NCBI GenBank assembly: GCA_964016885.1
Contig: OZ024740.1
Coordinates: 357,492,001-357,556,000 of the forward strand
Direction of reading: 5' to 3'
Source: Eledone cirrhosa
Lineage: Eukaryota
DNA: 64,000 bases
Below are positions 1-64,000 of this stretch, piece by piece; positions within the stretch are counted from its first letter, which is position 1; each line of letters begins with the position of its first letter. The notes under the pieces are model-generated. The model saw nothing but the letters and a program-made list of their open reading frames with translations. It did not search any database and had not been told where the DNA came from. The position numbers and the translations under genes are program-made.

Positions 1-34
1 GCATAAAGATGAAGCTAGTGACCTGGGGCGGCGT

Positions 35-674
35 CTAAAAGATTGAGATCTCGTACGGGTACCACACCAGACCTTCATCTTCTGGAGCTCCAGGGTGAGT
101 TCCTGAATGGCCCTCTGTAGGAGCTGCCGCGCAGATGGCATGGCCAGCTGTGGTCTGAGCTGGTTGGGAAACAGCGGCAAGGGCTTCGCTGCCTCCAGCA
201 CCCGTAACTTCGAAAACTTTTTCCGCAGAGGCGGCAAGCTGATCCACCGTGCAAGTATCCCTAATGGGGGCCAAAGTTTCCTGTACGTTGGTCGGTAGGT
301 GCGAGAAGAACAACTGCTTCAGCATGGCAGTTTCCGCTACCGACCCCTCCGTTAAGTCCTTCATTCGCCTTAGGAGGTTCGATGGGGTGCCATCACCGAT
401 ATGCTCCAGATGGACCAGAGCCCTAAATGTTTTTTTCTGCGGACTGTGCAGTCCTGCTGAGTATTTCAGCCTTCAGAGACTTGTACATCGCGTCGGTGGG
501 TGTCTCTAACACCAGGTCCTTAATCGCTGGGATAAGTGCCGGCGGAATTGCACTAAGGACCAGAGGACGTTGTTGTGCCTCATCAATTCTGTTCGCCTCG
601 AAAAATGCTTCAAGTTGGGCGAACCATAACCTTACGTCGCCCGTGTACATAGGTAGAACAGAATGAGATGCCAT
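35..674 (-). pseudogene. gag: Ty3/Gypsy-like gag, frameshifted
   Basis: ATG at 674: MASHSVLPMYTGDVRLWFAQLEAFF...LKAEILSRT. Frameshift near 425, then ...PSNLLRRMKDL...LKQLFFSHLPTNVQETLA, matching the invertebrate Gypsy gag pattern. Lies downstream of a PBS and LTR. Confidence 0.8.
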
Positions 675-1227
675 TGGTATACCGTAGGTAATTTGAAAAA
701 AAAAAAAAAATCGTCTCCGTTTGAAAAAATGTCTCCAACACAAGGGAAAAGGAAAACAAAATCGTTTGTTTTTCTCTGTCAAACAACTGGACAGGAAAAA
801 GAATGCATCCGAGACAATATGCAAAGGAGCGACTAACCGAGCGATGTCATTAATAAGGTATAGGCAGGGAATTTAAAACTAAAACCAACATGGCGGACTA
901 TTTCGCGCCAAAAACACTATTGATGGAGAAGAAAGCCGTCACCTTGTCATCCTCCAAAATTTTAGCCAGAGAAAAGAAGAAAAGAAGAAAAGGAGAAAAA
1001 AAAATCATTCATACAATTGCTGTTTGTTTGTGTGTAAATACTTTGGATGTTCGTTTTGCACATATGAAGAGTTTGATGTTAAGTGTTACAGAGAAATATG
1101 TTTAGATCGGTCAATACAGCCATATCAGAATCAAGTGTGTTGTTCTGTATTAAATGTTTTTTTTTCTTCTCTTTTTTTTTTATATACACATGGTACCATT
1201 TGCCATTCTTTTTTTTTTTTTTTTAAA

Positions 1228-1695
1228 CGTCAGGTCACCAATTTAGAATGTTAGTATCAGTGTATATATCAAGAATGACAATAAATGCAGGTGAGTGTTG
1301 TGACATGGTTTTACTTCACAGAAGTCAAATAAATTAATATAAATAATTGTTACCACATGTTGATGGTCAGTTGGTCACAACTCCCAGACTGGAGTGTGTA
1401 GAGAAGAACAGAAATCTTCTCTTGGTAAGGTTCAAGTGTTTCTTTAGGCTGCCGGCGCAGGAAGCGAGACAGGAGTCATCTCTTGACAAGGTCTGAGGTG
1501 TTCTTCTTGTTGCGGCGAAGGAAGTGAGAGTGATGCCTTGATTGTCCTCAAATATATAGTCCCCAGGGGGACGCAACTCCATTTAGTACATGGATCTGCC
1601 ACTGGGAGTCGCGACCGTCACAAACGGACGCAACTCCTATATGTATCTACCACTGGGAGTCGCGACCGTCGCAAAAAGGGCACAACTTCTATACA
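1228..1695 (-). mobile_element. 5' LTR and PBS of a Gypsy-like element
   Basis: On the minus strand: TGT start near 1695, about 2.3 copies of a ~52-57 bp internal repeat (1569-1695), TATA-like box near 1555, end ...TCTAAA, then PBS TGGTGACCTGACG (1228-1240, tRNA-Trp-like). Confidence 0.65.
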
Positions 1696-1749
1696 TGCTG
1701 AGTTACAGCCGTAAGTGGCCGCTACACACTTTTATGGTGATGATCTTGC

Positions 1750-1890
1750 CAAGTGGTGGATATGTAGAATTTTTAGTGTGTCGGAGAAATACTTAGCCGT
1801 ATTTGTTCCAGCTCATTACATTCTGAGTACAAATCATACCGAATACAACTTTGCCTTTCATCCTTCCGAGGTCGATAAAATAAAGTACCA
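1750..1890 (+). mobile_element. tRNA-derived SINE (family A), degenerate
   Basis: B-box-like GAGTACAAATC followed by the family core CTTTGCCTTTCATCCTTCCGAGGTCGATAAAATAAAGTACCA, shared with more than 15 copies in the window. Confidence 0.7.
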
Positions 1891-2107
1891 GCCAAGCAGA
1901 TCTGTCAACTCTCCCCGTCCGACGGGGACATCTCTCACCCACCCCAAATTGAAAATGGCTGGAGTTTACAGTGGCCATCGAATTAATTATTGTAAAAAAA
2001 AACTATTCAAGTTAATAATTTCATATGACAGTGGGAGTTTGGCTGTTCTTTCATGTTTACTTAGGATATTATTTTCTATTGTAAAATTAAATCATCTATA
2101 GTTGTCT

Positions 2108-2287
2108 CAGACCTTTCAACTCTGCCCGTCTGACAGGGAGATCTCCCACCCACTTTGTCTTCTCTTGTGAGAATGGGTATAGTTTTCATATTGTAAAATC
2201 TCCCCATGTTGCCTCATTTCTCCTCGTTTGAGGGCACTTTATTTTCATGGAACACCCCGTTTCGGTTTTTAGAGGTTGGCAGGTCTA
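2108..2287. mobile_element. MITE with CAGACCT(G/T)(C/T)CAAC-type TIRs
   Basis: Termini CAGACCTTTCAACTCT / AGAGGTTGGCAGGTCT. A related inverted copy lies at 36518-36712, with partial copies near 1898 and 42330. Confidence 0.55.
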
Positions 2288-3042
2288 TACCAGTCAAATA
2301 CTACTTTCGATTTAATCAGTTTTCCCCTCCTCCATATAACTGGCCTTGTGCATTAATTAGAAGGCTCTATGACGTTCTTGGCTTTCTCAAAGACATTAGT
2401 TATTTCTCTGAAGTAAAGTGTATTTTCATCAGTAATGAAAACGAGGTCACAGTCACTCAGTTCGTTTGAATAGTATTACTTCTATTCTACAGCATTCAAC
2501 ACTTAATTATTACAATATTTTTCTAGACAGGGAGCAGCTTTTCTAATTACTTCACAGGACTGGATGGATACTAAGAACCAGGAAGCTAGTAATAACTTTC
2601 CACAGTAAAGTTTTAGATACCACAACAGAATAAGAGAGGATGTTGGTTTAATGTTGGGAGTCGGTTACTACTTAACTGCATAATATTAATTAAGGAAGTG
2701 CTGCTGAAGTTGTATTTTAATTTCTTACTGTCTGCCACTAAGCTTCAGATCTCAACAACTTTTGTACATATAGTTGAAACGTAGCAAATATCCTGTATCC
2801 TCTGGTGAAACACACACAGCTCGTCTCCTCTGCTTCAAAACAATTCTGTTAACATTATTAGTAGTAGCAGTGGTAATAGTAACAATATTAGTACTGATCT
2901 TGTTTATTATATTTTTGTTGCTTCAAGTGGAATTGCCATAAACAATAGAGAATCGGATTAAATCCTTTGCAATAGGTTCATCTCTAGAATTACTAGTTCA
3001 AACCTACCGGATAACACACACACACTCACACACACACAAAAA

Positions 3043-3149
<107 letters not shown>

Positions 3150-3312
3150 CCACCCTGATCCAAGCTGCCCTCACTCGCACCCATGAAACCGATCGTAACA
3201 CAGCCCTCTCACCCCCACCATCGTCCTCCAAACACCTGCCCTCATTTCCCCCTCACCTATCCCCCCATCAATCTACCTCTCCGGTGACATATCCTCTTTG
3301 CTTCCACACCCT

Positions 3313-6025
3313 TTTAGAACGAGTATTTTTTTATTGTGAGTTAATTGAGAGAGTTAATAGATGATATACTGTATGTATTGTTGAGAATGTATGTATTGTT
3401 TGTATTGTATCACAGAGAGTAACCGAAGCAGTCCAAGAAAGGAGTGCGGGATTCCGTCCAGAATATATTTTTTTACCCCGTTTGTAAAATAAGTTGGATT
3501 ACTTTGAATAAATAATGAATGAATATTACATAATTTATGTGCTAAATTTAGTGGCTGTTGATTAAATATATTTTATAGCTTATTTAAAGACCTTTAAAAT
3601 TCACTTCTTTAAAATTTTCAAATGTCAACACTTCCGGTTAGCGGCCGTTATATTATAACACTTATAAAAATATCGCATATATTTCCGTCGCTAATTTTCT
3701 CCTAATGCAGTTTATATATAATATCGTCTTTTTTTAAATGTATCATGGATTACGTTACTGATTACAGAAGACAGTGTCAATTTCTGTGTATATTGTCAAT
3801 TACGATTTTATTTGATGTATCATATCTACATTTGTGTAGATATGATACATTTTATGTATTATACATATATTTGTGTATAATATCAATATACACACTACAC
3901 ATGCTAGCAGAAAACCACCCGAGGGTGGTTTTTCTGCTAGTATCATCATAAGGCATTACAACGTTTTTTTTATATATAATTTATTTGCAAATATGAGAAG
4001 TTGAGTTAGCTGTGTTGACATGTCATAAGAAATGAAATAAAACAAATTAAGATGCTGTAAAAGAATACGCAGACCTATGGCTAAAGTTAGAAGCCATGGC
4101 CGCGGTAATCGTTCGATAGTTATATTTCGGAAAGTTTGTTGAGCAAAATCAAGAGATGTTTACCTTCTGGTGAGGAGATTCAAAGAGGGAGATTTTCGAA
4201 GAGAAGCGGGAATTTTTCCCTTTGGGCGTAAGTTGAAATACATCTCCCTACGATGGTAGCGATTGGCTGAACTGAGCCAAACAACGTACGGAGAATGTAT
4301 TCAAGAGCCATCAGAATGTAGGTCACTACAATACCCCCTATTTAGCCTAGAAGGCGATAAATAAGATTGAATTATCAGGAAAAACGTTGAAAGAGAGCAC
4401 ATCAATGAGAAAATTGAACAAACGAATGCATGCAAGATGAAAAATGAGGCGCTAAGGGCCTTGTTGAGCCGCTGTGTCAAATGACTAGCTGTTTTGCTAT
4501 TTATGTGTGACGACCCCGGGTCTAACAGAAAACGGATAAAGTCTGACATCGGCAAAGTTGCTGTTCTTGCATTAAATGTTAGCTGTTATGGCAAGTGTTG
4601 TACCAGAGCTGTGGATGAAGCTGTTATGGTAGTTTACCAGTGATGTATAACTCTTATGGTAAGTGTTATACCAGAGCTGTGTAGATGGAGCTGTTATGGT
4701 AAATGATGTAGCATAGCTGGCAAGAAGATGATGGGTAGGCGAGAAATTGTCGGCCTCCCAGATGAATTGCCAGAAGTGGTAGGCAGCCAGGAAAAAATGG
4801 GTAAAGTTGCTTTGAAAAGAAAAAGCAAGTTGAATTTGTAGGTGGGCAGTAGTTGAAGCTGTAATTCTGGCGATTCGTCGGAGAAATGGTGGAAATGCTA
4901 ACAGGTCCAGTTCCATTTGTTGTTTTCCCAGTGGATCGGGTAAAGTAACAAGATTGAGGTTGTTATGTTACAGAACGACGATCGAAGTCTAAGATTGAAG
5001 ACAAATCTAGAGTCACCAATATTATGAACGCCACGTCTGACACCATAGTGGTGAGAAGATTGTGAGGAAGCAGTGAATCTTCAGTAAATAATTGATGGTC
5101 AGAAGGTGTGGTGGTTGCGTCGGTAAGGTTATAAAGCTGCCACGTAGTTATTCCCTGTTGTGGTTAGTGGTTAACCATGTGTTGCTGCTGCTGCTGATGC
5201 TGATGCTGCTGCTGATGCTGCTGCTGCTGATGCTGATGCTGATGCTGCTGCTGATGCTGATTTTGTTGATAGTTGATGGTAGCCATGTTGAAAAAATAAT
5301 TTTCCTCGTGCTGTGACTTTGAAAATACAGCTAAATTTTTTCTCAAATATTGTTTGCTCAGGCGGGTTCATTGAAGTTAAACCATGTGTTGTGCTGTTAT
5401 CAACAAAAAGGTTTTTACAAGGTGCTGATACAATACAAGAAAGCTTGCGTGTTGTTCTTTAAAAACACTACTTCTATTTTTTTTTTTAAGGAACATTTAG
5501 TTCCCACGGCTGGGTCACCAATTTAGAAATAGGTATTTTTGTAGTTAGTTATATGGGTTGTTATGAATGTTAATATTTGTTTGTGTATTGTATCACAGAG
5601 AGTAACCGAAGCAGTCCAAGGGAATGTTGTGGCAAATATCATCATAAGGCATTACGACGTTTTTTTATATATAATTTATTTACAAATATGAGAAGTTGAG
5701 TTAGCTGTGTTGACATGTCATAAGAAATGAAATAAAACAAATTAAGATGCTGTAAAAGAATACGCAGACCTATGGCTAAAGTTAGAAGCCACGGCCGCGG
5801 TAATTGTTCGATAGTTATATTTCGGAAAGTTTGTTGAGCAAAATCAAGAGATGTTTACCTTCTGGTGAGGAGATTCAAGGAGGGAGATTTTCGAAGAGAA
5901 GCGGGAATTTTTCCCTTTGGGCGGAAGTTGAAATACATCTCCCTACGATGGTAGCGATTGGCTGAACTGAGCCAAACAACGTACGGAGAATGTATTCAAG
6001 AGCCATCAGAATGTAGGTCACTACA
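3313..6025 (-). mobile_element. Non-autonomous LTR element (two LTRs, ~1.2 kb internal region)
   Basis: Near-identical direct repeats at 3942-4330 and 5637-6025 begin TGTAGTGACC on the minus strand. PBS TGGTGACCCAG at 5510-5520, PPT-like AGGGGG near 4334-4339, imperfect TSD CCCT/CCAT. The left LTR carries about 490 bp of extra sequence. Confidence 0.75.
5182..5261. repeat. CTG/CTGATG microsatellite (poly-Q/H on the minus strand)
   Basis: Seen directly; lies inside the internal region of the LTR element. Confidence 0.9.
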
Positions 6026-6658
6026 CCATCTCTTCTGACCCCGTTACTTCTCGCTTCTTTCTATTCCCACCCATCTCCGCCTTTAAGCGCGCCCACAGTC
6101 TCCGTGGCCTCCTAATACGCAGTTTCTTCCTTTCCTCTCTTAGAATTCCCCCCGGCTCCCGTCCTTGTTCTCGTCCCCGCTGTAACACCTGTCCATTCAT
6201 TTCTAACCTCACCACTCTCACAGGCATTAACGTTCTTTCTATATCCGCCACTCCTTCACCTGCACATCCACCCATGTAATCTATGCCTTCCGGGGTTCCC
6301 TTTGCAGGTCCTTATATATCGGACAAACAGGTTGCCGTTTGGCAGACCGTTTTGCTTAACACGCGAGGGATGTTCGACTCAGCATGGATACACCCGTCGC
6401 TTGTCATATCCGTTCTCCAAGCCACTCCTCTCTACACGTTTCAGTCCTTGGTGTCCTTTTACAACATGGATCAGTGGCCTCACGCACCAGGACTGAATAG
6501 AGTCTGATTTTCAAATTTAGTCCCAGTTTCCCTAATGGACTCAACTCCCCTTCCCAATTTCTTTAATCTGTAAGGAGGGCTAGAATATACTGCTGGTGCA
6601 TTCGGAAACCTCAATGAGGTGACTGATCCACAGACACCGACCTACATACAACGATATG

Positions 6659-6962
6659 TGCATACAGCTTAATTGTTCCATCAACAACGCAGAAGTGTGC
6701 ATGAGAGTGTATGTGGTATACAAGGTCACATGTAAAAATGTAGCTCCTTCTACATCAGATGTATCGTCTGGATGCTGCACATAGGGATCACGGAGCACAT
6801 GACGACGAGAGCTTCTTCTGTTAAAAAAAACATCTTGACAGGTGCCGCAGTCACGACATTGAGGTCACCATAAAGGTGATGGAAAGGAATGTGGGCAATT
6901 TAAGAATCATAGAGGCCATTGTCATCAACCATAAAAAACACAGATAAATAATAGATTGGAAA
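6659..6962 (+). pseudogene. PLE GIY-YIG endonuclease relic (Hydra-clade-like, tentative)
   Basis: Manual translation across frameshifts: CIQLNCSINNAEVCMRVYVVYKVTCKKCSSFYI..LHIGITEH...SSVKKHLDRC...LRIIEAIVI...QINNR. Confidence 0.65.
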
Positions 6963-7571
6963 TGCACGAAGCAAATTGACTACTATAACGATTTCACGCG
7001 TGCGTATTTCAGATACATAAACCAGTTAAGGACGAATTCATTCATCGTTCGTTTTGTTTTGAACCGTCTCCGTTTCACATTAGAAAAGAGGGTTTTAGCC
7101 TTGAAATATCATATTGAAATATACTGGGTAAAACATTACTTCATTGTGTTTTATTTGTCATCCTTTGCCTTCTATATATTTCTACTGTATCGTACCGGCG
7201 TTCGGAAACTTATCAGTCATTTATTGCATATCAATTTATGATTATTCCCAATGTATTATTATCATTCTTAATGTAATCGGAAGCCTGGAAAAAATTTGAT
7301 AAGTGCATGTCAAAAACATTCAACGCTTGATAAAATATATATTGTATAACACCGAAGCTGTCAGATATTAACGTATTGTGAGAAAACGAAGAAAAATGTC
7401 AGACATAAGAAAATGGGTAATAAAGTATTTATAGATGGATTTGAAACATGACACATTATTACGAATATTTTTACTATGTGGTATCGCAATAATTACCTGC
7501 ACAATGAACAAAACGTAAGCTAAGATGAGAACCTCTATAAGGTTACCCACCTGCTAGAAAAAGCAGCCACA

Positions 7572-7636
<65 letters not shown>

Positions 7637-7894
7637 CTCTCTAACTCTTTTAAATGGATTACTACCGTCTTAAAAAAAGGAAAAACACTTTGGAGAAAGA
7701 TAGAATGTCTTGAATCGTAGTCTGTCCAATTATGACTGGCCTTGGTTAAGTAACAGCTACACTATCAAAAAGGAAATATCTAGGAGCGAGAGAAAAAAAT
7801 ATAATACAAAATAGTGTAATATCGGAAAGCAAATAGAAAATTTAGACGAAAAAAGAATGTTTTTTAAAGCTTAGGCGGCGAACAATTTCTATCA

Positions 7895-8486
7895 TCTATA
7901 TATATAAAGCTGTGGTTGTCTGTCTGTCTATCGATTTTTGGCACACATCTCCTCTTAGAATCTCTGACGGAATTGCACCGAAATTGCTATACTTGTACAT
8001 TGAGCCCTAGCGAAGACATCGGAAAAAAAATATTTCAAATTGACCCACCCTATGTGACGAAATCGAATCTAATGTATCGATTTTTGAGCGTAAGTGACGA
8101 GTTATTTCCCTTTGTTCTGTTTACATTGAGCGTCTTACGTTCTGTTACAATACACGAACAGTTGTCGAGCCAGCAAAATTTTGACCTGCAAAATTCATCA
8201 GTTCGAACACTAAGCTTCCGTTTTGCTTCATTTCCATTTAAAAGCCTTTTAAAACAATATTTTTATTTGAAAACAAGTCTATTTAAAGACTACGTAAAAC
8301 AAGCAAATATTTCGTAAAAAAAGCAAAAATTATATAAGTTTATTTAAAATATATGTATCTGTAAATTTCGTTAGGCGTGCAGACAGACAGTCGTGCAGAC
8401 AGACTTTAAGCCAAAAAAGAAACTTAACATTGTAACTTTAACACAGCTACTGAGCGACCCCGAGCAACGCCGGGCTTTACTGCTAG
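7895..8486 (+). mobile_element. Non-autonomous Helitron
   Basis: 5' end A|TCTATATATATAAAG; 3' hairpin CCCGAGCAACGCCGGG (8459-8474), then 8 nt and CTAG|T. Inserted in an AT site with no TSD. Confidence 0.85.
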
Positions 8487-8803
8487 TAAGCAATAAAAAT
8501 TACAACTGGTTAAAATGTCTCATTGTATCGCACGGCCAACCCTTTCGTAGTGAACCGAAACTGTAAAACTTCTTTTTAATACGTAGTCGCAGCTATGTGG
8601 TCTTATGCCACCAACGCTCCAAGAGAAAAGTGTGAGTGTCTAATAATCTCATTTTTATGATATCTTGTAAATGGATAGGCTAACGTGTTACATACAGGCA
8701 CACACAAACACACACACACGCATATATATGTATATATATACCACCAATTGAACCGATGCACACACATACACACACGCGCGCGCATATATATATATATATA
8801 AAT

Positions 8804-8880
<77 letters not shown>

Positions 8881-8996
8881 ATGTGTGTGTGTGTGTGTGT
8901 ATGTGTGTGTGTGTATGTGTCGGTTCAATTGGTGGTAACCACAGTTAGTAAGGTACTCAATACATAACAGAGTATAAATGTTTAATATAAAAATGG

Positions 8997-9043
8997 CTTC
9001 TACAGGACTAGAACTGTTTCATTCGAAAGAAATCATCAGGAAA
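8997..9043 (-). ncRNA. Minimal type I hammerhead ribozyme in a foldback element (8930-9090)
   Basis: Minus strand: TTC-CTGATGA-tTTCtttcGAAt-GAAA-CAG ttctagtc CTG-TA-GAA. Same family as 26851-27025. Confidence 0.6.
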
Positions 9044-9089
9044 ACCCTGGTGATTTCCTTCGAATTAAACAGTTCTAGCCCTGTAGAAG

Positions 9090-9166
<77 letters not shown>

Positions 9167-9479
9167 TAACAGATTAAAGTTTAAGCAAAGAATCGCTGCT
9201 TTCACCCTTAACGGGATCTTCTGAAACTAAAAATGTCAATCTGTGAACGCAAATATTTCAAAAAACGTTGCAACCGAAGGAAGACAGGAAGACGATACTT
9301 TGGTTCGTGGAAACGTTCCCTTCACAAAACATACAGGTAATATATACTTACCTATACGAATAAGTAATGGTATTAACATAACATATACTTAGCTACCACA
9401 TCAAGACGTAAAATATCCGCGTATAGTTCGTACTATCCGTTAGGGTATAATGTGGGGCTGTAATACAGGAAAGTTTTGT

Positions 9480-10038
9480 GCAATTTATGTTTACAAGCCG
9501 AAATTACCTCAGATTTTTTTGTTTAAGATGTGGTCTTTGGCGTAGAGTATTTCCAGGGCCTCAGCGGCGCAGAGGTCACATGGTCTTTTATTTCCGTTAT
9601 ACGATCTAGCCCAAGCTATGATCTCCCAGTGTAACTTATATTGGGTGTGGTTGTCTTTTAGACTCCACATATAAGCTGAAAGTGACGTCATATTCCTTCT
9701 TAAAGGGTTAAAAAAGAATAGGTATGCATCTAAAGACGCTGCTTGAATCTATTGGCGGTTAACCCTATATAGGCCCTACGGGACGTGGGTGTTTCAACCT
9801 TACATTTGTAGACAATGTTACTAGAGAGGCATTTCCCGGATAGGGGGCAGTCAACCTGATTCCTACAATTACAGTTAGTACTAGCTACAGGGTTGTACGT
9901 GTTCCTACGGCTAGGTATTTTAACTAAATTTGAAGCTGTGATGTTATGTGCAAGGTTTGGAGTCGTAGAGTAAGAAATTTTAATGGTATTTCTATTAAAA
10001 ATTTTACTATATTTATGTGGTGGGGGGAAATGCTTCAT
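9480..10038 (-). pseudogene. Nematis-like PLE 3' fragment (linker + GIY-YIG)
   Basis: KHFPPPHKYSKIFNRNTIKISYS..CNCRNQVDCPLSGKCL..IVYKCKV..AYIGLT..TSLSAYMWSLKD..CDLCAAE. The 5' end abuts a SINE. A degenerate hammerhead lies near 9190-9225. Confidence 0.85.
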
Positions 10039-10039
10039 A

Positions 10040-10227
10040 ATTGTTTCTATTTTAGGCACAAGGCCAGCAATTATCCAGTACATTACTGGTACTTTATTTT
10101 ATCGACCCCGTAAGGATGAAAGGCAAAGTTAACCTCGGCAGGATTTGAACTCAGATCGTAAAGGGACGTAACTATTCTGGAAAGCATGGCGTCCGACCCT
10201 CTACCGATACTGCCAATTCACCGCCCT
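10040..10227 (-). mobile_element. tRNA-derived SINE (family A)
   Basis: Minus strand: A-box-like TGGCAGTATCGG, B-box GAGTTCAAATCC, family core and tail ...AGAAACAATTAT. Confidence 0.85.
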
Positions 10228-10250
10228 AATAAGGGAGAGAAAGATTTTAG

Positions 10251-10291
<41 letters not shown>

Positions 10292-10297
<6 letters not shown>

Positions 10298-10722
10298 GTT
10301 AAAGTGTACATCTACATATGTATACGGAAGTATTAGTATGCATATAAATACACACATGTATACATATGTACATGTACTGAGTTTTTCACTAGACACTTTA
10401 CAGTGAGTGTCAGCTAGTCTGTATGTAACCACACAGACGGACCGGGTTTTAGAGTCATAAGAGTTTTCAAGGAAACACATTTCCTCTATTCTCCAGAGGG
10501 CCAGACAGGCTGGCCCTCTGGAGAATAGAGGAAATGTGTTTCCTTGAAAACTCTTATGACTCTAAAACCCGGTCCGTCTGTGTGGTTACATACAGACTAG
10601 CTGACACTCACTGTAAAGTGTCTAGTGAAAAACTCAGTACATGTACATATGTATACATGTGTGTATTTATATGCATACTAATACTTCCGTATACATATGT
10701 AGATGTACACTTTAACTTAATT
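10292..10722. repeat. Long palindrome (213-bp arms, 5-nt loop)
   Basis: Arms 10292-10504 and 10510-10722. The ORF track shows the identical peptide on both strands. Confidence 0.95.
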
Positions 10723-10789
10723 GTTTAAGCGTCAGTCATACAAAAGTGAGTTAGAAGCGAAACGAAATTTAATTTCGTTTCGTTATTTG

Positions 10790-10838
<49 letters not shown>

Positions 10839-10929
10839 GCGTGCACAAAGTAAACGGAAACAACAAAGTGGACAACACAATACAATGAAGAAATATATTA
10901 GCTTAATGCTTGTTATAATAGAAAAAGAG

Positions 10930-10965
10930 TCTTTACGTTTCGAACACTAGTTCTTCATCAGAAGA
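10930..10965 (-). ncRNA. Minimal hammerhead ribozyme (loopless palindromic stem III)
   Basis: Minus strand: TCTT-CTGATGA-A-GAAC tagt GTTC-GAAA-C-GTA-AAGA. Confidence 0.65.
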
Positions 10966-11037
10966 TAGAATGAGAAATAAAAGATGAAATATATATATAT
11001 ATATCTATATATATCTATATATATATATATATATATT

Positions 11038-11092
<55 letters not shown>

Positions 11093-11158
11093 GGAAGTGT
11101 GGTAAGGAACCAGGTGGACCATAACGCACCAGCCAGAGTACTCGATGAGTGGGTAATA

Positions 11159-11420
11159 GGACCCCGACGGCAGAGCTCAAGCCGTAGAAACGGCTATTTC
11201 TGGACTAAATTCAATTTTTAGCGTGGTAATGAAATGGCCGAGCTTTTCAAGGGGTAATTCTATATATGGGCATGCGATAATCAGGTATTTCAAAAGGATT
11301 GGCCGAAGTTTCTTGTAAGCACATTTAAATCTTTCATGGCGGTGGGTATGGGTGTGGTGTGGCTGAACTTGCCTGTAGAACAATGAGGGAGTGGGTGAAG
11401 CCGGTCAAGCGTTAAAAGTA
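11159..11420 (+). repeat. Dispersed repeat (second copy 61719-61980)
   Basis: Both copies begin GACCCCGACGGCAGAGCTCAAGCCGT..ACGGCTATTTCTGGACTAAATT and are colinear for about 260 bp. Confidence 0.75.
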
Positions 11421-11914
11421 AATTCTATACAACAAATTCTAAGGAGTGTGGATGAACTAGGCTAGCTAGAAAGCAGGCGAAAAACGAATTATACAGGAAT
11501 CTGAAAATTATAGAATTAAAAAAACTAGAGTCTAAAACAGCTGCTATATTTGTAGCTGGTGTTGCGTTTTCAGCCAATGTTATATAGAATTCACGGGGGT
11601 GGGGGTACTGAGACTACAAAAGCCCGATGGGCTGCTGGAGCAAGAGATTGTATCTATACGCCACGCAAAATTGGTAGCTGATCCAAGGTTTCTTGGCAAA
11701 GTAAAGCCTTTTGCCCATTTACTAAGCTTCCTGCTCTCTAGAAATGGATTCTTCTCACTTCTGGTTGTTTCCCAAAATGATGATGCCACTAAAAGGTTCC
11801 CGCTTTGAATGCCAAGCGGACTCCGTGCAGTCTGCAACAGTAGAGCTGAAAACCAATTCGAAAGAAGCATTCGAACAGTGGAAGGAAATATGTCTACGTC
11901 GGTTTCGACGAAGA

Positions 11915-12165
11915 GTTGTTCGTTTAATGAACAGCTTGCACATAAAATTAACGCGTAAGTGGCTGAGCATTCCACAGACACGTGTGATTTGGGGCCTCCG
12001 ATGGTTTCGACGATGAGTGTCCCAGCTGTTAAATCAACAAAACAGCCTGCTCATGAAATTAACGTGCAAGTGATTCAGCATTTCACAGATACGTGTACCC
12101 TTAATGCAACTCTTAGGGAGATTAAGCGTGACACAGTTTGACCAAGTTAGCCCTTTGAATTGATG
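11915..12165 (-). mobile_element. SINE family B fragment
   Basis: Core GAAATTAACGTGCAAGTG..GAGCATTCCACAGACACGTGTACCCTTAA is partly duplicated here and shared with 15030-15345. Confidence 0.6.
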
Positions 12166-15029
12166 GTACAGTCCATCTGATGGGCTTCTAAACAGCTTCC
12201 GACTACACAGTTCCACTCATCAGTCAAGATTTTCTGAAGCTACATTTGCATTTCTCAATGGCTAACAATGTCAAAGAGGAAATGGGTGGGACAAATATAC
12301 TGGTTTATAAGTATTGTACTATATATAACGCATACATATTGATTTAAGCAAATATGCATATCGTACAAATATGAGAGTTATCGTATTTCAAAAAATGTTT
12401 TAAATATTTTACAATAAACTGTCGTCCAGATGAAATAATTACCACCAGGCGTAAATTTCTGTAGTATTTTTTCGCAAGAAATATGCATTTTAGGTTGGTC
12501 TTAGGATATTGACCAGTGAGAGCAAACAATCGAAAGAATCTATTAAATTATTCTTTGTGTTCTACTACAATTTTTAATTTGATCAAATAGTTGGATATTA
12601 AAATGCATTAGAAAGCTATAAGAACCCACAACAAGCGATTTCCATGAAGCATTGGAATAGAAAACAAAACTGCTAATTATATACATTTGTTTCAGGCCAT
12701 GGAATTCAACAAGAGGAATATGCAAAACTTCCAAATAACAAGTGTTTCATTAAAACGTTGGTAAAATGTAAAGTTGCAGAGGAGAGTATTTCCTTAGGAT
12801 GTACGTTATTTGGGCGTAGTGGAACTTATAAGGTGTATTAAAGAGAGAGAATGGGAGAGAGTGGTAAGCATTTTCGTACAACAACGACTTTAAACTAGGG
12901 GTAATTTTGCTACAAAGCGAATGAAGTAGAAGACGAAATGAGGTTACACTGCCACGCACTAAAACAGTCATACAAATGGCCAGTAAGATTAACGAAACCA
13001 AAGCTCGAGCTATGGAGGCAATTACGTTTACCGTGTAAGTGCAAGTAATCTTATCTGTTTGTAGCGAGTTGTGCCGTACATGAGACGAGGAAGAAGACAT
13101 TAATTTATTTGTGCAAAGTCCGGTTTGGTGTTGTGTAGCAATGTATACAATTTCTTTGGAGGACCGATCTCTGTATGATAACGAAACACTCCTTGATTTT
13201 TATGTGGTGTTCAGATCCAGTAGATCATAGTAACATTAGATTAGCAGACAGAAATACGTTGCCTTCTCATTTTTAATTAAAATCGTTATCGGGGCACTAT
13301 GACCGTTTATCTCTTTCTGCGATTGATTATATTTTTAATGATAATATCTACAATGATAATATCTCTCATAAAAATGTTAACTTTTCACCAATTAAATTTT
13401 TTGAATTGATATTTTGGGGTCAGTATAATCCGTTTCTAAACGAAAGAAAAATCTAGAGAGCAATACCATAGCTCGGTGCTTATATCTAGCTCGGTGTTTA
13501 TATCTAGCTAGGTGCATTGAGCCATAGACTTAAGTGTCGGTATCACACCATAGCACTTACCAGGGGTGGGATTTTTTTTCTATATCTTGGTTGATATTTG
13601 TTAATAACAGCTAAACTTACAACTTAATTGACCAAATTTGCCCCCACCCCAATTCAGAAATGCTTCCACTGCCCTTGCCTACATATAGCAAAATGGGATG
13701 AGCCATAGATTTAAGTGTCAGTATCACACCATGGCACCTATATATGGATTGAGCCATAGAATATTTACAGCGAGATGGATTTTACTGTCTTTAACATGAA
13801 AGGAAGGCAGTTCCAGCGACAGTATGCAAACCTGCTTCTAGATCCGGCATTCTTATCCCACACATTTAACTGAGACACCTCGTTTCAACGATATAAAATA
13901 GAAAACAAACAACCTTTCTTTAACAAAATGACTGGTGGCTTTTGACAAAATATGTTGCTTTGTTATGTAAAGACGATAATAAATAAATAAATAAATAAAT
14001 AAAAGAGTATTTAAAAAAAACACACCTGAAATATTCAGGACATCAAAATTGATGTTTAAGTAATGAATGAATAGTTATAAAATATTTTTGAACAATTAAT
14101 TAGTTAAGGCTGAAAGCTAACTAAATAATCGTAAAAAGAACATTTTATATCACACCCAGACAATTACTGAGTAAAACACAAAACATAACATTATAAATAA
14201 TAGTCTGGTATAATTAAGATGCGATCTTTTTTTAATTACAATGCTTTGGAGCAAAATTGTTAATAACGACAACGTGTTTGAGTGTCTATATGTATATGTA
14301 TGTATATAATAAAACACACACACATACATATATATGTGTATGAAGTGAAGTTTTATTTGTTGTGGAAGAAACGACGAACACGACAAATACGAATATTTCT
14401 GGTTGAATATATATCTTTACTTCACTTCAGCAAACAGGAAAAGAATATGATTACTTCGATATGTTTGATTATAGTGTTCATATCCAGGCTGTGTTGTTTA
14501 GGCCAAAAGGCAGTGACTACCTTTTCCAGAGCGAGTGACGCCAGATTTTGAAACAAAAGAAAATGAGCAACTTGTTGCCTAGATGTCAGCAAATATGGTC
14601 ACACTGACCTAATTTGCTAACATCAGAACAAGAGTTTAAATTATGGCTACACACACACACACACACACATACACACACACACACAAACACACACACACTC
14701 ACACACACACACACACAGACATATATATATAGTCCTTCCACCTTCTTTCTAACTTCATGTTTTTTAGTGAGTGGGTTTATAACCGTCAGAGTATGAGTAT
14801 GTTCTCAAATGTGGGAATTTAATCACAAGACTTAGACTCTGCAAATAGTAAGGTATTCAAATCAACTTAACATTATAAATTTAGAAATATGTAAATTAAT
14901 TCAATAATTCAGTTTCAAGAAGCCCCAAAGCATCAATTGAATAATTTGAAATAAGACAGGTGTGAACAATAAACTATGCTCTGGGAACTACTAGAAACAA
15001 CCTTCCAATTTCCTATGTAATATATCGTG

Positions 15030-15345
15030 CCCTATGTGTGTTGGACCTCCATCGATTCTGATCACGAGTGTCGCAGTTGTTTGGCCAACAGAGCAGCTTG
15101 CTTGTGAAATTAACGTGTACCTGATTGAGCATTCCACAAACGAGAGTACCCTTAACTTAGTTCTCAAAGAGATTCAACGTGACACAGTGCAGGTCCCTTT
15201 CAATTACAAATACAACTCATTGTTGCTAGCTGACTAGACAAGAATAATATGAATAAAAATGTCTTGCTCAAGGGTGCAACCGGAAATCGATTTCATGACC
15301 TTATGATCGTGAACCAAACGCCCTAACCACTAAGCTATGTGCAAT
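15030..15345 (-). mobile_element. tRNA-derived SINE (family B)
   Basis: Minus-strand head with A-box TAGCTTAGTGG and B-box-like ATCGATTTCC, plus the family B core. Confidence 0.65.
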
Positions 15346-16497
15346 CACATGTACTATATCAATGTAATTGCAAACATGTGGTGAGCGTGCATGAGAAGAT
15401 GTTTATTAAAAAATTGAATTGATGATCCAGTTTCGATTAGTGTTGTATTTTTTCACTAGTAGTTCCGTCTGGTGGAAGAGGTTGTGTCGATAGCCATTGC
15501 AGACTCTCCGAGTTTGGCGAGATTAACGCGATTAAAATTCCTCTTGAATAGCTGTAAGTTGACTATTGTAGGATAAACATGGGCAAGGAGAGGGCATTCT
15601 TGGGTAGAAGGACTGGCTATTGATTAGTAGGACGCCTAAGGAGGAGAAGTATACAAATGATGTGAGAAGGTTAACGAGTAAGTTGGGAGCACCTCGTTTG
15701 AGGCGGTACGTGATAAGTCAGCTCTTGGTAACAGATGCGACTCTAGTAGTGAGGAGACAACACATCCGCAAGGCAGAGAATGAATGGGATTGGTGGGTGA
15801 TTAGTTCCAATCAACCGAGTGGTTATTCTTTGTATGAGGTTTGGAATAGACTATATCAGTTTCAACGATGAGTGTATCAGTTGGAGAAGTGATTAATCTT
15901 CAGATACCCAAATATAAGAAACACAATAAATTCGTCGAATAAAATATGGCAACTCAAAGACAAGAACATAGACGTATCCATCAAATGGAAGAAACTAGAA
16001 AAAATCTCGACCGTATGTAAATAGCCTCAAAGCCTGTAGATTATGCAATGATGGAAAATGGTGACATCGAAGAATCTCCACAATAATAACAAACCACATA
16101 ACACACATACAGAGTTCTTCTCGCGATGTTCTCACGTTTCTAAGTACCTTTTAAAGAACTGGCCTCCTTAATATTGATTTATGTGTTTCCCCATAAAATT
16201 ATTCTTAATTTATCAATTTTTTCTAGCCCCCTCATATATGATATATTAGCTGATTTAGCGTTTGCTCACGTTTTTCGGTGAAATTGTCGCTTTAGACCAT
16301 TTATATTGTATGCCCTTGTTTTGGGAACCCTTATCTTTATCCCTATTGTTCTTTATTTCCTTTTTGGGTAAATATTTTCCGGTTCATTTTCATCGGCACA
16401 TGTTGAACAAGTTATTCCTCGGGCCTAACGAAACGTACGTATATTGAATGGCACCGTCGTTGTAACTGGCCTCGATAATTATATATATATATATATA

Positions 16498-16591
16498 ATT
16501 GTTATACTTTGGGAGAGTCATGTTGCCAATAAGAAACACACGCATGCGTGTGTTTCTTATTGGCAACATGACCCTCCCAAAGTATAACAAT
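16498..16591. repeat. Palindrome (47-bp arms, no loop) beside (TA)n
   Basis: Centre CACACGCATGCGTGTG; one mismatch between arms. Confidence 0.9.
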
Positions 16592-16731
16592 ACCGGTTTC
16601 AACACACGTTTTCAGATAAAGAATCTTGCTAAACAAATTCAGAAACGAAATATATATATATTATTCATTTATGTTCATACACGGAACAACATTGCTACCT
16701 AAAGTTTCAAGGCCCAATATTTACCATACCT

Positions 16732-17290
16732 TTAGATAGTGGTGCCCGGCATTGCACAGGATAAGGTATTTTGGAACGCGGGCCGCCAACAGACCTAATT
16801 GTAGAAAAACTGCATGCCTGGACAATATGTAAAGAAAATAAACCGAATACTCTGATGGCTGGATAATCTTTAAGATTTTCTTCGATGAAGCAGGAAAAAT
16901 GCAGGTTTTCACCTAATGCGGGCCCTAGGGGATCAAGAAATTGAATTTTTTTTATGTGCATAATATGCCTTGAAATTTCGGGAAAATCGGCTAGACGTAA
17001 CGCCTCCAAAAAGCCCTAAGAAGCTGAAAAAATGAAGTTTTTCACCTAATGCGGGCCCTAGGCCATAAAAAAAAGTTGGATTTTCTTTGCTCACGGTATG
17101 AAGAAGAGACTGACTAATACATAGTTACAATTTCAAGGAAATCGGTCTGACGTAACGTCTCAAAAAACACCTAAAAAGCTTAAAAAACGCAGTTTTTCAC
17201 CTAGGAGATCAAAACGTTGAAACATAAGTAATACAGATGTAAAGTTTGAAAAAAATCGGTTGGGTACTTCTCGAGTTTTAGGGATTCAAA

Positions 17291-17358
<68 letters not shown>

Positions 17359-17656
17359 TCCTCGGGGAAGTGACGTAATGCAGACAGCCAGACATACAGA
17401 CAGATATTATAAGGGCGCGACGTTATATGTATGTATCTAAAAAGAGAAAGACTAAGAATTATAGAGAGAGATCGCTAAATCGCCTAATGCGGTCCCTAGG
17501 GCATTGAAAATTTGAATATTTTTTGCTCAGAGCACTCCCTGAAACATAAGTATTACATGTGTAAAGTTTGAAAAGAGTCGGTTGGGTGTTTCTCGAGTTT
17601 TAGGGATTCAAACTCACACACACACAGACAGACATCCTCAGTTTTATATATATAGA
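16732..17656 (-). mobile_element. Non-autonomous Helitron with internal repeats
   Basis: Minus strand: 5' A|TCTATATATATAAAAC; 3' hairpin CCTGTGCAATGCCGGG then CTAA. Internal repeats CACCTAATGCGGGCCCTAGG. Confidence 0.7.
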
Positions 17657-18169
17657 TAAGAGATCAAACCGGGAAAAATGCACATCTGCAGCTGGCGGCC
17701 CATGTCGGTACATCGTTCTATTCATTGTGTGTGGTAGCATTTACCACTGGACAAGGAATTAAGTATTGTGTTAGTCACGCACGCTGCCTCTAATGAAAAC
17801 AGAGAAAGAATTCTATAGCAGACAGAACACGTGAGATGGTGATTGAATTCAAACTAAGGAATTCGCGCCAAGATAGAACTCCACTAGTTTATTCCATACA
17901 TATGCAAGTTATATAATGAAAGCTGTTTTATAATACAAAGTCGAACAATCAATACTCAATATTCAATATTTAAACAATATGGAAAGCTCAAACCTCGTAA
18001 AGGAGATACAAATCAGTGCAGCTGGGAGTATGTTATAATTATTAACGAAGGTCATTGAGACATTTCAACAGTCCTCGGCCAACGTCTAGCTCACTCAATG
18101 AATCTGCCAGAATTCAGTAATGCAACTGCAACTAGCTGTTCGCGCATTTTAGTTAATAGCAGACACACG

Positions 18170-18207
<38 letters not shown>

Positions 18208-18265
18208 ATTAAAATTTTATTTCTCGCCCTAGCACAGCTGGTACATAAATGTAAGTATGCACACG

Positions 18266-18340
<75 letters not shown>

Positions 18341-18375
18341 TTATACATACATACATATGCATATGTACGAATGGG

Positions 18376-19555
18376 CAAGGGCGGATTGGGACTTAAAAGC
18401 GGCCCTGGCAATTCCGAAGCAACCGGCCCTATAAACAAAATTAAATAAATGTTTTTTTTTAAAAAGAATGTTTTTTAAAAGAAAACAATTTACACAAAGC
18501 AGTTAAAAAGTCAAGTTTTTCTTAAGTAGGTCACTGTTTTCAGCGACTTTGTCAATAACATCCTGGCACTCCACCTGACTAAGCACATCTTTTTCTACAC
18601 ACATGAGCATGAGAGCATCCAAATGCTTTTCAGTTAGTGTACTTCTTAGACGGTTCTTCACAAACTTCAAAGTTGAGAAGGAACGTTCACAGGCAACTTG
18701 CGTCGTTGATAGAGTCAGCATCAATTTATAAGCTAATCCTATTAATCCATATGCATCAGTCAAAAGGTTGTAAGCCCGCAGAGTCTGATAAACGCACACT
18801 GCACAATTTTTATAACGCTTACAAACCGTTGAAACCACTTGCTAACCTTCATCTTCATCATCATATTGTCTGGCAGTGGCAGCGGCATATTCTTCAGGAA
18901 GTCCTTTGCGAAGGCTGCTTCCAATTAATCAGTTCACGTTGTAAGTTCTCTTTCGTTGCACTCGGTTCAAAACGAAGAAGTAGTCTACTTAATGTTTCCA
19001 ATGCATCCTGAGGCAGACAGGTGGCTATATCACTAAAGTTCAGTGGCGATAAACATGCCATATCTCTGTAAATTGAACCATTCGATTCAAATCTCGATTT
19101 CAAGCTTTGGGCTATTTGATCTGTGATCTTATTATGTACAATCGCAGTAAAATCTTCCATTGCGTCGGCTATTGGTTCGTCTTTTCCATTTTCTCCTGGC
19201 ATTCTCTTTTTTCTTCTCACACTTTTTTCTGGAAAGGAGTCTTGAGGCATCAAAACAGTTTCAATCCCATCAGCTTCACAACGTTCTTCCAGTTTTTTGG
19301 AAGTCCAGTCAATAAATTCTGACACAGCACGATGAACCCCTTCTACATCTCTCTGTGTGTTTTGCACTTCAGTTATCGTGAACCTCGTGCTACACAACAT
19401 AGTACTAACATTCTTCGGCATGCAGGCAGGCCGGCCACACTGCAAGCTACAGTGTCAGTGACCAAAATATTGTTGAAAATTTTCGCAGCAGCACCGGCCC
19501 TCTGGCACACCAGCCGTTCTGGCATCCGGTTGCTCGATAGGCCAATCCGCCCCTG
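18376..19555 (-). mobile_element. hAT transposon, internally deleted
   Basis: TIRs CA(A/G)GGGCGGATTGG; perfect 8-bp TSD CGAATGGG (18368-18375, 19556-19563). Confidence 0.95.
18503..19400 (-). pseudogene. hAT transposase C-terminal part (dimerisation domain)
   Basis: TLSTTQVACERSFSTLKFVKNRLRSTL; upstream RRKKRMPGE..SLKSRF; frameshifted. Confidence 0.9.
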
Positions 19556-19623
19556 CGAATGGGTTATATCGAACATTAATGATAATGTTCGATTCCTTTG
19601 TAAACAAACGGCCCGATTTGTAG

Positions 19624-19650
<27 letters not shown>

Positions 19651-19658
<8 letters not shown>

Positions 19659-19935
19659 GAACAAAGAATCAGTATTGCATCATATACATAATATTTAATT
19701 ACATATTACATGTGTTTCACTGTCGATCAGCTCGCGGAACGATCGATTTATGATCGATCCAGATTCTACATGTTAACGCGAGTCTACATGTTAGCACATA
19801 TATAAGGAGCTTCCTATTCCAGAGCCGGGATCGATCAGTAATCGATCATTCCTCGAGCTTATCGACAGTGAAACACATGTGATATATAATCAAATATGTA
19901 TATGATGCAACACTGATTCTTTGTTCCCTTATATA
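19651..19935. repeat. Imperfect foldback with a degenerate hammerhead
   Basis: Arms of about 110 bp (19651-19760 and 19829-19935). GAAA-CACATG-TA-ATATG half-site present; the CUGANGA core has decayed. Confidence 0.75.
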
Positions 19936-20001
19936 TTATGAGCATCGAGTATTCATATCGGCATACCTCCTACGGACGCAATTAATTTGCACCTTTCAAA
20001 A

Positions 20002-20066
<65 letters not shown>

Positions 20067-20712
20067 TACATACATACATACATTCTCAATTGTATACATC
20101 GGCTGATTAGCCTCATTTGCATACTGAGCGATTTTACAGACGGCTTTGCCGAAAATTAAAAGACAAAATTTTGTTTATTAATTTTCGGTATATATATATA
20201 TATATTGGTAAACGGAATAGAAAATGCTGACAAATTGTTCACAGTAAAAAATACTTTAATTAGGAATAAATGAGAATTAGTAATTGTATTGGTTAGTATT
20301 CAGTTTTGGTTTTAAGTTTTACCGGTTGCGCATTTCTAAATGCTTTTCAAAAATAATTTTGAGATAGAGCGTCCGTGATGTTTGCTCTGATCTGATTAGT
20401 TTTGGGAATTCTACCTGTTTTTATGTTAAAAAAGTGGCTCCAGCGCTATTGAAATTGGTTTTTTGCGCCAATTCGTGTTGAAAAAATTCTTGTGGTCAAA
20501 ACAATTTTGATTGGTCGGTAGAGGTCATGTGAATGTAAAAAATTGATTTTGCGCCAAGACTGAGAAATGACTCTTTCACAACAAATATGTATGTGTGTGT
20601 GTGTGTGTGTAGTAGTAGTAGTAACGTGTTCGTTGTTGTGATAATGGTTAGCAGGGATGTGTGTTACACCTCTATTCTTTTAACTATCATATCCTCACAC
20701 GAGATACAGAAA

Positions 20713-22015
20713 ATGCCAACAAAAACGGATACAACCCTCATCAACACAAATGAAGAGATTCTACAGGAACTCAAGAAAATTAACACCAACCTATCTTTTC
20801 TCGTCGACAAACTTGACTCCACAAATAAGGAAACCGCCACCGGATACAAACCCTCCGAAATCGGCGATAAACTCCAAAACCTTTGCGATACTATCCAAAC
20901 TATGTTCACTACTACCAACCCAGGAAAAACCAACGAAGAACCATGTGAGATTGATTCATACGAAATGAAAATTCGAACAATTCCAAAATGGAACAAATCC
21001 CTCAGAGACAGAAAGTTCTCATTCTGGAAGATGATACAAAATCACAACAAAGCGGAGATATATGAAAAATGGCTTAATTCAACCCCTCTAACTCTCCCCC
21101 GTAAAATACAAATAAAGTCCATTCCAAATGAACCCGAACCTCAAAGACACCTTAGGGAAAGAATGGCATTGGAAAAAATGAAGACAGAAATTGAACTTCT
21201 TAAACTGAGGGCCCAGACAAATGAGGAAAAAATCAAAACCATCGATGAAGAGATCCTCCTGGAAAACAACAATAAAACTGAAGGCCCCAAGGTAGAGAAG
21301 ATCTCCAAATTATGGAAAGGGGACTGCAGCGCAGAAGAACTGAAATCCCTTCAACGCTGGAAAAAAGTGCCGCTTGGTTCCTACACTATGAATCGACTTT
21401 TCAAACGGATTACACCTCCAATAACCCGTTCATAAAAATAGGAAAACCCTAACTGAACCGCACAACTTCTCAAACCCCCAAGCCACTAACAAACGAAGAA
21501 GGAAGCACCACACCGAAGATGAACTTCCCAACCTCGCTACCATAAGAAGGAACAAAAACCCAAGAAATCATCTCCCCCAGAATGACATTTACAACTTTCC
21601 CCCTTCAAGGAGACACCATACCAAATCACTCAACTACTACGCGGATGCCTCATCGTCAAACATAGGGAAAAGATACCACCACCATGATAGATGTAACAAC
21701 TTCCCCGCTTCAAGGGGACAGCAAGGTAATTTCCATTTTCTCAACTCTCGCTTCCACAATACACAACAAACCCACACCACACGATACAACCAACAACGTA
21801 GGCCACCTATAACACCACTATACAACATGGCACATAGAAACACACACCCATACTCGCAGTACAGGAACACCCCATTCAATCTACAACCACCAACCCGAAC
21901 CACATTTTGCAACAAGGAATATAACAAACACAGGAGACCACTTAACATCAGCAGACAACCCCTCTACCCCAACCATTTTTTAGACACAGCACACAGATAC
22001 AGGCAAACAAAATAA
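20713..22015 (+). CDS. PLE upstream ORF1 (coiled-coil-like N-terminus, low-complexity C-terminus), frame break near 21360-21445
   Basis: ATG at 20713 (MPTKTDTT...). E/K-rich helical region; a second frame is open from 21425 to 22015. Confidence 0.6.
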
Positions 22016-24298
22016 CACAAGACAGGGAGGAGAAACCGATAGTAATAAAAATTATCAATCTTACTAGTGCAGAACCAACACCCAACCTTATCAACTTACT
22101 CTCCAAAGGTCTTAAATTCACACCGACCCCACTACGTCCTAACTACTATGAAATGAAGGAAGACATCACAGACTTTTGTAGAAAGTTACGACTCAGTGAA
22201 GAACTATTCGACCAGTACAATGAGGATGAATCATTAGCCAGAAATAGAAGCAATTACACCCCATCAAAAGGTAGAAATAAAATCCTGGACGAATTCTGTG
22301 AACACATCACAAACTTCCCTTACCAACACTTGCACAGACAAAAACACAAGCCAAACCTCAACAAGAAAGAATGGGAAGAATTAAATAGATTAAAAACCGA
22401 CAGAACCATTACAATTAAAGAGGCTGATAAAGGGAGTACAGTAGTCCTAATGGAGACAGAATTCTATATCAACTTAGCGCTCTCCACTTTGGAAAACGAA
22501 ACATACTACGAAAAGGCTGAACACTACAATCAACAGAAAATTATGAGAAACCTAAAAACTCTAATCAACCAATACAAAGAAGGACTCACTAACAAGGAAT
22601 TCAGTTTCATCACAGACTTCACAAGTAAATCCAGCCTTTTCTACGGTATCCCTAAAGTACATAAAAGCGAATTAATAAGTAAGGCATGCAAGGAAGCCAG
22701 ACATAGTCATCAATGCCCCCTCACCCAATGATCTCAAATTAAGACCTATAATAGCAGGCCCCGCTTGCGAAACCCACCGCCTTAGCAACTTCATTGATAC
22801 CCTTCTCAAGCCCTTTCTCAAACACATCAAAAGCTATATAAGGGACGACCTAGATATGCTCAATCACCTCCCTAATATGCCACTTTCTGAACAAACCCTA
22901 CTAGTGACGTTCGATGTAGTCAACCTATACTCCAACATTCCCCACAACCTAGGAATAGAAGCTATCCAATTCTGGCTGGATAATTACCACAATGAACTCC
23001 CACAACGCATCAAAAAAGAATTCGTGATAGAGGGACTCAAATTTATCTTGGAGAACAATTACTTCGTTTTCAATAACAAACCCTACAGGCAGAAATCTGG
23101 GACCGCTATGGGAACGAAAACAGCCCCCACTTATGCCAACCTAGTCATGGGATACCTGGAAATCACCCTCTACACTAAAGTCCTAAACAAATTTGGAAAC
23201 ACTCTCCACTTACACATAGAAAGGAACTGGAAGCGATATCTAGATGACTGCTTCATCCTTTGGCACGAAAACATCGAAAAACTTAAAGAATTTCACACCC
23301 ATATAAATGGGCTCAACATGAATATTAACTTCACGATGGAATACAACCATCAACAACTCCCCTTCCTCGACATCCTCATTAAGATCCATAACAAAAAAAT
23401 AGAAACAGACATATACTACAAGCCCACAGACTCCAAGCAATATCTTCCTTTCAACTCTTGCCACCCTAGACACGTTAAAATTAATATTCCCTACAACTTA
23501 GCCAAGAGAATCTGTACTATAGTCTCCAATAAAAACACTTGCTACTTACGGCTACAAGAACTAAAGGACACACTCATAGGCAGGGACTACCCTGCATCAC
23601 TAATTGACAATGGAATCCAACGTGCCCTAAAACTCAGTACCCAGGACCTTAGACACCCTAAAGTAAATCAACCGAAACTAAAAGCTCTTCCATACATCTC
23701 CACACACAACCCCCTCAACAATGAGGCCTTTGACACCATCCTCCAGAACATCCCCGTGTTGAAAAAGGACCATAGAATGAACCAAATCCTACGAACACAC
23801 GATATCATAAAGAGCAAAAAACAATCTAAGTCAATGAAAAACATCCTAACACATGCCAAAGTACTGCCAACCACAACAACGAAACCCACAGTAAAAAAAT
23901 GCGATAGACCCAACTGTGGCATTTGCATCAACCTAATAGAGGGTTCGGAATTCTATTTCAAAGAAGGACAACGTTTTATAGTAAAACACAATTTCACATG
24001 TGCATCGAAAAATCTAATATATGTATTAACTTGTTCAGGTTGTCGAGAACAATACATAGGCCAGACCAAAAACAGCCTCCGCCAACGCATGACTGTCCAT
24101 AGATCCCAAATTAAAATACGGGAATACAGGAAAATACCACTGAGTGAACACATTGATACCTGTGCCGCCCAAAATCATCCCAACTTCAGAATCTTTCCCC
24201 TCTACAAATTTAAAGATAATGCCACCCACACCCAGCGCATCAGCGAGGAATCTTACTTTATTAACAAATACGGACCCCGTCTAAACACTTCTCCCTAA
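21946..24298 (+). CDS. PLE reverse transcriptase + C-terminal GIY-YIG endonuclease (frameshift near 22697)
   Basis: Motifs IINL..LLSKGLKFTPTP; IKEADKG; FYGIPKVHK; LRPIIAG; FDVVNLYSNI; GTAMGT; WKRYLDD; CDRPNCGIC; FTCASKNLIYVLTCSGCREQYIGQT. Confidence 0.95.
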
Positions 24299-24392
24299 GA
24301 CGAACCCACAACATACACACGTCAACATACATACCCACATATAAACACAATGACATACGTAAACACACATGTTCTATGGTGCAACACAAAAA

Positions 24393-24460
<68 letters not shown>

Positions 24461-24461
24461 A

Positions 24462-24507
<46 letters not shown>

Positions 24508-24643
24508 ATATCATTTCACACCTTTTATTGTTAAGGTTTTTGATGTTCTATTGAGAGAATCGATTTTACTGAAAATATCGAATAATGTACACCATTTTAC
24601 CAGGAAAAAAATACTGGTCCACCCACACACACACACACACATT

Positions 24644-24713
<70 letters not shown>

Positions 24714-24884
24714 CACACACACATACACACGCGTACATTAACATACAAAGAGACTTATACACACACACACACACTTCTCCGTATAAGACAAGAGCTGAAA
24801 AATATCTTTTAACATGTTAAAATATCCTCCACTCACTTACAGACACATTCCTACTGACCATCCCTCTACCACGAATCACTCTGC

Positions 24885-24960
<76 letters not shown>

Positions 24961-25305
24961 TCTTAATAGGCATTTGAACTGTCAACAGGCTGCTGTTCGC
25001 ACACACATCCCTGCTAACCATTATCACAACAACGAACACTTTACTACTACTACTACACACACACACACAAATATTTGTTGTGAAAGAGTCATTTCTCAGT
25101 CTTGGCGCAAAATCAATTTTTTACATTCACATGACCTCTACCGACCAATCAAAATTGTTTTGACCACAAGAATTTTTTCAACACGAATTGGCGCAAAAAA
25201 CCAATTTCAATAGCGCTGGAGCCACTTTTTTAACATAAAAACAGGTAGAATTCCCAAAACTAATCAGATCAGAGCAAACATCACGGACGCTCTATCTCAA
25301 AATTA

Positions 25306-25342
25306 TTTTTGAAAAGCATTTAGAAATGCGCAACCGGTAAAA
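25306..25342 (+). ncRNA. Variant hammerhead-like motif in the PLE pseudo-LTR
   Basis: TTT-TTGAAAA-GCATTT ag AAATGC-GCAA-CCG-GTA-AAA. Also at 20317-20353 (-) and 51046-51081 (+). Confidence 0.45.
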
Positions 25343-25489
25343 CTTAAAACCAAAACTGAATACTAACCAATACAATTACTAATTCTCATTTATTCCTAAT
25401 TAAAGTATTTTTCACTGTGAACAATTTGTCAGCATTTTCTATTCCGTTTACCAATATATAATAACTTGTGTGTTACACCTCTATTCTTT

Positions 25490-25544
<55 letters not shown>

Positions 25545-25747
25545 CAAGAAAGACGAGTGACATGGTTTGCTATACACTATGGAAACGTCTTGTTGAGTCA
25601 AACTTAGCCAAGCATTAGTACTATCCACTACTCGGAGTACCCTAACTGGACTACATCTAAGTGAACTACCTATAACAATTTGTTATCCCGTATATATATA
25701 TATGTATATGTAAGAATATTTTCGAAACAGCAAGTAGGTTTGAAATT

Positions 25748-25906
25748 ATTATAAATGTAAGCTATCGCCGTATTTTGACTAAAGATGAGTATTGACGTCA
25801 ATACTCATCTTTTTCCATTTCTCCGAGGGTTCTTAACCCCACTATCAGGCTAAATAATTTCTTTAATTTCTTTAGTCAAAATACGGCGATAGCTAACATT
25901 TATAAT
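25748..25906. repeat. Foldback with a nested 26-bp palindrome
   Basis: Outer arms of about 38 bp; inner GATGAGTATTGACGTCAATACTCATC (25785-25810). Confidence 0.85.
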
Positions 25907-25918
25907 AATAATAATAAT

Positions 25919-26114
<196 letters not shown>

Positions 26115-26532
26115 CGAAAATTAATAAACAAAATTTTGTCTTTTAATTTTCGGCAAAGCCGTCTGTAAAATCCTCAGTATGCAAATGAGGCTAATCAGCC
26201 GATGTATACAATTGGGAATACTATGTATTCTCAGCAGTTCGAGGGGGTAGCTAACCAGCAGAATACACAGTCTTAACAAGGAGAAAGACACACCGAAACA
26301 ATTGTCAATTGTCGATTGTTTTCTCTCAGCTACCGCTGGAACAAAAGGATGAAGTCTTTAATCTACCTCGTGGTGTTTTATGAAGCTGTTTACTTGTAAA
26401 CAAACCAAATATTAATAATATTACTAAAGTACCAGTAATGCACTAGATAATTGCTGACCTTGTGCCAAAAGTAGAAAAAATTATTATAGTATTACTATTA
26501 TTCACTCACCATACACACACACACACATACAT

Positions 26533-26586
<54 letters not shown>

Positions 26587-26693
26587 GTGATTACACAACA
26601 GTTAGTTCACCATACCGAGAACAGGAACAGGAAGATTATACGGAACAGGAAGGACAACCGGTTGTCCTTCTTGTTCCGTATAACCATGTCCAT

Positions 26694-26736
26694 TACGAGC
26701 TGAAGATCCGCTAAGGTGAAACAATTGTTCTCTGTA
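26694..26736 (+). ncRNA. Minimal type I hammerhead ribozyme in foldback 26582-26767
   Basis: TACGAG-CTGAAGA-tCC gctaa GGt-GAAA-CAATTG-TT-CTCtGTA; palindromic stem III. Confidence 0.7.
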
Positions 26737-26850
26737 TGGTGAACTAACTGTTGTGTAACCACTTCTACCTAACTCGTCCCATGAACTGAGTGCTCTACCA
26801 CTACGGATATTACCTTTCAGTGTTCTACCACTATATATATATATATATAT

Positions 26851-26978
26851 AGTTTTAATATAGATGAGATTCTACAGGACTAGAACTGTTTCATTCTTTA
26901 GAAATAATCAGGAATTCCTGATGATTTCTAAAGAATGAAACAGTTCTAGTCCTGTAGAATCTCATCTATATTAAAACT
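26851..26978. repeat. Palindrome (64-bp arms) carrying a hammerhead at 26914-26960 (+)
   Basis: Centre GAATTC; ATTC-CTGATGA..GAAA-CAG..CTG-TA-GAAT. Confidence 0.9.
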
Positions 26979-27044
26979 TTTATACTCTGCAATGTATTGA
27001 GTACCTTACTTACTGTGGTTACCTCCGATTCAACCCGGAATAAC

Positions 27045-27157
<113 letters not shown>

Positions 27158-27546
27158 TTTGTGTGTGTGTATGTGTATGGGTATATGTGTATGTATGAAC
27201 AGAAAGAAGGAGAGAGGGAGAGGGATACATTGCACACAAGCGCGCACTCATGTATGCATAAACACATGTTGCAAATGTGCAAACAGAAAAAATACTAGTG
27301 TTACGAGTGAGCCAACTGCAATGCTGAATGAACATGTGGAGTCAAACTAAATACATTGTCTGGGAAAGGTACCTGACAACATGTGTGTGTGTGTGTGTAG
27401 GTGCAGGCGTAGGAAATTATAAAAGAAACGGAAATAGTTGATCAGCCAGTACAAGAATAGTAGTAGATAATACTATCTCCAACTGGCTAATTTACTCTCT
27501 TTGACTCTTCCATTCTTTTTCCTTATTTGTTGTATACATACATACA

Positions 27547-27580
<34 letters not shown>

Positions 27581-27610
27581 CATACATACATACATACATA
27601 CATACATACA

Positions 27611-27640
<30 letters not shown>

Positions 27641-27641
<1 letters not shown>

Positions 27642-28333
27642 GTAACGGAATTCTCCTATAAATTTACCGGCGAAGATTCGAAACCGAATCTAAGCGTTCT
27701 CGCATCTGAGACCACCCATTATCGGGAAGTTCCCACGATTGTCCTGTCAAGAAACTATTATGATAAACGTACATACCACTTGGCCTGTGAACACAGCTTG
27801 GAGACAGGGGAAACACAAATGGTTGATCATAAATCAACCTCATATAAACATCCTTCTAGCTATAGCATTATTATAAATACAAGGACTTAGGGAATCCAGC
27901 AAGCAGAGACTACGAAGCAAGCAGTCCGTGTTAAGGTTAACAATGTAGCAGATATTTTACTCTTTCTCTCTCCTGGCCTTACTGGCTCTCACCTTCTCGG
28001 CCACAGACTACGCCACCTGACAAGAAAGACCGAAGCAGCAGTCCTTGAAGGGAATAACGAATACTAAGATACACACATACACACACACTCAGGTTCGATT
28101 ATACTGTTTACTTCTGTGTTTTATCTATTCTTGCGTCTTCCTGTTGAATTACTTATATTGTATCGTTGTATTGATACATGCATGCACGCTAGCTCGAAGT
28201 AGCTGGCCAGCAAATAATGTAGCGATAAATTTTGTCACATATTGTTATTGTAAAATAAACATTGTCAACATCACAATCATGGCATTATTCTTTTCATCAA
28301 ACATCCATCAAAGAATAACATTTATACGCCACA
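27641..28333 (+). mobile_element. Solo LTR in a (CATA)n tract
   Basis: TGT...ACA termini, CATA on both flanks, TATAAAT near 27872, AATAAA near 28254. Confidence 0.75.
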
Positions 28334-28795
28334 CATACATACATGATGGCTGCCCCTCGTTATCGACTATGGCCATTGCACGATATAACATTATTAATAA
28401 TTATCAATTAATGCTATCGAGCAATGCCTGTGCGAGAAGATATTTTTTTAAGTGAGGAAAGACTGTGCACTGAGCCAATCCCACTCTCTAAGCGACAGTA
28501 GCTATAACCCGAAAAGAAGAAAATATCAACATCATCGGTAACTACTGAACCGCAGGTTTTATGTCGGAGTTATCCCAGTTTCCTAGAAGAATGCCCTGAC
28601 AAAGGCTAGGGGTCCTTCACTCCCAGTAGTTTAACTGCTCGATTGGGTATCCAGCTCGATTATCCAGCCCGATCTACATACATACATACAAACATACAAA
28701 CATGCATACATATAAACATCCACATCCACAAACACACCTTGCGCGCATACACATGTATAAGTTAGAACACACATATATATATATATATATATTAT

Positions 28796-29233
28796 TCTCT
28801 CCAACGTCGCTGTGAGCGTTACATAATTTGCATGATGTGGAAAATATTCCATCAGCATTGGCCAAATGATGTTGGCATCACCTTTAAGGTACACCCAAGG
28901 CATGGGCCCGGTGCTATCCGCCCACAACAAAAATCACACTCGCATCTCATAACAATAATACGGCACAATTATTTCACCTCTCTTTAACATTACACCAAAA
29001 CTCATTAAAACAGAAACAGACCCTATAAAGTTCAAGAAGTCTTTGGACAAAATACTTCAAGAAATCCCGGATAAACCTCCAACACCCGGATATGTTTCCG
29101 TAAACAATAACTTTATACTTCAATGCGCTATGATGTCCAAATCCAGATTTGAAAGACTTCCCCAGGTTGTACTATTAAGTTAGACATGATGGCTTGGGCC
29201 AATACTGGTCTAAACCTACTTAAGTTATCAACG

Positions 29234-29235
<2 letters not shown>
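28796..29235 (+). mobile_element. CR1-group LINE 3' fragment
   Basis: Colinear with 51950-52380. Confidence 0.85.
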
Positions 29236-29293
<58 letters not shown>

Positions 29294-30227
29294 ATACAAT
29301 AACAGAGATAGTTTAAAGCTAAACTCTGACTGGTAACCATCTCACTCAACAAACATTAGGTTATATTAAAATATAAACCCAATTTAAGTGTTTGGGGTGC
29401 TAACAATATGTATAATGTGGAAAAACCAGTTGTATTATTTTATGAGATATAATTAAAGTTAAAGTATATCTCTCTTTCCAAACAATTGTTTCATTATAAG
29501 TTTTCTACAAGTTTGGGAGAATGTTTCCAGTTTATGTAGAAGCCTAATATATATTCATGTAAGAGTATATTTAGGTGGGCACTTATAAATCATCAGTGGA
29601 AGCCCATTAAACATTGAAATAAGAAAACAATTTCTTACCGCTGTCAAAAATCATGTCCGTAAAGTTGCTCTCTCTCACCTCGAATGACCGCCAAATTTGA
29701 AATTCCAGCAGTTTTTGACTGAGGAAGTATCATAGCGACACGAAGCGGGAAGAGGAGACAACCCACGATCCACGAAATGAGGAAAAAAATAATATACACG
29801 CGGGTTAATTAGTTTTTTTGAAAACATTATCAATCCAACGTGTTTAAGAACTCAATTGAAAATAAAAAAATAAATATATGCTTGTATAAATTACACACAC
29901 ATATAGATATTTTATAGGCTAAATCAGAAGTTGTACCCGAATAAGAACCGCTTCTCATAACCGCAGTAAATGCAGAAAGTTATGCTATAAAGGGCAAATG
30001 GGAATATAATTCTCCGGCCGAATTATTAAGAGTAAAATATAAAACACACGCGGGTTAATTAGTTATTTCAAAACCAATATTAATTCCTCGTGTAAAGAAC
30101 TCAATTAATAAAAGAAAATAAATATATATATATATATATATGGAAAGTTATATTTAAATTGTTGGGTTACAACTAGTAAATATTTATAACTGATATAAAA
30201 GCACTCAACAAGTATTTGGAGTATATT

Positions 30228-30595
30228 TACGATATTAAATAAATGGAAACTATATTTATAAAACCATATCTATTTCATTATATATATTTCAGGGATATCA
30301 TATTAACAATATGTTATGCCTTCCTCAGACAAAATACAATATAGACAGTTTTATAGATAAATAGATTTGACATACCGTTCAACATCGACTTGTATTTGAA
30401 AAAGTTGGACTGCCAAATCAACTTTTTCAAATACAAGTCGATGTTGAACGGTATGTCAAATCTATTTATCTATAAAACTGTCTATATTGTATTTTGTCTG
30501 AGGAAGGCATAACATATTGTTAATATGATATCCCTGAAATATATATAATGAAATAGATATGGTTTTATAAATATAGTTTCCATTTATTTAATATC

Positions 30596-30598
<3 letters not shown>
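30228..30598. repeat. Palindrome (180-bp arms, 11-nt loop) with mirrored hammerheads
   Basis: Arms 30228-30407 and 30419-30598. Confidence 0.95.
30490..30555 (+). ncRNA. Type I hammerhead ribozyme (mirror at 30271-30336, -)
   Basis: TATTTTGT-CTGAGGA-AGG..CCT-GAAA-TATATA-TA-ATGAAATA. Confidence 0.75.
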
Positions 30599-30640
<42 letters not shown>

Positions 30641-30646
<6 letters not shown>

Positions 30647-30953
30647 ATCAAAAGATGGTTAAAAGTGTTCCATGTGTTTTATTATGCGCATTTCAAAAAC
30701 AAATATCGTCATGGGATGATATTTGCGTTCTCATCAGATAAAATAGGGAGACATGATATGAAGCTTAAAAAACACTTGCGAGCAGTGAAGTGTTAAATCT
30801 ACATCTTCACTGCTCGCAAGTGTTTTTTAAGCTTCATATCATTTCTCCCAATTTTATCTGATGAGAACGCAAATATCATCCCATGACGATATTTGTTTTT
30901 GAAATGCGCATAATAAAATACATGGAACTCTTTTAACCATCTTTGATCTTATA
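30641..30953. repeat. Palindrome (~150-bp arms, 14-nt loop) with mirrored hammerheads
   Basis: Arms 30641-30790 and 30805-30953, with a few mismatches. Confidence 0.95.
30851..30919 (+). ncRNA. Type I hammerhead ribozyme (mirror at 30676-30744, -)
   Basis: ATTTTAT-CTGATGA-long stem II (GCAAATATC/GATATTTGT)-GAAA-TGCGCA-TA-ATAAAAT. Confidence 0.85.
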
Positions 30954-31039
30954 TTATTTATACTCCAGTCCTATAAACTGTTGAGTGCTACTTATCCGAT
31001 ATTTGCATTGCTTTATTGTGCTACAATAAAACTCACCTC

Positions 31040-31188
<149 letters not shown>

Positions 31189-31261
31189 TACATATATACA
31201 TATATACAGATATATATATATACATATACACACATATATATATATATATATACATATATAC

Positions 31262-31372
<111 letters not shown>

Positions 31373-31395
31373 TATTTATATACATATATACATAC

Positions 31396-31428
<33 letters not shown>

Positions 31429-31575
31429 TTTTGAGTTTATGTTGGTTGTATACCAACACCTCAGTATGCAGGCTGGAGCACTCGGCGAAGTGCGCAGGTT
31501 GGTTTGGTTACTCCGGAGTAGTGTAAAATAAAGTTAAATAAAAAGTCAAATGATTAAAATTTAGCTTCGTTTATT

Positions 31576-31630
31576 ACTGCTATATATATTTCAGTGACAG
31601 CCATCTTTGGCTGTGACCTCTTCAGGCAGT
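31576..31630 (-). ncRNA. Type I hammerhead ribozyme of the PLE pseudo-LTR (mirror at 35824-35878, +)
   Basis: ACTGC-CTGAAGA-GGTCACAGCCA aaga TGGCTGTCACT-GAAA-TATATA-TA-GCAGT. Confidence 0.9.
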
Positions 31631-32621
31631 TTGAAATAGTATGGTATAGACAAGTACATATGTTGTTGAGGTGTATAATATTGTCAATACTCTGATATGC
31701 CCAGTTCCTAGTTGGGTTGTTATTTCACTGAGGAACTGGAATCATATGAATTCAAACAAACGAATTTCAGTGTCAAAGGTCCTCTTCTCCTCTCATTGGT
31801 CAGTTATTAGAACATTCCTCATTCTAAGTGTTGTTATTGTTGGAGTTAGCTTAAAAAATTGATAAAATGATAGAAGGGACAAGGTGTTAAAGGAACAAAA
31901 TAACAAACAAAGTGTCAAACTTCCCATTGGTCAGTTCTGAGAGTATTCCTCAGTCAGAAGTCTATAGAATTCTTTCTGGGGTGAGGCTCCCTGTAGTGTT
32001 TTTGTTTGCTATTGTTAAGTACATTTGACCTCTACCATTATTTTGGTAGTGTTGTTGGTGTTGTGGTCAGCTTATATCTCGCTGCTGCTAACAATTTAGA
32101 AGTATCCAGTGTGTGGTTTTTCTTCATCCCTCCTGCCACCATCTCTCATAGTGATGGTGGTGGTGGGGTTTCTTCCATGTATATGAAGAAATATAAGGCA
32201 ATAAATGAAGAAAACAGAAAATAAATAAATAATATAATAAAATAATTAATATAATTTGTATAATTTGAAAATAAATAAATAAATAGAGAATAAAGAATAA
32301 AGAATCAATGAAAAATTGGTGAAAAAGTAATGAAAATGAATATGGAGAAGTGAAAAATAATGTAGGATAAAGTGTGTGTGTGCTATAACCAATCTCAAGG
32401 TCAGAAATATGTTGGATAGATTGGTATGAGGACAAGATATTAAGATAAGATAAGATAATCAAACTAAATGTGTTTGTGTTATAATCAATCTCAACTTAAA
32501 AATAAATATAAGGTGATACAGTGAAGAGGGCAGAAAACAAATAACAAATTAATAAAGAGAAATCAAGATTTAAAATTGGAACTTGAAAATCAGAAATCTA
32601 GTAAATTAAAAAGTGTTTGTG

Positions 32622-35503
32622 TTATATAGATGTTGGCCAAATTATAATGGCTGTGTCCGATTCTATCTCTAGGCTATCCTGGTGTCTGCTCAGCCTGGGT
32701 TGTTCCCTATGGCTTGAGGGGAGTTCACAACCTAGGGTGTTGTTACTGCCCATATAGCTTGAAGGGAGGTCTGGCCGAGAGGTGTTTTCATGTTCTGTAG
32801 AAGTCCCTATAGCTTGAGGGGAGTTCACATCTTGTGTTGCTACTGTCCATATATCTTGAGAAAGGTCCCGGCTCTAAGGTGTCTGCATGTCCCGAAGAAG
32901 TCGGTTCTGAGGTTTATCAGGCCGCTTCCACCTCTTAGTATCTCGAGGGTCTCGTTTAGGCATAGTTTGCATATGCAAGATCCCCCTTTATCGGGTGGTA
33001 CTTTCCTGATTATGTACCAGGCCAGAGAGTATGGGGTCCTGTCCAGCTTAAGCTTCCAGATCAGGTCGGAGAGAGCTGTGCTTTTCCTTTTGGCCTCCTT
33101 CTTGAATGAATGGCGATGGTTGTACCAGCGGTCTTTAAAGCTCGTTGATGTGGATCCTATGTAGAGGTGTTCGGAGTCGGGGGGGGGGGGGGGGGGGGTA
33201 ACCCTACAACCGTATACTAGGTTCTTCTTGAGGCATTACCAAGGGGGCATGATTTGGGGTTTCTGCAGTTGCAGAGGGTGGTCGGCCTCTGCGTGCCTAG
33301 ATTAGTATTCCCGTTATGTGTTACATGTTGGTCTTCCCCCAGGCTCGGTGGGGGGTCCTCAGGTCTGTTTGGGTTTCTTGGGTGGGCTCTGGGTCCCCCC
33401 TTCCCTCCTTGCACATGGTTCTGCTGAGTGTTTGTATTGCCATCTTCTGGTTGTGTGTGGTTTTTAAGCCTACTTCTGTTGATGCTAGCTATGTGTTGGG
33501 CCAAATTTCTCGTGGTGGAATACGAGAGCTTCACAGTGTGTCTGTTAAAGATCCTGTGGTATCTGTGGTCCCTCGGGAAGCATTTGTCAAGTGCTCCAAA
33601 GAATAATCGGGCCAAGCTTTTCTTTAGGGACGCTGAGTAGGGTGGGTTGTACCACGTGATTTTTCGGTGTCTCCTCCTATATGTGTGGGTCGGGGGCGTC
33701 GTGATTTGTTGGAGATTTGTTGGGTTGCTGGTGGTTTCCGCACTGTTGCTTCCCCTTTGGGCTCTATGCTTTTTGTTATCTTCGCGGCCCGAATTTGTGG
33801 GGTGGTCGTTGTCCATCGTGGAGTGGTGCCCCCCCCTACGTGTCCTGCGATTGGGGTCGTCTGTCCTGGGGTGGTTAGCGTCACGCCTGAGACTGCTACT
33901 CATATTGTGCTCCATCTCGTGGTCAAGCGCACTAGTCCCCACCGCCCGTGTGGTGGTGTCGGGCACATGGTGCCTATTTGATTCTGCTCTGCCTGTATTG
34001 TTAGGGTTCGCCCCCCCCCCCCCGGGAAACGCGGTTGTGGGTGTCTGTTGGGCTATCCCCATCCCGGCTTTTCGGACTATATGTTATATTTTGGCCATGT
34101 GCCGCCTTCTTTAGAGCTGCGTTGTAATATTCCGCGTGGTTATTGAATATTTCCTTACTTGCGGACAGGCTGGAGATCCTGTCGGAGACACTCTTCACCA
34201 CTGCCTTGGTTATGGATCTAGGGTAGTTTGATTTGGCGTTAACATATACGAGTTTCTCGTTGGGCTTGTGGTAGGGGTAGTATTGCTCGGTGTTCAGGTT
34301 TAGGGTGGTGTCTAGGAAGTTAACTACCTTCCTATTTGGGTCTATTTCTATGCTGAGCCCTTGGTTCTTAAAGAAATGGCGAATACGCCTCCTCATACCC
34401 TCCAACATATTGGTGCTGTGGTCATATACTGTGAATAGAGCATCGTCACGATATAATCCGCCGCCCAGGCAGGAGATTTCATCTTTTATCTGCTTCAGCA
34501 GGTAGAGCCCAACCAGGTCCGTTACCTGCGCTGAGTCGCTGGAGCCCATCGTGATGTCAAAGTTATTTGGCCAATCACTCCTGGTCCAAAGGTCTCCATC
34601 GAAGCGGATTAAGGTCTTTCTTGCGGCGTGGATGATGCTCACCTCCTCTCGGGTTAGGTCCGTATTGGACATCGCTAAAAATAGGGCCTTATTAAGTACT
34701 ATAGGTGAGATTGAGGAGTAGTAGCTTGCGATGTCCAGTTGTATAAAGCTGGTCCTACTTTTCTCATGCAGTATTTTAAACCATTCTATTACTTCTCCCG
34801 TGCATGACCATTGCTGTAATTTAGTTTTCTTCCGAAGCTTGGGCAAAATCCTATCCAGTATTCTTTTACTGACGATCCCTAGGTCAGATCTGGAGGGGGA
34901 TATTAGTCTGACAGGGAGGTCGGACTCAAAGTTTGGCTTGTGGTCTTTAAGGGTAATCCGCGGCTCCCTTGGTTGGTATGGGGCCGTCCTGTCCTCTATG
35001 CCGATTCTGGATATAATCCTGTAAGCTGTGGCATTGATCTCATCCAGGGTAAATCCAGGTGTTTTTTGTAGCATTTCCTCAGTTCCCTGAGGATTATCTT
35101 ATTGTACAGTTCAGTGTTCATGTTGTAGAGGTTGTTTGTTTTGTCAGCATGGACAAGTATTCTAGTTGTCCCTTTAAGTACTGTAATCCGGTTTCTCAGG
35201 TGTCTGAGGTACTCCTGACTTCTGGTTGGGTTTCCGGAGAATTTGAGGTTGGATATGATGTTAATCATCTCGTTTTCAAACTCCTCCATTAGTCTGTTGT
35301 GGGGGGGGATTCCTCCTTGATCTAAAAAGGTACTCCATGTTTTGTGTGTTGGTAATGTTCTGCGTTCCTCTTTCGAAGTGGAACACCTTCCATCTCATCC
35401 TACGGACGAGGGAGTCCGTACTCTTGATGAGATCACTGGTGTATTCTCGTTTATCAGGTAGGGGGATGTCCTTCAGTGACGCTAAGGTTGCCAGTTTATC
35501 CAT
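32622..35503 (-). pseudogene. PLE RT + GIY-YIG ORF broken by several frameshifts, some in homopolymers
   Basis: Motifs RRMRWK; VHADKTNNLY; ITLKDHKPNF; FDITMGS; GLYRDD; ITWYNPPYS; CNCRNPKSCPL; LVY..LYIGST..FKDRWYNH..CKLCLNE..CRH. Confidence 0.9.
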
Positions 35504-35941
35504 AGTGACTTAGGTCCGCTACTGTTTGAAGCGCTCAACCCGTGTGGGAGCTAGATAGATTTTGAGTTTATGTTAGTTGTATACCAACACCTCAATTTTT
35601 TAATCTAACTCCAACATTAACAACACTTAGAATGAGGAATGTTCTAATAACTGACCAATGAGAGGAGAAGAGGACCTTTGACACTGAAATTCGTTTGTTT
35701 GAATTCATATGATTCCAGTTCCTCAGTGAAATAACAACTCAACCAGGAACTGGGCATATCAGAGTATTGACAATATTATACACCTCAACAACATATGTAC
35801 TTGTCTATACCATACTAATTCAAACTGCCTGAAGAGGTCACAGCCAAAGATGGCTGTCACTGAAATATATATAGCAGTAATAAACGAAGCTAAATTTTAA
35901 TCATTTGACTTTTTATTTAACTTTATTTTATATATATATAA

Positions 35942-36028
<87 letters not shown>

Positions 36029-37195
36029 AGTGTCAATAATAACGGTAAATATATTTATCGTAGTTAGTTCAATAAACCGCAAAATCAAATATATGGTTGC
36101 GAGTAAGCATCGTTCGCACGACACGAAAGTAGCTTTAAACATAAATGGAAAACGGCTTGCAAATCCTGGTGCAGAAAAAACACCACAATAAGTTGTGACG
36201 TGGTTGGAAGCTAGCAATCATATATGGACAAGTCTTTAAACTTGGTCACATAAACGATTAGAAAACTACAAAACAGAAGATTCTGCCTCGACGACTCCAT
36301 TGGTATCAGCAAAGAAGATGACTAGTTCAAGAAGTGAATTTATGAAAAATAATGGAAGGCATACTTGCTATATGTTTGGCAACGGGGTGCAACGTTGCAT
36401 GCCACTAAACCAACATGTATACAATACAATCAAGATACGATGCAGACAGATCGAACCCCTGACCTAATGATTGCAAAGCAAAATTATTAACCACTCAGCC
36501 AAGCTGCATCCACAGTGACAGACCTGCCTACCTCTAAAAACCCAAACGGGCAGTACCATGGAACAAAGTGCCCCAAAACGGGGAGAAATGAGGCAAAATG
36601 GGGAGATTTTACATAATGAAAGCTATGCCCATTTTTACGATAGATGAAATCTCTCAACCACCCCAAAAAGGGTGGAAGATCTCCGCGTTGGTCGAGGAGA
36701 GTTGACAGGTCTGCAGTGATATAGCAGACAATAATGCATCTACCTTGCAACATACTGGTGTGGAAAGCCTTATGGTTAACAAGCAAAGTAGTTATTTTTT
36801 TATTGTTATTAGGTATAGTTTATAATGTATCAGCTGCACCGTTCAAGGTATGTGAGCTGTGACCCAACATGAGTAACATATGTGCTCTGAAGAAGCTGTG
36901 TAACTTTTTGTGGAGGGCATAGCATTGAATGCGATGACAGGACAAACAAAAGGAGTTAATCAAGCAGATTTTCTCATGTTATTAACTTCTACAAGGTGGT
37001 AGTGAAGATGTATTCAAATCACCTTCTAAAATACAAACATTTGTACATAGGTGCGCCTGTCTATGCGGACGTTTACACACACATATATATATATGTGTAT
37101 ATATATGTGTGTGTATATATATATATTATATATATATATATATATGTATATGTGTGTGTGTGTGTGTGCGTGTGTGTGTATTGTTACACAGCTAA

Positions 37196-37232
<37 letters not shown>

Positions 37233-37338
37233 TAGCTGAGGTACCCGGTAATACCCGGGAGAGGGAGTATTCCCAGTTCCCATTAAAATGGCCAATGCCT
37301 CGCAGACCAAAAATGTAATCAAAATATAGGACAGATAA

Positions 37339-39313
37339 CACCGTGTAACATATTTTTTGTTCCCCGGTTCTAAGTGTCATTTCATGGTTTGTTATATCCC
37401 ATTATTATGAAAAAACACTATTATTTAATCAGAAGTTTGGGTTTGTGGTCAGGAGTTTGATATTTTGAAATTTTCACATTTTTCAAGAAAAAAAACATTG
37501 TTTTTAATTTATCAGTTCATATAATTAAATCAACAAAGTATATATTTATTTTATTACACAAGCTTATCAAAAGCAAACGAGTAAAAACAAATAACATTTA
37601 TAAAGCAACGTATACACGTCAGAAATTACTGGATTTCCTGGATTTGCGGTTGTAGTCCAGGTTGCATTCCCACACTAGCCCCCAGATATAGTCCCCCATC
37701 ATTTTTTCATTGTAGTGGCCCTGGTACCTCCGCTCTATCTCTTTCACATCTTGGTGGAATCGTTCACCTTGTTCTTCTGAGTAGGCGCCCATAGTGTCCT
37801 TGAAGTTTTCCAGGTGAGTGTCCAGCATATGGAGTTTAAGCGACATCCTGCATCCCATGGCGCCAAAAGCCTTTATCAGATCCTGCACCAGTTGCTGGTA
37901 GTTTTCAGCTCTGTAGTTGCCCAGGAATCCATTAACAACTGCCTTGAAACAGTTCCATGCTGTTCTCTCAATCCTATTGAGCTTATTGGAGAACTCGGTA
38001 GACTCAAACACCTTCTTTATCTGAGGTCCAACAAAAATTCCACCTTTGATTTTGGTCTCAGATAACTTGTGGAAGAACTCAAGAAGGTACTTAAAAGCGG
38101 CTGATTCTTGGTTGAGAGCCTTCACAAACTGCTTCATCAACCCCAACTTAATGTGCAGTGGCGGCATGAGCACAATCCTGGGATCAATCAGTGGCTCCCA
38201 CATGACGTTCCGGGTCCCAACTACAAATTCTGTTCGCTGCTCCCAGTTCTTTCTTTTGTAGTGGTCAGAGGGGGCTCTGCTGTCCCAAAGGCAGAGGAAG
38301 CATTGGAATTTGATAAAGCCTCTTTGGAGTCTAAGCAGGAAAGCCACCATCTTAAAGTCTCCAATGATTTCCCAATTGTACTGGTTGTATTGCAGAGCTT
38401 CCAAGAGGACTTTCACACTGTAGTAATCTTCCTTCAGGCAGACTGAATGCGCTAGGGGTAGTGTCGAGAACTTGTTTCCATTGTGGAGGAGGACAGCTTT
38501 CAAACTTGTGGTGGAGCTGTCTATAAACAGCTGCCACTCTTTGGGCACAAACGGCACCCCAATAACGTCAAACAGTCCAGGCACGTCATGGCAGAAGCAG
38601 AGGCCATCCCTAAGAGTGTAAAAGCCTGAGAAAGGTTCGTATCAACTTCTCTGACTTGTCACCTGCACTTCCTCCTTGACCAAGTTCCACTGCTTCATCC
38701 TGGATTGGACTTGGTAAGACCCATATCCCTGACCAAGTCATTGACTTCTTTGGGGTTGGGGAAGTGAAGAACTTTTTCTGGTACCTCAAGCAGGTAATCC
38801 AAGTCCTCAGCATCCATCTCCTCCTCTTCATCAGAATACTTGTTTTGGAAAATAAATTTGATATGCAATACAAAATAAATATTGGAAAGAGCAATACATA
38901 TTTAAATAATATAAAAGAACACTAATCATACTAATGAAAATTCGTGCTTAAAACACAACTTACCCTTTATTCAGGGTGCGAAAATCCAGTATCAATAAAT
39001 CTCTTTAATTCACTTTTTAACAATATTATACTTTATTGCACTTTTATAATTTTCTTTAGGCATTACTCTTTATTTTATAATTTTAATTTAACCTGAAACA
39101 TATATAAAATAAATCATTTAACATAAGCAAATTAAACTTACATACAACGTAAAATCCAGCATACAAATAATTCTAGTGAATAGCTTAGAATTTTTACAAA
39201 CCCAAACTTTTAACTGTTTAATAGCACTCCTTTATTTATTTGGGACCTAAGCAACACAAAAAAAGTGAGTACAAGCCAGGAACAGAGCAAAAAAAAATTT
39301 TTGTTACACGGTG
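37339..39313 (-). mobile_element. Chapaev3 (CMC) DNA transposon, internally deleted
   Basis: TIRs CACCGTGTAACA and 3-bp TSD TAA (37336-37338, 39314-39316), matching the CAC termini and TWA TSD known for Chapaev3. Confidence 0.9.
37619..38780 (-). pseudogene. Chapaev3 transposase, catalytic part
   Basis: WQLFIDSS..SLKAVLLHNGN..GDFK..CFLCLWDSR..PPLHIKLGLMKQFVKAL..SEEQGERFHQD. Open for 321 aa; N-terminus deleted. Confidence 0.85.
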
Positions 39314-39694
39314 TAATCAAAAGCGAAGACAAATTCATTTACGAAACAATAATACAAACAAATATTGTTGATTGCATTGGTCAGGCGAAAAAATGTTTGT
39401 CAGAGAAGTGGAGTGTTGCTATAAGGAAAAAAATAGAACCCCCATTAGGGGGTTTCATTGCTGAAATTGTGTGCATAGGCATCACATCTGGTTTAAATTT
39501 CATATAAATCGAAGGGAAAAATAAAGCGGGGATTTGAACCCCCGGGGAACCCTTTGATTAAAATGAACTATACGTAAGAAATCAAATGGGTATGAGCCCC
39601 ACACACGTGTCAAGTTTCATCAAGATCTGTTTGGTAGATTTTGAGTTTTAAGTTCACAAACAAGCAAACAGACATAAATTGCCATTTATGTATG

Positions 39695-40915
39695 TCGACT
39701 TTCCAGTTGTTGTCTTCCTGTTTCTTCCACAACAACTACAACGGTGTGCGATGGGGTCCACCCACAGCCCTGGCGGACAGAATGGAGAAGGCGTTTCCCC
39801 GGGTAACGGCAAGGGAGACGCGCTGGAAAAGCCACTCCAACTCGCGGGGCTCACACCTGCGGCTGGCCAGCTCAGCGCCTATGGTGGTGAGTAAGGAGGT
39901 AGCCCTGGGGCCGAGGACACCAGAAGTCTCCACTGCCAGGGGTACGACCGCAAACCTGTCGGAGAGCGACCGGTATTTGAGGAGTTTGGCCCCCTCAGCC
40001 CCACGTGCAGCAGAACCTGGGTCAGTCGCAGACTGCACCAGGTTGCGGCTGCAGAAAGTGTCGGTGCAAGTGGCATCCCAGACGAGGGGTTTGCCACCGC
40101 GGAACGGGAAGATGGTCATGCCATCTGGCCTTTTGCCGTCCTCTCGATCCAGCCCCACCGGCTCGAGCTGGGAAGGAAAGCCTGCAGCGTCCAAGCCATG
40201 CTTAATGACCTCGTTGAGGGCAGAATGGCGTGGAATGCGGCCGGCACTGTGCCGACAGGAAAGCGGGTGGAGGCCGAAAGAGTCCACGGTGGAACCGCAG
40301 CGACATTGGTGTGGCTGGCAGATCTGGAGGCCGAGCCTCGGGGAAACGCCGATGCGCAGCTATGGCCGTCTAGCTGCGTGCCAATGGAGAAGGAGGGCAG
40401 GGCATGGAGCCAGGCACCACTGTGGGGTTTGGAGGCCACACGAAAACAAGCAAGGTGGTGCTGGTCGAGCTGACGCGTGAGCCTGTCTGAGGCCAGGCTG
40501 CACTGGATGGCATCCCAAATGCGTTGGGGGGACTTGACGTCAACAGGGGGAGAAGGAGGTGGGACGTCTACTGGGCTAAGTCCCAGCCGGTCCCACGTCC
40601 TATAGGCGGCCTCACGTTCTCTGAACACAGAGGGTTCTGTTGAGTTTTGAAGAACCCTGCTGACGATGACGCGGCACGAGGTTACCGACGAAAGATACGC
40701 CGGCAAAACTAGTGAGATCGGGGACCGGAGGCCAAGGCCGCCATACCTGACAGGTAAAGTGGCCTGTTGCCACCCTATGTCGTCAAACTTGATGTTGCAT
40801 ATCTCCTCGGCTGCTGCTCGGATACAAGTATCGAGGTCAGCGAGGAGAGATGTCTGGGTGTAGCACAGAGCGCTGCGGAGTGTATAGAGGAGCTTCGGCC
40901 TTGATCTCGGTTTTA
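39695..40915 (-). mobile_element. CRE-like non-LTR retrotransposon 3' fragment (CCHC + restriction-like endonuclease)
   Basis: WQQATLPVRYGGLGLR; SGAWLHALP; GLHPLSC..RHSALN..RPDGMT..WDAT..PLAVETSG..GNA; frameshifted. Confidence 0.85.
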
Positions 40916-41289
40916 CAGCTGATGAAGGATTTCTTTTCTTCTTTTCTTTTCTTCTCTTGTTTCGTCCGTACTACCATCTTAAACTATATATATATATATA
41001 TATATGGGGGGGGGGTAGTTAGCTGTGTAACAACAGTTATTGACGGCGCCCCGTTCGAAGCTCTCAATGCTGTTACGAAGTCCGATTCGTTTGGGTTTCA
41101 TTTCAGAGTTACGGCTCTTGTGTGCAGTGTAAATCGATTTAAAGAATCGAAGTCAGTGATAAGTTAGTACATATGCTACAACACTGACTATTATATATTT
41201 CTCCCGAAACTACCAAAACACACATCTATTTGTATATGCGCTACAATTTATGTACATGTTATGTAGAGTCAGATGAGAGAGGAAGATTG

Positions 41290-42310
41290 GGACAGTGTGT
41301 TGTATATTAGATATAGAGAGGGGAGAGATTGATGTTTATTGCTACAGAAAGAAGAATTTGAAGAGAGTTCCGTATAGTAGATATACAGAGGGACAGAGTT
41401 TGGTGTTAATTGATATAGAGAGGGGGATTGGAAGAGAGTTCCGTGTAGCAGATATAGAAAGGGGGAGAGTTTGGTAGTGATGGATAGAGTGAGAGGGAAT
41501 GGGAGAGCCTGTTGTATGGTAGATATAAAGAGGGGCAGAGATTTATGTTTATTTTTATAGAGAGGAATTTGAAGAGAGGTCCATGTACTAGATATACAGA
41601 GGGTGAGAGTTTGTCAGACTTGCCCAGTTTTTATTCCCCCCAACCCCCACTCGCTTATTAAATTTTGATAATCTATCCCTGACTAAATTTTATTGTAAGT
41701 GATTCATATTGATACAGCAGCTGGAGAATCTAATAATTGTTTCTACTTTTGGCACAAGGCCAGCAATTATCCCAGTGTATTACTGGTACTTTATTTTATC
41801 GACCCCGTAAGGATGAAAGGCAAAGTTAACCTAATAATAATTTTATTTTACATTAAAAAAGCATTATATATGACAAAAGAAGAACATTACAAGAAATCCC
41901 CTAGTTATGAACGTACCCTATACAATTACTGACTTCCCTTCACTTATTGTTACCACACCTCTTATTATTTGGGACCCGAAAGTGCCACAAAACTCTCCTC
42001 CTCTCTATGTCTCACACAAAACTCTCCTTTAATCCCCCTCTCTGTATCTACTCAAACCAAACGCTACCCCTGTCTATATCTACCACGACACCGCCTCTCT
42101 TATCCCACTCTCTATATCTAAGAATAATACACTCTCTCACTCTCTATAGATATCTACACTTATCTCTCCCAATCCCTCTCTGGATATCTATCACCCCTAA
42201 ACTTTCACCCTCACTATATCTACTATACGGCACTCTCCCATTATCCTTCTCTGTATATCTACAACCACCAAATCCCCCCCCCCTCTCTATATCTACCACA
42301 CTGTACTCTT
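41290..42310. repeat. Inverted pair of degenerate minisatellite arrays
   Basis: GATATAGAGAGGGG-type units at 41290-41610 and their complement at 41985-42310. Confidence 0.65.
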
Positions 42311-45227
42311 TACAATCCCCTCTCCAAAGTGGGTGGGAGATCTCCCCGCGGATGGGGAAAGTTGACTGGTCTGTCAAGTACAAGGTTTGATTTAATCAAC
42401 TTAACCTTTCCTCCAAATTTGCTGGTTTTGTGCTTAAATTAGAAATCAATATTAATTATTATCTAAAAGGCTTTGGATTGCAGAATTGATTAAACTCTGA
42501 CCAAGATGCTATTCGGTATTTACATGCGGGTTTCAAACATTGCCAGTTAAAACTGTTCCTTTCATCCTTATACAGTCAATAAATATATATCAGACAAGTA
42601 CAATCCTACAAAGCTGGAATGTTTTATATATGTGGATTGGCAGTATCGGTAGAGAGTCGGACGCCATGCTTTGACGCATAGAGTTACAGCCCTTGCCATT
42701 CTGAGTTCAAATTCCGCTGAGGTTAACTTTGCCTTTCATCCTTACGGGGTCGATAAAATAAAGTACCAGTAATGTATTGGGTAATTGTTGGCCTTGTGCT
42801 AAAAGTAGAAACAATTATTTCATTTTTTAGCACTCAAAGTTTCACGCATCCAATTCAGTCTTGAGTTTTTGTACTTGTTTTGGGGGATATATATGTGTTG
42901 TTTGGATAACGGAATACATTTGTATTAACATCAAAATATAACTTTAACGTATTTTAATGAAATCATCATTCACAGACTCGACATAAACTCAGTACAGACT
43001 ATTAACATTTATCGTTCATTAAAGGTTTATTTTACCATGCCTTGACTAATAACGGTTTCTGATATAGGCACAAAGCCAGGAATTTTAAGGGGAGGAGAAA
43101 GTCGATTACATTGAATCCAGTGCGTGACTGGTACTTTATTTTATCGACCCCTTAAGGATGAAAGGTAAAGCTAACCTCGGCGGAATTTGAACTCACAACG
43201 TAAAGGTGTGTAACTCTATGCTGCGAAGCATAGTGTTTACTGATACTGATACTGCCAATCCACCGCCCTCTTATAAGGCACAAGGCCAGGAATTTGGGGG
43301 GAGGGGAAAGTCGATTAAATCGACCCCAGTGCGTGACTGGTACTTTATTTTATCGACCCCGTAAGGATGAAAGGCAAAGTTAACTTCAGCAGTATTTGAA
43401 TTCATGCCTTGACTAATAATGTTTCTACTTTTGGCACAAGGCCAGCAATTACCCAGTGCATTACTGATACTTTATTTTATCGACCCCGTAAGGATGAAAG
43501 GCAAAGTTAACCTCGGCGGGATTTGAAATCAGATTGGAAAGGGCCGTAACTCTATGCATCAAAGCATGGCGTCCGACCCTCTACCGATACTGCCAATCCA
43601 CCTAATGACAGCTATATTGATTTTGTTTTCGGATCAAACCGCCAATCATGTTTGTCTTGTAGGCGTCGCTAGTCGTGTTTGCCTAGCAAGTACCTCCCTT
43701 CTCTGACTGCTTATCTTAGAGGTCAATTCGCCGAATAATTTCATACTAGCTTGTAGCTGAACACATATCATTTCTTTATAAATTTGATGTTCCAGTGTTT
43801 CACACACTGGCGAATGAGGTGACTGGAAGAGGGGAACCTAATTCACACGTTTTCATCATTTTTATAATAGAGTATTTAGGAATGGTATTCTAGGGTTGAT
43901 AGCTTATACAACAATGACATTATTAAATTATTTAGGTTTTTAAGTATTTCTTCTTCAGCCTCATAACCAAATGTACTATGTTCACAACAGATTCTGTTCT
44001 CTATGATTTGTAAAACTTTGCCTCCTCTTATAGTGCTTCATTCAGCAACATATATAAATTTTACTAATGAGGCTAATAGTGTATCCACAACCAGTCATGT
44101 CTCTGTGGTGTAGTTTTGAAACTTCAGTTGTTTTACTTGTTCTCATATGATTTAGCTTTAACGACTATCTTTTTCTAGTCACTTTCCATTCGATTAAATA
44201 AAAGGGTTACGGCGTCTAGAAATGCTAAGTCAACACTAAACAATAATATATTTCAAGAATCTCGTTGACACTTAACTCTAATTTCTTTTGCGTTAAGCGG
44301 ATGAAAGATAATCCCCCTCTATGAAAGACGCTATACTATTGCAATTAATTTTCACAAAAGATCTTGGTACTTACGACCGACAGCTTAAGGAATCAACTTT
44401 GCTAAAAGTAAAAAAACGTAAATAAACGATTCGTTTTAAGGTTCTGATATTAATACCCTAAACGTCATCGTGGAGGATTCAAAATATTTACGACATAAAA
44501 AAATCGACCATAATAATTGTTCCTACTTTAGGCACAACGCCATCAATTTTATGGGAACGGAAAGTTGGTGAAATCGCCCCTAGTGCGTTACTGTTAATTT
44601 ATCGACCCTATAAGGATGAAAGGTAAAGCTAAACTTGGTGGGGGTTGAACTCAGAATGTAAAGAGCTGTAACTATATGCCGCAAAGCATATTGTCGGACG
44701 CTCTACTGATACTACTAATCCCCGCCCTCGTGATAATAATAAAATAATAATAATAATTGTTTCTACGTTAGGCACAAGGCCAGCAATTACCCAGTGCAAT
44801 GCTGGTACTTTATTTTATCGACCCCGTAAGGATGAACGGAGGGGGGGGTCGATAAAATAAAGTACCAGTAATGCACTGGGATAATTGCTGGCCTTGTGCC
44901 AAAAGTAGAAACAATTATTATTATTATATGGTGGATTGGCAGTATTGGTAGAGGGTCGGACGCCATGATTTGACGCATAGAGTTACGGCTCTTGCCATTC
45001 TGAGTTCAAATCCCGCCAAGGTTAACTTTGCCTTTCATCCTTACGGGGTCAATAAAATAAAGTACCAGTAATGCACTGGGTAATTGCTGGCCTTGTGCCA
45101 AAAGTAGAAACAATTATAATAATAATAATGGTTTCTGATTTAGGCCCAAGGCCAACAATTTTGAGGGAGGGGGAAATTCGATTAAATCGACCCGAGTGTA
45201 TTACTGGTGCTTTATTTTATCCACTCC

Positions 45228-45258
<31 letters not shown>

Positions 45259-45274
45259 CTCTTTTACTCTTTTA

Positions 45275-45588
45275 CCTGTTCCAGCCATCCGGTTGAGGCC
45301 ATGCTGGGGCACCGCCCTTGTTGCTACACATCTCATCTCCAGCCTGTATTGGTTGGCCACTGGTGTAAGAGGGAGTTCGTTGGTGCTGCCCTTAGGTTTC
45401 CCTCGTGCCTTGCTGTGGGCTCATCCGGGATCCTGGATAGTAAGGTGTTGAGATGTTTCTTGAAAACATCCACCTCCACACCATGCAGATCTCTCAGATC
45501 CCTCGGCAGCTTGTTGAAGAGTTGAGTGCCCTTGAACCCCTGGCTATTTGCAATATCTGCTCCTTATTCTAGGTGTGGAAGACGGGAC
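45275..45588 (-). mobile_element. CR1-group LINE 3' fragment
   Basis: Minus strand: [41 protein letters not shown]. Confidence 0.7.
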
Positions 45589-45600
45589 ATATATGTATAT

Positions 45601-45685
<85 letters not shown>

Positions 45686-45707
45686 GACACACACAAATAT
45701 ATATATT

Positions 45708-45762
<55 letters not shown>

Positions 45763-45817
45763 GTATATATATAGTTCCCAGTGTCCCCGCATTGCCTGGA
45801 AGCTTAGCTGAGATTAG

Positions 45818-45898
45818 ACTACCTGATGACGTAAGGCTTCTCTATGGATACGCTCCGTAACCATATTTATCCCCTTACAGAAACTAATTAGTTGGAGT
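45818..45898 (+). ncRNA. Type I hammerhead ribozyme
   Basis: ACTAC-CTGATGA-cGTAAGG..CCTTACa-GAAA-CTAATTAG-TT-GGAGT, followed by a (TA)n-centred palindrome at 45900-46085. Confidence 0.65.
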
Positions 45899-45972
45899 GA
45901 AATTTTAGTAAGTAAGTCAATTTTCATAACTTTCTTATTTACGTCTTTCACATATGTATATATATATATGTA

Positions 45973-46014
<42 letters not shown>

Positions 46015-46081
46015 TACATATATATATACATATGTGAAAGACGTAAATAAGAAAGTTATGAAAATTGACTTACTTACTAAA

Positions 46082-46169
<88 letters not shown>

Positions 46170-46409
46170 GTATATATATATGTATATATATATAATTGTT
46201 TCTACTTTAGGCACAAGGCCAGCAATTACCCAGTGCATTTCTGGTACTTTATTTTATCGACCCCGTAAGGATGAAAGGCAAAGTCAACCTCGGCGGGATT
46301 TGAACTCAGATTGTAAAGGGACGTAACTATGCCGGAAAGCATGGCGTCCGACCCTCTACCGATACTGCCAATCCACCGCCTACATATATATATATAATGT
46401 ATAATAAAC

Positions 46410-48935
46410 AATACAATATAATTACCTCATTACCAGAGGTTTCCCGAGTAAGACGAATACGAAAAACGTCCTCATTCGTTCGTCGGACAAGGCAATTTAA
46501 AACAGTGAAATATTTGAAAAGTCTCCTCAAGAAATGCAAGAGTTTAACGGGTTAAAAATATATAAATAAAAGTAATGCAAGAGTTATATAAAAAAATAAG
46601 AAAATAATAAGAAAATAAGGAAATATAGTTAGGGTTTATGTATATATATGTATATACAATCACAAATATACATATGTGTGTATGTGCAAATGCATGTGTA
46701 TGGTGAAAATGTGTGCGTAAGTACATATATGAGGGCAAGTATATTTGTGTATATGTGACCACAAATACGTATCTAATATGAGTTGAAAAAGAAATTGTAT
46801 GATAATATAATTAACACGCATCCAGATACAGGTATTAAATACACATACGGGTATGAAAGCACGCGTATAAACAAACACACACACACGCGCGGTCACTTAT
46901 ATGCGGAAGATAAAGAGAGAAGGGAGTGTAATAGTAAAAAGAAGTGTCATTCTCGATATATGTATAAAAATGAAACAATATATGAGAATGAAAAAATGTT
47001 TAAATCAAAGAGAATGTAATCAATTAACACTAGAGAAAAGAAAACAAACATAGGTACGCACGTACACACACACATATATATAAAAAAATATTTATACACA
47101 CAAATACGTACAGACAAAAGCGCATGCGTGCGTACATACATACACATGAGGCACGTATATATATATATCGCCACATGTATATCTAAACCCACGCACGTAT
47201 GCGACTATATATATATATATATATATATACATATATACATACATATCCATACATACATATACATATACACACATATACATACACATACACATACATTCAC
47301 CCGCATACACACACACACACGTATAAATAAGTATGTAAAAAAACTAGATATAAAAACACACATACACACATATATATATACGTACGCACGCACACATACG
47401 GAGGCGTTCGTATACATATACAGAACGTATACACACATAAGCACACTCACACACATAGATACAGATTATAAGCTAGCCGTATGAATAAATGATTACAAAT
47501 ATAAAATCGGCTGCGAAACAACATAATATATCTGGAGTGGAAAACGTAAGTGACAGTGGTATCAGGTAGTGAAAGAAAATGGGGAAGTAAAAATTGTGGA
47601 ATGTGAAGATATTAGGTAAGTGAATCGAAAAGTAGTGGGGGGGGGGGGGGTTACTGGTGGATGTGAAGTAAAAATAAAAATAAAATTAAAAATAAAGTTA
47701 AAAATGAAAGTAAATCAGAGAGAGAAGTCTGTAAAGAGGATAATTTAAGGAAAGTGAAGAATAAGAGTTTATGGAGGATAAGTATCTGAAAGTGAGTTAA
47801 GTTTATATGAGCTGGAAAGCAAGTGTGATTTCATAAGTGGGCAACTGGTGAAAATTTCTGTTTTGTATTTAGGCAGGTTTTTGGTGATTTAAGGTTCGGT
47901 AAAATCCAATATTTTTCACTTATGCAGAGTGTGCATCTTCTTGTTCCTCTTTCATATTCTTTAGATTGGTTCTTTAGATTGGTAGAGTCAAAAGTGAATG
48001 CCCATTACAAGGTAAATGCAACACCAAAACCATTGTATATGCGGCTAAAGTGACAACCATCAGCAACAACCAACTAGCCACCAGCGAACGATATGTGGGT
48101 ATGACACAAGACAAATTCAAAACGCGTTATTACTCACTTGTCGCATCTTTCCGACATCCAGAAAAAAGATTCACAAGAGCTCTGGCTAGCAGAATATGGG
48201 ATTTGAAAGACCAAGGTATCCAATATAAATTGGATTGGTCAATTTGAACCAATCTAAAGAATATGCAAGAGGAACAAGTACACACTCTGCATAAGTGAAA
48301 AATATTGGATTTTACAGAACCTTAAATCACCAAAAACCTGCCTAAATACAAAAACAAAAATTTTCACCAGTTGCCCACATATGAAATCACACTTGCTTTC
48401 CAGCTCATATAAACTTAACTCACTTTCAGATATTTATCCTCCATAAACTCTTATTCTTCACTTTCCTTAAATTATCCTCTTTACAGACTTCTCTCTCTCT
48501 GATTTACTTTCATTTTTAACTTTATTTTAATTTTATTTTTATTTTTACTTCACATCCACCAGTACCCCCCCCCCCCTACTTTTCGATTCACTTACCTAAT
48601 ATCTTCACATTCCACAATTTTTACTTCCCCATTTTCTTTCACTACCTGATATCACATGTCACTTGCGTTTTCCACTACAGATATATTATGTTGTTTCGCA
48701 GCCGATTTTATATTTGTAATCATTTATTCATACGGCTGGCTTATAATCTGTATCTATGTGTGTGAGTGTGCTTATGTGTGTATACGTTCTGTATATGTAT
48801 ACGAATAACTCCGTATGTGTGCGTGCGTACGTATAAATATGTGTGTGTATATGTGTTTTTTATATCTAGGTTTTTTACATACTTATTTATACGTGTGTGT
48901 GTATGCGGGTGAATGTATGTGTAAATATATCGCAA
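46410..48935. mobile_element. 5'-truncated Nematis-like PLE with a long inverted 3' region
   Basis: Arms of about 680 bp (47291-47970 and 48246-48920) surround the + strand GIY-YIG fragment ECPLQGKC..IVYAAKV..YVGMTQDKFKTRY..IWDLKD. Confidence 0.85.
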
Positions 48936-48990
48936 ACCATACACAATTAGGTATAAAATCAAAGTTAGAAGAAAAAATGTATATAAACAT

Positions 48991-49042
<52 letters not shown>

Positions 49043-49057
49043 CTCAGTTTACTCAGC

Positions 49058-49271
49058 TGTAGAAATGAGTTGCGACGTCACCGGTACCAAGCTGTATCGG
49101 CCATTGCCTTTCCCTTGGACCTCATCGGTGGCGTGGAGAGGGGAGACTGGTATGCATGGGCGACTATTGGTCTTCCACAAACAACCTTGCTTGGACTTGT
49201 GCCTCGGAGGAAAACTTTCTAGGTGCAAATCCCTTGGTCATTCGTGACCGAAGGGGGTCTTTACCATTTAC

Positions 49272-49272
<1 letters not shown>
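49058..49272 (-). mobile_element. Short GC-balanced interspersed element (RTE/SINE-related, tentative)
   Basis: Discrete 215-bp unit between (TA)n tracts; family assignment is from recall only. Confidence 0.35.
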
Positions 49273-49310
<38 letters not shown>

Positions 49311-49415
49311 TATAAATATAAATATATATATATATAGGTATATATATATATACATATACATTGGTATATATATATACATATACATATATATATAGGTATA
49401 TATATATATACATAT

Positions 49416-49493
<78 letters not shown>

Positions 49494-49500
<7 letters not shown>

Positions 49501-50499
49501 TAAAGTTAGTCTTTCATCAGTGATCTTCCAACCATCATTGGTATTTCATCGCTTTAAAGACCATATACCTCCGGTTGGTGCGAGCAACGGCTAAAAAAGT
49601 CGTTGGGACACGTAAATAATGGGGACACGAGTGTAAACAAACAAAAATGGTGAAGCAACGAAAAGTGAGGAAGAAGGAGTCAAGTCCCAAATTTCTATGA
49701 ATTTTAAATTCGGTGAAATCGTGAACGGGAGAGAATAAAGACCATCAAACCTGGTTGGAATGTGAGCAAGGAAGGAATTCCGTACAGGTCTAACGGGAGG
49801 AAGAAGGGATCTAGTCTGTGATTTCGGTGAACGTAAGTTCTGTGAAAGCGTAGACGAGAGAGAGAAAAAAAGCGACCTGCCAGACCAAGGGTACGAAAGA
49901 AAAGAATTACGCACAGGTCAAACGGGAAGAAGGAGAAGGAGGAGAGGTAGTAACAGAGAATGAGTGAGTGAAGGGTGAGGAATGGCTAACAGAGAGAGTG
50001 ACTGCTAGAGAGGGTAAAGATACAGAGAAAGAGGAAGCAGTAAGAACGAAATAGACGTGTAACAACGGGTAAAAAAAGTCGTTGGGACACGTAAATAAAG
50101 GGGACACGAGTGTAAACAAACAAAAATGGTGAAGCAACGAAAAGATTTCACAGAACTTACGTTCACCGAAATCACAGACTAGATCCCTTCTTCCTCCCGT
50201 TAGACCTGTACGGAATTCCTTCCTTGCTCACATTCCAACCAGGTTTGATGGCCTTTATTCTCTCTCGTTCACGATTTCTCCGAATTTAAATTCATAGAAA
50301 TTTGGGACTTGACTCCTTCTTCCTCACTTTTCGTTGCTTCACCATTTTTGTTTGTTTGCACTCGTGTCCCCTTTATTTATGTGTCCCAACGACTTTTTTT
50401 AGCCGTTGCTCGCACCAACCGGAGGTATATGGTCTTTAAAGCGATGAAATACCAATGATGGTTGGAAGATCACTGATGAAGGACTAACTTTATTCATAT
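49494..50499. repeat. Foldback (354-bp arms) with an internal direct repeat
   Basis: Arms 49494-49847 and 50146-50499; direct repeat 49592-49664 and 50070-50144; degenerate hammerhead with core CCAATGA. Confidence 0.9.
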
Positions 50500-50532
50500 G
50501 TAACCCATTAGCAAACCCGCAGCACGTTTATT

Positions 50533-50585
<53 letters not shown>

Positions 50586-50589
50586 GTAA

Positions 50590-50616
50590 ATCCTACAGAC
50601 CATCCCTCTACCACGA

Positions 50617-50680
<64 letters not shown>

Positions 50681-51189
50681 TCTTAATAGGCATTTGAACT
50701 GTCAACAGGCTGCGGTTCGCACACACATCCCTGCTAACCATTATCACAACAACGAACCTCTTTACTACTACTACACACACACATATTTGTTTTGAAAGAC
50801 TTATTTTTCAGTGACTTCTCAATCAGCCAACACAAACCTACATTTGGCGCAAAATCAATTTTTAACATTCACATGACCTCTACCGACCAATCAAAATTGT
50901 TTTGACCACAAGAATTTTTGCAACACGAATTGGCGCAAAACTTATTTTAATACCGCTGGAGCCACTTTTTTAACATAAAAACAGGTAGAATGTCCAAAAC
51001 TAATCAGATTAGAGCAAACATCACGGACGCTCTATCTCAAAATTATTTTTGAAAAGCATTAGAAATGCGCAACCGGTAAAACTTAAAACGAAAACTGAAT
51101 ACTAACCAATACTATTACTAATTCTCTCTTATTCCTAATTAAACTATTTTTCACTGTGAACAATTTGTCAGCATTTTCTTTTCCGTTTA

Positions 51190-51195
<6 letters not shown>
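50590..51195 (+). mobile_element. Solo 3'/pseudo-LTR copy of the Neptune element
   Basis: Colinear with 24850-25458. Confidence 0.9.
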
Positions 51196-51255
<60 letters not shown>

Positions 51256-51282
51256 TATATATATATATATACATATACACAC

Positions 51283-51335
<53 letters not shown>

Positions 51336-51370
51336 CTTATACATATATATATATGTATATATATATATAT

Positions 51371-52382
51371 TTCATCATCTACATTAATGACATTACTGAC
51401 ATCATCAAGCACAGTAACATCAGAATCTTCGCAGATGATTCCAAGCTCCAAAGGGTCATCAATGAGGTGGGTGACCGGACTTGCCTTCAGTCAGACCTAC
51501 TGGCTGTTCTCCAATGGGCAGAAATAAATAATATGCTGTTGAATGAGGATAAATTTGAATTAAGCCACTTTGGAAAAAAGGATGCCCTGAAACTACCTTA
51601 CTCTCTTCCTTCCGGTGAAACTCTAGTGGCATCCAATAACATCAGAGACCTGGGAGTAATTGTGGACAACAACATAAGCTGGGCCACTCATATAAACAGC
51701 AAAGTTGATATAGCCCGCAGAATGTGTTCCTGGATTCTCAGAACTTTCCAATCGAGAGATATCCACACTGTTATCCTTCTCTTCTCCACTTTTGCCCGAC
51801 CCCACCTTGAATACTATTGTCCACTGTGGTCACCCCACACGAAACAGAGTATCATGAAAGTTGAAGCACCCCAAAGGTCAATTACCAAAAAGATAGATGG
51901 CATGACAGGCCTTGACTATTGGGGTCGATTAGAAAAGCTCAAACTTTATTCTCTCCAACGTCGCTGTGAGCGCTACATTATCTGTATGATGTGGAAAATA
52001 TTCCATCAGCTTTGCCCAAATGATGTTGGCATCACCTTTAGTGTACACCCAAGGCTTGGGCCCCCTGATATCCGCCCACAACAAAAATCTCACTCGCATC
52101 ACGTAACCACAATACGGCACAATTATTTCACCTCAATTGGCCCTGCACTCTTTAACATTACACCAAAACACATCAAAGCAGAGACAGACCCCATCAAGTT
52201 CAAGAAGTCTTTGAATAAATTCCTTCAAGAAACCCCGGATATGCCTCCGTAAACAATAACTCTCTGCTCGAGTGGGCCATGGTGCCCAAACACTGATCTG
52301 TAAGACTTCACCAGGTGGTGCTATTAAGTTAGACATGGCCTGGGCCATTACTGGCCGAAACCTATCAAAGTTATCAAAGTTA
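51371..52382 (+). mobile_element. CR1-group LINE, 5'-truncated RT
   Basis: [38 protein letters not shown]; ORF open to 52252; tail repeat TATCAAAGT. Confidence 0.9.
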
Positions 52383-52478
52383 TATATATATATATATATA
52401 TAATTGGTGTTGGATGCTTAAAGCGTCTGTTTGCGGTAGGCCGTTTGAGCACTCGATGCTCTCATAGAGCAGAGTATG

Positions 52479-52783
<305 letters not shown>

Positions 52784-52801
52784 AAAAAATATATATATAT
52801 A

Positions 52802-52865
<64 letters not shown>

Positions 52866-53401
52866 AATATATGTGAGTGTATGTGTGTATAAGCGCATAC
52901 TTGTGTGACACTAAATAATATCAGATATGTCAAACTACCCTGGGATAAAGTAAGTGTGGGTGTTTTCAGCTTTTGCTTGAATAACAATTGTGCTTTAGAA
53001 ATAGTGAGGCTAAACTTTAGAGGGGAAAGTAATAAAAACAAGGTTTTCACGAAAAAAAAAAAGTCGATAAGATTAGAGAACTGTGTTACACTGGAGCAAC
53101 CAGTTCAAAATAGTTAACTGGACTCCAAACAATATTTCTTTTTTACGGGGTGGCGGGTTTTATATTTTTAAGGATATATTTTATTGTTTCTTGTTTAGTA
53201 ATAGCAAGCCATTAGAAAACTGCTTTTATTCTCTTCTTTTTCGTTAAATAATTCGAGTCGGCAAAAGGGGTGAAATATTATTGTAAAGAATTTATAAAGT
53301 AAAACTACCAGTTTATTCATTTGAAGTGAAATAAAAATGATTATAAAAGTGTATGCGCGCGCGTGTGTGTGTATACACACACACACACACACACACATAT
53401 A

Positions 53402-53480
<79 letters not shown>

Positions 53481-53524
53481 ATTCGTTGTACTGCCTCTCT
53501 GTTTTGTTCCTGTTCAAATTTTCC

Positions 53525-53621
<97 letters not shown>

Positions 53622-54399
53622 CTTATGTAGGACACTGTGTAAATAAAACGAATTTAATATATATGTAATTACACTTTCTTTTTTTTTTTTTTTTTCATTA
53701 GAAAGCTCGTGGTAAAAGGAGGAAGTGTAAACACACTATGTTCTATTCTCTTTATACATAGGGGAAAACATTTAGAGATTATCTTTGTGCGTTTCGGAGT
53801 TTATAGTCTCTTCATCAGAAGTTAAATATTCCTACATACGGATCAGTATAGCATAGGAATTTATGTCAAGCAAGTTGCTGAACATAAGTGAAAAGATCAG
53901 TCTAGTGTTTATGACAGGCATACGTTTGATAACATAATTTATTATATGTGGGATATTTATGTATAACACTGTGTATATTAGAAGATTTAAGCTAAATTTA
54001 AGACTTCTAATTACGAACAACTGTACCAATATCTACATTGCCACTTTCGAATTACACACGTGCATATAATATTCAAATTCGTAAGTGGATCTTCGTCGGT
54101 TTCGATTATAAAATACCTGTCGAGCAATTGAAGTACCTGTTCAGTGTACGTAGCTAATTACTCCACAGATCTGATTACCGTCAACGTAATTCCCAAGCAG
54201 AATCAGAATGACAAAGTGAATGGGATAAAGCTGGCTCATGGAATTACGGGTAAAGTTAACCTTGCGATCTTATCACAGTGTATATGTACCCAATTTCCTT
54301 CTCAATGCTTCGATCGACATGAAACAAGAGTAAAAAGCCCTAGAACCTCATGATTGCGAAACAAACCTTTTAACCACTCGATTATGCCTTTGTCCTATA

Positions 54400-54560
54400 C
54401 ATGAACGCAGGTGAAGGAGTTCATTTTGCAATCATTAGGTTCCAAGTTCAATCCCACTGCGTGGCATCTTCAGCAAATGTCATTTACCATAGTCTCGAGT
54501 GACTCATGCCTTGTGAATGGAATTGGGTAGGTAGAAACTATTTGGAAGTCCGTGGAATAG
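54400..54560 (+). mobile_element. Degenerate tRNA-SINE (family C)
   Basis: B-box AGTTCAATCCC, then ACTGCGTGGCATCTTCAGCAAATGTC. Confidence 0.5.
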
Positions 54561-55247
54561 ACTGTACTTGCAATTAAAAAGTCCAACCATGTCACACACT
54601 GTGTCGCTGAATTTCCTCAGAATTACGTTAAAGGTACTTATACGATAATTTCCCAAGCAACTGCAACACTCTACGTCGAAAGCGATCGAGATCCATTCTA
54701 CATCCTACACACATATACACACACATATATACACGTGCGTGCATACAACGAATAGGTGACACTCCTTAACTTAAAATGTAATATACTACTTTTAACAACG
54801 TTAATTTCTCACGGTTAATGCCGGTTTTCTCGATAAAAAAAAGCTTATTTTTCATGTATCCAGGCAAACAACTCAAACACAATTAAACATTTATTTTATT
54901 TGAATGCAGTATTCATTGTGTTTGCTGAATTCATTTCGCGCCAAATTTGAATACATTTCTATGTAGTCATAACAGCCTATCTTCCTATTTATAACTAACT
55001 GACACTCCAGCAATGTATTAATAAATGTTGAGGGTGGTCGATACACAAAATTATTAGAACGTCGGATAAAAGGCCACTGCAGTATTTGTTCTGAATCACT
55101 ATATTCTGGGTTCAAATCCCACCGTGGCCAGTTTTGCCTTTCATTCTTCCAGGATCGATAAATAGAGAACAAGTCAAGTACTGGTGTTGATTTAATCAAC
55201 TTTATCTTTCCCAAAATTTGCTGGCCTTGTGCCTCAATTAGAAATCA

Positions 55248-55285
<38 letters not shown>

Positions 55286-56114
55286 AAATGTTTCTGAGAG
55301 AGAAAATAATAAAAAGAGATACAGGAAGAAGCGACCCCAGTACTGGGCTAGCACTTTATTTATCGACTTCGACAAGATGAACGGCAAAGTTGACCTCGGC
55401 CGGATACGACATCTGCCAATTTGCCGCCTTTTTTTTATTGCTTTACCTGTTGTCTTTTTTATGTCGCAGCTGTTCTTCTTTAGACTTAGGACAGTCCTGA
55501 TGAATCAGACCTTTGGTCAGAGGCATTCCAGCCATGACCATGGTAGGTTGGTAAGGTGTGATTTGAGGCAGATTTCGCTGCTATTTCTAGCAGATCGATT
55601 ACCACATTGAGGCGCTACGTTGACTCGTTAATTTTTATCTATTGTTAGCAATAACGTCTTCAAAGAATTGCTCTTTGGATACATTTGGGTTCCATTCCTT
55701 GTAATAAATTCCTGTGTTTCAAATAATCTACCGAATATGAAGAAAACAATGAACACAAAGAAGACATTGCAAATGCGAGGTGTCAACCGGTCTGCCTGTC
55801 TATGCGTCATTAATACAACACATGGTCTCTAGAACGCCACGAAACAGTAGTCATCATCACAACAAATGTATAGCAGTGTAATATATAACTAGTACACTGT
55901 GCATTACATCAGCACAAACTCACACAATGATATTCGTGCATTTATTTCCGTTAGTGCCTGGCTGTTACTCTAACATGTATATCCCCTTTGATACCAACCC
56001 ATCCAAAACGGCATCTGGTTCTATGAAACAAAACCACTTAATTTATATTTAAATCTTCCAACATAATCTGCTATAAGAACCGTCTGTTACGTTGTCTTAC
56101 AAATAGCATCTTAA

Positions 56115-56297
56115 TAATTGTTTCTACTTTTGGCACAAGGCCAGCAATTATCCCAATACATTACTGGTACTTTATTTTATCGACCCCGTAAGGATGAAAG
56201 GCAAAGTTAACCTCGGCGTAATTTGAACTCAGACCGTAAAGAGCCGTAACTCTACACTGCATAGCATGGCGTCCACTCTCCACCGATACTGCCAAGC
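56115..56297 (-). mobile_element. tRNA-derived SINE (family A)
   Basis: Full copy. Older degenerate copies lie near 55020-55250, 55340, 57540 and 58140. Confidence 0.85.
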
Positions 56298-58613
56298 ATC
56301 TTAATAATGATATAATAATTATTTTTCGTAAACCTCTGTAAGTCCTCCATTAATTCAAACACAGTTGATATTATTAGAAATATGGTAACAAAAGGGATGT
56401 AGGGATATATCCTTTTACTGGTCGCGCAGAACATTTTTCAGTCAGTCGAGTAAAACAACTGTACCTGCTTAACGAATGAGATTTTACCTGATCACTCGAC
56501 TTGCTTAAAATGGTAGATTAAATGACACCTTGCCTTGATAGGAAAGAATAATGCACGTTGGAAAAAATATAGATGGTCACGACTGGAATGTCTTTCATCA
56601 TAGATCCATTTGGTCATCACTAACCTGGGACTAATCAACATAAATCTCTTAATACACACACTCTTTTGATTTGTAAGAGTAAAATATAAGTGAAACGAGG
56701 AAGTTTATACATCGTGCAATGGTACGTATTTAAGTGGTGTTAATGGAGTGTATTGGTTGTCAAACGAGAATCGAAACTTCGCAAATTCGATTCTAGATTC
56801 CAAGCCAATTTCATTTCTTTTGCGCCCCTAATAACCCTGGGGAAAGACGTTAACATCACAGATTCCCGTTTAACCCTTACGCTTCGCATCACATACCAGT
56901 GATATTGGGAAACTGCGAGAACTGGCTTTACGGTTTATACTTTGGTGCCTTTTAAGTTTAATTCCCGACGTGGTTTGCTGTTTGCAAACAATTCGGAATA
57001 TTAAAGATGTACTGTTCAATGCAAAGATAACTGTTTTATCAGGAGAAGTTGTCTAAATTAATTATAGAACTTCTACATGGGCGTTCCACCTGATAGAAAT
57101 AGCAGTGAAATCTCCTCTCAGATCTTGTATAATGTGGTACTAGGCTTCTTCCCTGTAAATAGGAAAAAAACAGAATGGTCACTTTAGAATATTTTTGTTC
57201 AAAGATCTGCTTGATCAAGATTAAACTGAGGCTAAAGAACAACAACTACGGCAACCTCACACAGGGTAAGGAAACCTCTAATCCAGATACCAATTTTAAT
57301 CTGCCTCCTGACGTATAAATAAAGAAAACGGTTTATGCTTTAAGATCGAGATAGCAATTTATTTTAAGTGGCATACCTGTTTTTTTTTTTAAGTTAAAAG
57401 TAAAGAATATTTAACACTTGCTGGAGTCCTAGGGGCGCCTTTCTGATGCACGGTACGTCTTGGGTATTTCAAACCTGGCGGAACCCATCCCTATCTCGGT
57501 TTCTTCCAGCGAAAGAAAGACAGGAGAAGAACCAACGTTGGTGCTAGACTGGTACTTTATTTATAGAACTCGAAAGGATGAAAGACAAAGTTAAACTCGG
57601 CAGAATATAAAATTAGAGGACTGTGTTCCGGAACAAATATCACGGCATTTTAATCCAATGCTCTAACGACACAAACGTCGCCCTAATGACGCCCTAACGC
57701 CGCTTTAACGAGGCCTAAAAGCCACCTTACATACCTATTAATTTGTAAAATTAACGATCCATTATTTTTTCAGTATATATGCATTTCTACAGGTATTTAT
57801 GTAATTGCAATTCTAGTACTAAAACAATTATCCGACCCCTGATTAATGACACCTTCAGTGATTCCTTCGGTGGTTCTTTAATACGATTGTCTCGGAGAGA
57901 ACAGATGTGATGGCACCAGTTGTGAAGCTATATTCTTACAAGATTAGATACCATGTCACACCATAAGCACGTAAATCCTGATGGAGATGTAGGGACACCA
58001 TGGTTACATATGACGTGAACTGGGTATTTAAACGGGGTGGAGCCCATCCCTCTCCAGGTCAAAACGGCTGATTTTATCCAGAGAAATAGAGAGAGGGCGC
58101 GCGTGAGAAGGAGAGCACGCGAAAAAGAAATATAGAGGAAGAGTCGACCGCAGTATTGAACTGGTATAATATTTATCTACCTCAAAATAAGGAAAGACAA
58201 AGCTGACTTCGGTAGGATTTGAATACAGAAAGCAGAGATTCAGAACAAATATCACAAAGCATTCGATCCGACACACAATTCTGCCACGTCGCTTCCTTCA
58301 AGATCAGATAGAATTCGATACTGCCATTGTTGTGAACCTTACTTGCAGCAGCTGTTGCATGACACTACTATGCGATGTGTCTGAGTCAATAACATGCTAA
58401 CATCGTTGATAGTATGATATAATCCATCGTTTGTTTAAAGACACATTTGTGCTCTATGTACTGTTGGAAAGCCCCAAGCAGTTGAACAGATAGAATTTCT
58501 GTTTTCGTTGTTGTTCTTTAACACCCAAGTTAATTTTGATCAACCGGATTTATCCGCAAAAGCGTTCTAGCTGTGACTACCTCTTTGCTTTGTTTTATTT
58601 GTTTGTTTGTATC

Positions 58614-59523
58614 TGTAGCGGTTGTCTCCCTTGTTTTGATTAGGATCTAGACGGGAAGTGGAGCCCTTTCTGCAACTTCCGGTCAGAGCCCTATAAAACT
58701 AACAACTTTAACCACTCTTTCTCTCATTGCCTTTTCGGCACCAGGTCAAGAGCCTCACATTTGGCTCTGCCATTCATTTGGCCAACAGGCGCCTGGCCTT
58801 AGCCAGGCGTCCTCTGCCAGCCGCGTTTGCCTGGCAATCAAAACGGTAACTACTAACTTTGCTTCATTCTAACATCTATTCCTTTGACATGTCAAAAATA
58901 CTATCTACCATTGTTAATTAAATATTATCTACACAAACAATGTATTCCTTGTTACATTCATACAACCCAGTATTCTCGCTATATTGGTGACCCCGACGTG
59001 ATACGAACACGCAGCCGTTCGTCGCTATATTGGTAACCCTAACGTGATACGAACACGCAGCCGTTCATCGCTATAAGTGGTCACCCCAAAAAAAGAAAAA
59101 AATAGCACATCTGGTTTCGTGTGAGTAACATTACGAATACACAGTAAATTTATCGACAAACTATGAAAATACTCAGTAAAAGAAACACACGCACACACGC
59201 ACATGTGGAATTCGCACAGACAGACTTTTTCTCTCACGCATCAACTAACTGTCGCATTTCACCAATATATATATATATGTTTCTCGTTTCTTACAACGAA
59301 CACTTTCAAAACAAAAAAAAAAAACATTTCACGATATATATACATGTTTCTCGTTTCTTACAACGAACTCTTTCAAAACAAAAACAAAAAAAAAAGAAAT
59401 TTGATATTCTTTAAAAAACATTTCAACAGGAACATTTATTTTCGATGAACCATTGCCTTTTTGTTCATCGTTTTCTTCATCGTTCAAGTTTTTTTTTTTT
59501 CCAAAAGTTCACATCTCGCTATA
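58614..59523 (+). mobile_element. LTR element: one LTR, tandem PBS array, leader, and a 10-bp LTR terminus
   Basis: LTR TGTAGCG..CGCTATA (58614-58983); perfect 18-nt tRNA-Trp PBS at 58985-59002; terminus TCTCGCTATA at 59514-59523; TSD TATC. Confidence 0.8.
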
Positions 59524-60046
59524 TATCCTTTTCGGGCATTTTTGACAGAGTAGCCTTTTTCCATATATCTAAAACAGCATTTTCTAATGTCTCTTTTCAG
59601 TTTTTAAAGCAGTAAAGTTCCCTTGCACAAGCATTCTGATCGCAAATCCTGTCAAATGGTTTTTTCTACCAATTGTGCTAGACTACTTTCTCGTTAACAC
59701 ATAACCAAAGCCAGTGCCAAATATGACTAAAAGCAATGCCCCCAAAAAACGAAAGAACTGAGTTGACACGATTAGAATGTTTTTGATCATTAGCTGACTT
59801 GGGGCAGCGGTCTTCTGTTAATATACTTTTACGATATTAATGTGTTACTGGACTCGGCAGGTATTGTCATCTCTTTGAATGAGGTAAACTTCTTTTGAAC
59901 GAACTGAAAACTGTTTGAGCATTCTTCAGTAATTATTTAAGCAAAACGTCAACTTTTAGAACAGGATGGAACACTCCTCGTGGGCATACTAAATTTAAAA
60001 TCATCTGTTCAGGAAGTTTATTTTTAATTCACACGAAAAGAAAAAA

Positions 60047-60325
60047 GCTTTTTGCATCCCATAAAACTGAGGTCACCATCTTCCCCGCAGATGGAACGAC
60101 CTTGGTCTTCTTTGGAGCAGGTGAGGAGGGGTGTTTCACTGCATGAATTGTCTCTTTATCTCTGGCTCAAAGTGATGAACCCAAGATGAGTCTTGGGTTA
60201 GGAAACGTTAAAAAAAAAACAGTAGGGTCTGCCTCAAACAATGTAAAATTTTCCCTTGATATGATCAGCCTGGTGCGCTTTTGATCAGGTGTCGGAAAAC
60301 GTAGCACCCACTGAGCAGAAGCTAA
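60047..60325 (-). pseudogene. mariner transposase fragment
   Basis: SAQWVLRFPTPDQKRTRL (WVPxxL-like)..RFLTQDSSWVHHFEPEIKRQFMQ..PAPKKTKVVPSAGKMVTSVLWDAK. Confidence 0.8.
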
Positions 60326-61626
60326 TGAAGCAATTACTTTATGGTAAATTAGTTCTTGGTTTACATCTCCAATACAAACCAAACAAGAGATATCGTAATG
60401 TGAAAAGGTAAACTTCAGCCTTTGGACATTAACACAGTGAATCAGGAATATGTTGTACTAAATAGAAGTAAATTGGGAACAAATTGCACTAAAATGGAAT
60501 GAATTTCTGGTCGGTAACCAGGAAAATAACTAGCAATTTGAGAAAAATCATATAACCCATCATATACTAGCGTTCGAAAAAAGCAAAATGTTTAATTTCA
60601 ATATAGCAGAGGGAACACAGAAGCGATTCCAGCAATATTATCTATGGTCGAAATAATCTTTTAAAAGTCGAGCTTGACAACCATGAGAAATCATATATCA
60701 AGAAAACAGCATATATATATATATATATATATATAGGGAAAGCGAGAGAGAGAGATCTATCTTTACATAGGTAAAATACACAGGTTTTTTTTTGGGGGGG
60801 GGGGGGGGGTAAGCATTTTTTTCAAACACAATAATTGTATTAGTATCGCCAACCAAACAATTTTGCTTCTCTTTTCATTATTTAGATTTTTTTTTTCTTT
60901 GTTTGCTATGCTATGAGTCGTTTGTGGCTTGGTGTTGCCAAGGCGACATTTCTAGCAACAGGCGTCAGCTCCACGCTGTGTCACCCGGCAGACTGCTCTA
61001 ATAAAATAAAATAGAACAAGCTATATCGACGTAATTTCACAAATGTCACTTAACCATACGACCTATATTTTTTTCTTCATAAATTTTCCATTATATTTTA
61101 TAAATTAACTGGTTTGGTGTGGTGTATAAAATATCAATTTAGTTAAAATAATAGCCTTTTCACATGGCTTACATATTTATCTAATAAAAATATTAATCAT
61201 ACAGAAATGCATATATATGCATGTATCTATATCTATATATCTATATATCTATATATCTATCTACTTTAGAAGGAGAATCAGAATGGAGAGAGAGGCACTG
61301 CACCCCAGTAAATTTACTGAAAGGTGGGTGAATGTAGCAAAAATCGCCCGAGTGATTGGGCCTTCTCTCTATATATAAACCTGTAGGTTGAAGAAGAAAG
61401 CAAAAGGAAGAAAGGAGCACTTGCTCAACCCGCTCCTGGAGTTGAGGATTGTTCTATCGACGGGGTATTAAACCCATTTGTAACGCCTCCCCCCTATTGG
61501 AGATTTCGATTGTTAAATTTGTTTGTTGAAAATATATATTTTTTACACGATTGTATGTAAAATCCCCGGCATATGTCCTGTATTGTCCCCTTTTCTTGTG
61601 CGCCCTTGTGGCAAATAAGAAATATA

Positions 61627-61710
<84 letters not shown>

Positions 61711-62129
61711 AAAAAGTATGACCCCGACGGCAGAGCTCAAGCCGTTTCGACGGCTATTTCTGGACTAAATTAGAATTTTTTGCCTGGTGAATAAATAGCC
61801 GAACTTGTCAAGGGGGTACTTCCTTATATGGGAAGATTGTAGTTATCAAGAGGATTGGTTAAAATTTGTTGTAAACACAAATAAGTCTATCATGGCATTT
61901 GGTGGGAGGTAGGGGTGGCTGAACTTGCCTGTAGAACAATAGGGGAGTGAGTGGAGCGGTCAGGCGTTGAAAGTGATATGTATACAGCAGAATCTAAGGA
62001 TATATATATGTATGTGTGTATGTATCTAAGGATATATATATATGTATATGTGTATGAATCTAAGGATATATATATATGTATGTGTTTATGTATGTATGTA
62101 TATCCAATGATGTTGACTTGTTCTTTTTG

Positions 62130-62400
62130 GTAAATATCATCTTGGTTAAGAGAGTGGGACTGGGTTTGTGCAGTGCCTTTGCTCACTATAAAAGCTCACG
62201 GCACAGACATTGTTTATATCTGGAGATCTCTCTGCACTTGTCGTCACATGGTACCAAGGGCCCAGCACTATGTGTCAATAATTGTCACAAGTGTAGTGTT
62301 TGTACCAGAGTTTTCAAGTCGCTAGCTGGACTAAAAAGCCACACTCGTTCAGCGCATCGGTAGGGGTTCTCCTACATGAAAACGAGTTGGCAGCCACCAT
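62130..62400 (+). mobile_element. RTE-like LINE 3' end with a C2H2 finger
   Basis: HKCSVCTRVFKSLAGLKSHTRSAHR*, then a short UTR and a (TA)n tail. Confidence 0.55.
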
Positions 62401-64000
62401 ATATATATAGAGAGAGGGGGAGGTGGCATATATATCATTTTATAATTGTAATCGATTGTAATCGAAAAGTGAATTTACAATCTAGTAAAGTTTATTCATT
62501 TGTCGATAGCTGTCTTTCTAATGATTGTTTAGTGCCTGAACGAGCAAATGATGTGGAATTCCGTGGAGCAAATGTGTAAATCACCGACTTAATGCATACA
62601 TGCATGCACCCACGTGTACTCACACATACACACGCACATACACACGCACGCATGCACCACACACACACACAGAATTGGAATGAACAACCGTAGGTTTTCA
62701 ATATGGAGTATTTCCAATTGATCGATCAACTGATTTGTTTAGTTGTTATTATCAAATATCAACCAAGATATAAAAAAAAAAAAATTCCATATGCGATGAA
62801 CATAACATGTTCATAAATTGTAGCGCATATACAAATAGATGTGTTTTGGTAGTTCGGGGAGAAAAATATAATTATTGGGGGAGCCATGGCCCCTCTATTC
62901 TCCTCCCAGGTCCACTGTACCTGAAAAGGCCTGCAGCCACATGATGCGCCGGGTTTCGGTGCATGCCATTAACATCGTAGCCAAGTCAATAATATTTAAC
63001 AAAAACAAATGTAGCGTGATGACAGCTGTTGGGGTCGTAAATAAAAGAGTTGATAGGTGCAGTGCACAGCAGGCTCACCAGGACGGGCACACACCAAGTG
63101 GATATCCCGCCAGAATAACTGGAAAGATAATGTGACAAAATGTATTTGTAATATTGAAGAGGTGTGGCGTGCGACTAAAGCTGTAGGATTAGCTAATTAA
63201 TGACAACTGAACAAAGAAACTATCGTGGTATATATTGTGGTAAATTAAACCAGGTAGGTTTAAGTGCGATGTGCTTCCATCTCTGACTAATCTTAATTTT
63301 TGCGGCTGAAGTGATACTGCTTAATGTCATCAGTGCGGAGGTCATGCATTGTTGAATCAGCAATGCCAGGCTTTGACTATCCTTGATTATGCAGCACTAA
63401 AACAACGATGCAGCCGCATCAACAGAATGGGATTCAACACCAAATTGTTTTTCACAAGGAAAACTAGAAAGGACAACGCAAGAGTGTAAACAAAGGTATA
63501 TATTTGAATAATACTAATGATCGGAGGGTGCATGTGGATCTGAAGAGAGAGCTCGTGTTCCCAAGCCGAGTTGCAATTACAAAGTGCCCCTATAGCAGCT
63601 CTTATTATTGCGTGTTGATGCTGGGATGAGATGGTGGTGTGTTGTGGTGTTGATTCGATTGTTGTGTGTACTCACTTGTGGATTGCTCAATTGTGTGGTC
63701 ACTGTTGTGTAGAATATAGGCGAAAGAAGATTGGTGAGCCTGATAGAGCGTGACCAGAGAATACGGGCGTGTAAATAAGTGTCCATGATGATAATGAAGC
63801 CTTAGGCAAATGATTTACTATATATCAACCACAATGTTACTAATTTATTATATATATAACTTTTGTCGAAGTTATACGACAATACATGAAGAACAAATAA
63901 CCACTGTTGAATTGTATGATGTTGAATCAGGTATGATTTGTATGTGTGTTTGTTTGCAAAAGTATTATTAGAAATGTATTTATAACGGAATACTCCTATG

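Follow-up and report, generated by a model that had tools for sequence, protein, structure and literature searches.

In retroviruses, read-through of the modified base m1A58 by reverse transcriptase (RT) is a known error, but one that leads to a dead end. Adenosine 58 is near-universal in tRNAs and m1A58 acts as the RT stop for plus-strand synthesis, according to the available part of PMC8599865. In defective HIV-1 proviruses, tRNA-Lys3 read-through inserts of 7–54 nt are explained by aberrant second-strand transfer, and 5 of 44 were changed at position 58 (available text of PMC12657518). Like the array described here, these inserts combine an LTR end, a primer-binding site (PBS) and further primer complement. 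Each of them, however, belongs to an isolated defective provirus and sits at a deletion junction, whereas in the family described here synthesis appears to have jumped back to the LTR end, and the product is inherited, high-copy and variable in unit number.

The Culex element cqgypsy_1, of the Osvaldo lineage, shares with the present locus CCA-bearing tRNA copies beside the 5′ LTR and an LTR end that is directly duplicated (over 26 nt in Culex). It differs in that it holds two whole, different tRNAs, was detected as a single copy, and is interpreted by its authors as an integrase-type insertion; the accessible text mentions neither an error at position 58 nor variation in unit number (PMC3286476). 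Members of the CsRn1 clade (CsRn1, PwRn1 and AgCR) have a tRNA-Trp PBS and a 4-bp target-site duplication (TSD), as does the present element. The account of the clade in the available sections of PMC2582038 makes no mention of an extended or tandem PBS, and the copy studied here has no coding sequence for comparison. In mouse ETn/MusD, perfect and two-mismatch PBS coexist, as in the present family, and such coexistence in mouse endogenous retroviruses is speculatively ascribed to a 50:50 inheritance of the primer; in contrast to our locus, the PBS in the available part of that report is a single one of 18 nt, with no read-through part and no tandem units (PMC7472051). Two other papers, PMC1635307, whose two PBS sit at opposite genome ends, and PMC12471100, have no bearing on tandem read-through units as far as their available text extends. 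The ingredients have been reported, but no tandem read-through PBS units fixed or varying in a high-copy LTR family were found in the literature covered, which mostly did not extend to subscription and older papers. What appears to be new here is a read-through unit, error included, that seems to have been fixed and amplified in an animal germline.

The window, i.e., the whole stretch of 64,000 nt that was analysed, is animal DNA rich in microsatellites and SINEs. In the explanation that we favour, the segment 58614–59523 is a 910-bp internally deleted copy, with a 4-bp TSD, of a high-copy, tRNA-Trp-primed Ty3/Gypsy LTR family (Table 1). The LTR starts with TG and ends with TA, not CA. Both LTR borders were marked by loose ends in public reads, 156 before 58614 and 206 behind 58983, the latter showing that 3′ or solo LTRs exist elsewhere in the family. 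No second copy of the 370-bp LTR was present in the window and no pair of full LTRs with a PPT was identified, the 3′ LTR of this copy being reduced to its end. The arrangement of the TSD and the LTR end would be expected by chance with a probability of about 2 × 10−5 in 59088–64000. The internal region showed no gag or protease similarity, and no LTR similarity above shuffles. As the copy has no coding sequence, its clade assignment rests on the PBS, the TSD, the termini and the neighbouring elements; both the tRNA-Trp PBS and the 4-bp TSD of the CsRn1 clade are present, and the family probably belongs to this clade. A local tandem duplication of about 70 bp (59255–59391, 90% identical) lies within the internal region. 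Near the element, at about 59900–60420 on the minus strand, there is a decayed transposase, which we take to be mariner-like (PF01359 at 60032–60166, E 0.0045, below the cut-off).

Table 1. Features of the LTR element, its array and the neighbouring Trp-type elements (window coordinates).
Feature	Position	Strand	Observation
5′ TSD, TATC	58610–58613	+	Repeated at 59524–59527, right behind the 10-nt LTR-end remnant
LTR of 370 bp, TGTAGCG...CGCTATA, termini inversely repeated except for one mismatch	58614–58983	+	Depth step and loose ends at both borders
Unit 1 PBS, perfect 18-nt tRNA-Trp	58985–59002	+	Same as the PBS in 9/9 viral-collection matches and in L012–L015
A opposite tRNA A58 (T expected)	59003	+	T at 4/4 outgroup loci that are not tRNA genes
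Unit 1 read-through part, tRNA positions 57–45	59004–59016	+	Complementarity to tRNA-Trp
Linker, repeated LTR end and spacer	59017–59030	+	9-nt match to the LTR end
Unit 2, 32-nt tRNA copy with three PBS changes, A at position 19 (59049), endpoint as in unit 1	59031–59062	+	
Linker (A form), repeated LTR end and 2-nt spacer	59063–59077	+	A form as in 23/24 X10 reads at 59021
Short degenerate PBS (10 nt) and A-run; probably the original PBS	59078–59102	+	Likeness to two other Trp-type elements in the window
Non-coding internal region	59103–59513	+	High family depth to 59250, the limit of the stretch compared with reads
3′ LTR remnant, last 10 nt of the LTR	59514–59523	+	10-mer found in the window only here and at 58974
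3′ TSD, TATC	59524–59527	+	Same 4 nt as before the LTR
Trp-type LTR element, TGTAGCG terminus at its start as in the LTR above, short degenerate PBS and A-run near 1240, frameshifted DUF7041 gag piece	206–1726	−	
LTR element whose two LTRs share 98% identity over 390 bp; PBS at 5520 of Trp type, degenerate	about 3941–6025	−	

Analysis with TRF showed a tandem repeat at 58976–59089 with a period of 46, 2.5 copies and 88% matches, in agreement with the initial annotation, which had described two 46-bp units and a partial third. The full units span 58977–59022 and 59023–59068, and in each of them an LTR end and a spacer are followed by a 32-nt complement of the tRNA-Trp 3′ end and by a 6-nt linker; the unit formula proposed at first had omitted the 1-nt spacer and the linker. 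The two units differ at four sites. Three lie within the 18-nt PBS (58989/59035, 58994/59040 and 58995/59041) and correspond to the three changes originally ascribed to unit 2, to which a fourth has to be added: within the linker, 59021 is G and 59067 is A. Common to both units are the read-through endpoint (tRNA position 45), the A at PBS position 19, and the linker save for one CpG transition. The fold of the units was no stronger than that of shuffles (z 0.06, −1.28 and −1.02), and a functional hairpin is not claimed.

The third unit (59069–59087) consists of an LTR end and a short PBS, without a read-through part. It had been regarded as a truncated, decayed unit; it is probably the original PBS, since the same form, a short PBS with an A-run, is present in two neighbouring elements. 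Both of these are Trp-type elements on the minus strand of the window, with a short degenerate PBS that is followed by an A-run either immediately or after some 20 nt. The gag piece in the first (DUF7041, E 3.8 × 10−14) resembles the gag of the CHCC-bearing outgroup locus L013, and the second has a low-complexity internal part and a palindrome that cuts its 3′ LTR.

The 32-nt extended PBS of outgroup locus L014 had one match in the window, at 58985–59016, with two mismatches, while 0 of 100 shuffles matched. The complement of the tRNA spans positions 76–45, from the CCA past position 58, and lies directly behind the LTR. The mismatches are at PBS position 19 (59003) and position 30. Position 19 lies opposite the T-loop A58 in the ARAGORN cloverleaf of a tRNA that shares the last 27 nt, and an A is present there in both units (59003 and 59049). 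Position 30 is probably an isoform difference, because a trematode small RNA in the available part of PMC3621695, which we read as a piece of tRNA-Trp, has the letter of the window there. The complementarity of about 32 nt that had been proposed, with a lone unit 1 mismatch opposite A58, was in this form upheld. The chance of the lone mismatch falling on position 19 is 1/14 to 1/32. Judged from the sequence, the 32-nt stretch is supported as a copy of a mature, CCA-bearing tRNA-Trp that was read past position 58, and we infer that the A at position 19 is a misincorporation opposite m1A58.

The abundance of the family was assessed in 4 of the 12 listed public sequencing runs, the small-share runs X6–X9 being left out. 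Run X1 may be the source sample of the window itself, because its flank contig is identical to the window. The depth in X1 rose from 7.8 on the flank to over 20,000 at 58614, and the LTR and the internal part were present at depths of thousands to tens of thousands; contig depths in the reads are sums, not copy numbers. At the junction between units 1 and 2 (59021), the X1 depth was 102, versus 6846 at 58989 and 14,169 at 59041 (0.7–1.5%). In run X10, six reads joined 59029 to 59084 through letters of the third unit, skipping unit 2, and further skips were observed in two reads from 59029 to 59088 and in two from 59020 to 59084. As the junction is rare and reads skip a unit, one full unit is the rule in the family and two-unit copies are a minority; two further X10 reads, running from the LTR end into the third unit, suggest copies with no full unit. 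No three-unit form was present among the read-table entries listed. An array invariant in all copies, named in the initial annotation as evidence against its proposal, was thus not observed.

At PBS positions 5 and 10, the changes of unit 2 are widespread in the family. Directly behind the LTR, the letters of unit 2 at these positions made up 32% and 39% of the X1 depth and were observed in 27/50 and 24/43 X10 reads, and the main X4 contig behind the LTR carries them throughout (521/521). The LTR end was joined straight to unit 2 in contigs of X1 and X4, and the X4 read tables point to a seemingly single-unit lineage (depth 64.7) with the PBS changes of unit 2 behind the LTR. At 59021 in the linker, 23 of 24 X10 reads had A, where unit 1 of the window has G; the X1 junction depth with G was about 79, as a summed depth roughly ten times that of the flank. 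Neither 59003 nor 59049 was among the 40 variant positions listed (73 others exist), which suggests that A is the majority letter at PBS position 19 in the family, with a minority of T, G or C being possible. In run X5, from organism B, two contigs (records 18 and 19) matched 58979–59011 and 58985–59012 and had different upstream sequence, which indicates another LTR family with an extended PBS. Position 19 in this second family is probably not T, as judged from counts, because LTR positions account for all four A-to-T places counted.

The outgroup scans used patterns that required an extension, and their six matches (four in metagenomes and two in genomes) therefore give no frequency of extended PBS. 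Two of the four metagenome matches proved to be tRNA-Arg genes of bacteria and are not counted among the outgroup loci. The four remaining loci, L012–L015, each have a single extended Trp PBS with T at position 19, ending at 37, 29, 39 and 33 nt, respectively. From this range of 29–39 nt, it can be read that extended Trp PBS recur and that the endpoint is not the same in apparently independent read-throughs. L012 and L013 have a common LTR (88% identical) but different endpoints (37 versus 29 nt), which suggests repeated read-through within one family. L013 has a DUF7041 gag with a CHCC motif (CX2HX9CX3C) and a protease. L014 and L015 have no gag and no LTR pair, and their LTR status is given by appearance alone; both are eukaryote-like contigs in bacterial MAG records, where their presence is probably due to binning contamination. 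The extended pattern had no match in viral contigs. The 18-nt Trp PBS had nine matches in the viral collection (L001–L009), none of them extended, with A at position 19 in three, C in six and T in none, and a gag search of the viral contigs showed no relative. We take the L001–L009 sequences to be like avian retroviruses. A repeat of the LTR end within 200 nt was 9 nt long in the window versus at most 6 nt at all 13 loci (L001–L009 and L012–L015).

We consider that the array probably goes back to one founding read-through that was amplified; template switching would later have added or removed units, and the proximal PBS would have stayed perfect. In the founder, plus-strand strong-stop synthesis would have passed m1A58 with incorporation of an A and gone on along the primer as far as position 45. 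Synthesis would then have resumed about 8–14 nt before the LTR end and continued through the old short PBS, leaving a founding product in which the LTR is followed by a single full unit and then by the old PBS. HIV-1 (PMC12657518) and Culex cqgypsy_1 (PMC3286476) provide precedents for such an event. The reads show that the one-unit form spread, presumably to hundreds or thousands of copies, in versions with a perfect and with a two-change PBS. Template switching between the repeated LTR-end and PBS sequences could then have altered the unit number, either by gain (from one to two) or by loss (from two to one), leaving a minority, including this copy, with two units.

An independent second capture should differ from the first in endpoint, error or landing point and should reproduce the LTR end of its own copy; none of this holds for unit 1, and template switching onto an existing unit is the most likely source of its 3′ half. 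The G at 59021, set against the A of nearly all X10 reads, speaks against simple copying; unit 1 is thus not a simple copy of unit 2 of this element, and would need a second source or an older state. For the polarity, a simpler cause that needs no new captures is known (PMC7472051): only the LTR-proximal PBS would be used, and it would be renewed by copying of the primer or maintained by selection, with drift confined to the distal units. In X10, perfect and two-change PBS are split almost evenly, which would fit such refreshing provided that the two changes are linked. In Ty1 and Ty3, according to the available parts of PMC7472051 and PMC5371799, the primer sequence is not inherited and the parental PBS is kept, so that for a Gypsy-type element refreshing is not an established process. 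As the product seems fixed and amplified here, with PBS of perfect and of degenerate form coexisting, genomes alone would allow two questions to be addressed: whether Gypsy-type elements other than those of yeast pass on the sequence of their primer, as is the case for retroviruses, and whether extended PBS can be used as fossil read-outs of tRNA modification.

A single founding event retains part of the mechanism proposed in the initial annotation. Read-through past A58 and a jump back account for the founding unit, but the shared endpoint, error and linker argue against a separate capture for each unit. Likewise, the decay described with distance from the LTR held in so far as unit 1 is primer-perfect and unit 2 carries changes; these changes are, however, family states that also occur directly behind the LTR. 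The idea of an ordered, CRISPR-like record found little support in the comparison, as units 1 and 2 share their junctions and most family copies have one full unit; units acquired independently, with different content or junctions, were not found. With CRISPR arrays, as generally known, there is in common only an apparent polarity with the newest unit next to the leader; the array has no diverse spacers, no acquisition machinery and no sign of defence, and every unit copies the same tRNA. The window array is no evidence of a CRISPR-like memory, and looks like one old reverse-transcription accident that was later duplicated.

Among the alternatives, we regard it as unlikely that every full unit was newly captured by read-through next to the LTR, with the endpoint and linker repeating through a deterministic pause and jump, e.g., by fold-back on the nascent cDNA. 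Such captures would agree with the variation in unit number (one and two, with the two X10 reads suggesting zero), with the primer-perfect PBS and CpG-intact linker of unit 1, and with the X4 single-unit lineage as a potential parent. Moreover, the linker of 6 nt equals the reverse complement of 59003–59008 exactly, error letter included, and endpoints differ within another LTR family (L012 and L013). However, the same endpoint, error and near-same linker would have had to arise twice, although 39 of 44 HIV-1 read-throughs in the available text of PMC12657518 had no change at position 58 and all four outgroup loci have T. The linker of unit 1 mismatches the LTR end of its own copy and is closer to the family linker; it resembles LTR-end variants in the public reads, which may be chimeras. 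The corresponding hairpin was not above shuffles (z 0.06), and a form with three units was lacking from the entries listed.

A wider form of this idea, in which Trp-primed CsRn1-type elements, in contrast to Ty3 of yeast, regularly copy the primer past m1A58 and inherit it, and arrays built by repeated jump-back keep a chronological record of primer identity and m1A58 status, is in our view doubtful. It would be compatible with the variation in endpoint at the four other loci, the variation in unit number, and the apparent absence of T from position 19 in the second LTR family of organism B.

There is also little reason to expect that the extension is a selected functional region of long primer pairing, or a tRNA-fragment decoy, with the A at position 19 as an ordinary or selected substitution. 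The recurrence of extended Trp PBS, with T in L012–L015 and also in the other LTR family of organism B, is consistent with a function, as is the amplification of the two-change PBS, as if the extra pairing compensated for it. Against this, the endpoints range from 29 to 39 nt, the position of the lone mismatch has the low chance given above and its change equals the one seen in HIV-1 read-throughs (PMC12657518, available text), and the duplicated LTR end would be left unexplained. A read-through origin and a later function are not mutually exclusive.

Host DNA slippage or unequal crossover after insertion of this copy is a very improbable source of the second unit. The locus does have the other local duplication at 59255–59391, and most of its 3′ LTR is gone, but a duplication after insertion would not reproduce differences between the units that were already present as family states, and the G-junction depth in X1 hints, as far as summed depths allow, at more than one such locus. 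An origin of the tRNA-like piece from a genomic tRNA gene or a tRNA-derived SINE, rather than from a primer, can be practically dismissed even with the host tRNA-Trp genes outside the comparison, as the copy begins exactly at the complement of the CCA, which eukaryotic tRNA genes lack, 1 nt behind the LTR end and in PBS orientation, and ARAGORN identified no tRNA gene in the 64,000-nt window. A search with Rfam over 57500–60500 gave two chance-level matches.

Elsewhere in the window, a 369-aa open frame is present at 51143–52252 on the plus strand, with no Pfam match at E 0.001; we presume that it resembles the end of a LINE reverse transcriptase. Tandem repeats other than microsatellites were observed at 32704–32902 and 41302–41613, with periods of 97 and 71, respectively.
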